53,323 nt of DNA, taken from the IMG/VR virus record IMGVR_UViG_3300035179_000011, positions 1 through 53,323 of that record; one strand, given 5' to 3'. The position numbers were made by a program, and so were the translations under genes. The notes beneath the pieces are model-generated. The model was given only the letters and a program-made list of their open reading frames with translations. It made no database searches and was not told the DNA's origin. Source of the stretch: a virus (lineage: Duplodnaviria; Caudoviricetes). Numbering within the stretch: position 1 is the stretch's first letter; every line of letters starts with the position of its first letter. This document shows positions 1 to 53,323 of this stretch, one piece after another.

Positions 1-589
1 GTTGCTTCTCTCTGATTAGATGTAGGTGTTCATTTGTCATGGTTTTGCTTCCTTCAAAAATTGTTCTAACTTACGGTATTCTGTCCATACTTCATTAGGA
101 GCATTAGTTTGTTCCAAAACATCGCTTAAACGAATTAATTGTTTTTCAACGAGTTTGTTCATGGTTTCGCTTCCCTCTTTAGAAACTTGAGTCGATGATG
201 GCAATTGAAACATTTTCCAACGTAATCGTAACATTCACCATCTATGAATCGGCAATGAACAGAACTCATGGTGGTGTACCACCGTCGGCTGTATCTCTTA
301 GCCAAACTATGCGATCAAGGATTTTTTGTTTCAAACTCTTGCTCATGGCAGATAACATCCCTTTTTACAATCCATTTTTCTATTAACTATTCTAAGATGT
401 TCGCAGTCTCGACAATTGCAATTGTTTACGCAAGTCTGAATTCTCATTTCTTATTCCTCTCTTCCTTCCATTTGTGCCCGCAATTCATACATTCGTATTC
501 CATGCTTGCGTCCACATAATATGTGCCTTCGTAGTGTCCGTCTTTGCCTTCGCTGGCTTCAACGGCAAGTTCTCCGCATTTTGGACATT

Positions 590-847
590 TCATATTCTTT
601 CAACCTCAAGCAGATAGTTTTCCACTGTTTGAAACAGTTGCACTTCAGGAAAACACGCGCTTTCTATAAATATGACAATATTGTTTGTGTTGATGTCATA
701 GCCGATTTGCACTATGCGGGCATCGGTTGGCAACGGATTCTTGATTTTTAAGTGTACTTCCATTCCTAAAAAGAAAGCTTCAAAAAATTGTGCGTTTATC
801 TCGATGCGTTTTATTCGTCTTGAAAGATTGAGTTTTTGGTCTTTCAT
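590..847 (-). CDS. Hypothetical protein
   Basis: ORF 590..925; likely start MKDQK after GTGATAAAA; packed tightly with neighbours. Confidence 0.65.
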   Translation of the reverse strand: MKDQKLNLSRRIKRIEINAQFFEAFFLGMEVHLKIKNPLPTDARIVQIGYDINTNNIVIFIESACFPEVQLFQTVENYLLEVERI

Positions 848-852
848 TTTTA

Positions 853-1128
853 TCACTTTTCCTTTGGTTCGTAAAGTGGACAGTATTTCGTGCAGTTTAT
901 GTTGTTTCGGTTGAATTCTTCGCAATGGAAAATGTCTTGCGGATAGTCTTTCTGAAATATGGCGTGGTGGCAGTTTCTTGCTATTTTCAACATTTCACGT
1001 TTTTCTGTCATTTTTATTTGATCAAACCAAGGTAGACATTTGTTACAAAGTCGTTCATTTTTTCTCCGTAGAAAGGGTTTGCCACAATGTAGACAGATTC
1101 CTTCTTTTTTTAGTTCCACGATTTTCAC
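853..1128 (-). CDS. Cys-rich zinc-finger protein
   Basis: CLHC...CNKC plus further Cys/His; preceded by TATA box and GGTGA. Confidence 0.7.
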   Translation of the reverse strand: MKIVELKKEGICLHCGKPFLRRKNERLCNKCLPWFDQIKMTEKREMLKIARNCHHAIFQKDYPQDIFHCEEFNRNNINCTKYCPLYEPKEK

Positions 1129-1250
1129 CTATTACGATTATTACAATGACTAATTTATAAACTTTGTGCTTCTGCCATACTTTAAATATATAAAGGTTGT
1201 GGTTTAGACTAACTTTACAGTAATATTGAGAGGATATAAAGATTGTGGAA
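1128..1250 (-). promoter_or_regulatory. Three tandem TATA-type promoters with TAATAATCGTAAT box
   Basis: Minus strand reads CCACAATCTTTATATC, CCACAACCTTTATATA, GCACAAAGTTTATAAA about 40 bp apart. Confidence 0.6.
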
Positions 1251-1265
1251 AAATAGAAAAAAAGA

Positions 1266-1466
1266 TTAGTGGCTACAGTTTTTGCAAACGCATCTGCCAA
1301 CGAAATTCCAAGAACCATCGAAATTTATCTGCACATTTCCTACCAAAGTTTTGAATTTTGTTAATGGCTTCTCTTTTTCGCAAATATCACAAAGTTCAAC
1401 CTGTCTTTCGATGTCGTGTTTAGTTAATTCAATTATTAACTTTTTTGGACTATCAACCCAAACCAA
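1266..1466 (-). CDS. Small zinc-finger protein
   Basis: CDIC...CKNC; own TATA/ATTATTACTATTA promoter near 1505-1540; oligo-T tract after the stop. Confidence 0.65.
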   Translation of the reverse strand: MVWVDSPKKLIIELTKHDIERQVELCDICEKEKPLTKFKTLVGNVQINFDGSWNFVGRCVCKNCSH

Positions 1467-1566
1467 TCATATCACCGTTTGTTCTTTTATTCGTATTTTT
1501 GCAGTTTTAATAGTAATAATAGATGCATATAAAGTTTATGGCTGAAGAAAAGATAGAAAAAAGAGA

Positions 1567-2259
1567 TTATTGACACACAAGTTTGCAAAAGTTGAGCGAA
1601 GCTGGTACTCCATTGTCATTAAGTAGTTTTTGAAGATTTGTTTTTACTAATTCTCCTTTATCTGTTGTTGTTCTGCCAATGATTTCTCCGATTTTTGGCG
1701 GAGTATGTCCACGGCTTTTAACTTCTACAAAACTAGCTCCGATTTTATCAGCCATTGTTCGTCTGCTTATTGTGTAATTTATCGGTTTAGTTGTTAGTTC
1801 TATCTGAAGTTTTGAAGCAGGAATTATATATGCTTCTTTTTCATCGTCATAGTATTCTTTAATTGAGAAAGCGAATCCTCTACTAACTCCTAGCCTATGT
1901 TTTTTTTCTCCTTTTTTATTACTGATATAGATTTCCGCTCGTTCTGATACATCCATCGGTAAACCAAGTTTATCATTGAATAATTCTTTGTAGGATAAGG
2001 GTTTACTAAGTATTGCTGAAATAAAGCAAACCTTTTTTGGTTTTTCTGTTTGTAGTGTTTTTTCATCCCATTTCGGTGTTTTCACCCAGACATTGTAGTT
2101 GAATTTTGTACCGTCACTAAGTTCGTGTGTTTTGCATACTAAACCCTCATTTGTCAATCTTCTCATTATCGGGTAAAAATCGGTTGCTTTTGCTTCCTTG
2201 CCGAATACAATTCGAAAGTCAAAGAAATCGGTTCTACCATTTTTTTCTATTAAATACAT
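1567..2259 (-). CDS. Hypothetical protein (true start may be 2309, see findings)
   Basis: 230-aa ORF; the conserved promoter and RBS lead to an ATG at 2309 that is out of frame by one base. Confidence 0.7.
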   Translation of the reverse strand: MYLIEKNGRTDFFDFRIVFGKEAKATDFYPIMRRLTNEGLVCKTHELSDGTKFNYNVWVKTPKWDEKTLQTEKPKKVCFISAILSKPLSYKELFNDKLGLPMDVSERAEIYISNKKGEKKHRLGVSRGFAFSIKEYYDDEKEAYIIPASKLQIELTTKPINYTISRRTMADKIGASFVEVKSRGHTPPKIGEIIGRTTTDKGELVKTNLQKLLNDNGVPASLNFCKLVCQ

Positions 2260-2316
2260 GATGCCTTGTTCAAGAGATTCGAATTCTTCTTGCGTTTTTT
2301 ATCGGTCATTTTTATC

Positions 2317-2364
2317 ACGTTAATAATAGTAATAATCAAAAGTATATAAACGTTGTGTATGCAT
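2317..2364 (-). promoter_or_regulatory. Conserved 48-bp promoter/operator
   Basis: ATGCATACACAACGTTTATATACTTTTGATTATTACTATTATTAACGT, nearly identical to 26234-26280 on the plus strand. Confidence 0.8.
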
Positions 2365-2379
2365 CGGAAAGCTTTACAG

Positions 2380-2592
2380 TTATAAAGCGTTTTTCTTTAT
2401 CCAATCTTTAAGACATTTCCAACTGCAAAATTCCGACTCGCCAGCAGAACCTAACCCGCGAACGTCCATTTCAGAAACTCGTAACTGAATAACAAAGTAA
2501 TATGAACTAAATCTTAATCCTTTTTTTAAGAGTTGTTTGCGTTCCTTTTCTGAAATCGGCTCTATACTTTTTCCGCACTGTTCGCATTTCAT
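2380..2592 (-). CDS. Zinc-finger protein (CxxC...FCSxxC)
   Basis: MKCEQCG...EFCSWKC. Confidence 0.7.
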   Translation of the reverse strand: MKCEQCGKSIEPISEKERKQLLKKGLRFSSYYFVIQLRVSEMDVRGLGSAGESEFCSWKCLKDWIKKNAL

Positions 2593-2843
2593 TTTTGTTC
2601 ATCTTTAAACCGTCGAAACTGTTCTTCTGTGGCTTCTGTCTTTTCTCCCAAATTTTCGCCCGTTTTAACACGAATTTCCAAGCCCAAAAAATGAATAAAA
2701 TGCGTTGCTATTCCTAATGGATAGCCACAGATTGGACAGAAAAGAGGAAGATAATCAAATTTTTCAACGTAGATTTGACCTACATCGAAACTTATTAAGC
2801 TATCGCAACATTCACAATAAACTTTTACGTTGGCTACATTCAT
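2589..2843 (-). CDS. Zinc-ribbon protein
   Basis: CECC...CPICG; ATGA overlaps with neighbours. Confidence 0.7.
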   Translation of the reverse strand: MNVANVKVYCECCDSLISFDVGQIYVEKFDYLPLFCPICGYPLGIATHFIHFLGLEIRVKTGENLGEKTEATEEQFRRFKDEQK

Positions 2844-3070
2844 AGTAATCCTCCGTTGCTAGTTATATGCAATTTATGTTCGCATATATATTCGATATTA
2901 AAGCCAGAGTTTTTGAAAAGACTGATTATTTGATGAAGAAACCAAGTTTTTCCGCTTGCCACTTCTCCTTGTGCTATAATGGTTATATCGAATTTGTCAC
3001 CCAGTTTTTTCCAATGTCTTTTTAATTGTTCATCATTGTTAATCATTTTTTCTATCATAAGTTTTTTCAT
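2840..3070 (-). CDS. Small protein with an isolated Walker A motif
   Basis: IIAQGEVASGKT in a 76-aa ORF. Confidence 0.55.
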   Translation of the reverse strand: MKKLMIEKMINNDEQLKRHWKKLGDKFDITIIAQGEVASGKTWFLHQIISLFKNSGFNIEYICEHKLHITSNGGLL

Positions 3071-3134
3071 AAGTTTTCCCCTTTAACTGTTAGTAATCGT
3101 AATATAAAAACTATTCTGTCAAAAGCTCGTTCAA

Positions 3135-3359
3135 TTAGGCTTCATGTTTCTGGTTTCTGCTTATTGCACTAATTAACATGATTAAAGCGAGAAGGTCATT
3201 TTCGTTCTCGATTTTATCTGTTAGTTTTGGTTCTATGTTTGCAATTATCGTTTTCAACACTTCAATAAGGTCGTAATATCCACCAAATCCTATTTCGCCC
3301 AACAACTCATCAAGTTGTTCCCATTTTTCTTTTGATAATTTCATGGTTTTTGAACCCAA
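3135..3359 (-). CDS. Hypothetical protein
   Basis: ORF in the co-oriented gene train. Confidence 0.55.
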   Translation of the reverse strand: MGSKTMKLSKEKWEQLDELLGEIGFGGYYDLIEVLKTIIANIEPKLTDKIENENDLLALIMLISAISRNQKHEA

Positions 3360-4422
3360 ATAAAACCACTCTGTTTTCTTTCCTCTTCTCTAAGCATTGC
3401 TTGTTCAATTAAGTCTGCATATTTATCTTGCATTTTTTCTTCCGTGCATTTGTCGCAGTCATCACGGCAAATATCTCTAAGCGGACAGCCCATTACCAAT
3501 CACCATTCTTCGGAGCAAAAATCAGAATTAAGCCAATCACTAAAGTAATCAATGCTGGAAGTGCAACAAGGAATCCTACAATCCATTCAGACATATTACT
3601 TCAAACTCCTTTTATTTTCTTCAAATTCTAACGGTATTGGACATTGGTTACAATCTTCGTCGCACCAATAGTCTTTTCCAGAAGAATTGTAGGGACACTT
3701 TTTCACGCTCTTTTCTCACCTCTAACATCTTCCCAACCACATTTCGGACATGTAAATTTCTCGAAAAATTCATCATATTCTTTTATTACGTCTTCAGAAC
3801 CACATCTTGGGCATTTCATCAAGATTCCTCTAAAATTATTTGAATAAGACCTCTCAACAGCATTTGGTCTTGTCTTGGCAAATTCGGTAAATATTTCTCC
3901 TTTAACATTTCAACTATTTTTCTCGCTTTATCAAAGGCAATCCAAGAATGCGGCATAATTTTCTCCTCATTATTCCATTAATAATTCGTTCAAAATCACG
4001 TTTATTCTGCACTTTTGGCATTGGGCGTAGTCGTGGTGCAACGAACATCTGGCGCAGATGATTCTTGCAAGTTCTTTGAGTTTGGAGCTATTCATTTTTA
4101 TTCCTTGAGTTTTTCAATTGCTTCAGTAATCACTTTTATTCTGTATAAAATTTCCATCTGCCACTCATCGTTTATCGGTTTGTTTTGAACGATCCATACA
4201 ATATCTTCACAAGCACCTATTATAGACCGTTCGGCTTCTGCAAATTTTTCCTCGCACATATTAAACACTCCAATAAGCCAATTTTACTTCAATTATCAGA
4301 ATGTCGCGTTTTCCTTCTTTTTGCAGTCGATTTGTGGCTTGTTCTGGCGTTTCAGTGCCTAAACAAAAGTAATCCATCGAGTTATCGGAGTTTCTGAATA
4401 TAGCTATTTGTTGTTTACGCAT
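3341..4422 (-). other. Train of eight micro-ORFs (33-53 aa) below the ORF-track cutoff
   Basis: Hand translation: 4261-4422, 4098-4259, 3970-4095, 3819-3956, 3703-3819 (MKCPRCG...CPKCG) and three more, with abutting or overlapping stops and starts. Confidence 0.65.
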
Positions 4423-4660
4423 ACAAATCATCCATTACCTTGAAAACCCGCTGAATCCAATCCACGATTATTTCTCGGTTCGGCTCGCATTCCGTATCAA
4501 GTTCACTGATTAATTCACCAAGTTTCTGTATGAAATTGTGGAAACAGTTTGACTCGAAATCTTCGCAATATTCTTCTGGTGGCATCTGCCAGTCCCAGAA
4601 TGTCCACGCGTGTTTACATTCGTGTTCGCAGAATTGGCAGACGGAGTGGATTTTATTCAT
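4415..4660 (-). CDS. Cys-rich hypothetical protein
   Basis: CQFCEHEC...CEDF. Confidence 0.6.
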   Translation of the reverse strand: MNKIHSVCQFCEHECKHAWTFWDWQMPPEEYCEDFESNCFHNFIQKLGELISELDTECEPNREIIVDWIQRVFKVMDDLYA

Positions 4661-4862
4661 TTTTTATCTCCACTCTTCGCCGTGTAATCCGCCTTCTTGA
4701 TCCATGTAAATTCTGGAATGTTGTTCTTCTTTTGGTTTCTGTTCTATTTTTCCCACAATCCAACCTCTTTAAAATGTTCTTTCCACAAGCAATGAGAAAA
4801 ATCATGTTGGCATGGACATTTATTAAGAATAGGACAAGGTTTACATCTTTCATCTTTTTCGT

Positions 4863-5045
4863 TCATTTCAATTCCTCTATTGTTATTTTGACCTTTCCAT
4901 TCCATCGTTTTCTGGTGAAAATCGTGTTTACATGGATGCCCGTTTCAAAGTTGGTTTCATACAACAAGTTTCCGTCTTTGTCTTCTCCGTGAATATAATC
5001 TGAATTGTCGGCTTCGGCAATAATTTCTTCTTTCTTCTTATTCAC
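4863..5045 (-). CDS. Hypothetical protein
   Basis: GAGG RBS and TATAAATTAGTCGTTGTAATAGTAAT promoter directly upstream. Confidence 0.6.
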   Translation of the reverse strand: MNKKKEEIIAEADNSDYIHGEDKDGNLLYETNFETGIHVNTIFTRKRWNGKVKITIEELK

Positions 5046-5087
5046 GTTGATTCCTCTTTATTACTATTACAACGACTAATTTATAGT

Positions 5088-5282
5088 TTACTCACGTTGA
5101 TTCCTCGTTTTCGCCAATATTTCTTCAACTCGCTTTTCATCTTCGAGGCAATACTGAATCATTGCGGACAGCAACAGCCGCAGTTGAATGCTCTCGCGGA
5201 CGGCTAACATTTTGGCTTTGTGAAAGAGAGCGGACTCTATTTGTCCCTGCGAAAAAGATGTTTTTTTATTTTTCTTTTGCAT
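5088..5282 (-). CDS. Putative ribbon-helix-helix DNA-binding protein
   Basis: Short strand followed by two helices (IESALFHKAKMLA...LRLLLSAMIQYCL). Confidence 0.5.
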   Translation of the reverse strand: MQKKNKKTSFSQGQIESALFHKAKMLAVRESIQLRLLLSAMIQYCLEDEKRVEEILAKTRNQRE

Positions 5283-5604
5283 TTGGCTTTGCCTCTTGTT
5301 TTTCTTCGTTATCCGTCAAAATAGTCAAAACCCATTCTAAAGCTTCGATTTTAGCTCCGTAAGGTGTAGAAAAGAACCCCTCAGCTTGTTCAAATTGTTC
5401 TCGATAAAACTCAAGTTTTTCTTGGATTTGTTTTGCTACGTTATCTAACAAAATAAGAACATCAACAACCAATATTACGTCACTATTCGTATGAGCTATA
5501 AATCCGCTTGGAAAATGGCATTGGTTGACATTTCTGAAATCAACTAAGACATTGTAAAGCAACATAGCGTTATTGTTGATTTCTTCCTTCAGTTTGTTAG
5601 TCAT
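5266..5604 (-). CDS. Hypothetical protein
   Basis: Start MTNKLKEE overlaps the Cas4 stop. Confidence 0.6.
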   Translation of the reverse strand: MTNKLKEEINNNAMLLYNVLVDFRNVNQCHFPSGFIAHTNSDVILVVDVLILLDNVAKQIQEKLEFYREQFEQAEGFFSTPYGAKIEALEWVLTILTDNEEKQEAKPNAKEK

Positions 5605-6349
5605 CTTGATGTCCCCCTTGAAACGGGCACTTCGACTTATAGACATCTGGACATCTAAAACACTTGAATTTGCTCGGCGGGATCAGCGTGCTCGGATCGC
5701 GGAACTGTTTTAATATCCGCTCGATTTCCGTTTCGGTGCTTGTGGCATCATAATCTACAATGTCGTGTTTGCCGATTGGATCGCCTTTGCGTGTTAGATA
5801 GACGATTTCGCCGTGGCTTGTTTTGTAGCCACCGATTTTCAGTATCGGCTCAAAAATCCACATGTACACGCGGAGTTGAAATGATGCGGGAGCCAATTTG
5901 TAGTAGTCAATGACTTTCTGGGCACTCGTTTTGTATTCAATGAACGTTATGTCTCGTTCTGGACTCACGCGAAAATCGTCTACGCCGCTCGTCACCACAT
6001 GTCCAATCACGGTTTCGCCGTCGTACCACGCCCGCTGGAACACCATGTTTTCTTTCGTGTCCATGCCTGTTGAGCCTTCGCCGATGTCAATGGACTTTTC
6101 AACTTGAAACTTTGCTATGAAATCGTTGAACTCTTTTTCCCATGCGGATAAAGAACGTGCCTTGCTGATTTCGTCGTGGACTCGTTTTCCTATTTCCATG
6201 GCTTCATTGGATGGGGAACGGATGCCACTTGCTTGCAACCATGCTTGCACGGCGCAGTACCAATAATGCCCGAGAATACTCGCCCGTAGGTAACGGACTG
6301 TTTTGCCGTTTTGCCTTTGGAAGAACTTTGTCAAGTTTTCAAGCGGCAT
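5597..6349 (-). CDS. cas4: Cas4-like PD-(D/E)xK exonuclease
   Basis: N-terminal YWYC, GKRVH, VDD...IEYKT, QLRVY, and C-terminal CFRC...CPF completing a four-Cys Fe-S staple. Confidence 0.8.
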   Translation of the reverse strand: MPLENLTKFFQRQNGKTVRYLRASILGHYWYCAVQAWLQASGIRSPSNEAMEIGKRVHDEISKARSLSAWEKEFNDFIAKFQVEKSIDIGEGSTGMDTKENMVFQRAWYDGETVIGHVVTSGVDDFRVSPERDITFIEYKTSAQKVIDYYKLAPASFQLRVYMWIFEPILKIGGYKTSHGEIVYLTRKGDPIGKHDIVDYDATSTETEIERILKQFRDPSTLIPPSKFKCFRCPDVYKSKCPFQGGHQDD

Positions 6350-6362
6350 CTTTCATTCTCCT

Positions 6363-6854
6363 TTAACTCGCATCTTCGTACGGTATCACGCGGAACAAAT
6401 AGACTTGTTTGCCCTTGTATTTCTTTGAATCAACTGTGCCGTAATATGCAATGATGAATGTTTTGCCGACGATGTTGCCTTTTGTGCCGTATGCTTGAGC
6501 GTATGCTTCCATTTCGCTGGCTAGAACTGTAGTATTTTCCCAAATTGTGAATTTGGACGGCTTCACACTTGCAACTGTTGACTGCAACACTTCAGCGTCG
6601 AAACAGGTCATTGGTCGAGCCATTCTGTCGGTTTTAACGCTGTGACGTTCGGTTATGCACTTGACCAAAAATGTGGCAGGTTCTTCTTCTGAGCCTTCTA
6701 CTTTGCGCAAATCAAGTCGATCTAATTTCTCAAATTTTCGTTGTGTTTCCTCTGTGCGTTTGGCTACTGCTATCTCTTGGATGTCTTTCGCTTTACTAAT
6801 CCAATCGGGCTGTCCCGCGCTTGCCTTTTTTGCTAGTTCTAATATATTTTTCAT
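6363..6854 (-). CDS. Putative ssDNA-binding or annealing protein
   Basis: Beta-rich with an IAYYGTVDSKKYKGKQVYLFRV hairpin; directly upstream of Cas4; function inferred from context. Confidence 0.4.
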   Translation of the reverse strand: MKNILELAKKASAGQPDWISKAKDIQEIAVAKRTEETQRKFEKLDRLDLRKVEGSEEEPATFLVKCITERHSVKTDRMARPMTCFDAEVLQSTVASVKPSKFTIWENTTVLASEMEAYAQAYGTKGNIVGKTFIIAYYGTVDSKKYKGKQVYLFRVIPYEDAS

Positions 6855-6896
6855 TTCTTTACCTCCTATTATTTGATTCCCATGATTATAGCCCAT

Positions 6897-8642
6897 CTAT
6901 TTTACAAGTGGGCGAAGTTCCTGTTGTGAAGTCCACAACGGTGGTAAACTGTTAAGTTTCGACGTACAACTAATAGTCTGGAAAACGCGTTTGTTCTTCG
7001 AGTTCCAATCGTATTGACCCTTTAACGCTCGCATCTGCGTCGAATTTAAGCCAAATTGCAAACAAGTTACTGTGATAACGTTTGACGGTCGAACGATTGT
7101 GGTGAATGGAACCGTAAACGTGAATGTCGGAACTGGACTTTTCAAATTAGCCAGCACGCGTTGCCCTTCTTTCTGGGCAATTTCAAAGCTATCAAGAGCA
7201 GTATCTTGCAAGTGGAGTGGGTGCACACCGTAAGTATTAATGCTCGCGTCGTCTTTGACTGGCGGATTGTAGGTTGGAGCGTAACGCGCGAACGGGTCAA
7301 TCGGTTGTCCACCGACGAATTGTAATCCGTCCACGTCAAATCCCCATATTAAATTGCCACTGACAACGCCAGCCCCGATAGTGCAGTGAATCTTCAGTTT
7401 CTTCACGTGTTCCCAATCGAAAGCTTGGTTGCCCGCCCATCTGTCGCCATACTCATTTGAAGCGTAAATTGTCTGGTTTGTGCCGACGGGCAACGAGATT
7501 TGGGCGGGTTGTTCTTCATATAGAGGGTGATTCCAATAGAAATATTCAATTTGTCTGTCGGAATTGTCTGTTAGGTAAAACCAAAACTTGAAAGTGACAG
7601 GAATCGAACTCGAACCGAGAAATAAACCGCAAAGACTAAGATTAATTGAAGTGATTCGGTTTTTGCAGTCGATTGTTGTTGCTCCAGAACCAGTATTTGC
7701 ACTGGGATTGAGAATCAGCCAGAGTTTAGAATTCGTCGTAATATCAGGACATTCAATTCTAACGCAATAATCATTAGTGCCGTAGTCTGTGCCACCATAG
7801 GTGAAAAGTGTGTTGAGCACGTCTGCTATCCCATAACTTCCAGAAGTTGCTCCGCCACTCCAAATTTTCGGTGAATATTTGGCGTAAGCCCGTTCCGTCC
7901 ATCTGTCTGCATCGGCTGGTATTCCGCTGTCGTTTCCGCCGTGTACTAATATATAGTTGAACACGTCGTCCAAGCTTCCAGTTGACCAAGACGGCTCGCC
8001 CTTGAATGGGTGAGTGAATGTGGCGACACTAGGATCATAGGCGAACGGCTTAATGTAAACTGTTGGCGTGCTCGTGGCATCGTTGTATTCGAACCACCCG
8101 TCATATCCTATTTTGTCGCAAACAGTTCTCAAACCGTCCAAGAGCGATTGCCTTTCAAAAACGCACGAGCTATCAATGGAATTGTCGATGTTTCCGCCTG
8201 TTGGCGTGTTTATTTCGAATCCAGTGTCGTATCCGCTGTCTGGCGTGGTGAGAAAATCATTCATCATCGTCTCGTATGACCAAACAATGTCTGGAGATGT
8301 TGCCGATGCAAGAGCGTAGTAATCCGTTGTAATCGTGTCATCTGCAAGTCTTTGGGCGAGGTGGCGACAATCAAGTGTTAAAGACTGCTTGGATGTAGTA
8401 GCTGGCTCGCATGTGCCATTGATTTCCCATATTCTTCCGAGAAAAACGCGTGTACTATCGAGAAGCACTCTGATTTGTTTGTATTGGGCAGCTCGCAAAG
8501 TGGCAAGTGTTGCATAGTCGCTGTGGACGACAACTGTGGCACTTGGCACTTTAGATATGCCGAAATCTTCAACTCGAACCGTTCGCGTCACGCCAGTAAT
8601 GTCGATCCAACTGCCGTCGTAATACGCTATTTCAAGACTCAT
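6897..8642 (-). CDS. Tail tip / baseplate hub-like protein
   Basis: 581 aa at the distal end of the tail operon; WIDIT start, VFLGRI, LDGLRTVCDKIGYDGWF and SINTYG patterns typical of hub proteins. Confidence 0.7.
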   Translation of the reverse strand: MSLEIAYYDGSWIDITGVTRTVRVEDFGISKVPSATVVVHSDYATLATLRAAQYKQIRVLLDSTRVFLGRIWEINGTCEPATTSKQSLTLDCRHLAQRLADDTITTDYYALASATSPDIVWSYETMMNDFLTTPDSGYDTGFEINTPTGGNIDNSIDSSCVFERQSLLDGLRTVCDKIGYDGWFEYNDATSTPTVYIKPFAYDPSVATFTHPFKGEPSWSTGSLDDVFNYILVHGGNDSGIPADADRWTERAYAKYSPKIWSGGATSGSYGIADVLNTLFTYGGTDYGTNDYCVRIECPDITTNSKLWLILNPSANTGSGATTIDCKNRITSINLSLCGLFLGSSSIPVTFKFWFYLTDNSDRQIEYFYWNHPLYEEQPAQISLPVGTNQTIYASNEYGDRWAGNQAFDWEHVKKLKIHCTIGAGVVSGNLIWGFDVDGLQFVGGQPIDPFARYAPTYNPPVKDDASINTYGVHPLHLQDTALDSFEIAQKEGQRVLANLKSPVPTFTFTVPFTTIVRPSNVITVTCLQFGLNSTQMRALKGQYDWNSKNKRVFQTISCTSKLNSLPPLWTSQQELRPLVK

Positions 8643-8699
8643 GCGAACACAACCTTTTTAGGCAAGTTCTTATTACTATTATTAGAGAAGTGTTTGAGA

Positions 8700-8906
8700 A
8701 TGGAATTGAAAACTGTCAGTTTAATCTTTAAGTTTGATGTTGTGGCAATTTGTTCTTTACTAACTGTGTTTTTGGCTTGTGTTTTGAATAATGACATGGT
8801 TGGATTATATGGTTCAGATAGAATCGTAGCAACCTTTGAAGTTTTTCTTTTCGGAGTAATAGCAGGAATTTCTTTAATTTCTATGTATTGGGAAGTCAAA
8901 GACTAA
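8700..8906 (+). CDS. Small two-TM membrane protein, antisense within the tail operon
   Basis: 68 aa MELKTV...; two hydrophobic segments; preceded by ACACAACCTTTTTA and TTATTACTATTATTA. Confidence 0.65.
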   Translation: MELKTVSLIFKFDVVAICSLLTVFLACVLNNDMVGLYGSDRIVATFEVFLFGVIAGISLISMYWEVKD

Positions 8907-10067
8907 TCACCTGTGAACATGGGGCGAGTGACCCCATATATTCATATCCGCAATAATGTCAGATGGGGTTGGGCTGGTGTCAATTATATATACTTGCAAT
9001 TTGACACTATGTCCTTTGACGTTCTTTGGTATTGTTACAAAATAAGTGACTACTTGACCATTTGCCGAGCAAAAGAGTGCTGGTTGATGAGTAACGTCTG
9101 AAGCACTATTATAAGGATAGTATATGCCGTCAGTTACATCATAGATACGGTATCTGAATGCTAGCCATCCTGTTTGTCCATATTGGCAGATGCCACCCGA
9201 AATAAACAATTCTTCAATATCAGCATCACTAGGAATTGTAGTTGTTCCTACATCAGTCCAAGTTGCTTCAGGCACAGAATCATTCTCAAAGTTCGGATAT
9301 TGTATTACAAGATTTGCAATCACTTCTGTTGTTGGCGGCGTAGTTCTTTGTTCGCTGAACATAACATCGTCATAGTAAACCCACGCTGGCGCAGTCGTCG
9401 GCGTTTCGCAGTCCAAGCATATCCGCACGTATTTGGCAGTTGCAGGACTCGTGACTTCCTCAGAAAATGTGTTCCACGCGAGTTGTCCGTTTGCGTTTTC
9501 CTCAATGAAAGTTGGAGTTTCAAGGTCGACTTCGTTCTTGTTGTACCATCTTAACACTATGGTTACTTCGCCGTTATTTGCATATTGCGAATAACTTTTG
9601 ACGGAAAAGTAATATTTTTGGTTTGATGCCACGGCAATCAAGGTAGAACCACTTTCAACACGCGATCCCGTCGTGTTTGCTGTTATCTTGAGGCAGTATC
9701 CGCCCTTGTAGCCGTCGAGGATTTGTAATCTTGAACCAGAGCCACTAATCACTTGCCACGCTTCCCAGTAGTCGGGGATTCCGTCGCCGTTTCTGTCCTC
9801 TTCAAAGTAGGCGTTGGAGATCAAATTCTCGGCTTCGCCAGTGGAAGGAATAGAGGCGGTTGTCTGGTTGCCGTCGACTAATTGTGGCGAATCCGCGTCT
9901 TGCCAGTTGTCCAAATAAGTTGTTGCTTCTTCAGTACTATTCAACACAACTTCGCTTGACGGAATAAGCTTTGCAACTGGTCTTTCCACTTCGTATTCGG
10001 CACTTTCAACAACGTCTTTTTGGCTGTGAACATGTTTGGCAACCCGTTTGCGAGGCGTTAAACTCAT
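8907..10067 (-). CDS. Minor tail protein with a CBM-like jelly-roll domain
   Basis: NLISNAYFE...DGIPDYW...VYYDDVMF resembles CBM4/9-like domains; follows the tape measure. Confidence 0.65.
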   Translation of the reverse strand: MSLTPRKRVAKHVHSQKDVVESAEYEVERPVAKLIPSSEVVLNSTEEATTYLDNWQDADSPQLVDGNQTTASIPSTGEAENLISNAYFEEDRNGDGIPDYWEAWQVISGSGSRLQILDGYKGGYCLKITANTTGSRVESGSTLIAVASNQKYYFSVKSYSQYANNGEVTIVLRWYNKNEVDLETPTFIEENANGQLAWNTFSEEVTSPATAKYVRICLDCETPTTAPAWVYYDDVMFSEQRTTPPTTEVIANLVIQYPNFENDSVPEATWTDVGTTTIPSDADIEELFISGGICQYGQTGWLAFRYRIYDVTDGIYYPYNSASDVTHQPALFCSANGQVVTYFVTIPKNVKGHSVKLQVYIIDTSPTPSDIIADMNIWGHSPHVHR

Positions 10068-10765
10068 GGCGAACCACCCTGCGTAATCGCTCGTTTTAAT
10101 CGTTGCTTGTACAGTTCAAGCACTTCGTCCACGTCAGTTTTCGAATTCACATTCAACGTGTCTGGAAGGGCGACGCGCGATTGACTGTAAGCGTATGCTC
10201 CAACGCCTACGCCTACTGCAAGGGCAGCCAATCCAACGATAGTTGTTGCTTGAGCGGCACTTAACGCATGAAAAGCAGCGGTTAAACCGTGAATCATAGT
10301 AGTGATATGTGTTATGGCTGGCACAGCGTATCGCGTGATGCTCGACGCGAAACTTACAAATTGGATTCCCAAACTAACAGTCATCAAATTCGAATACAAC
10401 GCCATTCGCTGATACATGATTTGGGCGCGTTCGAGTTGCTGCATGGCACGATGGGCATCGTCGCTCGATGCTCCGCTTTTCTTGATTGCGTCGTTCAATC
10501 GTTCTTGTGCCATTTCAACGCCGATTGATGACGATTCCATCCTCATCATTCCGCTTTCCAACATGCTAACGTAAAATAGTCCCATCTGTGCTGAAAAAGC
10601 CAAGTTGCGGAACGCGTTGAAGCCTCGCATGCCCGTCGTTTCCATCGCTGTGCCAGCGTCTTCAGCAGCCCACTTAATATTGTAGAAGCCTTGCGACACT
10701 TCTTCGGCGACTGGCGTAACATATTGACTCGCGGTGAACACGCTTTTATATTCAATCCAACTCAT
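10064..10765 (-). CDS. Putative tape measure protein (very short)
   Basis: Follows the tail tube and chaperone genes; Ala/Gly/Met-rich helical sequence with hydrophobic segments and a coiled coil. Confidence 0.6.
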   Translation of the reverse strand: MSWIEYKSVFTASQYVTPVAEEVSQGFYNIKWAAEDAGTAMETTGMRGFNAFRNLAFSAQMGLFYVSMLESGMMRMESSSIGVEMAQERLNDAIKKSGASSDDAHRAMQQLERAQIMYQRMALYSNLMTVSLGIQFVSFASSITRYAVPAITHITTMIHGLTAAFHALSAAQATTIVGLAALAVGVGVGAYAYSQSRVALPDTLNVNSKTDVDEVLELYKQRLKRAITQGGSP

Positions 10766-10919
10766 TTTCTTTTCCACCAGTTTTTAATAGGGCGTTCATG
10801 GCTTCCCAGTACACCGCAATTTCGCAGAGTTGCCGCGCCGTCAAATCGTCAAGCCGCAGCATTCCCATCTGCGCCAGTCCCACCCGCAGTCCAATCCTAG
10901 TCTTTTGTTGGGCGACGAA
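10752..10919 (-). CDS. Putative frameshifted extension (gpGT-like) of the tail assembly chaperone
   Basis: The +1 frame is open for 55 codons (FVAQQKTRIG...LDDLTARQLCEIAVYWEAMNALL...ELD*) and fills the gap to the tape measure. Confidence 0.55.
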   Translation of the reverse strand, partial: FVAQQKTRIGLRVGLAQMGMLRLDDLTARQLCEIAVYWEAMNALLKTGGKENELD

Positions 10920-11247
10920 AAAGGCGGAACAATGCGGCAGCCTCGTTCTGGTTCAGCATGTTAAGTGGCAACACAACCGTTGACAATGCTTCGTACAGTT
11001 TGCTCGGCATGTCCTCGTCAATCGGCTTGCCATCCTTTAACACGGCTTTCTTTACGACTTCATATTGCAACTTGAACCGTGGAATTTCTTGTTCAACCGT
11101 CAAGTCCCGTGCTAGTTCGTCGCCAATGGCTAAGTATTCTCGCGCCGAAATAATGTGCACTGTATATTCGCCAGCCCACTTTTTCCCTATTGAATCGACG
11201 ATTTCCTTCGGAAGTGTAAATGTTTTGTGTGGTTCCATCGTTTTCAC
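10897..11247 (-). CDS. Tail assembly chaperone
   Basis: 116 aa between the tail tube and tape measure genes. Confidence 0.65.
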   Translation of the reverse strand: MKTMEPHKTFTLPKEIVDSIGKKWAGEYTVHIISAREYLAIGDELARDLTVEQEIPRFKLQYEVVKKAVLKDGKPIDEDMPSKLYEALSTVVLPLNMLNQNEAAALFRLFRRPTKD

Positions 11248-12051
11248 CTATGGTAAAGTCAGTTTATCGCCTGTCCATGTGAGAATTTCGTATGTTAAGT
11301 CGAGATTTTCCACTTGGTACGCGTCTTCGTTTACGGCTGCGTTTGTAAACGTGAATGTCTTGGTGACTGGCGTGCCCTGATTATCTGTCACCGCAATCAC
11401 AACATCTCGTTTCACTATTGCGTCATAACCGAACAATGGTGCGCCAGTCTTGACAAATTCGATTCTGCCAGTGTAGACGGGTTGACGCGGATACACTTCG
11501 CTGACGACTGCCCCAGTGCCAGTTGGCACGCGGGCAACCGAATTGTCCACGGCAAATCTTATGTTTGTCCACTTGGTAATCGATGTTCCACCGACTGAAG
11601 GTGCAAAACCAGTTTTTGTTATCGGGGTCAGACTATCGTACGTGACAGTCAGACTTTTCGTTTCGTAAGCGTTGCATATCATATTCAAAGTTGCTATGGC
11701 TGCTCCTCTCTGCCCCACGTTTATTTCGCAGCGATCCGTGTAGACATTTACAAGCCCTATAGCTGTCGTTCCGTCAGTCGCGTACAAATTGAAACTTGGC
11801 AAGTCGCCTTCAGCAGTAACAAAAGCGTATGGTTTTATGAACTGATCCAGCTTCAACAATTTCATTCGCATATTCACAGTCCAATAGATATTTGTCGCGT
11901 CGAGATTTAGCATTCGGCGTTGTCCAGTGCCGAGTTCTTGTTCTTGGTCGGTGTGCTTGGTGATGGTTGGTGCACTCGGAATGCCATCGATGTTGTAGGG
12001 TGTTGTGGCACTATATCTCGCTATTTTCCAACTTTTTCCTGTTGTAGACAT
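11248..12051 (-). CDS. Major tail (tube) protein
   Basis: 267 aa, Thr-rich beta protein at the canonical position after the neck genes. Confidence 0.7.
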   Translation of the reverse strand: MSTTGKSWKIARYSATTPYNIDGIPSAPTITKHTDQEQELGTGQRRMLNLDATNIYWTVNMRMKLLKLDQFIKPYAFVTAEGDLPSFNLYATDGTTAIGLVNVYTDRCEINVGQRGAAIATLNMICNAYETKSLTVTYDSLTPITKTGFAPSVGGTSITKWTNIRFAVDNSVARVPTGTGAVVSEVYPRQPVYTGRIEFVKTGAPLFGYDAIVKRDVVIAVTDNQGTPVTKTFTFTNAAVNEDAYQVENLDLTYEILTWTGDKLTLP

Positions 12052-12073
12052 TTTTCATTTTCAACTCCATTTT

Positions 12074-12550
12074 TTATTTTGTTTTTATTCCTATTTCTTC
12101 TTCGATAATGGCTGATGCCCGTGAAAGAGCGTCCAAGCCTGCCGCCCTCATTATGCCGAGTGGCTCGGTTGGACGCGAATATTGACTAAATACAATTACT
12201 CCGTTTCTGTCAACCCAGCGGAGCGACCCTGCCTTAACTGGACGCACTTCCCGTCGTCCTTGGTCGAGCCAATAAAGTTGCATGCCTCGCGTTCTCGTGC
12301 CCATTGCGTAGGACACTTCGTTTTGCGACTTGCTTACGAGCCAACATTGAATGCTGCCGAGTGTTTCCCCGCTACGAATATGAGTGGCAAGGTCAGTTCG
12401 CAACGAATCTTCAGCCACGCGTGCCATTCGCCACGCAATCAATTCTAGACTTTCGGGTGCATACGCTTGCTCTGTTGCTGCAACTTTTTGTAGGGCTGGC
12501 AAATGGTCGGGCAAATCTATTTTAACTGTGAAACTCAAATTAAATTCCAC
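12074..12550 (-). CDS. Neck / tail-completion protein (HK97 gp10-like)
   Basis: RSGETLGSI...YWLDQGR...LRW motif pattern and position. Confidence 0.65.
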   Translation of the reverse strand: MEFNLSFTVKIDLPDHLPALQKVAATEQAYAPESLELIAWRMARVAEDSLRTDLATHIRSGETLGSIQCWLVSKSQNEVSYAMGTRTRGMQLYWLDQGRREVRPVKAGSLRWVDRNGVIVFSQYSRPTEPLGIMRAAGLDALSRASAIIEEEIGIKTK

Positions 12551-12977
12551 TCCACGAGATACATGCCACAACAGTCAGGTTGTAAATGAAAATGTTTGGC
12601 AACACTTCCAGTATGCTCGGATTAGCAAAGTTTTCCACGTACATGTACTGCCATCCCGTCGGGCATGTGCCAGCCTCGATTAATTTCTTGACGTGTTCAA
12701 CCATTTTCCAGTGGTCTTCTTCTTTTGCTTCTTGCGTGTCGATGCTTTTCGCCCACAGCACGACTTGAACGGCAAGTCTGAACTCGTATAAATTTGGTTC
12801 TTCAGCTTGCAATCTTCGCGCTGAAAGGGGACGGCAAATAATGTGCGGGCTGAACGTGCTTTTTTCGAGGTGCCAGTCTGTCCGCATCCAAGCAATGTCG
12901 GCTACTTTTATTCCTTCATCTGTCAAAGTCCAATCAGCCTTTAACAGTGCAAGCAAAGTTTTAGATGGAAGTTCCAT
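12540..12977 (-). CDS. Putative tail terminator
   Basis: 145 aa in the neck cluster; called from synteny only. Confidence 0.5.
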   Translation of the reverse strand: MELPSKTLLALLKADWTLTDEGIKVADIAWMRTDWHLEKSTFSPHIICRPLSARRLQAEEPNLYEFRLAVQVVLWAKSIDTQEAKEEDHWKMVEHVKKLIEAGTCPTGWQYMYVENFANPSILEVLPNIFIYNLTVVACISWSGI

Positions 12978-12996
12978 TACTTAATCTCCTTTATTT

Positions 12997-13659
12997 TTAG
13001 TCCGATCTCCTCTTCTTATATGGTGCAAGTTTCTCTTTGATTGCGTCCGTGAAAACATCTGGCGTACTAAGTCCAATAGGTGTCGGTCGTGTAAACCGAA
13101 TTTTGGAATTCAGCGAACGTTGCCAAATCGCGTTTAACGCGCCGACGACTAATTCCTCGCACGCCCACTTGATTTCGTCGGGTTCAGTCGCGTAGCCCGC
13201 CTTGTAAATGACGCGCATGTTGCCGATTCCGCTAATTGGTGCCACCGCATCCTTGATTACAATTCTGCCCGTGTCGCTGTCCATGTAATACGCAGTTATT
13301 AATTCCCAAACTGCTGTGTCGCCAAGGTTTGCCGTGTTTTTATGAACGGTTGTCACGCTTATTATTGGCGATTGACTTAGGCGGAACGTGCGTCGGTAAA
13401 CGTCGTAGATGCCAGTCCGCTCGGTTTCTGGATAGTGAAAAGTTGAGTCTTCTTCTTTAACGTCGAAGTAGTCAGTCACGGTTGACCCGCCGTTGAAGAA
13501 GTCGTTTAAGCGGTTGCAGTAGCGGTCTATCACGCGGCTGGCGCGCGACACGAGACGCTGGATGAATTTGTCGCTGTCGCTCTCATTATCAAAGCCAAGC
13601 TCTTCGTAAGTGGGCACACCGTAGTTTTTAACGTCGTCTACATAGCAATAATCTGCCAT
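12997..13659 (-). CDS. Head-tail adaptor protein
   Basis: YCYVDDVK...ASRVIDRYCNR...YKAGY...PDEIKWAC...LAPYK pattern. Confidence 0.8.
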   Translation of the reverse strand: MADYCYVDDVKNYGVPTYEELGFDNESDSDKFIQRLVSRASRVIDRYCNRLNDFFNGGSTVTDYFDVKEEDSTFHYPETERTGIYDVYRRTFRLSQSPIISVTTVHKNTANLGDTAVWELITAYYMDSDTGRIVIKDAVAPISGIGNMRVIYKAGYATEPDEIKWACEELVVGALNAIWQRSLNSKIRFTRPTPIGLSTPDVFTDAIKEKLAPYKKRRSD

Positions 13660-13689
13660 TTCAGTTTACTCCCAATTTTTTGTTCATTT

Positions 13690-13992
13690 TTAACTACCTT
13701 CCACTAGGAATGTGAATTCTTCCGTGTTTTGAAGTGCGCCAACGGTGTAAGTTGCCGTCGTCACGAGTTTCCACATGCCGTAAACTGCGTCGGCTGGAAT
13801 GTTGTAGAGCAATTTGTATGTTCCAGTTCCCGTCTTAGTTAGGTCAGCCATTGTCTTTGTTGCAGCCGTTGTGCCATCGGGTTTCTTGATGGCGATACTA
13901 ATGGTTGTCGGATCAAACAAGGTTCCCGATTCGTTTTTGAACGTGAACACTTTGCCCAGTGTGTCGCTTCTGTAAAATCGTTGTTTAGTCAT
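13690..13992 (-). CDS. Small Ig-like virion-associated protein
   Basis: TISIAIKKPDGT...GTYKLLY...GMW beta-sandwich pattern. Confidence 0.55.
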   Translation of the reverse strand: MTKQRFYRSDTLGKVFTFKNESGTLFDPTTISIAIKKPDGTTAATKTMADLTKTGTGTYKLLYNIPADAVYGMWKLVTTATYTVGALQNTEEFTFLVEGS

Positions 13993-14026
13993 TCTGCTTC
14001 ATCTCTAAATTTAAGTCAAAGACATT

Positions 14027-14058
14027 TTTAAACGCTCTTTTATATAGACAAACAACTG
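14027..14058 (-). promoter_or_regulatory. 32-bp structural-gene promoter, copy 2
   Basis: CAGTTGTTTGTCTATATAAAAGAGCGTTTAAA; matches 22314-22345. Confidence 0.7.
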
Positions 14059-14068
14059 GTTGGTTCAT

Positions 14069-15793
14069 TTACACGTCCTCGCACGAAATTGTGATTGGAT
14101 CAATGTCTGACATGCCTATGTCTATTGGCGTAATTGAAGACATGTCTATTACGATTTTGTAGTACGCCACAACAACTCCAAAGTAACCGTCAATTGCCAC
14201 GGTTTTCTGTGCTGCCAGTTTCTTCATGTATGTGTCCACGACAGCGTTTAGAGTCGTGACACGCCGAATGTACGTGTCAATGTTGGCTGTCACGGTAAAC
14301 GTTTTTGAAAAGTCAGAGTCAAGTGAAACCGATTTTTCTACGAGTTTCTCAAGAACTGTGTCAACGTTGCCCGTTAGAGTGTAAGTGTATAGTTGTTGAA
14401 TAATTTTTACGTCAATGCCGAACTGCTTTTGAATAACAGACCTTTTGAGTAATGAATCAAAATTACGTTGAAATTCGGGGGTTTTTTTGAAAACAGAATC
14501 AACATTAGGTTGTTTTAAATTGGTTTTTTCAAAGAACGAGTCAGCACCGAGTTGCTTCAGAATTGCCAACTTTTTGAGTAAAACATTAAATCCGCGCTGA
14601 ACTTCAACTGTTTTTTTCAAGAAACTGTCGAGGGCAACGTATCGCACCAAAGCCTTTCCTATATAAGCGTTCACGCCTACTGTTTTGGTTATTCCTCGTT
14701 TCTTTATGAACGCGTTAATAGTTCTGGATTTTGAAAACGTTTTTCTGAAGCGACCGTCAATGCCCATTGTTTTCTGGTAGTTTTTGAGCAAAATCGCGTC
14801 CACGTTTTTCGAGTTGAGAACGTCGTATTTTTTGAAAATAGCGTCGAGTTGACGGTCTAGATGAACAACCGTTATTGCACCCAATATTACGTCAAGTCCA
14901 AACGTCTTCAGTATTTCCTTTTTAAGTTGCACAACGTCAATGCCGTATTGTTCAAGAATCGCAAGTTTTCTGATTAAAGATGAAATGTCACTGCACTGTT
15001 GAACCGATTGTGCTTTAGTTATCGCGTCTATATTTCTGAGTCTTTCTTTTGAACTAGACTTAAATACTGAATCGACGGTTTTAGAGACAGAATATCCCTT
15101 TTTAAAAACAGCATCAGTATTAACTGTTTCTTGACTGAGTTTCTTGAAATCGCTGTCAATCGTTTTCTGTTTTAAAATCGCAAGTTTCTTGTTTACTATG
15201 TCAAAGTTTCTCTGTTTTTGAACACCTAATTTCTTGAGGGCAACGTCAATTAACGTCTGTTTTGATAATCTTTTCAACAACCAAGCGTCGATGCCGAGTG
15301 TTTTTTCAAGACGTTTCTTGAAATCGCCATCAATTGTTCTCTGCTTTAAAGCACCGAGTTTCTTGTTTAATATGTCAAAGTTTCTCTGTTTTTGGTAAAT
15401 TGCCTTTTCAACCACGGTTAAGTCTACACATTGCGTTATGCCGAGCTTTTTGAAAACGCTGTCAAACGCGGGTTCTTTTAGAAAGGTTTTTTTAATGACC
15501 GAATCAATAGAAAAAGTTTTTATGTTGATGTCGAGTTGTTCTCCAAAAAGAGAGGTATTTACTGTAGTTGTTCTTTCCGCCGTCAGAGTTGTTACTTTAA
15601 CGCTGTCGCCATTAGAGTAGCCGCTCGAATATTTCGTTGTATCGCCCAAATCAATCGCATATTCACCAACATTGTTAGTGTAAATCGTGCATTCTTGGCT
15701 TTTAGTCACGTTTCTTATGGTGACAGCTACGGTGTTTTGAAGAACGCCGTCCTTCTTGATTTTTCCGTAGATTACATAGGGATTTTGTGGCAT
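14069..15793 (-). CDS. Basic repeat protein with an N-terminal beta-sandwich domain and about 30 repeats of 14-15 aa
   Basis: Units such as KQRNFDILNKKLGAL, KQRTIDGDFKKRLE, KTLGIDAWLLKRLS. Confidence 0.75.
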   Translation of the reverse strand: MPQNPYVIYGKIKKDGVLQNTVAVTIRNVTKSQECTIYTNNVGEYAIDLGDTTKYSSGYSNGDSVKVTTLTAERTTTVNTSLFGEQLDINIKTFSIDSVIKKTFLKEPAFDSVFKKLGITQCVDLTVVEKAIYQKQRNFDILNKKLGALKQRTIDGDFKKRLEKTLGIDAWLLKRLSKQTLIDVALKKLGVQKQRNFDIVNKKLAILKQKTIDSDFKKLSQETVNTDAVFKKGYSVSKTVDSVFKSSSKERLRNIDAITKAQSVQQCSDISSLIRKLAILEQYGIDVVQLKKEILKTFGLDVILGAITVVHLDRQLDAIFKKYDVLNSKNVDAILLKNYQKTMGIDGRFRKTFSKSRTINAFIKKRGITKTVGVNAYIGKALVRYVALDSFLKKTVEVQRGFNVLLKKLAILKQLGADSFFEKTNLKQPNVDSVFKKTPEFQRNFDSLLKRSVIQKQFGIDVKIIQQLYTYTLTGNVDTVLEKLVEKSVSLDSDFSKTFTVTANIDTYIRRVTTLNAVVDTYMKKLAAQKTVAIDGYFGVVVAYYKIVIDMSSITPIDIGMSDIDPITISCEDV

Positions 15794-15798
15794 TTTTG

Positions 15799-18162
15799 TC
15801 ACCCGTAGTTGTGGTTCCAAATTCCCGCTGTGGTGCACCAGATGTAGAATTTATTATCGATGCTTGTAACTTGAATATTGGCGTTCACTGTGTAACCATA
15901 AACGAAGACGTATCTTGTTCCATTCGTATATTCCAAAACGCAGACAATCCAATTGATGTTATCCAAATTCAGGCTGATGTTGACCTGTCCTAGTGTATGT
16001 CCAACGTCGATTAATGTGGCTGAAAATGCGTTCCATCCCACGGAAAGAAGCGTTCCACCATATTTTGTGTCTAGTGGGTCTGCGTCCCAATTATCTGGAA
16101 TACCGTCGCCATCTGTGTCCGCATTAAACGGATTAGTATAATTTATAAAAAGTTCTTGATAATCGTTCCAAGTGTCGCCGTCACTATCCAATCCTTGTAA
16201 TGTAGAGTTACTTGGAAGATTTAAGATTATGAAGGTGCTGGCGTTTACCATGCTTACTAAGCACGGTTGTCCAGTTATTCCTGCTTTTAATCGGACGCTG
16301 AATTGATAAATTAGACTATCGTTAAAAGTGTGAATGTAAGGCGAGTTAGCCAAGTTTATATAGGCACAATCTAAATACCAATTATTATAAAGTGCCCCTC
16401 CCACAGTGAAATATAAATGTCTTTTCGAGGTTGCGTCGCCGTCAAATATGGTTGCGTTATACATTGTAGCGTCGTTCAATCGTTTTGAGTGCCATCCAAC
16501 ATAATTGAAATCTGTCGTGTTGGGTTGTGCACTATTCCACCACATATGAATGTAAACGTTGTTTATGACGTAAGAATTGCCGATGGTTGTTGTATTGTCA
16601 TACCATGCCATCACATAACCAGCGCAATAGCTTGTAGATTGATTTATTGGAGAAGCAGTTGCGTTCCAAATGCCCGTGTCTGTTCCCGACGCCCCGTCTT
16701 GTTCATGCGGAAACTGGTCGGGCGTACTGTAACCTGAACCTTGGTCGGTGTGTGCCCAATACCAATAATAAAACTGTTTATAGTTCAAGGTGGTTGTTGT
16801 ACAATTCATTATGAAGGTGCGGTTGTAAGCCTTTGAAATCCATTGATTTCCTGTGTTAACAAAAAATTTTATATCATTGACTGTTCCAGTGAGACTTGTG
16901 AGATTTTTGTATGCTGTCGCACCGTTTAATGTCATAGTGTAGTTTACGCCTTGGCATCGAACTTTCGCTTCTGTCGGCGTAAAGTTTCCGCAACTGATTT
17001 GTGTATAAAGCCAGTTGTGTGATTGTCTGCTATTGTTTATGGCTGAATCTCTGTCGGGTTTAACTATCGTTATTGTTGGTGTGCCTGAACTTCCAGTCAC
17101 ATTTAAGCGAATGCAATCAAAAAAGCTTCCAACACCGTATTGCGGTTTAAAGATAAGTTGTGCAGCATTCACTTTTGTTGGTGTGTTCAGGAAGGTTGAT
17201 ACGTATGCAACTGTGTGCCAGTGCCAAATATCTGTCCACGTTGTCCCAAACACATAGTCATATTGTGTCCACGTTGAGCCGTCTGTTAAGTTGAAATACC
17301 AATGATGTGCAGACTCGTCTTGAAGTGCAAAAACCTCTAAGGTAACGTTAGTAATTTGTATGAAAGTTGTGTCGGCAAAATCAAATTTTCCTTCTTTGCC
17401 TTGCGCTAAAGTAAGTTTAATATAGTTTGTCGGATAATCCCGCACATCTTCGTATGGGGATGTTCCAACGCAAGTTTGCGTTTGAAAATCCGTTGTTCTG
17501 CTTGCAACATAGAGAAGTTGATGTCCAGCGGCGGGAGTGTCTGGATGTCGATGTCCATAGTAAACTCTAACGGCGACACATGAACAATACGGTACATAAG
17601 TGTTAGCGGAATCGGCGCGTCCGTAAACTCCAGGTGCTGTTCCATTAATGTCATTGTAAGTCCATTCTACACCTGTTGATGGATTTGTTGTCCATGTATA
17701 AGTGTACCACTTGTAAACGGTCGTAAGACTTAATGCACCACTGTAATAACTGCCATATAACATAATTTTGCATGTTGTTCCGCTACCACTTGCTTTAAGT
17801 CGAGCATAAACGGTTACATTTATGTCATAATCCGATGGAAACCATTGCACATACCAGTTCTGTAATGTAAAATTTTCTTTATAATATAATGGATAATTTG
17901 CTGGACAGTAAACATAATCTGTGTCGTCTGGCGACGCAATAGTTTCATCAACTCTTAGATAGTCGTTAGTATCTGGATATTCTTCCCAATCCACAGAATA
18001 ACTGTCACCGTCCACATGTAATTCTTGCGTTTGCTGCGGAGTTCCACCAACGGACGGTGTTGGCGGAAACAAAACTATTGGAGTTAAAAGGGCAACAATT
18101 ATAGTAACAATTATGCTGATTGCCAACACAAATTTTTTCCATTCTTTCTTTATTGTTTCCAT
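15799..18162 (-). CDS. Membrane-anchored surface glycoprotein with TSP3-like Ca-binding repeats
   Basis: Basic N-terminus plus a long hydrophobic helix; about 23 N-x-S/T sequons; DSDGDTWND...DTDGDGIPD. Confidence 0.75.
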   Translation of the reverse strand: METIKKEWKKFVLAISIIVTIIVALLTPIVLFPPTPSVGGTPQQTQELHVDGDSYSVDWEEYPDTNDYLRVDETIASPDDTDYVYCPANYPLYYKENFTLQNWYVQWFPSDYDINVTVYARLKASGSGTTCKIMLYGSYYSGALSLTTVYKWYTYTWTTNPSTGVEWTYNDINGTAPGVYGRADSANTYVPYCSCVAVRVYYGHRHPDTPAAGHQLLYVASRTTDFQTQTCVGTSPYEDVRDYPTNYIKLTLAQGKEGKFDFADTTFIQITNVTLEVFALQDESAHHWYFNLTDGSTWTQYDYVFGTTWTDIWHWHTVAYVSTFLNTPTKVNAAQLIFKPQYGVGSFFDCIRLNVTGSSGTPTITIVKPDRDSAINNSRQSHNWLYTQISCGNFTPTEAKVRCQGVNYTMTLNGATAYKNLTSLTGTVNDIKFFVNTGNQWISKAYNRTFIMNCTTTTLNYKQFYYWYWAHTDQGSGYSTPDQFPHEQDGASGTDTGIWNATASPINQSTSYCAGYVMAWYDNTTTIGNSYVINNVYIHMWWNSAQPNTTDFNYVGWHSKRLNDATMYNATIFDGDATSKRHLYFTVGGALYNNWYLDCAYINLANSPYIHTFNDSLIYQFSVRLKAGITGQPCLVSMVNASTFIILNLPSNSTLQGLDSDGDTWNDYQELFINYTNPFNADTDGDGIPDNWDADPLDTKYGGTLLSVGWNAFSATLIDVGHTLGQVNISLNLDNINWIVCVLEYTNGTRYVFVYGYTVNANIQVTSIDNKFYIWCTTAGIWNHNYG

Positions 18163-18668
18163 TCTTCAAAATGCTCCTTTGTTGTGTATGCGTTTCGAGA
18201 GTTGAAACAATACCAGAGTTTCCAGTTGGGCGGCACAACTTTCAAATTTGGATTCGTCCAATCTTGAAGTTCGCCATCGACGGTAACAACAGCGTGGAAT
18301 CCTGATGGCGTATTGTAGATATTAACCAAAACTTTGTAATATGGAATCAGTTTGTTGCGAACCAAAATTAAACATGCCAAAAGAATACTTCCATCTTCAC
18401 AATCCCCAAATCCGTCCGCAAGAGTTTCGTTTGGAAACTTCCAGAAATCCTTTTCTTCCGATTTGTAAATTATGTGAGTGTGAACCCAATCCAAAGACGA
18501 TTCAGTTGAAGAAAACTCAATCATCAATTTTCTCGGCAAGTATTTTGTGAAATCAAGAAACTTTGTCACTTCGATTGGTTCGGCACGTTTTGTGGTTTCA
18601 ATTATGCGAACTCGTTGGAGTCCGCGGTGTCGCATCAACCACCATTCCCTTAGCCAATCAAACATCAA
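18150..18668 (-). CDS. Transglutaminase-like cysteine protease
   Basis: GDCEDGSILLA (Cys), FHAVV (His), QDWT (Asp). Confidence 0.8.
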   Translation of the reverse strand: MMFDWLREWWLMRHRGLQRVRIIETTKRAEPIEVTKFLDFTKYLPRKLMIEFSSTESSLDWVHTHIIYKSEEKDFWKFPNETLADGFGDCEDGSILLACLILVRNKLIPYYKVLVNIYNTPSGFHAVVTVDGELQDWTNPNLKVVPPNWKLWYCFNSRNAYTTKEHFEEWKQ

Positions 18669-19285
18669 TCAACACTTCCATCCTCGTGAATATGTTTTAT
18701 TTGTCCGCCAAATTTACCGAGCACGTAAATTGTCTCCACTATTTCGTCTCGCAACGCGAGAACCTGCTTGTCCGCTTTCATAACTGCATTTGTGTCGTGG
18801 TAGCCACACGATGGGCAAGTTGGCGACACCATCACGATAGTTTGTTCGCCCCGCTCTGTGTGTTGACGAAACGTTTCCCGAAAGGCGACGTTGGAAACTG
18901 GCAATTGTATTTTCGGGTTTAACGATTTATTACTAAATTGCCACGAGCAACCGCACTTCAAGCAAACATGAAAGTCGTAAACTGTAATGGTGATTTCCTT
19001 TTTGGCAACCAGTTTATCTCCGTCGTTAAGATTAATTCTTTGAAAGGGCAAATTTGAGGGGTGAACGTCAACTTCGACGTGCTGCTGTGTTTTCAACGCG
19101 TTCTGCACCTTATTGGCAAAATCTTTAGAAAACGGATACCACCCAAACCCTTTCAAAGTCGGCACGTCGCTTAAATGAAACACGTTGAGGTTTTCTCGTC
19201 CTGTTTCCAAGTCAAACTGTGGCAGTGCCCGACCGTTCTTGTATTCGGCAACCCAGAAGTAAACGATGCGAGAGCGGTTCAACAT
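18665..19285 (-). CDS. Hypothetical protein with a split zinc ribbon
   Basis: CLKCG...CPSCG. Confidence 0.65.
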   Translation of the reverse strand: MLNRSRIVYFWVAEYKNGRALPQFDLETGRENLNVFHLSDVPTLKGFGWYPFSKDFANKVQNALKTQQHVEVDVHPSNLPFQRINLNDGDKLVAKKEITITVYDFHVCLKCGCSWQFSNKSLNPKIQLPVSNVAFRETFRQHTERGEQTIVMVSPTCPSCGYHDTNAVMKADKQVLALRDEIVETIYVLGKFGGQIKHIHEDGSVD

Positions 19286-19293
19286 GTTTTCAC

Positions 19294-21624
19294 CTAAGTC
19301 TTCGTCGGATAAACTTTGAAGTAATACGGCACTCCATCGATGTCTATTTTTACAAGTTTTGGCGTTCCAGAAAGCGTTGCGTCTGCTTCATTTAGTGGGT
19401 TTTTTATTTGATTATTCTTCATATCAAACTGAGTTGTATTGAAAAGATATTCAATAGTTCCAGCATAATCCAATTCAAGACCCGCATTATCTGCATATTG
19501 TCTCCAATCTTGATTGTGAATTTGTGCGAATCTAATACTTGGTGTCGGATTATCTCTACCTGCGTTGTAGGTTGATGCAAGCCATATAGTCGAACCGTCC
19601 AAATAAATTAGATTAGCACAACTTGCTCCTGTTGCGTATGGATATGGATATGAGTCCCAATAACCGCCTTGAACGCAAAAATTATCAAGAGTCGCAGAAG
19701 AATTTGCTGATGCTACTCCTGCGCCTGTTCCAGCCGTAATTGTTATTGCAGAACCATTGGCTATGACTGATGAGGCTGCTATAACCCATTGTCTGTTTGT
19801 GTTGTCATAACTTGCCAGTATTCCAATTTCTACCGCATCGTCTTTGACTTGTTTTCCGATGTCGGTAGTAACACAATTCACGTATCCCGTAGCACTTAGA
19901 TTCAACGATGAATGTGTTCTTATAATGCCTTGGAAAATTATGTAGTATGGGTCGCCTGATACTACCGCTTCAGAAAACGCAGATGCTACAGTGATTGTCT
20001 TTGTCGTTGCGTTGAATCCACTTATTGTTTTTGCTTCCCATCCATAGGTTGCACCTAAATAAACATATAGTATGCCGCCAATCCAGAAGTCTTTTGCCTG
20101 AACGAGGTGTTCACTCGTCGTGTCTATAAGCGTGGTTGTTGAACCGCCCGTCGCAGTCCAACCGAGACTTGAAAGTATTCCGTTTGCTTCAGCATACGCG
20201 TCATTTGCGATGTGTCCGTAACCAGAAATGTCCCATCCAAGACGATTAATACTTGCATCAACAGAAAACGTACACTGGTTTGCATTTCTATTGTTTATCT
20301 TTATTCCCGTTTCACAGAATACAACGCTTCCATGAAAATAATTTCGATTGGCTGTAGATGTATTTCCTATGTCAGAGTCAAGAAGAATGCCTATGCTTCC
20401 AGTTGGTATCACGTTTACAAAGGGGTCACGCCCGTGAATCTCTACATCAAAGTCATTTGTATAGCATCCCCACTCGCTATAATGAACGTTTACCTTTAAG
20501 CCGACTCCGTTTGTTGGAACATTTATTACTCTAAAATTGTGTCGTGTTTGCCAACAATCTTCGACGTGAATACCGATACTCGCAATCTGGTTCATGTCAA
20601 CTGTGCAATTTTGAATTCCGCCAAAAGAAGGGTAATGTCCATCCCGCGTATACTTTATCATTGTGTTAAATCCCAAAGTGGCTGTTGCCTGAATAGTCCA
20701 TCCGTTACAGTCTACTCGAATATGTTTATCGGTCAAAAGAAGGGTAGAATTTAATGGTGCTGTTTGCTCTCCAATAAACTGTATTGAGCCATAAAGAGTT
20801 ATGGCACCCACTGCAGCGTTGAAGACTGTCGCGAAATCAGTGTTACTAGAGAATATAGTGCCATCTTTGTCTAATGCATAGTATGTAGTGCCAGACTTGT
20901 ATAAACTTAGAACGAGTTTATATGGATGTAATCCGCCACCTCTACTGCCGTGTTGCGTATCAGTTAAAACTCCGCTTGCTCCACCAACTATATCTGGATG
21001 TTGCCCAGTGGTTGTTCGAGTTCCATGTATTGTATCGGTCATGGTTGTCCATGAAACGTCTGTTCCGTCGCTTTTCAACAGTTGATTTGCTGTGCCCTTA
21101 GCCAACCGACTCAGTTTAGGAGTGGCATTACCAACTAGAACATCGCCTCTGACAATTGACGCTGCTAAAGTGTCGCCGTGCTTTGCGGAAAGAATGTTGT
21201 GAACGTCTGCCGTGTTCTCGAAAGTTTGAACTGCTGAACCATTCCAAAACTTGTAAACGTTGCTGGTTGTGTTGAACCACCAATATCCTTTTTGGCTTGT
21301 GCCCCATCCAGTTGTTGACGGATCGCTCGCAAGTAGTGGACACGCCAACTGTTTGCCTTGGGCACTGTAGATTTTGCGTGCGCCCTGATAATCCTCTATG
21401 AAGAGAATCGAATTGCCATAAGTAACTGTGCCGTCCAACGTCATTTCTTTCAGGTAAATTATGCCGCCACTCGTGAGAGCGTTAACAGCGGCTTGCTGAA
21501 CGACGGCTTTGCTTGGGTCACTGTAATCTGTTCCGCCGCACGTATTGCACCGCGCCCAATACTTCGAGGTTGAAGTATCGTAATAAACCGTGTAACTCGA
21601 ATTTATCCTATCTTTTGTGCTCAT
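19294..21624 (-). CDS. Fibre/spike protein with a beta-helix-like central region
   Basis: Gly/Thr-rich; GDVLVG...LSRLAKGTANQLLKSDGTDVSW fibre motif; repeated GIxV/I strands; C-terminal YYFKVY. Confidence 0.7.
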   Translation of the reverse strand: MSTKDRINSSYTVYYDTSTSKYWARCNTCGGTDYSDPSKAVVQQAAVNALTSGGIIYLKEMTLDGTVTYGNSILFIEDYQGARKIYSAQGKQLACPLLASDPSTTGWGTSQKGYWWFNTTSNVYKFWNGSAVQTFENTADVHNILSAKHGDTLAASIVRGDVLVGNATPKLSRLAKGTANQLLKSDGTDVSWTTMTDTIHGTRTTTGQHPDIVGGASGVLTDTQHGSRGGGLHPYKLVLSLYKSGTTYYALDKDGTIFSSNTDFATVFNAAVGAITLYGSIQFIGEQTAPLNSTLLLTDKHIRVDCNGWTIQATATLGFNTMIKYTRDGHYPSFGGIQNCTVDMNQIASIGIHVEDCWQTRHNFRVINVPTNGVGLKVNVHYSEWGCYTNDFDVEIHGRDPFVNVIPTGSIGILLDSDIGNTSTANRNYFHGSVVFCETGIKINNRNANQCTFSVDASINRLGWDISGYGHIANDAYAEANGILSSLGWTATGGSTTTLIDTTSEHLVQAKDFWIGGILYVYLGATYGWEAKTISGFNATTKTITVASAFSEAVVSGDPYYIIFQGIIRTHSSLNLSATGYVNCVTTDIGKQVKDDAVEIGILASYDNTNRQWVIAASSVIANGSAITITAGTGAGVASANSSATLDNFCVQGGYWDSYPYPYATGASCANLIYLDGSTIWLASTYNAGRDNPTPSIRFAQIHNQDWRQYADNAGLELDYAGTIEYLFNTTQFDMKNNQIKNPLNEADATLSGTPKLVKIDIDGVPYYFKVYPTKT

Positions 21625-21683
21625 TTTTTCACCAAGTTATTAGAAAAAGAGACAATGTGAAATAGGCAAGCATTTAGTTGCCC

Positions 21684-22274
21684 CTAAATTTCGTCGTAAC
21701 TAAATGTCAACGTTTCGTCGGTTTGTTCGCCCTGCGTGGCATCAGTTGCCACTTTAGCTTGCAATACAACCGATTTGCACTTGCCCGCAGCCGTGTGGTC
21801 AGAACTATCCACAGTTGCTTTGTTTGCGCTAGTCCAATACGTGAAACTTCGTGTTTTAGTTGTTTGAGCGTTGTAATAGCCGTGTCCGTTCGTCGCGTCT
21901 TCAATCGTGTCGCCAGTCGTGCTCTCTGTGCCCGTTGCCAAATCATATTCCGTGTCCATTGGGCAGCCAATGTCGCCAGTGTCGCGGTTGCCAAGTCTTA
22001 ATTCGCCGTTTGTTCCAACGTTCCAGCCCAGTGTCCCATCGCCCCAAAATTTGATGTTGTTGATTTTCGTAAAAGTGCCGCCAGTTATTTTCAAATATAC
22101 GTGTATCCAGTAGGAATAGTTGAAGCCACTCGTCGGAATAGGAATTGGGTATGTAGTATCTGTAGGCGAAAACTGATCTTTTGTTTGCAAACGGGTACTC
22201 GCCGTTATTTCTGCTTCTGAAGGTGCACCGTCCGATCCGCCATAGCCTTGATACACTAAAACTGTTGCTACCAT
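21684..22274 (-). CDS. Beta-rich virion structural protein
   Basis: Thr/Gly/Asp-rich, ends LTFSYDEI; first gene after the conserved 32-bp promoter. Confidence 0.6.
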   Translation of the reverse strand: MVATVLVYQGYGGSDGAPSEAEITASTRLQTKDQFSPTDTTYPIPIPTSGFNYSYWIHVYLKITGGTFTKINNIKFWGDGTLGWNVGTNGELRLGNRDTGDIGCPMDTEYDLATGTESTTGDTIEDATNGHGYYNAQTTKTRSFTYWTSANKATVDSSDHTAAGKCKSVVLQAKVATDATQGEQTDETLTFSYDEI

Positions 22275-22313
22275 TTATTTGTCTCCAGAAAATAATAGTA
22301 ATCGTAAACGTTA

Positions 22314-22345
22314 TTTAAACGTTCTTTTATATATGCTAACAACTG
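22314..22345 (-). promoter_or_regulatory. 32-bp structural-gene promoter, copy 1
   Basis: CAGTTGTTAGCATATATAAAAGAACGTTTAAA followed by TTACGATTACTATTATT. Confidence 0.7.
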
Positions 22346-22373
22346 TTGAATTTAAAAAAAGGGGGAAATGCGG

Positions 22374-22553
22374 TTATTTCTTGCTGAGTATTTGTTTAAT
22401 CTTCGGGCTTTCAGAGAGCAATTCTTCAATCATGCGTGATTTGCTAATCTCTTCGCCCTTCATTTGTCGTTCGCGTCTAATCTCCAAGATTGCCTTGTAA
22501 ATTTCTTGGTCTACTGTGGCTGAAATATATGTTTTTCTTCGTTCGTTTGGCAT
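22374..22553 (-). CDS. Ribbon-helix-helix protein (not in ORF track)
   Basis: Hand translation MPNERRKTYISATVDQEIYKAILEIRRERQMKGEEISKSRMIEELLSESPKIKQILSKK. Confidence 0.75.
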   Translation of the reverse strand: MPNERRKTYISATVDQEIYKAILEIRRERQMKGEEISKSRMIEELLSESPKIKQILSKK

Positions 22554-22554
22554 T

Positions 22555-22914
22555 TCAATGTCTCCTTCGATTTATCCATGCGTACACTTTGCCGTGCGTG
22601 TTGTCTACGCCATCGTAATATTTGATGCGGATTTCAAACCATGCGGCTTCCAAATCGGCGGCATCTGTTACGGTGATAATTGCTGAAGCGTCTTTTGCTA
22701 CGCTTTGTTCGGTTACAACGGTTTCCCATTTTGCTTTAGCGTGGTCGGACGCTCGTGCTTCCACGGTGAACTTGATGGCGTTAACGTTGTCTTCTTTGAC
22801 ATAAACGAGAACTGACTTAAAATTTTGAACGTTGGCGGTTGCGCTGTATTGAGGAGCACCGCTGGCGGTTGTTGTTACCCCGTCAATTACAAGCATATAT
22901 TTTCCAAGTGGCAT
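22555..22914 (-). CDS. Putative capsid decoration protein
   Basis: 119-aa beta protein downstream of the MCP. Confidence 0.5.
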   Translation of the reverse strand: MPLGKYMLVIDGVTTTASGAPQYSATANVQNFKSVLVYVKEDNVNAIKFTVEARASDHAKAKWETVVTEQSVAKDASAIITVTDAADLEAAWFEIRIKYYDGVDNTHGKVYAWINRRRH

Positions 22915-22940
22915 TTTCTTTTTTCTCCAAGTGAGTTAAG

Positions 22941-23005
22941 CTGGGGATTACCCCAGAGTCAACACTTTTGTCCAACTTCAAAAATCGGCGTGGACACGCC
23001 TTTTT
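22941..23005 (-). terminator. Two GC hairpins after the capsid genes
   Basis: CTGGGG-ATTA-CCCCAG (22941-22956) and GGCGTG-GA-CACGCC (22987-23000); the latter is followed by T5 on the minus strand. Confidence 0.5.
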
Positions 23006-23010
23006 ACAAA

Positions 23011-23271
23011 CTAAATGTATCCCCACGCAATCCAGTAGCCGTCAGCAGCCGCGGTGAAATTGATTGTTATGGCACTTCCCGCAATTGGGAAAGTTTCTTG
23101 GACAGACGCTGCGGTAGCAGCACCATTTACTGTCAACGTCATTCGATTGACTATTCTAAGTCCAGTATTGACATCTCCAGTTGCAGTTGCACCGTCAGAA
23201 GTCCATGTGCCCCAGTGAACTCTAAATTTGCCCTCAACAGATTTTCCCGAAATTGCAGATGAAAAAGCCAT
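23011..23271 (-). CDS. Putative capsid cement/decoration protein
   Basis: 86 aa immediately after the MCP; ends GYWIAWG. Confidence 0.55.
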   Translation of the reverse strand: MAFSSAISGKSVEGKFRVHWGTWTSDGATATGDVNTGLRIVNRMTLTVNGAATAASVQETFPIAGSAITINFTAAADGYWIAWGYI

Positions 23272-23279
23272 GAAAATCC

Positions 23280-24371
23280 CTACTGCAAGTCCCTTATTTT
23301 GCCGCTCGTGTTGAAACGGTTTGCACCGAGTTCAGCGATAGTCAAGAAGTAGGCTTCGTTGGTTAAAGTGTCAGATGTTGGGAATGGTTTGCTAATGTAA
23401 TTAGTCGGCATCAGAACCTTGATGAACACGTTGGAAGTGTCTATCAAATAGATTCTGCTAATAGTATCCTTTTTCACGTCGTCGTCAAAGAATATTGGAA
23501 TGCCATCATACGTGCTTACTTGGAATCCGCCTTCAACGCCAGCCAATGTTTGAACGCCGTTTATTGTTTTTGTTGCCCACGCTTCGCCCATGAATCTTTG
23601 CTTTGCCTCTAACAGGCTCACCCAAGTGTCGTATGTGTCGTATCCCGTTAAGAAAATCAAGTCTTCAGTTCTTGCGCCCGCCGTCCTGCATTTTCTTATG
23701 AGTTCGTTGATAAGGCTCAATGTTAAATCTCTTGGTGTGGCACTGTTGTGTATGACTTGAGCATCGTAGGTTGTCGCGGCATCTCTGTCTACGCCATAGA
23801 TGTCTCCGTCTGTCGCGACATCAACCATGTTGTTGGCGACTGTAGACTCAGCCATACTTGAGCATACTCTGTCAATGCTTTCAATGTTGTTGCTTGCGAC
23901 TGTACTTACATCTGTGAGAAGCATCTTGTCAATTTCGTGCGCGTGTCCTTCAGCAAATGCTTGTCTCAACGCTGCTGGATCAAACACGTCGTCTTTGCCC
24001 ACCAATGCGTCCATTGTTAAGCTAACGTTCCACCCGCCGATTATCTGTTTCGGTGTTGCCTTCAACGTTGCCAAAGTCGGTTTCACAGTTTCTGGCAAAC
24101 TGGCTACTTCTGACACACCAGCCGCCCATGTTGGGGCTGTCGTCATAACGCGCCATCCAGACCTGTCCCAGACTTCTTTGCGTAGAAGACTCCAAACGTT
24201 CGATGCGAGGTTCAAATATGTGAAAGCTTGTCTTCCGTACAAGGCTGAATAGACAGTTGCGCCAGTGCCAGTGTACAATGGGGCATCCACTTTTTTGAAG
24301 ATTTGTCTCGCCATCTTCTGTGGTTCATCATACCACATTTTACAGTATTCTTCTATTGTAAAGTTGCTCAT
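23280..24371 (-). CDS. Major capsid protein (HK97 fold)
   Basis: 363 aa after the protease; GVSEVASLP, EIDKMLL, TYDGIPIFFD and GKIRDL patterns. Confidence 0.88.
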   Translation of the reverse strand: MSNFTIEEYCKMWYDEPQKMARQIFKKVDAPLYTGTGATVYSALYGRQAFTYLNLASNVWSLLRKEVWDRSGWRVMTTAPTWAAGVSEVASLPETVKPTLATLKATPKQIIGGWNVSLTMDALVGKDDVFDPAALRQAFAEGHAHEIDKMLLTDVSTVASNNIESIDRVCSSMAESTVANNMVDVATDGDIYGVDRDAATTYDAQVIHNSATPRDLTLSLINELIRKCRTAGARTEDLIFLTGYDTYDTWVSLLEAKQRFMGEAWATKTINGVQTLAGVEGGFQVSTYDGIPIFFDDDVKKDTISRIYLIDTSNVFIKVLMPTNYISKPFPTSDTLTNEAYFLTIAELGANRFNTSGKIRDLQ

Positions 24372-25984
24372 TGTTTTTCCTCCGCCATTTTCTCTATGAG
24401 AGCGTTGGTTTTGCGCCAGTATTGAGCGTCGCGGGGCGAAATGCCTTCAAACGTGTCCGCAGAAGAAAGTTCCTTTTTCTCTTCAAGTTGAGAGGCTTGT
24501 TTCACGTCGGGTGTCTCTTCCATCTTTGTCATTCTCTTGCCGAGTTCGTCGAACTTCGCCAAGAAAACGGCTAGTTTGCCCATCATATCATTAAACTTGG
24601 CTTCTAATCCGCCAATCTTCTTTTCAACTTCGCCAACGCGGTCTTCCTCGCGTGCCTTCTCTTCTTCAAGAACCTTCGACTTCATTTTGCCGAGAAGTTC
24701 TTGCTTGTTGCGCTCGTCCCTTTCTTTCAAAAGGTCTTCAATTTGAGTGTCAATAGTCTTAACGGTTTTTTGTATTAGCACGCATTTGCCTTCTGTATCG
24801 TTCCATTCTTGCCCTTCTGGACATGTGTGGTTTTGTTTACATTCTTCGCTCATTTTCTTTTCTCCTTTATTATAACAGAATCCACCTTCCGCAAAAGAAT
24901 CTTCAACGCCGAAATGTTTTAGGGCTGCACAAATTCTAGCCTTGACTTCGGGCGTTTGACATCCTTCAGCCTGATTGTAACGTGCCGCAGCATTGCGTGC
25001 GTGTGCCACGTCATTAATTGGCAACTTCCATTCGTCGCCGACGCGACACGCGTATCCGCCTGTTCCAAGCGTTTCAGATTGCTTTTGAGACGGAAAATTC
25101 TGTTCCTTGGAGAAATCGTTTTTCATTTTCGATTCCTCATGCACTTTAACGTTGTGCGAAACGGTCATTTTAGATGACTGTGAATTAAGTAAACTGAAAA
25201 ACGACAATTTGTTGCATGGATTTGTAACGTAGCTTAAATCGGTAACTTCAACGTCATACGACCAAACTATAGCGTTGCCAACTTGTTGACCTATACCCCG
25301 ATAAAATCCGCCGACGCTGTAGCCTTTCAACGTTTTGTTTTCAACAAGTTTCCTGAAAGCCTCATCTGGCTGGCTTTCAACGTACCATCCAATATCGTCA
25401 ACTTTTTTGTTTGTTATTTCGCCAGCAGGTATATCCGTGTGATGCATGAAAAAAACTGGCTTGTCATATTTCTCAACGCTTTCCTTATAGGATTCTGGAA
25501 GAACAATATCGCCGACACAATCACAAACCAAAGTGTTAGCATAGCCGCCTACAAACAAACCGTTCGGATCAACTTTGGAAAATTCGTTTTCTGCCAGAAT
25601 AATGTTGCCAATTTCAAAGTTGTTTTCAGCCTTGTCAAACTTTAGAAAGGGAAGTCGCAAATCGCTTTTAAGCAAGCCAGCATTAAACTTGGATGTTTTC
25701 GGATCGTAAACGCCGAGGGCTACAAGCGTATGCTCGTAGAAAGCCCGTCCAGCCTCGCCGAAACGCTCTATTAAAAAGTCGCGCACGCGATTCAATCGCG
25801 CTACAATTTGTGCTAAACCAGTCGGTTCTGTTGACGCGGATTCTTGTTTTCCTTCTCTCCATTGGGCAAAACAAATGGCTTGAATCTGCTCGTGAGGTCT
25901 CTCGCCTTCATGTTCTAAGAAAGAGATGCAACGACTTATGAAGTCGTTTTGGCTTTCGCCAGCGTTGGGTTTAGGAACTGGCAT
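24368..25984 (-). CDS. Prohead protease with accessory domains and coiled-coil scaffold
   Basis: GYANT..DCVGDIV, VFFMHH (His), LKGYSVGG (Ser), LSYVTNPCN; charged coiled-coil C-terminus. Confidence 0.85.
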   Translation of the reverse strand: MPVPKPNAGESQNDFISRCISFLEHEGERPHEQIQAICFAQWREGKQESASTEPTGLAQIVARLNRVRDFLIERFGEAGRAFYEHTLVALGVYDPKTSKFNAGLLKSDLRLPFLKFDKAENNFEIGNIILAENEFSKVDPNGLFVGGYANTLVCDCVGDIVLPESYKESVEKYDKPVFFMHHTDIPAGEITNKKVDDIGWYVESQPDEAFRKLVENKTLKGYSVGGFYRGIGQQVGNAIVWSYDVEVTDLSYVTNPCNKLSFFSLLNSQSSKMTVSHNVKVHEESKMKNDFSKEQNFPSQKQSETLGTGGYACRVGDEWKLPINDVAHARNAAARYNQAEGCQTPEVKARICAALKHFGVEDSFAEGGFCYNKGEKKMSEECKQNHTCPEGQEWNDTEGKCVLIQKTVKTIDTQIEDLLKERDERNKQELLGKMKSKVLEEEKAREEDRVGEVEKKIGGLEAKFNDMMGKLAVFLAKFDELGKRMTKMEETPDVKQASQLEEKKELSSADTFEGISPRDAQYWRKTNALIEKMAEEKQ

Positions 25985-26213
25985 TTGAACTACTCCAAGT
26001 TGTCGTGGTTGTGTATGTTACATTCGGATCATAATATGGCGGATATGGATACCAAGGATACCACGGAATCCACGGAACAAATTTGCATCCTTTATATTTT
26101 TTGCACGAGTTTCGCCACGCACAACTGTCGCATGGATTTTCAGGCTCATAACACGGTGGCGGTTGAATTGTGATTGTCGTAGAACCTTTGTTTGTTGTGA
26201 TTTGTCTGCTCAT
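25971..26213 (-). CDS. Small Cys/Pro/Tyr-rich hypothetical protein
   Basis: First ORF of the virion operon; CDSC...C; PWIPWYPWYPYPPYY. Confidence 0.5.
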   Translation of the reverse strand: MSRQITTNKGSTTITIQPPPCYEPENPCDSCAWRNSCKKYKGCKFVPWIPWYPWYPYPPYYDPNVTYTTTTTWSSSNASS

Positions 26214-26233
26214 TTCAAACAACCAACAACTAC

Positions 26234-26280
26234 ATGCATACACAACCTTTATATACTTTTATTATTACTAATATTAACGT
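26234..26280 (+). promoter_or_regulatory. Conserved 47-bp promoter/operator at the divergence point
   Basis: ATGCATACACAACCTTTATATACTTTTATTATTACTAATATTAACGT, then GGTGA and ATG. Confidence 0.8.
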
Positions 26281-26298
26281 TCCAAGAAAGGTGAAAAA

Positions 26299-26490
26299 AT
26301 GTCTAATTACGACAAACTTTCCCAATCTCGCGAGCGACCACTAAAATCCAAACCCAAAGCCACAATGACCGTGAGCATAAGCATGGAAGTGGCGGTTGCA
26401 CTCAACAAAACTTTTAAAAATTTCAAATCTAAGAGCGAGTGCGTCGAACACTTTTTAATTGAAGGACTCAAGAAAGAGGGAAAAATATGA
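26299..26490 (+). CDS. Ribbon-helix-helix regulator
   Basis: TMTVSISMEVAVALNK...SKSECVEHFLIEGL. Confidence 0.75.
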   Translation: MSNYDKLSQSRERPLKSKPKATMTVSISMEVAVALNKTFKNFKSKSECVEHFLIEGLKKEGKI

Positions 26491-28070
26491 GCATCGTTGA
26501 ACGCCTCAGAAAAGCCTACGATGGTTTACGCCTCAAACAAGAGGAAACAATGCATGTAACCGCCATTCCAGAAGCATTATCCAGAACACAGAAAAAACCA
26601 ACCCAGCCAGATTATTACCACGGCTGGCAAGGATATCCACGTCAGGTGTATGGCGGCGGAGACTACGTTGATATAAGACAACTCCGAAAACTTGCCTTAA
26701 CACCCACCCCATACATGTGCATTCAACGGCTCGTCAATGATGTTGTCAGCACGCAGTGGGAAGTCAAGCCGCTCGCAAAAGAGAACCAGACCGAGCCAGA
26801 CGGCACATCAGAAAGCCACGCCAAAATAATACGCGACTGGTTCATAATGAACCTTAACGAAAACCGCGAACCCTTCGCTCACCTTCTAACTAAAGCAGTA
26901 ACAGATTTGCTTGTGCTTGACGCTGGAGTGTTCTTCAAAGAATACGCTAAAGGATCGAATCATCACATGGTTCAGCTTTGGAGTGCCGACGGCGGCTTGT
27001 TCTGGAAAGAAGTGGACATTTTCCAGAGAATAGGCAGAATCCAAGACGTAACCATTGGCGAAAAGTTATATAAAAACTATAAGGTGGGGTACTGGTTCAA
27101 TTCGCAAGGCGAACCAAAAGTTCCGTGGGAACTGCACGAAATAATATACATGATGCAGGCACCACGCACCGATATTCCTTATGGCACAAGCAAAGTGCAA
27201 ACACTCAAAACCATAATTGCCAGTCTAATGCACGGCGAAGAATACTACTACGACTTTTGGAAGGCTGGCGGCGTAGGATCAATAATGATTGGCACGAAGG
27301 AAGCTTTAACAGAGCCAGTTTGGAAAGAATGGAGCGACAGAATCAAAGAGAAATTGAAAGGCGAGTTCATCAAAACTTTGCCGCTAGACCACGAACCCAG
27401 TGTGCAACCATTAGGATTGAGTCCCAAGGACATGCAGTGGCTCGAAACAAAAGACGAGTACAGGCATTTGGTTATGGCACTTTTCAATACAACGCCAGTC
27501 ATGCACGGTTTCACCGCAGATATTCACAGAGCCACCGACGAGTCCCAAAAAAGCGTCTACATCAAAAATGGGCTTTATCCGCTCTTGAAAAGTTTGGAAT
27601 GGTACTTCAACACGCAAATCATCACCGAATTCTACTGGGACGAACCGAGCACACGCGAATATTACACGCACGGGCACGCGGGCAAGTGGGCGGGGCAAGA
27701 AATAGATTGCCTCTTCCGCTTCAAGTTATACGATCCCATCGGAGAAAAACAGCAACTCGACATTGACCAAGCAAAACTCAAAAACGGATTTGCCACAATC
27801 AACGAAATCAGAAAACAACACGGCGAAAAACCACTATCGTGGGGCGATTTGAACCCGCTGTTCCTGCTAAATCCTCAACAGTGGGCGCAATCGTTTTATT
27901 TCAAAGCTTTAACGCCAGAATCGTTCGCAAGCCTAACGGGCGCGCCAATGCCCAAAGAAGTGCTTGAAGCAGTAAAGCCAGCGACTACACCAGAGCAAGA
28001 CGTTGCAGCGTTCAAAATGAGCAGAATGGAAAAAGCTGATAGGACAATGCAGAAAGGCGTGGAAGAATGA
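26487..28070 (+). CDS. Portal protein
   Basis: 527 aa; DLLVLDAG, EIIYM..PRTDIPYGTS, LSPKDMQWLE, TINEIRKQHGEKP..WGD. Confidence 0.9.
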   Translation: MSIVERLRKAYDGLRLKQEETMHVTAIPEALSRTQKKPTQPDYYHGWQGYPRQVYGGGDYVDIRQLRKLALTPTPYMCIQRLVNDVVSTQWEVKPLAKENQTEPDGTSESHAKIIRDWFIMNLNENREPFAHLLTKAVTDLLVLDAGVFFKEYAKGSNHHMVQLWSADGGLFWKEVDIFQRIGRIQDVTIGEKLYKNYKVGYWFNSQGEPKVPWELHEIIYMMQAPRTDIPYGTSKVQTLKTIIASLMHGEEYYYDFWKAGGVGSIMIGTKEALTEPVWKEWSDRIKEKLKGEFIKTLPLDHEPSVQPLGLSPKDMQWLETKDEYRHLVMALFNTTPVMHGFTADIHRATDESQKSVYIKNGLYPLLKSLEWYFNTQIITEFYWDEPSTREYYTHGHAGKWAGQEIDCLFRFKLYDPIGEKQQLDIDQAKLKNGFATINEIRKQHGEKPLSWGDLNPLFLLNPQQWAQSFYFKALTPESFASLTGAPMPKEVLEAVKPATTPEQDVAAFKMSRMEKADRTMQKGVEE

Positions 28071-28153
28071 ACAAACTGAAAACAACTCTTTCCACGCAAG
28101 TTTGAAACCTCTATCAAAGTTATAGGAAAAACAGTTAAAAAAGAGGAACCCCA

Positions 28154-28441
28154 ATGAGAAGAGACAAATTAACACTAAGAATAGCCATAATGGAAGCCGC
28201 GCGAACGCCGAAAATCCTAACTCATCTAATGAACAAAACAAACATGAATGGGGGTATGCTAAAACGAGAACTCGAAAACTTGACAACAAAAAATCTTGTG
28301 ACGACAACAACGTTGCCTAAAGAAACATTTCGTAAATATCAAAAAAGAAAGAGAAACTCTAAACACCCCCACTACGTCTTAACGCCCGAAGGAATAGAAC
28401 TTCTCAACTCATTAAAAAACGCCACGGTTCTGATGGAATGA
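28154..28441 (+). CDS. Archaeal-type winged helix-turn-helix regulator
   Basis: RRDKL..IMEA...THLMNKTNM...YVLTPEGIELL. Confidence 0.8.
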   Translation: MRRDKLTLRIAIMEAARTPKILTHLMNKTNMNGGMLKRELENLTTKNLVTTTTLPKETFRKYQKRKRNSKHPHYVLTPEGIELLNSLKNATVLME

Positions 28442-28698
28442 GCAAATTAATCGTCATAACCAAGCGTGGTCAACAAGCACACACCGATTTGCACTGTCGC
28501 GTGTGCGGAAAAGAATTGATTATAGGAGAGCAAGCGGAAGCACACCAGAACTCTGGAGCAAGACACAGATGCAAAACGGTCTACACATGCCTCGCCTGCC
28601 TCGAAAAAGAAAGCAAACAGGGGTTTTTGGTTTTCCAACCGAAAAGAACCAAAAGATACAATCGCTACCGCAACCCCCTCATTTTTTCCATGCCCTAA
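28438..28698 (+). CDS. Zinc-finger protein
   Basis: CRVCG...CLAC. Confidence 0.65.
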   Translation: MSKLIVITKRGQQAHTDLHCRVCGKELIIGEQAEAHQNSGARHRCKTVYTCLACLEKESKQGFLVFQPKRTKRYNRYRNPLIFSMP

Positions 28699-28781
28699 AC
28701 AGAAACCTTTTTAACAGAGCATTTTTTTATTATTACGAGCATGAATAGCAACAAGAAAATAGTAGCAACAGAGGTGAACAA

Positions 28782-29189
28782 ATGTTTGAAAAAAACAAGT
28801 TGCTTGAAGCAATCCTCATAATCATTGTCGCGTTGGCTGTCCTAGAATTCTTGGCACCATCCATAGTTGCAATCGACGCAACAAATCTGCCACAATGGCA
28901 AGTCGATGTTGTGCAAACAATTCAGTACTTCTTCAATTATGCACCAATAGCGTTGTTCGGCGGTTTCGCGTGGAGTTTATTTGGCTATCTCAGGTACAAA
29001 TTCGACAACCCAGCAATTGTCTACGATATTAACAAGTTTTCAACGACTCTAATGTGGTGGGTTGGAATAATGACACCGATTTCGCTTGCGTTACCAACAA
29101 AATGGGGGCTGGCTGTAACAGGCATATTGATGGCAATTAAAAGCATCGTCAACCAATTACAAGTTCAAGCAACAAAAACAGCAAGTTAA
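28782..29189 (+). CDS. Multi-pass membrane protein (holin-like candidate)
   Basis: About four hydrophobic helices; GAGGTGA RBS; own TATA box. Confidence 0.6.
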   Translation: MFEKNKLLEAILIIIVALAVLEFLAPSIVAIDATNLPQWQVDVVQTIQYFFNYAPIALFGGFAWSLFGYLRYKFDNPAIVYDINKFSTTLMWWVGIMTPISLALPTKWGLAVTGILMAIKSIVNQLQVQATKTAS

Positions 29190-29335
29190 ACAAGACCGCA
29201 AATCGTTTCGGAGATTAAGTATTTTCCATGCACGAATGCTTTCTCCTTTCTCCAAAGAAACGGGCGGAAATCTTCAAAACCCTTCTTTCTTTCATTATTT
29301 TAAATTTCTACTCAATTAGATTTCTGCTCAACTTC

Positions 29336-29379
29336 TCAATTGATTAATCAAATTTAAATTCAAATGACTAATCAATTGA
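29336..29379. repeat. AT-rich inverted repeat upstream of polB
   Basis: TCAATTGATTAATCA-N14-TGACTAATCAATTGA (14/15 match). Confidence 0.7.
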
Positions 29380-29431
29380 TTGATTTTGCGAGAGGTTATA
29401 AAGGACGTTACTTTCGTTTATTACGATTAAC

Positions 29432-31645
29432 ATGGTCTTGCTCTCGGCAGAATCCAAAAATACTAATGAAAAAGGAACAATACTTGAACTATGGGAAATC
29501 GGCGGTCGCAAACATACTGTCATGCCCCCGTTTCAACCGTATTGTTATTCGCTCAAAATCGTTCATCATGCTAAAACAGAAAAGAAAAGGTTGTTGAGCG
29601 ATTTATCATGGCACACGGTTTGGAAGTGCGAGTTTAAGGACACCAATTTGCTCGAAGCCAACCGCAACAACTGGACGGTAGAAGATACCTTTCCGTTTAA
29701 ACAACGGATTGGCATAGACGTGGGCTATAAGTTTCCGAGTTCGTATCCTAGAGCGATGGCGTGGGACATCGAAACGGCAACCGCTGGCATAAGTCCCGAC
29801 TGGCGAAGAGACAAAATCATCAGCATCGCCACGTGGGGCGACACGCCAGATAGTCACAAGTTCTTCCACGGAGATAGAAAAGACTTCATTCCAGAATTCA
29901 TAGACTTCTTCAACAAATACGACCCTGACGTGCCCACAGATTTCTTCGGCAGATTCTACGATATTCCAACTTTAAAACAGAACTGCCTCGAACTTTCGAT
30001 GCCGTGCAAACTCGGTCGCGATGGTTCACAGCCCTACATAATCAAAAAGGAATTTGAAAGAAAGGGCAAGGGCAAAATCGAGCACACCGTCCGCATCAAC
30101 GGACGCGTGCACTTTGACGTTTCTAAAGAGACAGAAAACGATTACACGTTGACGCTTGCTGGTCTAAAAGGAAAAGGTTTGAAAGAAGTCGCCAGACATT
30201 ACGGTTTAAATCCAGTAACAGTTGACTACTCACAAATCACTAAACTTCCAATCGAGAAATTACAAGAGTACAATCTTTCTGACGCGCGGTGCACCTACGA
30301 AATATGCCAGATTTATTTGAGAGGACTTTTCGAACTTGCCGAATACACGAACATTCCGCTTGACATGATTGTAAACCGCCAGCCCAGCCACATTGGAAAC
30401 TTTGTGATAGGCAGAGAGTTTCAGCCATTAAACATTATTAGCGACGGAGAAAACATGAAGAGGTTTCCACAGTTTTTCCGTGGCGAAAGGAGCAACGAGG
30501 GAGCTTTTGTTAAGTGCTACAAAACTGGATGCTTCTTTAATCCCATCCACAAAGACTTCGCCAGCATGTACGTGAACATCATGCGGGCTTTCAATCTCAG
30601 CCCAGAAACAGTGTCACTTCTAACCATCAAGCCTTACACTGGAAGATACAATTTCGTGGTCAAACATGACTATGCCATAATTGAGGTGCCCGACAAATAT
30701 TCTGGGCAAGTAGTCTGCAAAATCGCTATGACAGACGGCGTACTCCGCAAAATCCTCGACGAAATAGTGAATCAACGCGCCGAATACAAAAAGCTGTGGC
30801 GGGAAACCAGTGACACCCAATATTGGAGCAAAGAGAACAGCAGAAAACTCGTGGGCAACGCACTTTACGGATATAATTTGATGCCACATTCCAAATATGG
30901 CAACGTGCTCGTAGGAGTTCTTGTGGCAGCAATCGGAAGATACATGATTCACAAAGCTGTTGAACAAGAAGAAACAGCAGGCAACGTTCCACTAGAAGTT
31001 GACACAGATGGAATCTGGCTTGAGGAAACAAACCAAACTCAATTTGAAGCCGTCAAGCACTTTCCTTCTGGTTTCAAAGTTGAATACTTAACTATGTCGC
31101 GAGAACAATTCCAAGGCATCATTCTCATTGATGAAAAAAGTTATTTGCTCAAAGATTCCAAGGGCAAAATCACAAAGCACGGAAGCGGAATCCTTGGTCG
31201 TCATATTCCGCCAATCGTGGACGATTTCATAAATGAACTCAGCCAAGCCATCTTTGAAAAACGGGACACCAATGATGTCCTCAGGACTTGGAATAAAAAC
31301 AGGATTAACAGTTACCCCATTGAATCATTCGTCAGCTACGTGACCCTCTCTAAAAGACCAGAAACCTACAAGCAAACCACCTTATACCACAACCTTGTGG
31401 AAACGTTGCGTAAACATAGAGTCCAGCCGAACTGGGGAGATCGTATAAATTTCGTGAAAACCTTGAACAAAGGTTACACGCCAACCATCGTGCTGAAACC
31501 GAACGACCAAATCGATTGCCGATATTATCAAGGTCGTATGGCTTACATAGCAAGTCGTATTCTGAAGAAACCCTTCAAAGAAATTAGAGAGTTTTTTGAT
31601 GGGCAAATAACTCTTAGAGATTTTGGGTGGGAGGAATTCGTGTGA
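29432..31645 (+). CDS. polB: Family B DNA polymerase with 3'-5' exonuclease
   Basis: WDIET, FYDIP, YNLSDA exonuclease motifs; DFASMY, KLVGNALYG, VDTDG polymerase motifs. Confidence 0.93.
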   Translation: MVLLSAESKNTNEKGTILELWEIGGRKHTVMPPFQPYCYSLKIVHHAKTEKKRLLSDLSWHTVWKCEFKDTNLLEANRNNWTVEDTFPFKQRIGIDVGYKFPSSYPRAMAWDIETATAGISPDWRRDKIISIATWGDTPDSHKFFHGDRKDFIPEFIDFFNKYDPDVPTDFFGRFYDIPTLKQNCLELSMPCKLGRDGSQPYIIKKEFERKGKGKIEHTVRINGRVHFDVSKETENDYTLTLAGLKGKGLKEVARHYGLNPVTVDYSQITKLPIEKLQEYNLSDARCTYEICQIYLRGLFELAEYTNIPLDMIVNRQPSHIGNFVIGREFQPLNIISDGENMKRFPQFFRGERSNEGAFVKCYKTGCFFNPIHKDFASMYVNIMRAFNLSPETVSLLTIKPYTGRYNFVVKHDYAIIEVPDKYSGQVVCKIAMTDGVLRKILDEIVNQRAEYKKLWRETSDTQYWSKENSRKLVGNALYGYNLMPHSKYGNVLVGVLVAAIGRYMIHKAVEQEETAGNVPLEVDTDGIWLEETNQTQFEAVKHFPSGFKVEYLTMSREQFQGIILIDEKSYLLKDSKGKITKHGSGILGRHIPPIVDDFINELSQAIFEKRDTNDVLRTWNKNRINSYPIESFVSYVTLSKRPETYKQTTLYHNLVETLRKHRVQPNWGDRINFVKTLNKGYTPTIVLKPNDQIDCRYYQGRMAYIASRILKKPFKEIREFFDGQITLRDFGWEEFV

Positions 31646-32112
31646 AAGGAGGACATAATTTTGGTAAATGCAAAAAATGTTCAAAAGTCCATGTATATCC
31701 AAAACCAAACTTGGGTAAATTTAAAATTCCAAAAAACAGAAAGTGCCAACATTGTCAGTCAAAAGATACATACAGAGGAACGACCAAATATGCGCATTGG
31801 CATACAAATCCCCTAGATAATAAAACGTACCTTTGTAGCAAATGCTATTCTAAGTTGTATGGGAATCCAAAATGGCGACAATATTTTAGACTAATGAGAT
31901 ATAGAGGAAAATTGATTTCTATAGACTTAGGAATAAGAAGAAACATCTGTGAATTTTGCGGAAAAAAAGAAGAAACACAACTACACCATATAAAATATGA
32001 TGATTCTGACATTCTTGCCTACACTGTAGAACTTTGTGCTTTTTGTCATGCTAAAGAACATGGATTTGGCACCGAAATCCGTCCTCCTCAGAGGCAGAAT
32101 AAAAATGTTTGA
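31642..32112 (+). CDS. HNH-type endonuclease
   Basis: CEFCG...QLHHIKY...ELCAFCHAKEH, plus N-terminal zinc fingers. Confidence 0.7.
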   Translation: MKGGHNFGKCKKCSKVHVYPKPNLGKFKIPKNRKCQHCQSKDTYRGTTKYAHWHTNPLDNKTYLCSKCYSKLYGNPKWRQYFRLMRYRGKLISIDLGIRRNICEFCGKKEETQLHHIKYDDSDILAYTVELCAFCHAKEHGFGTEIRPPQRQNKNV

Positions 32113-32232
32113 AGTATTGTTGTGGTTAAGCGGTTGCTTCTTTGGATTAGGAATCGGAGTAATCATCGGCACAATCGCTGGAGCATCAACACACCACAAA
32201 TATGAAGAAAGAAATTGTAGGAGAAACAAAAA

Positions 32233-32469
32233 ATGAAAGAAAAAGAAAAATCGTGTTGCTTCACATGCCGACAATTAAGGTTTGGAGGATTCTTAGACAC
32301 CTTCGACGCTTGCGATTACATGTGTGAATATGAAATTAAAAACGAGAATGGAAAAATCGTGGGTGACGGAAGATCACGTTTGTTCTGCACGCACGGATTA
32401 ACTCCGAAACAAGTCACACAGAAACTCCGCAGAATGGGAACTCGATGTGAAAGGTGGAAAGAAAAATGA
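32233..32469 (+). CDS. Cys-rich hypothetical protein
   Basis: CCFTC...C...CERW. Confidence 0.55.
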   Translation: MKEKEKSCCFTCRQLRFGGFLDTFDACDYMCEYEIKNENGKIVGDGRSRLFCTHGLTPKQVTQKLRRMGTRCERWKEK

Positions 32470-32897
32470 AAATTGGTTTTGATTTAGATGGCGTTCTGCT
32501 AACACAGAATTCAGTTGATATAGTGCTAACAAGAGAGAACGAACCAGCAAAAAGACTCTATTATGAAACACTACAACCACAACTAAATCCATGCATGTTC
32601 GCACACGACGCAGATAAACTCTTTATAATTACAGCACGCGAACAATCTTTGCAACAACTAACGAAAAAACAATGCGACAAGTTCTTTCCGAATATAACCC
32701 TCATACAAATTGCTGTGTCCCAATGGAAAAATGCTGACAAATGGCATGAATGGTTCGTTTCCGTTGCTAAAGCAAAAGCGGAAGTAATCAACCAACTTGG
32801 ATTGGACGTTTATTTTGAGGATATGCCGATTACCGTAGAAAAATTACGTGAACTTTGTAAAAAATGTAAAATCATTCAATATGGTGGTAGAATATGA
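32466..32897 (+). CDS. HAD-superfamily phosphatase (5'-nucleotidase-like)
   Basis: IGFDLDGVL, IITAR, KAEVI...YFEDM. Confidence 0.82.
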   Translation: MKIGFDLDGVLLTQNSVDIVLTRENEPAKRLYYETLQPQLNPCMFAHDADKLFIITAREQSLQQLTKKQCDKFFPNITLIQIAVSQWKNADKWHEWFVSVAKAKAEVINQLGLDVYFEDMPITVEKLRELCKKCKIIQYGGRI

Positions 32898-33211
32898 CGA
32901 GAAGCAAAAGGTTTGACGAATTAGTAGAAGAAATAAAAAAGCTCCATGAAATGAAAAACAGGGATTACGCTGAAGAACAGGATGCCCTTAGTAACTTTCG
33001 CATTTCTGAACGTTTCAACATTCCCGCATGGAAAGGCTGTCTCGTACGAATCAGCGACAAGTTCAGCCGAATCTGTCAACTAGCCACTAAAGCCGAGCCA
33101 GCAGTAAAAAGCGAAACCATCATTGACACGCTGAAAGACCTTGCAACGTATTCTCTAATTTGCATCGAACTCTATGAACAATGGCAAGGGGCAGAGGCGA
33201 ATCCAACATGA
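32894..33211 (+). CDS. DUF1599-like (nucleotide-modification-associated) all-alpha protein
   Basis: KNRDYA..DALSNF...VRISDKFSRI...ETIIDTLKDLATYS. Confidence 0.75.
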   Translation: MTRSKRFDELVEEIKKLHEMKNRDYAEEQDALSNFRISERFNIPAWKGCLVRISDKFSRICQLATKAEPAVKSETIIDTLKDLATYSLICIELYEQWQGAEANPT

Positions 33212-33462
33212 ACTTCATCTTCTATATCACCGTCCAAAGCCCCGAACAATTACACAGAGAAATCGTGGATGTAATTGAAGAATGGTTTCCAAAGAAAGAC
33301 TGGATACAAAGCATCGCCAATATCCAACAAGTTCCTCAAGTAGAAGAGGAAGAAACAAAAAAGGGCAAAAAAAGGAAACTGCAACTCACGTTCGAAGTGA
33401 CAGCCGAAATTTATTCGCGAACACTCAAAAACTTGGTGTTTAAAATTGGACGTACAAACTGA
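33208..33462 (+). CDS. Hypothetical protein
   Basis: ATGA overlap with the upstream gene. Confidence 0.55.
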   Translation: MNFIFYITVQSPEQLHREIVDVIEEWFPKKDWIQSIANIQQVPQVEEEETKKGKKRKLQLTFEVTAEIYSRTLKNLVFKIGRTN

Positions 33463-33868
33463 ACTAGAAATAGTCCTGAACAAGTTGCAAATCCGCTACG
33501 GCAGAGGCAAAGAACTGCACGTCGAGTGGAAGCCCTGCACCAAAAAAGAAAGCGAAAGTTTGGGCAAAACGATGGAACTTCGCGGCGAAGTAAACAAGGA
33601 AAACCGCATGATCTACATTTACGACCGCGACTATGAAGAAGCCGTTCACACGCTCGTGCACGAGTTCTTCGAATACGTTTTCGACTTGCACCTGATTAGC
33701 CCATACGTTACCCTCTACAACCAAATGCAGAAAGCCATGGAACAGTCGTTCATGGAAAACGAATATTATAACAAAGAAGCCATAATCGAAATTTTCACCG
33801 AACTTGAAGTCAAAAAAATGAAGGAAAATAAGGAGGTAAAGAAAAATGAAAAACCTACAAAAAATTGA
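33446..33868 (+). CDS. Zincin-like protein with a HExxE variant motif
   Basis: LRGEV...IYIY...HTLVHEFFE. Confidence 0.5.
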   Translation: MDVQTELEIVLNKLQIRYGRGKELHVEWKPCTKKESESLGKTMELRGEVNKENRMIYIYDRDYEEAVHTLVHEFFEYVFDLHLISPYVTLYNQMQKAMEQSFMENEYYNKEAIIEIFTELEVKKMKENKEVKKNEKPTKN

Positions 33869-34373
33869 GCGAAACATAAAACACATAGAAAACATTCTCG
33901 CGTCGGAAAAAGAGAAGAAATTTGAAGAACTAATCAAACACTACACAGCCCTCTATCCGCGCCTCAAACAAAGACCTGAACAGTACCAACTTCTCGAACA
34001 AATGTTGAAACTGTACGTCCACATCGAATATGATTTGTGGACGCAACTCGAAATACTCTTCAAAAATGAAGACAAAGAAAAGTACCGCCGACTAATGAGT
34101 ATTGCCTTAAAGGTTATGCAGCAGTGGGATAGAACAATGAGCAAACTAGGATTCACGTTCACGGCACAGCCCTACATTCCAAGAGCAGAAAACAAATCTT
34201 ACGATCCGAAGGCAGTGGTAGACCTTCAAGACCGTGTGGACAAAATGATTGAACAAGCCAAAGAAGGCATTGAGAAAACAAGTGAAACTGAAACGCAACC
34301 TGAACCCGAAGAAATCCCCATACATATTCGCAAAAAGAAAAAGAAGGAATCTTTCAATGGAGAAGGAAATTGA
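33846..34373 (+). CDS. Putative terminase small subunit
   Basis: 175-aa helical protein just upstream of TerL; MSKLGFT motif. Confidence 0.5.
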   Translation: MKNLQKIERNIKHIENILASEKEKKFEELIKHYTALYPRLKQRPEQYQLLEQMLKLYVHIEYDLWTQLEILFKNEDKEKYRRLMSIALKVMQQWDRTMSKLGFTFTAQPYIPRAENKSYDPKAVVDLQDRVDKMIEQAKEGIEKTSETETQPEPEEIPIHIRKKKKKESFNGEGN

Positions 34374-34479
34374 GGAAGAAGTCCATCATGTCTGTCCTAA
34401 ATGCGGGCACAAATGGACGACAGTAGAAATCATAATTGTGGAAATTGAGCCAGCAGAATACGATGGTGAACCCGACTAA
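34357..34479 (+). CDS. CPxCG zinc micro-protein
   Basis: HVCPKCGHKW in 40 aa. Confidence 0.55.
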   Translation: MEKEIEEEVHHVCPKCGHKWTTVEIIIVEIEPAEYDGEPD

Positions 34480-36020
34480 TGAAAGGATTCATGCCGTTAG
34501 CCGAAATCTTGCAAAACGTTAAAGAAGGCAGATTTGACTCTGAAGATTTAATCGAATTAAGTCCTTTCAACATTTGTTTGTTCGCCCATACTATGTTGAA
34601 GCTACCGTTTAGCCGTTTCAGCCCAAATCAAGAACGAATACTCGAAACCTTTGATAATCCAGCCAATCGCTATAAAGAACTGCTTTTAACATGCGGAAGA
34701 AAAAGCGGGAAAACAACTATGAGTGCAATCTTCATTCTCAACAGCATCTACAGAATCTTGACACAAATCGACAATCCACAACAGCACTATGGCTTAATGC
34801 CGAAAGAACGCATATACTTCATACTTGTAGGAACAAAACGGGAACAAGTCCAGAACGTCAGTTTCGACTACGTAAAAAGCCTAGCCAAAAGCTCGCCTTA
34901 CCTACGCAACTTCATCGCCAACGAAACAGCAGACGAACTTGTGTTCGAAAAGAACCTTGTGGTGCACTGCCAATCTTCAAGCGCACGGGGCGGAAGAGGA
35001 CTAAGCACTCATACAATAGTATTCGACGAAATCGCCCATTTCCTAGACAACCGAGGAAATCTTAGCGGCACAGAGGTCTACTACGCGTTGATGCCCAACT
35101 TAAAACCGCTTGCACCCGACAGTCGTTCAGTCTTAATCAGTAGTCCCGCAGGAAAACAGGGTATATTCTGGGAACTCTTCAGGGCAGGCGAGCACGTCCA
35201 TACAATGCAAGAGACTCCAGAGGCTGGCGAAGAAGCGTGGCGGTGCGTGTTCCAGTACCCGACTTGGAATTTAAATCCGAAATTGCAGTTCCAGTGTATC
35301 ACTTGTCAAAAAGATAAGAAAACAGAGTGCAACCTGTCTTGCCCTAGCTACGAGTTGAGCATAGACTACAGAGGAAACCCAGAGAAGTTCGAAATGGAGT
35401 ACGGCGCGATGTTCTGTGATACTGTGGATGCCGCTCTCAACGCCGAAAATGTCCAGAGATGCGCGAGTGGACGAACAATAGACATAATCACAGAAGACAA
35501 GAAGACACCCCGCATGTTAAGCCTTGACCCAGCACTCAGCGGAAACAGTTATGCATTATCCATGGGGCACCAAGAAGGCAACTTGGACGTTGTAGACCTT
35601 ATCAAGTACTGGCGTGGAGATCGTGATTTTCCTATTAAAATCAACATTGTTGAAGATTTCATTGAGAAACTTTACAAACAGTTCTACATTACGCACATAA
35701 TCATAGACCAATATCAATCGGCAAGCACCGTGCAACGTCTCCAAGAAAAAGGCATACCAATTTACATGGTCAATGTAACGCAGAAATATAATCAAATGGC
35801 GTATGAGTATCTCATCAACCGCATTAACATGGGTACATTCGTTTTTCCACATCACCGAGAGGCAATTAACGAATTAATATTCTTGCAAAGAAAACAATCG
35901 GGAAAAAGCGTTAGATACGAGGCTGCAATTGGAAGTCAGGACGACATAAGTGACACGTTCGCGAGGCTTATATATACTTTGGACACAGAATCAGGCAAGA
36001 AATTGCATGTGGGGTTCTAA
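34479..36020 (+). CDS. terL: Terminase large subunit
   Basis: CGRKSGKT, IVFDEIAH, ISSP; nuclease motifs LSLDPA, IDQYQ, DDISD. Confidence 0.92.
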   Translation: MKGFMPLAEILQNVKEGRFDSEDLIELSPFNICLFAHTMLKLPFSRFSPNQERILETFDNPANRYKELLLTCGRKSGKTTMSAIFILNSIYRILTQIDNPQQHYGLMPKERIYFILVGTKREQVQNVSFDYVKSLAKSSPYLRNFIANETADELVFEKNLVVHCQSSSARGGRGLSTHTIVFDEIAHFLDNRGNLSGTEVYYALMPNLKPLAPDSRSVLISSPAGKQGIFWELFRAGEHVHTMQETPEAGEEAWRCVFQYPTWNLNPKLQFQCITCQKDKKTECNLSCPSYELSIDYRGNPEKFEMEYGAMFCDTVDAALNAENVQRCASGRTIDIITEDKKTPRMLSLDPALSGNSYALSMGHQEGNLDVVDLIKYWRGDRDFPIKINIVEDFIEKLYKQFYITHIIIDQYQSASTVQRLQEKGIPIYMVNVTQKYNQMAYEYLINRINMGTFVFPHHREAINELIFLQRKQSGKSVRYEAAIGSQDDISDTFARLIYTLDTESGKKLHVGF

Positions 36021-36021
36021 A

Positions 36022-36687
36022 ATGCCTTATAAAGATATAGAAAAAAGAAGAGAGTATAGCAAAGAATACACAGAACGATATAAACAAACACATCCAGAAT
36101 GGAACAAAAAAGAGAAACAAAAACAGAGAATACACAAACTATGGTTTGGACAAAACAACAAAGGAAAGAAAAGTAGACTTCGGCGAATAGAGATACTAAC
36201 AAAATTAGGTGGTTGTTGTATAATTGGTTACGAGACTGAGCCGTTCGAACTTGTCGGACACCACCCATTCAAAATTGAAAACAATCCTGAGTTTATGATT
36301 TGTTTATGTCACAAGCATCACTTTGAATTATTCCATAAGCCTACCGCAAAACAACTAAAAATTCTTACAGAAGGAAGAAAAAAAAGATGGCTAAACAATA
36401 GAGGAAAAACTGTTAGTTGTGCTAACTGCGGAAAAGAAATTTACAGACGGCAATGGCAATTGAAACGAAATAAAACTCATTGTTGTTCTTACAAATGTCA
36501 CATCGAATATCAAAGAAAACAAGGGGCGATACACCCCCAGCCAAAATTAGGAAAATATGTTCATTGTGCTAACTGTGGAAAAGAAATTTACAGACATCGA
36601 CGGGAATTGAAACGAAATAAAAATCATTATTGTTCCTATAAATGCCACAGCGAATATCGAAGAAAACGAGGGACGGAAAAAATTTGA
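36022..36687 (+). CDS. HNH-like endonuclease with two tandem zinc-finger repeats
   Basis: GHHP...LCHKHH; CANCGKEIYR...CSYKCH occurs twice. Confidence 0.65.
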   Translation: MPYKDIEKRREYSKEYTERYKQTHPEWNKKEKQKQRIHKLWFGQNNKGKKSRLRRIEILTKLGGCCIIGYETEPFELVGHHPFKIENNPEFMICLCHKHHFELFHKPTAKQLKILTEGRKKRWLNNRGKTVSCANCGKEIYRRQWQLKRNKTHCCSYKCHIEYQRKQGAIHPQPKLGKYVHCANCGKEIYRHRRELKRNKNHYCSYKCHSEYRRKRGTEKI

Positions 36688-36893
36688 AAGTTAAACTTCA
36701 ACTCTGGAAAAGCACATCATGGCAATGCCCCAATTGCAAATCTAAAGAATTTTGGATTGAAGTTGAAAGCCGAGTTTCGCAATTAGCAAACAGCCCATTC
36801 ACCAGCGAACTCGTCAAGCGCGTGCGAATCGTGTGCAAAAACTGTGGAAAAAGGTTTGAAAATAGTGAATTGTTGAAAAGGGAAAACAAATGA
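36684..36893 (+). CDS. Zinc-ribbon protein
   Basis: CPNC...CKNCG. Confidence 0.65.
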   Translation: MKVKLQLWKSTSWQCPNCKSKEFWIEVESRVSQLANSPFTSELVKRVRIVCKNCGKRFENSELLKRENK

Positions 36894-37141
36894 CCGCCCA
36901 AAAAGACCTGTTAAAAATTCTACGAGAACAAACAGAAAGAATGAGAATTGACGTGGAAAATTTGTTCGCCGACATTGATAAACTACACGAATTTGTCTCA
37001 ATACAATATGATTTATTCCTTAAAAGAGAAACAGAATATGAAATACGAAGGAAAAAAGAAACGTCAGGCGCGTTCTATAGTCCAAAACTTGACGGTGTAA
37101 GGCATAGACAAAAACTTTCCTACAGAAGGGAAAAAGAATGA
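36890..37141 (+). CDS. Hypothetical protein
   Basis: ATGA overlaps on both sides. Confidence 0.6.
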   Translation: MTAQKDLLKILREQTERMRIDVENLFADIDKLHEFVSIQYDLFLKRETEYEIRRKKETSGAFYSPKLDGVRHRQKLSYRREKE

Positions 37142-37296
37142 TTAGAAATTTACTGAAAGAACTCGCCATTGGAGACTGCCAAAACGCCACGGCTGACATC
37201 ATAGAAACCATATTGAACCACGAGTTCATCCACGAAGTTCTGCACAGAGTAATAGACAAGAAAACGACAAGCTATTTCATTGGTTTCAAGACGTAG
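37138..37296 (+). CDS. Small HExxH protein, possibly a metallopeptidase remnant (not in ORF track)
   Basis: Hand translation of 52 aa containing ETILNHEFIHEVLH. Confidence 0.5.
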   Translation: MIRNLLKELAIGDCQNATADIIETILNHEFIHEVLHRVIDKKTTSYFIGFKT

Positions 37297-37306
37297 ACGA
37301 AAATGG

Positions 37307-37690
37307 ATGCGTGAAAATATGATTGAAAATTGGCTTAAAAAACTCCACAACTTGCTAGAAAAAATCTATCGGCTCAACTACCACCGCCTCAGACTCAAGC
37401 TGAAAAAGAACCCCCGCGACCAAGTGTGCGAATGTTGTAATTTCCACGGATGGACAAACATCCACCACTGGCGATACGCTTACACCTACACGCAGATCAG
37501 AGACAACAACGCCCTTGCCTTAGAGAACACAACCGAACTTTGTTTCCCCTGTCATCTAATCGGCAACGCCATGCGAATACTCTTCGAAAAAGACCCACAT
37601 TTACAGTTAAAAACGAGTGAAAAAACAATGTCAAAATTACTGAAATTACGAGAAAAAGCGTTGAAAACGGGTGCAAAAAATGAAAAATGA
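37307..37690 (+). CDS. HNH-type endonuclease
   Basis: CECC...TNIHHW...NTTELCFPCH. Confidence 0.7.
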   Translation: MRENMIENWLKKLHNLLEKIYRLNYHRLRLKLKKNPRDQVCECCNFHGWTNIHHWRYAYTYTQIRDNNALALENTTELCFPCHLIGNAMRILFEKDPHLQLKTSEKTMSKLLKLREKALKTGAKNEK

Positions 37691-37997
37691 CAAGAAACTT
37701 GCAAATACAACAGTCAAAGGCATAGAAAACCCGAAAATGAGCACGAAACAGCTCCATGACGCATTAATGAAACAATTAGATAGTATGCAAACAATGATCG
37801 CAAGTCTTGATTCGAGAGAAAGACTGTTACAAAAAATGTTTGAACGACTCGACCAGAAAGTGGACGATTTGATAAAAGAACGGGCAAGGGACGACACGCA
37901 ACAAACTGAAGCCAAGGGCGACCTCAAGTGGATGGCAGCCACGATTATTTCGATAGCCTTGTTCATCGTGTCAACGATAATAAACGCGGTGAAATAA
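37680..37997 (+). CDS. Coiled-coil protein with a C-terminal TM helix
   Basis: Heptad region followed by LKWMAATIISIALFIVSTII. Confidence 0.65.
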   Translation: MKNDKKLANTTVKGIENPKMSTKQLHDALMKQLDSMQTMIASLDSRERLLQKMFERLDQKVDDLIKERARDDTQQTEAKGDLKWMAATIISIALFIVSTIINAVK

Positions 37998-39542
37998 ATG
38001 GGCGAAATAGATTCGTGGATAGGAAAAATACACTGTGGCGACGCTACAGAAGTGTTAAAACGTGTTCCAGCGGAGTCCATCGACTGCATAGCCACAGACC
38101 CGCCCTACGGATATTCATTCATGGGCAAAGAGTGGGATAAAGCTGTGCCTAGCGTTGAAATATGGAAACAGTGCTGCCGCGTGCTCAAAGACGGATCATT
38201 CATGTTCGTAATGAGTTCACCAAGACAAGACGTATTAAGCCAAATGATTGTTAGATTAGGGCAGGCGGGATTTGAAACTGGATTCACAAGCATTTACTGG
38301 GCTTACGCAAGCGGATTTCCAAAAGCTATGAATGTAAGCAAAGCAGTAGACAAGAAACTTGGAGCTAAACGAGAGGTATTAGGAATATCACCTAATTGGC
38401 GTGAGAGCAAACGAGATAGAGAGAAATTCGGTTCAATGGAAGTTCGTGGTAAAAATGCTGGATTGATTTTAGGTGAACCTGTAACCGAAGAAGCCAAAGC
38501 TCTTGACGGCTCTTATGGCGGTTTCCAGCCTAAACCCGCAGTAGAAATCATCATTGTCTGCATGAAACCGTTAAGCGAGAAAACTTATGTTGAGCAAGCG
38601 TTGAAGAATGGGAAAGGCGTGACGTGGCTGGATGATTGCAGAATACCGATTGTTGATAAAAAAGATTTAGATGAGTATGAGTTTAATCGTAGAGGTTATC
38701 ATGAAAGAGCAAATCCAAATTCAGAGCATCCTTATGAAGGTGGATGGAAACCAAGAACTGTTGAGGTTACACAATCGGAAGGTCGTTTTCCCGCCAACTT
38801 GCTTGTAAGCGATGACATGTTGAATGATGGAAAGATAAGTAAATCGAAAGCGGGAGTTAGAAGTAATAAGAATACACCGAGTATTTTGAAGAAAGGGTTT
38901 GAAGGAGTTCCAAAAGACATTTATTCTGGTTGTGATGATTCTGGCAGTTTCAGTCGTTACTTCGACTTGGACAAGTGGTTTGAGAAGACTATAGAGAAGT
39001 TGCCTGAAGACGTTAAGAAGACGTTTCCGTTTCTGATTTGTCCAAAAGCGAGCAAAAGCGAGCGGAATAAGGGGTGTGAAAATCTTAAACCAGAATTTAC
39101 TACAGACCAAAACAAATGGAGTGAAAATGACTATCGTAAAGGAAAGGGTGAAAAAACAACAAAACCGAAGGGCAATTTTCATCCAACCGTTAAGCCTCTG
39201 AAACTCATGTCTTATTTGGTTACGTTGGGCAGTCGTGAAGGCGACGTGGTTCTTGATCCTTTTGTCGGCAGTGGAACGACGTGTATCGCTGCAAAGTTAC
39301 TCGCCCGCAAATGGTTCGGTATTGAATGGAACTTTGAATACTGCCAAATAGCGAGTGCCCGACTTGAAAACTGCGAAATCGTGCAATACGATAAGCACGA
39401 CAAGCAAGTTGTTGCCCCGCCAAAAGTCAAACTTGAAGCGACAGTCCAACACGACATGTGCACTTACAGCGGCAACTGCCCATATAAAAACAACGATGGA
39501 AACTGCACTTACACACATGATTGTAAGGAGAAGAGAAAATGA
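37998..39542 (+). CDS. N4/N6 DNA methyltransferase (beta-class motif order)
   Basis: TDPPYG, HPTVKP, VLDPFVGSGTT. Confidence 0.92.
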   Translation: MGEIDSWIGKIHCGDATEVLKRVPAESIDCIATDPPYGYSFMGKEWDKAVPSVEIWKQCCRVLKDGSFMFVMSSPRQDVLSQMIVRLGQAGFETGFTSIYWAYASGFPKAMNVSKAVDKKLGAKREVLGISPNWRESKRDREKFGSMEVRGKNAGLILGEPVTEEAKALDGSYGGFQPKPAVEIIIVCMKPLSEKTYVEQALKNGKGVTWLDDCRIPIVDKKDLDEYEFNRRGYHERANPNSEHPYEGGWKPRTVEVTQSEGRFPANLLVSDDMLNDGKISKSKAGVRSNKNTPSILKKGFEGVPKDIYSGCDDSGSFSRYFDLDKWFEKTIEKLPEDVKKTFPFLICPKASKSERNKGCENLKPEFTTDQNKWSENDYRKGKGEKTTKPKGNFHPTVKPLKLMSYLVTLGSREGDVVLDPFVGSGTTCIAAKLLARKWFGIEWNFEYCQIASARLENCEIVQYDKHDKQVVAPPKVKLEATVQHDMCTYSGNCPYKNNDGNCTYTHDCKEKRK

Positions 39543-41755
39543 AAAACCAAACAAAAATGAAGAATATACTTGAATTGACTGGCAAAATAGAGCCTGACCC
39601 AGAACTGAAAAGGTTCTTGGAATACTACGAAAAAGAGAAACTTAGCGTAATTCAACTCGTCGCCAAAGCCAAAACCCCAGCCCTCGACAAGTGGCAACAG
39701 TACCAGCACCGAAGACCAACCAAAAAGGAAATTGAAGACTGGTTCTTCCAAGGCGGAATATTCAACGTGGGCATAGTGTGCGGGCAAGTCAGCGAAAACT
39801 TGGTCGTGCTAGACTATGAAGACAAACGAACAGCCTATAAAATCCATGGGAAAGATGTTGGAAAAGACACTTTCGTTGTAGAAACGTCAAAGGGACTGCA
39901 TATTTACTACAAACTGCCCTTTCCAATCCGCAAGTTCAAAATCAAAGAACTAGCGTTGGACGTGCAAGGGGAAGGAAGCTACGTCGTCGCCCCGCCGAGC
40001 ATCCATCCAAGCGGCAAGCAATATGAAGCACAAAACTTTCAAAACCAGCCAATAAGCCGCTGGAAAGGACAAGACTTCGAAGAAGAACTATACTTGCTAA
40101 TCCAAAAAGCCTATCCCAATTTCAACCCGCAAGAGCACAGACAAGCAATAGACGTGGAAAAAATACTGCAAGGCGTAAAAGAGGGCGAACGCAACCAAGC
40201 ATGCCTGTGGCTGGCGACATGGTTCAGAAGAACGGGCAAAAAGGAAGAGGAAGCCCTAGTCGAAATGCAAACGTGGAACAACAAACTCAAAACGCCGATG
40301 GACGACAGAGAACTAGAAAGAACAGTGCAGTCCGCCTTTAAAATTGAAGAACCCTACAAGTACTGGTTCAAACAGAATCCTGATATAGAAAAACATATAG
40401 AACAATACACGCCCCAAGAAGAAAAAGAAGCAGAAAAGTTTCTCATTGCGCCCACAGAAGAAAAAATGGAGTTCATCCAAAAGGCACTAAACGAAGTTGT
40501 CGGCGAAACAAAAACTAAAACAAGCCTTTTCCTGTTGGAACTGCTCAACGAAAACGTGCATGTGGGCGGCGACAGCGCGGCAGGAAAAAGCCGACTCTGC
40601 GACGAAGTAACACAATGTTTCCCCAAAAACTATATTTGGAAAATCACTGGCATGACAGACAAATCGTTGCGATACATAAAAGATGCCGTGGGCACACTCT
40701 ACATAGCCGAGTTCGCAGCCCTAAGCAAAGGTAAAAAAGAAGAAGAATCCACCGCTCAATTCGACGTGAAACTTCTCATCAGTGAAGGAAAACTTACAAT
40801 CACCGTTGTAGAGAAAAATCCAGAAACAAAAAAGTGGGAAACCCACATTTACGACAACGACAACGTAAAAAACATCATCACAACAAGCACGGACGTAGAT
40901 GTAACGCCCGAACTTAAAAACAGACTGTGGGAACTCGCAGTCAACGAAACAACCGAACAAACAAAAGCCATCAAAGACAGAAGAGCACAGGAAAGAGAAG
41001 GACACATCGTAGACGCTTCAAAAGAAAAAAAGGTTCTACGATTAGCAACAAAAAAAATCACCCAAGAAAAACCAAAAGAATTCGCAATCATACCATACGC
41101 GAGCCTCATAAAAGACATTGTGGGCGACCAACTACTACGAGCGAGAAGAGACATCAACAAACTCTTCAACGCCGTAGAAGCGGTCGCCACGTTAAACCTA
41201 AGAAACAGACCACGATGGAACAACAGGATAGTCGCCACACCCGAAGATTTCTGGTATGCAATGCAGTACATGGACGAAGCCATCGTCGGCACATTCACTG
41301 AAGGAACAAAAAGGTTCTGGCGAGTGTGGAGCATCATCAAACAAGCCTTAGACGCGCAAAAAAGAGTAGATGCGGAATCAACGATAAAACTGTTAAAGTG
41401 CAACCAAGCAAACGCGTACCAATGGCTCAAAAGACTAGAACACGCAAATTTAATAACAAAAAAGGAACAGCCAATGCGAGGAAGAAAGGCAAAGGTCTAT
41501 TACACCAAAACTGTGACGACAGAAAAAGAGCAAAAAACAGTTATAGAAATGAGAACATTGTTTGACTATACAAAAGCATGGTGTTTTTCCAATAAGAATG
41601 TTCTTGATACTATCCCCTGTTTTGACAAACACACACTACTAACAGAAAAAATTGAAATAGCTATTTTAGGGGATACAATCGAGAAGATTGTCGAAGAACT
41701 GCCAGAAGCACCCAAAGAAGATGAAGTAGAAGATTCATCAACTATCTGGCGTTAG
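39539..41755 (+). CDS. Prim-Pol primase fused to a PriCT-like domain and a P-loop helicase-like domain
   Basis: NVGIVCG, VVLDYE, TSKGLHIYY, YVVAPPSIH; EGERN; GDSAAGKS. Confidence 0.88.
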   Translation: MKNQTKMKNILELTGKIEPDPELKRFLEYYEKEKLSVIQLVAKAKTPALDKWQQYQHRRPTKKEIEDWFFQGGIFNVGIVCGQVSENLVVLDYEDKRTAYKIHGKDVGKDTFVVETSKGLHIYYKLPFPIRKFKIKELALDVQGEGSYVVAPPSIHPSGKQYEAQNFQNQPISRWKGQDFEEELYLLIQKAYPNFNPQEHRQAIDVEKILQGVKEGERNQACLWLATWFRRTGKKEEEALVEMQTWNNKLKTPMDDRELERTVQSAFKIEEPYKYWFKQNPDIEKHIEQYTPQEEKEAEKFLIAPTEEKMEFIQKALNEVVGETKTKTSLFLLELLNENVHVGGDSAAGKSRLCDEVTQCFPKNYIWKITGMTDKSLRYIKDAVGTLYIAEFAALSKGKKEEESTAQFDVKLLISEGKLTITVVEKNPETKKWETHIYDNDNVKNIITTSTDVDVTPELKNRLWELAVNETTEQTKAIKDRRAQEREGHIVDASKEKKVLRLATKKITQEKPKEFAIIPYASLIKDIVGDQLLRARRDINKLFNAVEAVATLNLRNRPRWNNRIVATPEDFWYAMQYMDEAIVGTFTEGTKRFWRVWSIIKQALDAQKRVDAESTIKLLKCNQANAYQWLKRLEHANLITKKEQPMRGRKAKVYYTKTVTTEKEQKTVIEMRTLFDYTKAWCFSNKNVLDTIPCFDKHTLLTEKIEIAILGDTIEKIVEELPEAPKEDEVEDSSTIWR

Positions 41756-41909
41756 TCCTACTAAGTAGGGCGGGGTCTACCGTCGTGCAAATGAGAATCT
41801 TCTCAATCTTCTCGATACTATCGATATTATCCCTCATTTTAACAAACACACACTACTACTGAAAAATTTGAAATAGCTATTTTAGGGGATAAAATCAAGA
41901 AGATTGTCG
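41601..41909. repeat. Duplicated element of about 90-105 bp, each copy bounded by imperfect inverted repeats (candidate origin)
   Basis: ACAAACACACACTACTA at 41625 and 41842; TGAAATAGCTATTTTAGGGGATA at 41653 and 41869. Confidence 0.8.
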
Positions 41910-42463
41910 TCGTGCCATCGCCGTTCCCGTTTGCCAAGCTTCAAAAGCGACGAACCATCGGGGCACGGCAACAATTCGATTTTTTCTGGTGACGGATACA
42001 GTCAATTGTGGTGTATGGAGTATCTGATTTTTTCGGGGTTTTTTGGGTATGGGGGGAGTATTTAGGGCTTATGTGTGCTTATTCGTTATGCTTCGTTGCT
42101 TATCGTTTATGCTCAGGCTTGTTCCATGCCCAGAATAGTGAACGCCCTATGCTAATGGCTTGTTCGTTAATGTTCTTTTTGTTCCATGCTTATCGTTCAT
42201 ACCGTCTCCATGCACGGTAGCTTTATGATTATAAAGTTTACTAACACTTAACCATGATTAAAAACAAACACAGCCCGTATACAGTTTTGTATACAAGTGT
42301 CGCATCTAGTCTATTCATGCAGTTTTAGAATCTAGTTTATGCCTTCGCTTACGCTTCGTTATTGCCTATGTTTAATTGTCATGCTTCGTAATCACTCGTA
42401 GCACACGCCTAATAGTAAGACTTAATAAACACTATTACTATTATTATGATTATAGGTGAACGC

Positions 42464-42562
42464 ATGAATAAAGTTAAGGTTTCGCTGTGCATCCTTGCCC
42501 TTGCCTTGTGGTTTGCATGGATCACTATTGAAGGTTTGAAGCGATGGGTTATTGTCTGGTGA
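42464..42562 (+). CDS. 32-aa hydrophobic peptide
   Basis: MNKVKVSLCILALALWFAWITIEGLKRWVIVW; GGTGA RBS and CTATTACTATTATTA box upstream. Confidence 0.55.
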   Translation: MNKVKVSLCILALALWFAWITIEGLKRWVIVW

Positions 42563-42722
42563 AGGTTTTATTTTTGGTAATACGAAGCTCACCAGTCTCA
42601 CCAGTCTAGTTTTTGTTTATGTTTACAACTACATTTTTTACTACTATTTGCCTTGCTATTTGCCTTAAAAAGTTTAGAGTCTAACGTGATCCATAACTAA
42701 AATGAGATAAAAAAGAGGAAAT

Positions 42723-42929
42723 TTATGTTAAGAACGCTTTAGCTCTGTCTGGATGTGTCTTTTCTATGTGTTTTTTAAAGTCTTTAAGTAATGTTGTTTC
42801 GAATTTATCATTCTTTTTTACTACTCCGAGCGATATAAGGTATTTATTCCTAAGGTATATTTCCTTAAACTGATCGCATTCAGCACACCTGAATCCGCTA
42901 GCTATTGCTAATTTACTGAATTCTGTCAT
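42723..42929 (-). CDS. C2H2-like zinc protein
   Basis: CAEC...HIEKTH. Confidence 0.6.
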   Translation of the reverse strand: MTEFSKLAIASGFRCAECDQFKEIYLRNKYLISLGVVKKNDKFETTLLKDFKKHIEKTHPDRAKAFLT

Positions 42930-43100
42930 TTATTCTGCATCCTTTTTTAATTCTGAAAAGTGTTTTAGGCTTTCAATGGATTCTTTAAGCTGTTTGTTTG
43001 TCATGTTTTTTATGTGTTTACTTGTTAAACCTTCGTTAGAATTCCATGCTTTTCTATAGACGTTTACAAACTCTTGCTCTAGTTTTTCTCTTGTTGTCAT

Positions 43101-43334
43101 TTATTCCACCTCTGGTTGAGTGTTCCGATAATGGAATTCCTCTTTTTCTCCAGCTTTCTCTAGTTCATAAGCTCTTTGAACTCTTGCGGTAAACAGTTCC
43201 ATTTCGGTCGCTTTTAATGTCGTGTTCTTAATGTTGTGTTTGCAACTCGGACAGCTCACAAGTATCAATTTGCTTTTTGTGTTCCATGAGTAGCCACATG
43301 CTGTGCAGGTTATATTTGGTTGTGGTTTAGTCAT
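43101..43334 (-). CDS. CxxCGYxW...CPSC zinc-finger protein
   Basis: CTACGYSW...SCPSC. Confidence 0.7.
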   Translation of the reverse strand: MTKPQPNITCTACGYSWNTKSKLILVSCPSCKHNIKNTTLKATEMELFTARVQRAYELEKAGEKEEFHYRNTQPEVE

Positions 43335-43555
43335 GGTTGCACATCCTGAAAGCTGTATTTTAAGGCAATAGAAAAAGACGTTATAGTTTTTCCATGTTCA
43401 TTCTCTAGTTTGTTTATATATTCTCTGAATTTGAAAGCATTGAATCTATTGTTATCAGTTTTGAAATAGGCTGTTAATCTTTCCGCTATCTCTTGTTTTG
43501 TTTCGCTGATGGCTATTATTTCCGCCAGAATCTTGTAATATTTTTTGCTTAACAT
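43331..43555 (-). CDS. Hypothetical protein
   Basis: MLSKKYYKILA...DNNRFNAFKF. Confidence 0.6.
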   Translation of the reverse strand: MLSKKYYKILAEIIAISETKQEIAERLTAYFKTDNNRFNAFKFREYINKLENEHGKTITSFSIALKYSFQDVQP

Positions 43556-43557
43556 GT

Positions 43558-43944
43558 TTATTTCTCCGTAGATATGTGTAATTTTTTCATGTAATCCATT
43601 GGGATCATGTTGTACAGAAATTTTGCATACATCACTATGCATTTTATGTTTATTGAATCGGCTGTGCATACAGACGCTATAAAGTCATTGTGTAAGACTG
43701 AACTCAAGAACGATCCTAAATCGTTTACTGCAAAGATTTCGTCATAACATTTTACAATGTTGTCTAATTGGTGTGTTATATGACATTTATCATTTAGGTT
43801 TAAGTTGTTGAACTCTTCGAATTGTCTACACCATTTTTCTATTTCGTTTATGTTTAGGGATTTTCCTAACTTTTCCGATTCAACAACAGAACTAAAAACT
43901 GTTGTCTTTTCGGTTGTGTTTTGTTTTTCTTTTTGTTCATTCAT
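43558..43944 (-). CDS. Hypothetical protein
   Basis: First gene after a conserved promoter at about 43950-43990. Confidence 0.65.
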   Translation of the reverse strand: MNEQKEKQNTTEKTTVFSSVVESEKLGKSLNINEIEKWCRQFEEFNNLNLNDKCHITHQLDNIVKCYDEIFAVNDLGSFLSSVLHNDFIASVCTADSINIKCIVMYAKFLYNMIPMDYMKKLHISTEK

Positions 43945-44188
43945 TTTTATCACGGTTAATAGTAATAATAATAAAGTATATAAATACTATGAATAAGAAT
44001 CTGAAGACTTGTTTATATGTCAGATTAGCATATTGCTCATTCATGCAAAACTTTAACGTGAACGCTATTCATGTGTTCAACTTGCCTAAAAGCCACTTTT
44101 CTATTTAGCGTTCAAATCACGGTTAAACTGAACAACTTTTCAAATACATTAATAAATGGCGATTTTGAATAGAAAAAAGATGGGAATT

Positions 44189-44599
44189 TTATTGAATGCT
44201 TGATAGTTCGCCCAACTCTGTTATGGTGAAAAAGTTCCTTATTTTAGTGGTTTGTTTTAGGCACAGTCTAAATATTGCTTTAGCTTTTATTGAATCATCG
44301 CTATAACCGAATTCAGAACAAAAATCTTCGAAGGTAGAGGGGGTATTTAGATCGCTACTTAAACATGTTAGTATGCTGTATGCTGACGGTTCTTTTCCCT
44401 TTTCATAATTTGCTATTGAATCCCAAAACGTGAACGTTAGTTTTTTGCCTATTCCGCCCTTGCGTGTTATTGTGACTTTGTATTTCGGTCTGTAATTCTG
44501 GTCATCCCACTTGTTTATTTGTTCTCCGAGAAATGTTAAGCGAATTTTTAAACTATGTTCAGTTATGAAGTCTTGTGCTTGTTTATCGTATTCACTCAT
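44189..44599 (-). CDS. Hypothetical protein
   Basis: 136 aa; PSAYSILTCL..D...TFEDFCSEFGYSDDSIKA. Confidence 0.7.
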   Translation of the reverse strand: MSEYDKQAQDFITEHSLKIRLTFLGEQINKWDDQNYRPKYKVTITRKGGIGKKLTFTFWDSIANYEKGKEPSAYSILTCLSSDLNTPSTFEDFCSEFGYSDDSIKAKAIFRLCLKQTTKIRNFFTITELGELSSIQ

Positions 44600-44853
44600 T
44601 GCAATCCCTCAAACTTATCATTGTGCCATTCGTGACCGTCGTATTCTCTAGTGTCCCCGCTTTTTGCTAGTCCGCAACTACATGCGCCTTCGTTGATGTG
44701 GATGTATTTTTTAGCTATTCCTTTTTTCCATTTCTGAAACGATTTTTCGTTGTGAATGTGGTGCTGTCCGAAGTGTCCCATTACTATGTTTTGCACATGG
44801 TATAGTCCGTCTGGTGTTTTGGTAACGTAAAAGTTCATTTCAAAGCTCATCAT
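44596..44853 (-). CDS. Hypothetical His/Cys-containing protein
   Basis: Overlapping start/stop within the operon. Confidence 0.6.
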   Translation of the reverse strand: MMSFEMNFYVTKTPDGLYHVQNIVMGHFGQHHIHNEKSFQKWKKGIAKKYIHINEGACSCGLAKSGDTREYDGHEWHNDKFEGLQ

Positions 44854-45058
44854 TTTCTAACACCTTTATGTAGGGTTCTCTTTTCATGGTTCTCGGATAA
44901 TATGCTACTTCTTTATCTTTTAGTGGTGTGTTTGCTTCGTAGAAATTTTGAAACATTCTGTGATCGAAGTGTATTGGTCGTAAGCCTTTTTTAGTGTCGA
45001 TCCAAAGAGTTATTATCGTTCCGTTGTCTTTTATGTGGTGTATTTTTCCTTTTATCAT
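44840..45058 (-). CDS. Hypothetical protein
   Basis: Abuts the upstream gene. Confidence 0.6.
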   Translation of the reverse strand: MIKGKIHHIKDNGTIITLWIDTKKGLRPIHFDHRMFQNFYEANTPLKDKEVAYYPRTMKREPYIKVLENDEL

Positions 45059-45958
45059 TTAAGAACCCTCTTGCAAATTCTTTACAATTCCTTCGAGAAC
45101 CGCACAGAGTTGTAGTCCGCTTATTTGTTTCGTGCTTGAATGTGGTTCTAGTTCTGGAAAATCCTTTATGTAATTGGTTTCTCTGTCTTCCCAAATTGGG
45201 TTTCTAAGCGTTAATTCGCTTATTCTTTTGGCTATCTCCATTTTGGTATCATAAAGGAGATGTTCTTTTACGTCTTCCATATACCATAAGAGATAGTGTG
45301 CGTAAGCCATGTCTCCTATGCCTAAGCCTAATTTACCTACATGTGAAAATGCCTCTTTGCTATCAGATAGAAACTTTGCTATTTCCTTTTTCTTAATGTT
45401 CTCATAAGTCTGGTGTGATTCATCTCTTACATTGTCTTCTATGTATTTCCAATCTGGTTCTTTTCCGTCTAATTCCACGATCTTAATGATTTTCCATGTA
45501 GCATCAGGATTTCCACACCCGAACATGCCTATCATTTTAGTGTTGTCTTCGTTGTATGAAGCCAATATTTGCATGGTTTTGTTTTGCACATCGAAAGCGT
45601 AAACCCATTCTACACCGCTATCTGAAGCGTCTTTTTCAGTTACAAGCCATTCTTTTTCTTTTCTGTCTCCGTGACAAAAGCATAGTGGTTGCTTGTTTTT
45701 ATCATACTCTTCGCTTGTTTGGTGTTCAATGAATCCCGCCTTAAAGCTAAAGTCTCTACCGCATATCGTACTCCATCCAGCAGGGTGTTTATCTATCAGT
45801 TCTTTCAGCATATTCTCTAAGTTTTCCTTGAAGTGTCCGTGATACAGCTTCCATAGGCTTTCACCTAATCCACTTGGATAAGAATCCCAATGGTGATACC
45901 TTCCTTCAAATCCCTTTTCTGTTAGTCTTGCGATACATCCTCTAGTTCCCATGTTCAA
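45059..45958 (-). CDS. Hypothetical protein (MGTR...YHHWDSYPSGLG type)
   Basis: 299-aa ORF with GRYHHWDSYP and EWVYAFD motifs. Confidence 0.7.
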   Translation of the reverse strand: MNMGTRGCIARLTEKGFEGRYHHWDSYPSGLGESLWKLYHGHFKENLENMLKELIDKHPAGWSTICGRDFSFKAGFIEHQTSEEYDKNKQPLCFCHGDRKEKEWLVTEKDASDSGVEWVYAFDVQNKTMQILASYNEDNTKMIGMFGCGNPDATWKIIKIVELDGKEPDWKYIEDNVRDESHQTYENIKKKEIAKFLSDSKEAFSHVGKLGLGIGDMAYAHYLLWYMEDVKEHLLYDTKMEIAKRISELTLRNPIWEDRETNYIKDFPELEPHSSTKQISGLQLCAVLEGIVKNLQEGS

Positions 45959-46266
45959 TCTCTCCTTCGTGGAAAAGCGAAACTTAATCGTATTTCTGAT
46001 ATTTGTGTTTGCAGTTTCTCTAGTTGTTGTCTTTGAGTGTCTAAAATTTCTAGTATGTTGATTAATGTTTTGTTGTGTGCGTCTAATGTTGCGAATATGA
46101 GTTGAACGTCTTCGTGTATTTCCCTGAACGCTTGATCTATTGCTTCATTCTGTAGAATCTTTATGAATTGTTGCGCATGTGGATGATCCTTTAAGAGTGA
46201 TCGTATGTTTGTTTCAATGGCTGTTATTTGCACTTCAACTTCACTATATGTCTCTTCGGTTGTCAT
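45955..46266 (-). CDS. Coiled-coil hypothetical protein
   Basis: 103 aa; ATGA overlaps. Confidence 0.6.
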   Translation of the reverse strand: MTTEETYSEVEVQITAIETNIRSLLKDHPHAQQFIKILQNEAIDQAFREIHEDVQLIFATLDAHNKTLINILEILDTQRQQLEKLQTQISEIRLSFAFPRRRD

Positions 46267-46394
46267 GTTGATCCCTCTTTATAGTTTGGGTTTGGTATTG
46301 AACGATGGCATGAAGGGCATGTGACCAACCTGAACGTTGATCCCGTGAACCATGCGTACCCGCATTCGCATTTTATGTTTTGTTTGTTTTTCAT
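46263..46394 (-). CDS. 43-aa zinc micro-protein (not in ORF track)
   Basis: MKNKQNIKCECGYAWFTGSTFRLVTCPSCHRS...; TATA box and TTACTACTACTATTACG upstream. Confidence 0.7.
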   Translation of the reverse strand: MKNKQNIKCECGYAWFTGSTFRLVTCPSCHRSIPNPNYKEGST

Positions 46395-46570
46395 TTTTAT
46401 CATCGTAATAGTAGTAGTAAGACATGCTTATAAAGTTTATTATTATTATTAATGACGGTATGATATGAAACGAAAATGTAGAAGATGTAAGAAATACCCA
46501 AAACACGCTAATAAATGCTCGATGCGTGGTAATTTCTCATATTGCCCTTAAAAGAAAAAGGGATTTTGAA

Positions 46571-47308
46571 TCAGAAATTAAATTCGAAGTTCACTTGCGG
46601 AGTTATCGAATCCTTAATAATTGGCGATTTATAGATTTCTGTTTTAATGCGTTCAACATTTCCCCGATATTGGTAAATGAATTCTCCCTTTTCTAGCGTC
46701 TTCAACTGTTCAGCCCATTCTTTGGTGATAAAGAATTTAATGTAGCCCACGTCGTTTTTTTCCCACGTCAAGCCAAAATAACGTTGCATTGTGATCTTGA
46801 CGGGGGACTTATCCACAAGGGCGGGAAACTGCGTGATTAAGCCGAAGCGCAAGTTATAGTTTGCTCCCACAGTCACAATGTCCAGCACGCCATCGTAAAT
46901 TGGTGTTTTCCTCACGCTTAATCTCATGCATCCGTTGGGCAAATATGTCTGTGCTTCCTCGAATATTATGAATTCTAGCTCTCTATAGCCATAGACGTGC
47001 CGTGCATAAATTTGTTTGCAAAATTGGTTTACGAACATGATGCGTTCTCTCGATGCGAGTTTGCTCAAATCCAAAATTTCGCTTTCGTCGTGCCAGTCGT
47101 AACGTGATATTTCTGGCGATACTTCTGTTATGACTGTTATTGGTGAATCGTGTGACCACGCTTGGCTCGTGTCCATTACGATTACTCGAATGCCTGCCTC
47201 TATCAGTTTTTGTGCTAAGTGTTTGCTCAAATTTGTTTTGCCACTTTGCGATGTTCCGCACACGAAGAATCCATTGTCCATGCACTCTTTAACGTCGAAG
47301 GGTATCAT
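46571..47308 (-). CDS. FtsK/HerA-superfamily P-loop ATPase
   Basis: VCGTSQSGKT, IIFEEAQ, GLITQFP. Confidence 0.8.
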   Translation of the reverse strand: MIPFDVKECMDNGFFVCGTSQSGKTNLSKHLAQKLIEAGIRVIVMDTSQAWSHDSPITVITEVSPEISRYDWHDESEILDLSKLASRERIMFVNQFCKQIYARHVYGYRELEFIIFEEAQTYLPNGCMRLSVRKTPIYDGVLDIVTVGANYNLRFGLITQFPALVDKSPVKITMQRYFGLTWEKNDVGYIKFFITKEWAEQLKTLEKGEFIYQYRGNVERIKTEIYKSPIIKDSITPQVNFEFNF

Positions 47309-47604
47309 GGCATAGTCACTTCTAACGTTACATATTGTCTTTCTATTAGGTTCTTAGCGTGTTCCAGTTCTTGTTTCTGTTGGTATTCTGGCAAACTTAG
47401 GAAGTTGTCGTATTCCGTTTTTAGTTGTCGTGCAGTTTCTCTGTGCATGCCCTTCCAACACATAATCAAGAAATTCACTCTGGATTTTGTGATTTCTTTT
47501 CCGTGTTTCTCATGGTGGAGTAAGATTATTGCACGGTTCTTTTCGAAGCTGTAGATTTGGCATGTGCCGAGATGTCCCATTATATTATCTCCTTTTTCTC
47601 CCAT
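47305..47604 (-). CDS. Hypothetical protein
   Basis: ATGA overlap with the ATPase. Confidence 0.55.
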   Translation of the reverse strand: MGEKGDNIMGHLGTCQIYSFEKNRAIILLHHEKHGKEITKSRVNFLIMCWKGMHRETARQLKTEYDNFLSLPEYQQKQELEHAKNLIERQYVTLEVTMP

Positions 47605-47867
47605 ACAAACCAGAATCCACGTTCTATGACTTTTCCGTGTTTGCCGATAGTTTGTGTTTCGTTGTCATATCGTGGTTCATATATTGCGTAGAGTAAGTTG
47701 TTGTCGTGTCTGAATGTTTTGAAACTGATTATCGAGAGCCATGCGTCGTGTTCTGTTTTGTAAGGGGTCGGTTTCTTTTGCCATTCTGTGAATTGGAACT
47801 CTCCAGATTCTAAGTCGATTTTTTGTTCAGCTTTAATCATTTCGATTTGCTGTTCTATCGGGATCAT
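47580..47867 (-). CDS. Hypothetical protein
   Basis: 95-aa ORF with RBS. Confidence 0.6.
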   Translation of the reverse strand: MIPIEQQIEMIKAEQKIDLESGEFQFTEWQKKPTPYKTEHDAWLSIISFKTFRHDNNLLYAIYEPRYDNETQTIGKHGKVIERGFWFVWEKKEII

Positions 47868-48073
47868 TCAAATTCCCTCTCTGTTTTCTTCTTTTCTACT
47901 CGTTATTCCTTGTTGGATGTCTAACTCTCGTTGATAGGACATTTCTAATGCTAATTCGTGACAGTATTGTTTGATGGTTTGTTTTCTTGTAATTCCTCTC
48001 TGAATGGTGCATATTGCATGGAAAACTTAGCCAAATCTTCTAAATCTTTAAGCGTCAGTTTTTCTTTGTTCAT
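47868..48073 (-). pseudogene. Small gene split by an apparent 1-bp deletion
   Basis: MNKEKL...ELQE continues as KQTIKQYCHELALEM...EGI* only if the A4 run had five A. Confidence 0.45.
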
Positions 48074-48303
48074 TCTTGCGTCGCCTCTCTTACTGACGGA
48101 ATTAGCCATCTATAGAAAATATCGTGGTAGTGGTTTACTTCGAATCCTAAGTTTTCCATTGCTGAAAGTGCTTTGGAAGCGAAATCTTCGTCGTTTTCTG
48201 CATCTTCGAGAGCATCTCGTATGTCATTTTCTATGGTAGAACTCGCATGTTTCAGATCAGATAGTAGTTCTTGCAGTTTTTGTGGTAAATTTTCAAATTT
48301 CAT
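48070..48303 (-). CDS. Acidic hypothetical protein
   Basis: 77 aa in the operon. Confidence 0.6.
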   Translation of the reverse strand: MKFENLPQKLQELLSDLKHASSTIENDIRDALEDAENDEDFASKALSAMENLGFEVNHYHDIFYRWLIPSVREATQE

Positions 48304-48305
48304 TT

Positions 48306-48539
48306 TTATTTCTCCTTATGTTCGAGATGGTCTAAAAGGAAGGTATTGTCTATTTCATGTCCGCAATATCTACAATGAGCAGTTACATTGTCCCATTTTT
48401 CTTCCAAGTCTTCATATAATTGTGTTTCTTCATTCCATATCCAATCTTTACTGAAGTCTCCATATTCATATACGTCATCTAGTGGTTTTTTGCAGTTTGG
48501 ACATTTTGGGATTTCTATTTTTTGTTCCATTTTTATCAC
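48306..48539 (-). CDS. Zinc-ribbon protein
   Basis: CPNC...CRYCG; conserved promoter upstream. Confidence 0.7.
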   Translation of the reverse strand: MIKMEQKIEIPKCPNCKKPLDDVYEYGDFSKDWIWNEETQLYEDLEEKWDNVTAHCRYCGHEIDNTFLLDHLEHKEK

Positions 48540-48639
48540 GCTTATTACTATTATTAGTCATGCTTAAAAACCTTATGGCATGGCTTGTTTTGGTTTTCTT
48601 GCCCAAAATTTGTTCGATTGTTAATAATTGGCGATTTTC

Positions 48640-48858
48640 CTAGAGTTTAGCCAAGGCATCCAATATTTCCTTGTTATTCTTCATTGTTATATCTAATGCT
48701 TCGAGGAAATCATTTCGATGTTCAGCCAATTCCTTTAAAAACAGCAAAATTTCTTGGGTTTCAACTAGAACCTTGTCTATTTCAGGCGGCAATTTTTGCT
48801 GGAGAAGGGGGGAGAGATTGGCGGTTGCCCTGTCGAGAAGTTTGGCTACTTCTTCCAT
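48640..48858 (-). CDS. Helical hypothetical protein
   Basis: Own TATA box and GAGG RBS. Confidence 0.6.
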   Translation of the reverse strand: MEEVAKLLDRATANLSPLLQQKLPPEIDKVLVETQEILLFLKELAEHRNDFLEALDITMKNNKEILDALAKL

Positions 48859-48859
48859 T

Positions 48860-48964
48860 CAAATTCCTCTATTATGATTACTATAAGCATCCTTATAAAT
48901 GTGGTGTTACCACAAACCTTAATAATAGTAATAACCTCTATATAAGCATGAGAGATGGGTTAAA
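48860..48964. promoter_or_regulatory. Divergent promoter pair with a central palindrome
   Basis: GTGGT-GTT-ACCAC at 48901-48913 flanked by TATA-like and TAATAGTAAT-type boxes. Confidence 0.55.
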
Positions 48965-49279
48965 GTGGTTAAAGTGAAGTTGCCAGTAATCAAGGTGTCG
49001 AAGGTACTAGCCGAGCTTGGCAACCGCGTGTACACGTTCAACGATTGCCCTTCGAATGGCTGGGTTCGGCTCGACTTGACGGGCTTTGAACTTGAGAAGC
49101 CGCTGTTTTTCACGGTTTCAAAGGACAACACGGTTGAAGTGGTTGTCCACGCGTGTCCGCAGTTGCCCAGTGATGCCCGCTACGCGTGGCAGCCGCGGTT
49201 GCATGAAGCACCCCGACTGCCCGTGGCGTGCCCGCGGTGCAGGTACAGGCTCGACTATAAACCGAAGCGAGGCACATGA
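48965..49279 (+). CDS. Putative regulator with a C-terminal zinc finger
   Basis: YAWQPR...PVACPRC; counter-oriented to neighbours. Confidence 0.55.
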   Translation: MVKVKLPVIKVSKVLAELGNRVYTFNDCPSNGWVRLDLTGFELEKPLFFTVSKDNTVEVVVHACPQLPSDARYAWQPRLHEAPRLPVACPRCRYRLDYKPKRGT

Positions 49280-49623
49280 ACACAATTAAATCGCTCATTA
49301 TTATTGGTATTATCTGTACCTTTGTAGGCGTGGCTATTTCTTATGCTTTATCTTTAAAAACTACATCGCGACAATTTGACGTTTACAGCTTTTGTGACGG
49401 CACGGTGAAGCGGGGCATGTATGGTTGGAATCACCGTGTTTATTATAAAGGGGAAACGCCGTTAACTGACGTTTATGTTTACGTTAATGGTCAATTTCAA
49501 AAAAAGTTTTTGTTGATAGATAAAGGGTGGATTTATCCTTTTAGCACTTGGGAAGTTTCTAATTCTTCGGTGACTGTTTCTGTTGTGTGGAGCGGCAACG
49601 AAGAAACTTATGTTTTTCCTTAG
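49276..49623 (+). CDS. Membrane-anchored exported protein
   Basis: N-terminal hydrophobic helix then a beta domain with one NSS sequon. Confidence 0.6.
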   Translation: MNTIKSLIIIGIICTFVGVAISYALSLKTTSRQFDVYSFCDGTVKRGMYGWNHRVYYKGETPLTDVYVYVNGQFQKKFLLIDKGWIYPFSTWEVSNSSVTVSVVWSGNEETYVFP

Positions 49624-49847
49624 TTAGTTTTTTTGTCTTCGCCAAACCACTTAACAAACCATTCATCTAATAAGTCATGCCAATGTAGGTGCATGTTCTC
49701 GCTAGAGTTGTATTCAGACTTCTTTGGAAATTCTTGTTTAGCCTCTTGAATCCACTCTTTCATAGCAATCATAACCGCTTTTGCACAAAGAGCATCACGA
49801 TTTTCTTTTATTCGTTTTTTGAATTCTCCTTCACCAACCATTCTCAA
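49620..49847 (-). CDS. Hypothetical protein
   Basis: GAGGTGA RBS; WIQEAKQEFP...WFVKWFG. Confidence 0.6.
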   Translation of the reverse strand: MRMVGEGEFKKRIKENRDALCAKAVMIAMKEWIQEAKQEFPKKSEYNSSENMHLHWHDLLDEWFVKWFGEDKKTN

Positions 49848-49958
49848 TCACCTCTTTTTAAGTCCATGTTTTCATGTCCTCTGTCTTTTTGAAGTGAAGC
49901 TTTCCTTTTTTATTCCACCAAAACACGTAGACTTTCTGTTTTAAATCTTCAACCATTT

Positions 49959-50177
49959 TCAGTCACCTTTTTTAAGTTCTCCATATTCTACAGCTATTAT
50001 TTCTCCTGCTGTTGTTGGGTTAGTCATAATTTTTACAATGCCAAAGTTTTCCCACTTGCACTTTTCGCTACAATGACCAAATCGCACGGGCAAGTCGCAA
50101 TCTTCGGGTTCGGGGCACGGATACTTTTTGCCGCAGTTTTGGCAGACGTGATATTTTATTTTCATTTTTTCAACCAT
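49959..50177 (-). CDS. Zinc-finger protein
   Basis: CQNCG...HCSEKC. Confidence 0.6.
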   Translation of the reverse strand: MVEKMKIKYHVCQNCGKKYPCPEPEDCDLPVRFGHCSEKCKWENFGIVKIMTNPTTAGEIIAVEYGELKKGD

Positions 50178-50183
50178 TCTTAA

Positions 50184-50426
50184 TTATCTTTTTTCTCTTT
50201 TCTGAACTGCTAATTCTAATATTTTCCTAAAGTTCCTTTTTGCTTTTATAGAATTATTCCATGTAAACTGTTTGCATGAACAACCATTAACACCGCATCT
50301 TCCATGTCCATCACCACGACCTTCTGGAAGACCATCAGGAAGAATTACGGAATCATCGTGTTGCCATTGATAATGACCACATTTGCATACACCCCATTTT
50401 TCTTTTGAATAAAGTTTTACGCTCAT
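50184..50426 (-). CDS. Cys/His-rich small protein
   Basis: CKCGH...H...CGVNGCSC. Confidence 0.6.
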   Translation of the reverse strand: MSVKLYSKEKWGVCKCGHYQWQHDDSVILPDGLPEGRGDGHGRCGVNGCSCKQFTWNNSIKAKRNFRKILELAVQKREKR

Positions 50427-51547
50427 TTCTTCTTCCCCAATATCATTATGTTCTGCAAGATATTATTCATTTCTTCTGTTGTATGCACTTTTGCTAAGAG
50501 ATTTTTGATTTCGTGTTGTGCTTGTGGCGGAAGTTTGCGGATTTGTTCCATAGCCACCATTTTTTGCACTTCGACAGCTGGCAATATTGGGCTGTCGCGG
50601 TGGTGCCCGTAAATTTCCAGTTCGGGCAAGCAACTCAGATACGCCTCGTACAGTTCCTCTGGATTTGGACGTGAATAAGCTTTGCCCTGTGCGCCCCGCG
50701 GTATGTGACCAAGCATGTGATCTACCCAATTTAACGGCACTTTCTTCTCCAAAATTGTTTGCACTCGTTTGCGGAGTGCGTGTGGTCTGAGCGGGCACAG
50801 TCCTTTGGGCGTGTTGATGCTACCGCCCGATTTCCAAAGACCGTCTGGCGCGCCTATCACGCCAGCCTTGTAAGCGTAGTGCTTGAACCGTTGAATTAGC
50901 GTGACGCTCTTGTAGTTCCACGGCTTTTCAGGATTGGCGTTTTCAAAGTAGCTCTCCAACTTAGTTTTTGCGTCGTGCCCGATGAATGTGACGTAATCAA
51001 ACGTGCCGCTGATGATCTTCGGGATAAAAACGGGGTATAGTGGCTTGTCTTCTTTCCAGTTTTCAGTTTGAAAGTTGGACGCGGCGAGTTGCGGGATTGC
51101 CCCGATTCGCAGCCCCATGTAACTATTCGCCAGTATCCAGCTTGCGTGCTGGAGCGGGGCAACGTCGCAAATTCGTCTTATCTCCTCGTTGTTCGGTATT
51201 TTCTCAAATTTACGAATTGTAGGCAGTGACGGCTGTTTACTTGTGAGCGGGATGCGATTGGCGTGGTAAAAGCTTTTCAAGTAGCCGAACATTATTGTAG
51301 CGGTGGTTTTGGTTGGATATTTATTCCAGAACTTGTCGATCAAGTCGTAGTGGCGGTTGATGTTTGTGGTGGCATCGCTTATTATTTGGTCGGGGTTCAA
51401 CTTGGTATATTCGGTGTAGAACTTGAGCGACATCAACGCAAATTGTTTCGTTGCCTTGCTCATTCCGCCGTTTTCCATGGCGCACGCTCGCTTTTTTAGT
51501 TGTGTGAACCATCGCTGGACTGACTCGAAGTTTTCAAGGTTTTTCAT
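50423..51547 (-). CDS. int: Tyrosine recombinase / integrase
   Basis: GLRIG (R), HALRK (HxxR), MLGH, KAY (catalytic Tyr); N-terminal helical domain. Confidence 0.9.
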   Translation of the reverse strand: MKNLENFESVQRWFTQLKKRACAMENGGMSKATKQFALMSLKFYTEYTKLNPDQIISDATTNINRHYDLIDKFWNKYPTKTTATIMFGYLKSFYHANRIPLTSKQPSLPTIRKFEKIPNNEEIRRICDVAPLQHASWILANSYMGLRIGAIPQLAASNFQTENWKEDKPLYPVFIPKIISGTFDYVTFIGHDAKTKLESYFENANPEKPWNYKSVTLIQRFKHYAYKAGVIGAPDGLWKSGGSINTPKGLCPLRPHALRKRVQTILEKKVPLNWVDHMLGHIPRGAQGKAYSRPNPEELYEAYLSCLPELEIYGHHRDSPILPAVEVQKMVAMEQIRKLPPQAQHEIKNLLAKVHTTEEMNNILQNIMILGKKK

Positions 51548-51756
51548 TTTAACCAACTAAGTTTCAATTCTTAATTTTTTCCCGTTAAACGTGATTTTTA
51601 TTAATTGTCCTTTTTTTGTAACTCCAAGAGAACATTCGCCGATAATTTTATTTTCGTCGTTTAGGTTCTTCTTAAAAATCCCTATCCATCCTGTATCTTC
51701 AATGAATGCTCTAAGTTGACTTTTGAAGTCTTTTTGGGTGCTGTCTAATTCATAAA

Positions 51757-52053
51757 TCATTTTGGTTTCGCTTCCTTCTTTCCTTCCATAGTTTTTGAAT
51801 AATGTTCTGGTGTATCTTCGATTATTCGACAGAATTTCTTTGGATCGTGACAAGCATCATAGTTATACGGACACGTATTTCTTGCAGGACAAACATATTC
51901 TGGTTTTGCTTCCTTAGGATTCTCAGGTGCTAAGTCGAGATGAATAACCCAAATCCACATCTCACAATGAGGACACCAAACCTTTAGGAATTTGTATTCT
52001 TTTCTTGCATCGGGTTGCTTCTCTCTGATTAGATGTAGGTGTTCATTTGTCAT
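51757..52053 (-). CDS. Cys-rich hypothetical protein spanning the circular join
   Basis: CPHC...CPARNTCPY..C; its 5' end is also present at 1-40. Confidence 0.6.
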   Translation of the reverse strand: MTNEHLHLIREKQPDARKEYKFLKVWCPHCEMWIWVIHLDLAPENPKEAKPEYVCPARNTCPYNYDACHDPKKFCRIIEDTPEHYSKTMEGKKEAKPK

Positions 52054-53208
52054 GGTTTTGCTTCCTTCAAAAGTTGTTCTAACTTACGGTATTCTGTCCA
52101 TACTTCATTAGGAGCATTAGTTTGTTCCAAAACATCGCTTAAACGAATTAATTGTTTTTCAACGAGTTTGTTCATGGTTTCGCTTCCCTCTTTAGAAACT
52201 TGAGTCGATGATGGCAATTGAAACATTTTCCAACGTAATCGTAACATTCACCATCTATGAATCGGCAATGAACAGAACTCATGGTGGTGTACCACCGTCG
52301 GCTGTATCTCTTAGCCAAACTATGCGATCAAGGATTTTTTGTTTCAAACTCTTGCTCATGGCAGATAACATCCCTTTTTACAATCCATTTTTCTATTAAC
52401 TATTCTAAGATGTTCGCAGTCTCGACAATTGCAATTGTTTACGCAAGTCTGAATTCTCATTTCTTATTCCTCTCTTCCTTCCATTTGTGCCCGCAATTCA
52501 TACATTCGTATTCCATGCTTGCGTCCACATAATATGTGCCTTCGTAGTGTCCGTCTTTGCCTTCGCTGGCTTCAACGGCAAGTTCTCCGCATTTTGGACA
52601 TTTCATATTCTTTCAACCTCAAGCAGATAGTTTTCCACTGTTTGAAACAGTTGCACTTCAGGAAAACACGCGCTTTCTATAAATATGACAATATTGTTTG
52701 TGTTGATGTCATAGCCGATTTGCACTATGCGGGCATCGGTTGGCAACGGATTCTTGATTTTTAAGTGTACTTCCATTCCTAAAAAGAAAGCTTCAAAAAA
52801 TTGTGCGTTTATCTCGATGCGTTTTATTCGTCTTGAAAGATTGAGTTTTTGGTCTTTCATTTTTATCACTTTTCCTTTGGTTCGTAAAGTGGACAGTATT
52901 TCGTGCAGTTTATGTTGTTTCGGTTGAATTCTTCGCAATGGAAAATGTCTTGCGGATAGTCTTTCTGAAATATGGCGTGGTGGCAGTTTCTTGCTATTTT
53001 CAACATTTCACGTTTTTCTGTCATTTTTATTTGATCAAACCAAGGTAGACATTTGTTACAAAGTCGTTCATTTTTTCTCCGTAGAAAGGGTTTGCCACAA
53101 TGTAGACAGATTCCTTCTTTTTTTAGTTCCACGATTTTCACCTATTACGATTATTACAATGACTAATTTATAAACTTTGTGCTTCTGCCATACTTTAAAT
53201 ATATAAAG
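52014..53208. repeat. Direct repeat copy 2 (circular overlap)
   Basis: Duplicate of 1-1195. Confidence 0.97.
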
Positions 53209-53209
53209 T

Positions 53210-53323
53210 TTACGGTTTAGTCAAGAATATCTCATTCACAAATTTTGAATACTTATACACGCTATTGATTTCGTAGGAAAGTGGTTTATTTGACAGGGCT
53301 TCCAGAAAAAGTTCGAAGAACAC
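53210..53323 (-). CDS. 3' end of an ORF not found in the viral unit (partial)
   Basis: Open for all 38 codons to the window edge: ...VFFELFLEALSNKPLSYEINSVYKYSKFVNEIFLTKP*. Confidence 0.4.
   Translation of the reverse strand: MFFELFLEALSNKPLSYEINSVYKYSKFVNEIFLTKP

What the first reader, a model, noticed from the sequence alone, without database searches (positions are those of the whole stretch)
10752..10923. Putative +1 ribosomal frameshift at CUU_UUU_CGU in the tail assembly chaperone
Seen: the chaperone ends CTT TTT CGT CGC CCA ACA AAA GAC TAG. The -1 frame closes after about 25 codons, whereas the +1 frame (TTC GTC GCC...) stays open for 55 codons, reads like a gpT tail (LDDLTARQLCEIAVYWEAMNALL) and ends overlapping the tape-measure start. 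Known: long-tailed viruses make gpG/gpGT mostly by -1 slippage (-2 in Mu); UUU_CGU is the +1 shift motif of influenza PA-X, where Phe-tRNA re-pairs from UUU to UUC before a slow Arg codon. Inference: a PA-X-like +1 (or -2) recoding site used on archaeal ribosomes, which I do not know to be described for this gene.
Basis: partly seen in the sequence, partly recalled or inferred. Interest (0 to 1): 0.78.

Follow-up and report, generated by a model that had tools for sequence, protein, structure and literature searches.

The report
Plus-one frameshift in tail chaperone
A tailed virus, probably of archaea, most likely makes the long form of its tail-assembly helper protein when a few ribosomes slip one base forward at UUU_CGU, a signal already predicted but never demonstrated for other archaeal viruses, so this is a well-supported new example and not a new mechanism.

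Summary
On the minus strand, a 113-aa chaperone gene lies between a tail-tube gene and a tape-measure-like gene. It ends five codons after CUU_UUU_CGU (10923-10915). The -1 frame closes after 26 codons. The +1 frame stays open to 10752.

The +1 frame encodes a real T domain. It matches the T domains of two distant relatives (E 4e-15 and 2e-7), and those relatives read T in the -1 frame after a canonical U_UUU_UUA. Conserved T residues lie upstream of every possible start codon. Four independent contigs share the T5 run and the frame layout. The longest invariant DNA block among them (51 nt) starts exactly at CUU.

Outside this clade, 7 of 7 chaperones of the same subclass keep Phe-Arg at this position. 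Six of six haloarchaeal myoviruses that I examined carry UUU_CGY before a +1-frame T.

My best reading is a programmed +1 shift of tRNA-Phe from UUU to UUC (about 0.6). Rivals are a -2 slip on the U5 run and separate initiation of T.

A TTT-CGn +1 shift in archaeal tail chaperones is in print (PMC7230728, PMC5009743). This is a new member of a known kind, untested experimentally. An archaeal host is likely but not proven.

The parts
11248..12051 (-). Tail tube protein gene, immediately upstream of the chaperone gene
   Evidence: ESM Atlas: by structure TM 0.87 to a PF18906 Phage_tube_2 cluster, by features 0.97. No Pfam or PHROG hit by sequence.
10897..11238 (-). G: tail assembly chaperone ORF, 113 aa from ATG 11238 (ORF listing gives GTG 11247); stop TAG 10899-10897
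   Evidence: Relatives start at the same Met. 31 relatives at E<=1e-3. Model pLDDT 92.4. Best PDB matches are YqbN (Z 6.6) and the HK97 tail assembly chaperone 2ob9 (Z 6.0; Foldseek E 0.076). Many BFVD rows are named tail assembly chaperone, all at E>=1.3e-3.
10915..10923 (-). Proposed shift site CUU_UUU_CGU (T5 run 10922-10918)
   Evidence: Identical in 4 of 4 clade sequences. Phe-Arg is kept at this position in 7 of 7 other proteins of the subclass.
10873..10923 (-). 51-nt block invariant in window, L001, L002 and L003, starting at the C of CUU
   Evidence: Longest invariant run in the roughly 2.6-kb four-sequence alignment. P = 0.025 by shuffling columns of the local 285-column alignment. 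There are 8 variable columns in the 29 nt just upstream.
10752..10922 (-). T extension in the +1 frame (56 codons from the first Phe, then TGA 10754-52). The predicted +1 product G-T is 161 aa (P0044).
   Evidence: Homologous to the -1-frame T of L004 (19/37 identical, E 4e-15) and of L005 (E 2e-7). 11 of 16 variable columns fall on third codon positions of this frame. First canonical start codon is GTG 10883, downstream of conserved residues.
10064..10765 (-). Tape-measure-like gene (233 aa from ATG 10765, preceded by GGTGG)
   Evidence: phrog_305 tail length tape measure protein, weak (E 0.0014). Position after G/T. Start region is conserved in L001-L004.

Best explanation
The gene at 10897-11238 (minus strand) is a lambda-G-type tail assembly chaperone. 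Most ribosomes stop at TAG 10899-97 and make the 113-aa G protein. A minority shift one base forward at CUU_UUU_CGU. With tRNA-Phe on UUU in the P site and the fairly rare CGU waiting in the A site, the tRNA re-pairs with UUC. Translation then continues in the +1 frame through 54 more codons and gives a 161-aa G-T protein (junction ..LFRLF|VAQQK..) that ends just inside the tape-measure gene. By analogy with lambda gpG/gpGT (inferred), G and the G part of G-T coat the tape measure protein, and the T part recruits the tail tube protein. Shown here: gene order, T homology, the frame relation, conservation of the site, and coding constraint on the +1 frame. Inferred: that the shift is ribosomal, that it is +1 and not -2, its efficiency, and the role of the products.
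For: (1) Context: the order is tube gene, G, then a tape-measure-like gene. (2) The +1 ORF is a T domain. BLASTP to the T of L004 gives 19/37 identical, E 4e-15, and to L005 E 2e-7. In those two lineages T is in the -1 frame after U_UUU_UUA within the conserved Leu-Phe-Leu of G. (3) No canonical start codon lies between the upstream stop and the conserved T residues in window, L001, L004 or L005. In the window the first is GTG at ORF codon 23, while the conserved Thr-Arg-Ile-Gly is at codons 17-20. (4) The point of frame change is bracketed. In the 29 nt before CUU the clade has 8 variable columns, and they change the +1-frame peptide. In the 51 nt from CUU onward there are none. Further down, 11 of 16 variable columns are third positions of the +1 frame. 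(5) Of the 41 relatives that carry the anchor motif, 9 (2 of this clade and 7 others) have x-Phe-Arg at one fixed position three residues after the Leu-Phe-Leu position. 29 have the [L/I/Y/T]-Phe-[L/F] form, 1 has Phe-Ser and 2 are unclear. 4 of the 7 others stop right after the Arg. The codon before Phe can be Cys or Ser, which fits a UUU_C slip better than a U-run slip. (6) An unrelated chaperone family gives the same picture. 6 of 6 Hafunaviridae examined (four genera, G identity down to 34%) have NNN_UUU_CG[C/U] near the G stop and T in the +1 frame. (7) CGT is the 6th rarest of 61 sense codons in 59 crudely called ORFs of the window (6.1 per 1000). (8) T5 is real.
Against: There is no protein or RNA evidence, and no RNA run holds the stretch. 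DNA of the 7 other x-Phe-Arg relatives could not be fetched, so UUU_CGN and the +1 frame are unverified there; Arg could be AGR. In-frame TTT_CGN is not avoided in the window's genes (8 seen, 9.4 expected), so the motif alone cannot be a strong signal. CGT is only moderately rare, and the host's tRNA pool is unknown. No stimulatory RNA structure was found (z -0.36). The U5 run also allows perfect re-pairing at -2. A GGTGG lies 11 nt before ATG 10868, so separate initiation of a short T is conceivable. GenBank records of Hafunaviridae label the same layout 'putative -2'.
Confidence: 0.58

Rival explanations
1. A -2 ribosomal slip on the U5 run. tRNA-Phe moves from UUU (10920-18) back two bases to UUU, giving the same T extension with one extra Phe (..LFRLFF|VAQQK..), as proposed for phage Mu (recalled) and as annotated for Hafunaviridae.
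For: C_UUU_UUC allows perfect re-pairing two bases back. The relatives' site is a U7 run used for backward slippage. GenBank notes read 'putative programmed translational -2 frameshift' in 4 of the 5 Hafunaviridae records fetched.
Against: In 6 of 6 Hafunaviridae the codon before UUU is AAG, GAA or UCC, which gives poor -2 re-pairing, yet UUU_CGY is kept. In this family the residue before Phe is Cys or Ser in 2 of 7 relatives. Conservation of Arg after Phe is explained by +1, not by -2.
Confidence: 0.13
2. There is no fusion. T is translated on its own as a 38-43-aa peptide from GTG 10883 or ATG 10868/10862, by an internal Shine-Dalgarno sequence or by re-initiation after the G stop.
For: GGTGG lies 11 nt before ATG 10868 and inside the invariant block. 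Gene callers call a 42-aa ORF from the GTG (P0045). Each lineage has a Met codon somewhere before the T core.
Against: Residues conserved between window and L004 lie upstream of every canonical start. Met positions differ in the three lineages. The spacing of 11 nt is longer than the 5 and 8 nt seen at the G and tape-measure starts. Relatives keep a textbook -1 heptamer at the matching place. In lambda, T works only when tethered to G (recalled).
Confidence: 0.14
3. The shift into the +1 frame occurs elsewhere in the 18-codon overlap, for example tRNA-Lys slipping from AAA to AAG at ACA_AAA_GAC, two codons before the stop.
For: AAA_G allows +1 re-pairing and lies in the invariant block.
Against: No slow codon follows it. 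It has no counterpart in relatives, whose G tails after Phe-Arg vary or are absent.
Confidence: 0.05
4. Transcriptional slippage at the T5 run (loss of one U or gain of two) produces an mRNA with G and T in one frame.
For: A homopolymer sits at the right place.
Against: Five bases is short for polymerase slippage; known sites have about 7-9 or more (recalled). Conservation of the following CGN is not explained.
Confidence: 0.04
5. Artefact or decay. A frameshift mutation or assembly error has split an ancestral arrangement, and T is no longer made.
For: Relatives have T in another frame.
Against: Four contigs and two proteins from separate records share the layout. An independent assembly at depth 20 agrees. 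T shows purifying selection in the +1 frame, with 11 of 16 changes at third positions.
Confidence: 0.04

Closest known systems
Tail assembly chaperone pair of Hafunaviridae (HSTV-2, HF1, HF2, Serpecor1, Hardycor2, HRTV and HCTV isolates): predicted +1 shift at TTT-CGC (PMC7230728; review PMC5009743)
   Same: A virus of archaeal type. G lies between the tube and tape-measure genes. T is in the +1 frame. An in-frame UUU_CG[C/U] sits a few codons before the G stop inside a conserved block. This was verified here in 6 of 6 records. It is also only predicted, never demonstrated.
   Different: The G protein family is unrelated (no tblastn match to any phage record). Those viruses are myoviruses of halophiles, and this one comes from a sediment metagenome at 35-48% GC. 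Here the UUU is part of a U5 run preceded by CUU. Relatives within the same G family use a -1 heptamer.
Influenza A PA-X (UCC_UUU_CGU) and the plant amalgavirus UUU_CGN +1 frameshift motif (Firth 2012 and Nibert 2016, seen only as references in PMC7230728)
   Same: Same core, UUU_CGN, with the proposed P-site tRNA-Phe re-pairing to UUC before a slowly decoded Arg codon.
   Different: Those are eukaryotic ribosomes, RNA viruses and unrelated proteins. Their E-site codon is UCC, not CUU. The PA-X shift was shown experimentally and this one has not been.
Lambda gpG/gpGT and the conserved -1 G-T frameshift of long-tailed phages (Xu 2004, recalled; review passages); also HVTV-1, HCTV-1, -2, -5 and this family's own L004 and L005 (U_UUU_UUA)
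   Same: Same gene position, two products sharing an N-terminal part, a T domain, and the presumed role in tail assembly. The G fold resembles the HK97 chaperone weakly.
   Different: The direction of the shift differs. The window has no X_XXY_YYZ heptamer leading to T, and its -1 frame closes after 26 codons.
Phage Mu -2 G-T frameshift
   Same: T lies in the frame reached by -2, which equals +1. The U5 run here permits -2 re-pairing.
   Different: The conserved following Arg codon and the non-U preceding codons in related cases point to +1.

Membership tests
gpG/gpGT-type tail assembly chaperone pair | Gene lies between the tail tube gene and the tape measure gene | tested here: met
   The upstream gene is Phage_tube_2-like (TM 0.87). 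The downstream gene has a weak phrog_305 tape-measure hit (E 0.0014).
gpG/gpGT-type tail assembly chaperone pair | G has the fold of known tail assembly chaperones | tested here: inconclusive
   The model is confident (pLDDT 92.4). The top PDB rows are YqbN (Z 6.6), HK97 chaperone 2ob9 (Z 6.0) and 5ir0 (Z 5.4), above the rest but under the tool's caution line of Z 8. Foldseek gives E 0.076. BFVD rows named tail assembly chaperone are all at E>=1.3e-3. No Pfam or PHROG hit.
gpG/gpGT-type tail assembly chaperone pair | A second ORF (T) overlaps the 3' end of G in another frame, lacks its own start, and is conserved | tested here: met
gpG/gpGT-type tail assembly chaperone pair | Both G and G-T are made in a fixed ratio and are needed for tail assembly | not testable with these tools
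   No RNA or protein data are available.
UUU_CGN +1 programmed frameshift (PA-X, amalgavirus and HF1-group type) | In-frame UUU followed by CGN, with the extension in the +1 frame | tested here: met
   CUU_UUU_CGU at 10923-10915, with the +1 ORF running to 10752.
UUU_CGN +1 programmed frameshift (PA-X, amalgavirus and HF1-group type) | Motif conserved among relatives beyond the background | tested here: inconclusive
   The DNA is identical in 4 of 4 clade members and starts the longest invariant block. Phe-Arg is kept in 7 of 7 more distant proteins, but their DNA could not be fetched.
UUU_CGN +1 programmed frameshift (PA-X, amalgavirus and HF1-group type) | The A-site CGN codon is slowly decoded in the host | tested here: inconclusive
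   CGT is 6.1 per 1000, 6th rarest of 61 in the virus's own ORFs. The host and its tRNAs are unknown, and the virus carries no tRNA gene.
UUU_CGN +1 programmed frameshift (PA-X, amalgavirus and HF1-group type) | Junction peptide shows one Phe followed by +1-frame residues | not testable with these tools
   Needs mass spectrometry or a reporter.
Canonical -1 G-T frameshift (X_XXY_YYZ) | Slippery heptamer in the G frame leading into a T ORF in the -1 frame | tested here: not met
   In the window the -1 frame closes after 26 codons and has no T homology. The feature is met in relatives L004 and L005/L006 (U_UUU_UUA).
Mu-type -2 G-T frameshift | Run allowing re-pairing two bases back, with T in the -2 (= +1) frame | tested here: inconclusive
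   The U5 run allows it. Comparative data lean to +1.
Archaeal tailed virus | Hallmark genes closest to those of archaeal viruses or archaea | tested here: inconclusive
   Major capsid protein: 9 of 9 matching phage-collection records are archaeal viruses (33% identity over 99%, E 2e-46). PolB: the best solved relatives are family-B polymerases of the 773-775-aa thermostable type and Pol delta. The portal's best hit is a haloarchaeal virus, but 11 of 13 records are bacterial phages. PolB tblastn hits only bacterial phages, weakly. L006 sits in a bacterial MAG.

The most novel reading that the evidence does not exclude
UUU_CGN is a general +1 recoding signal of archaeal translation. It has arisen at least twice independently in tail chaperone genes (Hafunaviridae and this unrelated family). 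In this family it replaced an ancestral -1 U_UUU_UUA heptamer and sits three codons downstream of it. Archaeal ribosomes would then share with eukaryotic ones the PA-X-type susceptibility, and viruses could switch between -1 and +1 at the same functional joint.
Probability: 0.35. Interest if true: 0.6.

Novelty: new member of a known kind. Interest (0 to 1): 0.42.

Why it matters
Programmed +1 frameshifting has never been shown experimentally in an archaeon. The tail chaperone joint is a natural reporter, because the long product cannot be made without the shift. This locus adds a second, unrelated chaperone family with UUU_CGN before a +1-frame T. It also has close kin that use a classical -1 heptamer at the matching spot, so the two modes can be compared in nearly the same protein context. 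For annotation, the 161-aa G-T product is missed by gene callers, which call a 42-aa orphan ORF instead.

Tried and rejected
Scans of viral contigs with G, the tube protein, alignments A2 and A5, and P0034 gave no true relative. L010 is a chance pattern match with no open frame.

Alignments A1 and A2 were too diverse for some scans, so I used the smaller sets A2 and A3.

tblastn of the tube protein, G and the tape-measure-like protein against the phage collection gave no match.

The genome-contig scan gave only L006, which encodes the same G and T proteins as L005.

A search with the T ORF found only the clade's own 42-aa call, P0045.

No RNA holder is listed for the stretch. Only contigs could be laid, not raw reads.

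An RNA fold of 111 nt around the site is no better than shuffles (z -0.36). The pairing it proposes uses upstream bases that vary in L001-L003, so I claim no stimulatory structure.

Virus vir519 (Methanofastidiosa), whose capsid protein matches, has no annotated chaperone pair, and I did not analyse it further.

The papers of Pietila 2013 and Sencilo 2013 are not held.

Relatives of the genome cannot be drawn for a virus record.

Tandem Repeats Finder found nothing in 14000-15900.

I considered and rejected a shift of tRNA-Leu from CUU to UUU (RF2-like), because the following UUU codon is common (24.5 per 1000).

Full report
**Observation.** All genes discussed lie on the minus strand.
- The ORF 10897-11247 ends with CGC CTT TTT CGT, four more codons and TAG. 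Its likely start is ATG 11238, five bases after GGTGA.
- The -1 frame closes 26 codons after the run.
- The +1 frame is open from 10952 to TGA 10754-52. That is 66 codons, 56 of them from the first Phe of the run.
- The +1 frame ends 14 nt inside the next ORF if that ORF starts at ATG 10765, which is preceded by GGTGG.
- The run is not an assembly slip. Proteins P0001 and P0002 (93-95% identical) end with the same residues. Three metagenome contigs from other records (L001-L003) have the same T5 and the same frames.
- A separately assembled contig of run X1 (14,036 nt, word depth 20.4) is identical over 10500-11400. That run may be the window's source.

**What the genes are.**
- The window is a virus record. 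It carries a major head protein (phrog_24667, E 8e-52), a head-tail adaptor, a portal, a family-B DNA polymerase, a primase-polymerase and a DNA methylase.
- The gene upstream of the chaperone (11248-12051) has no sequence-family hit. The ESM Atlas places it with tail tube proteins (PF18906; TM 0.87 by structure, 0.97 by features).
- The gene downstream (10064-10765) has a weak tape-measure hit (phrog_305, E 0.0014).
- The chaperone itself has no Pfam or PHROG hit. Its model is confident (pLDDT 92.4).
- Its best solved-structure matches are YqbN (Z 6.6), the HK97 tail assembly chaperone 2ob9 (Z 6.0; Foldseek E 0.076) and 5ir0 (Z 5.4). They stand above the rest but below the tool's caution line.
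- Many named BFVD matches are tail assembly chaperones, all at E>=1.3e-3.
- Position and fold together make a G-type chaperone the natural reading.

**The +1 ORF is a T domain, and relatives reach it by -1.**
- An exhaustive HMMER search found 31 relatives of G at E<=1e-3. A profile search added 11 more.
- DNA was obtainable for two distant lineages: L004 (46% identical G) and L005, whose G and T proteins are the same as those of L006 (38%).
- In both lineages G carries C-UUU-UUU-UA, so U_UUU_UUA sits in the zero frame within a conserved Leu-Phe-Leu. A T-like ORF follows in the -1 frame.
- The window's +1 ORF aligns with these -1 ORFs: 19 of 37 identical, E 4e-15, with L004, and E 2e-7 with L005.
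- The homologous domain is therefore in a different frame in the window's clade. The -1 relatives show that the family makes G-T by recoding, and that this clade needs +1 (or -2) to do the same.

**Where the frame changes.**
- No ATG, GTG or TTG lies between the upstream stop and the conserved T residues in window, L001, L004 or L005. In the window the first is GTG at ORF codon 23, while the Thr-Arg-Ile-Gly shared with L004 is at codons 17-20. In L004 the first start comes 13 residues into the aligned region.
- Within the clade, the 29 nt before CUU hold 8 variable columns. These columns change the +1-frame peptide and largely spare the G frame.
- From the C of CUU onward there is a 51-nt invariant block (10923-10873). 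It is the longest in the roughly 2.6-kb four-sequence alignment. The shuffle test on the local 285 columns gives P = 0.025.
- Further downstream, 11 of 16 variable columns are third positions of the +1 frame. By hand I calculate a binomial P of about 0.004.
- The constraint therefore passes from frame 0 to frame +1 at the T-run or just after it.

**Which mechanism.**
- I aligned the 41 relatives that carry the anchor motif on it:

| C-terminal form | Proteins |
|---|---|
| [L/I/Y/T]-Phe-[L/F], at the position of the -1 heptamer | 29 |
| x-Phe-Arg, three residues further on | 9 (2 of the window's clade, 7 others) |
| Phe-Ser at that place | 1 |
| Unclear | 2 |

- In T, the window has three fewer residues between Phe-Phe and the conserved block than L004 and L005. 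The site therefore appears displaced by three codons in this subclass.
- 4 of the 7 other x-Phe-Arg proteins stop right after the Arg. The residue before Phe is Leu in 5, Cys in 1 and Ser in 1. This fits a conserved UUU_CGN better than a conserved U-run.
- An unrelated family gives the same picture. I fetched six Hafunaviridae from four genera (HSTV-2, HRTV-14, HF1, HRTV-15, HRTV-25, HRTV-27; G identity down to 34%). All six have NNN_UUU_CG[C/U] 2-9 codons before the G stop and T in the +1 frame. The preceding codon is UCC, AAG or GAA, which makes a -2 re-pairing poor.
- CGT is the 6th rarest of 61 sense codons in the window's own ORFs (6.1 per 1000).
- In-frame TTT_CGN is not avoided in those ORFs (8 seen, 9.4 expected), so any shift at the bare motif must be inefficient.
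- No RNA structure stands out.
- I put +1 on UUU_C at about 0.58, -2 on the U5 run at 0.13, separate initiation of T at 0.14, and another site, RNA slippage or decay at about 0.04-0.05 each.

**Host.**
- For an archaeal host: the capsid protein matches only archaeal viruses in the phage collection (9 of 9 records: 8 haloarchaeal, 1 Methanofastidiosa; 32-34% identity over 83-99%).
- Also for it: the polymerase's best solved relatives are family-B polymerases. The table names Pyrococcus abyssi, Deep Vent and 'thermostable B' enzymes, then Pol delta. That the 773-775-aa chains are Thermococcales enzymes is recalled.
- Against or neutral: the portal's best hit is a haloarchaeal virus, but 11 of 13 records are bacterial phages. 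PolB tblastn finds only weak bacterial-phage hits. L006 sits on a 3.7-kb contig of a bacterial MAG.
- An archaeal host is likely (about 0.8) but not shown.

**What is known.**
- The review PMC5009743 (passages read) states that G-T frameshifting is conserved in long-tailed phages. It says HVTV-1 and HCTV-1, -2 and -5 appear to use -1, and that HSTV-2 'very likely' uses +1.
- I confirmed the join spans in the records: HVTV-1 is -1 and HSTV-2 is +1.
- PMC7230728 (passage read) reports that the six HF1-group genomes need a +1 shift. It points to TTT-CGC in a perfectly conserved 15-bp region, cites the PA-X and amalgavirus TTT-CGn work, and says experiments are needed.
- GenBank records of newer Hafunaviridae label the join 'putative -2'.
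- My searches for the chaperone together with PA-X, or with archaeal virus and TTT, found no further paper.
- Earlier AI notes of this scan list five other archaeal-virus chaperones read as +1 at UUU_C. I treat these as leads only.

**Verdict.** What this locus adds:
- a second, unrelated chaperone family with the same signal;
- a non-halophilic sediment virus;
- same-family relatives that use a classical -1 heptamer three codons upstream.

It is a new member of a known kind, of moderate interest, and a good substrate for the first experimental test of +1 frameshifting on archaeal ribosomes.

Noticed in passing
window 10752-10790 versus L001-L003: The three close relatives carry 26 extra bases between the end of T and the tape-measure start. 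Their T ends at its own TAA before a separate Shine-Dalgarno sequence. In the window the deletion makes the T stop overlap the tape-measure start.
   Followed up: partly
window 14069-15838 (-): A 589-aa ORF made of many diverged repeats of a roughly 20-residue unit ending in Phe-Lys-Lys or Leu-Lys-Lys, seen in the translation. No DNA-level tandem repeat and no family hit. Possibly a fibre or decoration protein.
   Followed up: partly
window 15799-18162 (-) and 19294-21624 (-): Two very large ORFs (787 and 776 aa) with no Pfam or PHROG hit sit between the capsid gene and the neck and tail genes, an unusual place for such large genes.
   Followed up: no
window 5597-6349 (-): A Cas4-like nuclease (PF01930 E 1.5e-6; TIGR00372 E 2e-9, below cut-off) is encoded at the end of the tail module.
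   Followed up: no
window 8907-10067 (-): The ORF right after the tape-measure-like gene has a CBM_4_9 carbohydrate-binding domain (E 2.7e-7, above the Pfam cut-off). It is a candidate receptor-binding tail protein.
   Followed up: no
L006 (genome contigs) and L005: A 3.7-kb contig binned in a Babeliales (bacterial) MAG encodes the same G and T proteins as metagenome locus L005, read over the stretch compared. It is probably a viral contig binned by mistake.
   Followed up: partly
P0002 (relative of G): A 126-aa database protein has an unrelated N-terminal 30 residues and then matches G. It looks like a frame error or indel near the start in that 1.1-kb contig.
   Followed up: no
GenBank records MZ334492, MZ334516, MZ334521, MZ334522 versus KC117376: The same +1-frame chaperone layout is annotated 'putative -2 frameshift' in the newer Hafunaviridae records, while the HSTV-2 join span fits +1. 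The databases are inconsistent on the direction.
   Followed up: yes
window 50423-51556 (-): A 377-aa ORF has a weak match to archaeal XerA-type tyrosine recombinase (E 1e-5, far below cut-off). This hints at a temperate lifestyle.
   Followed up: no
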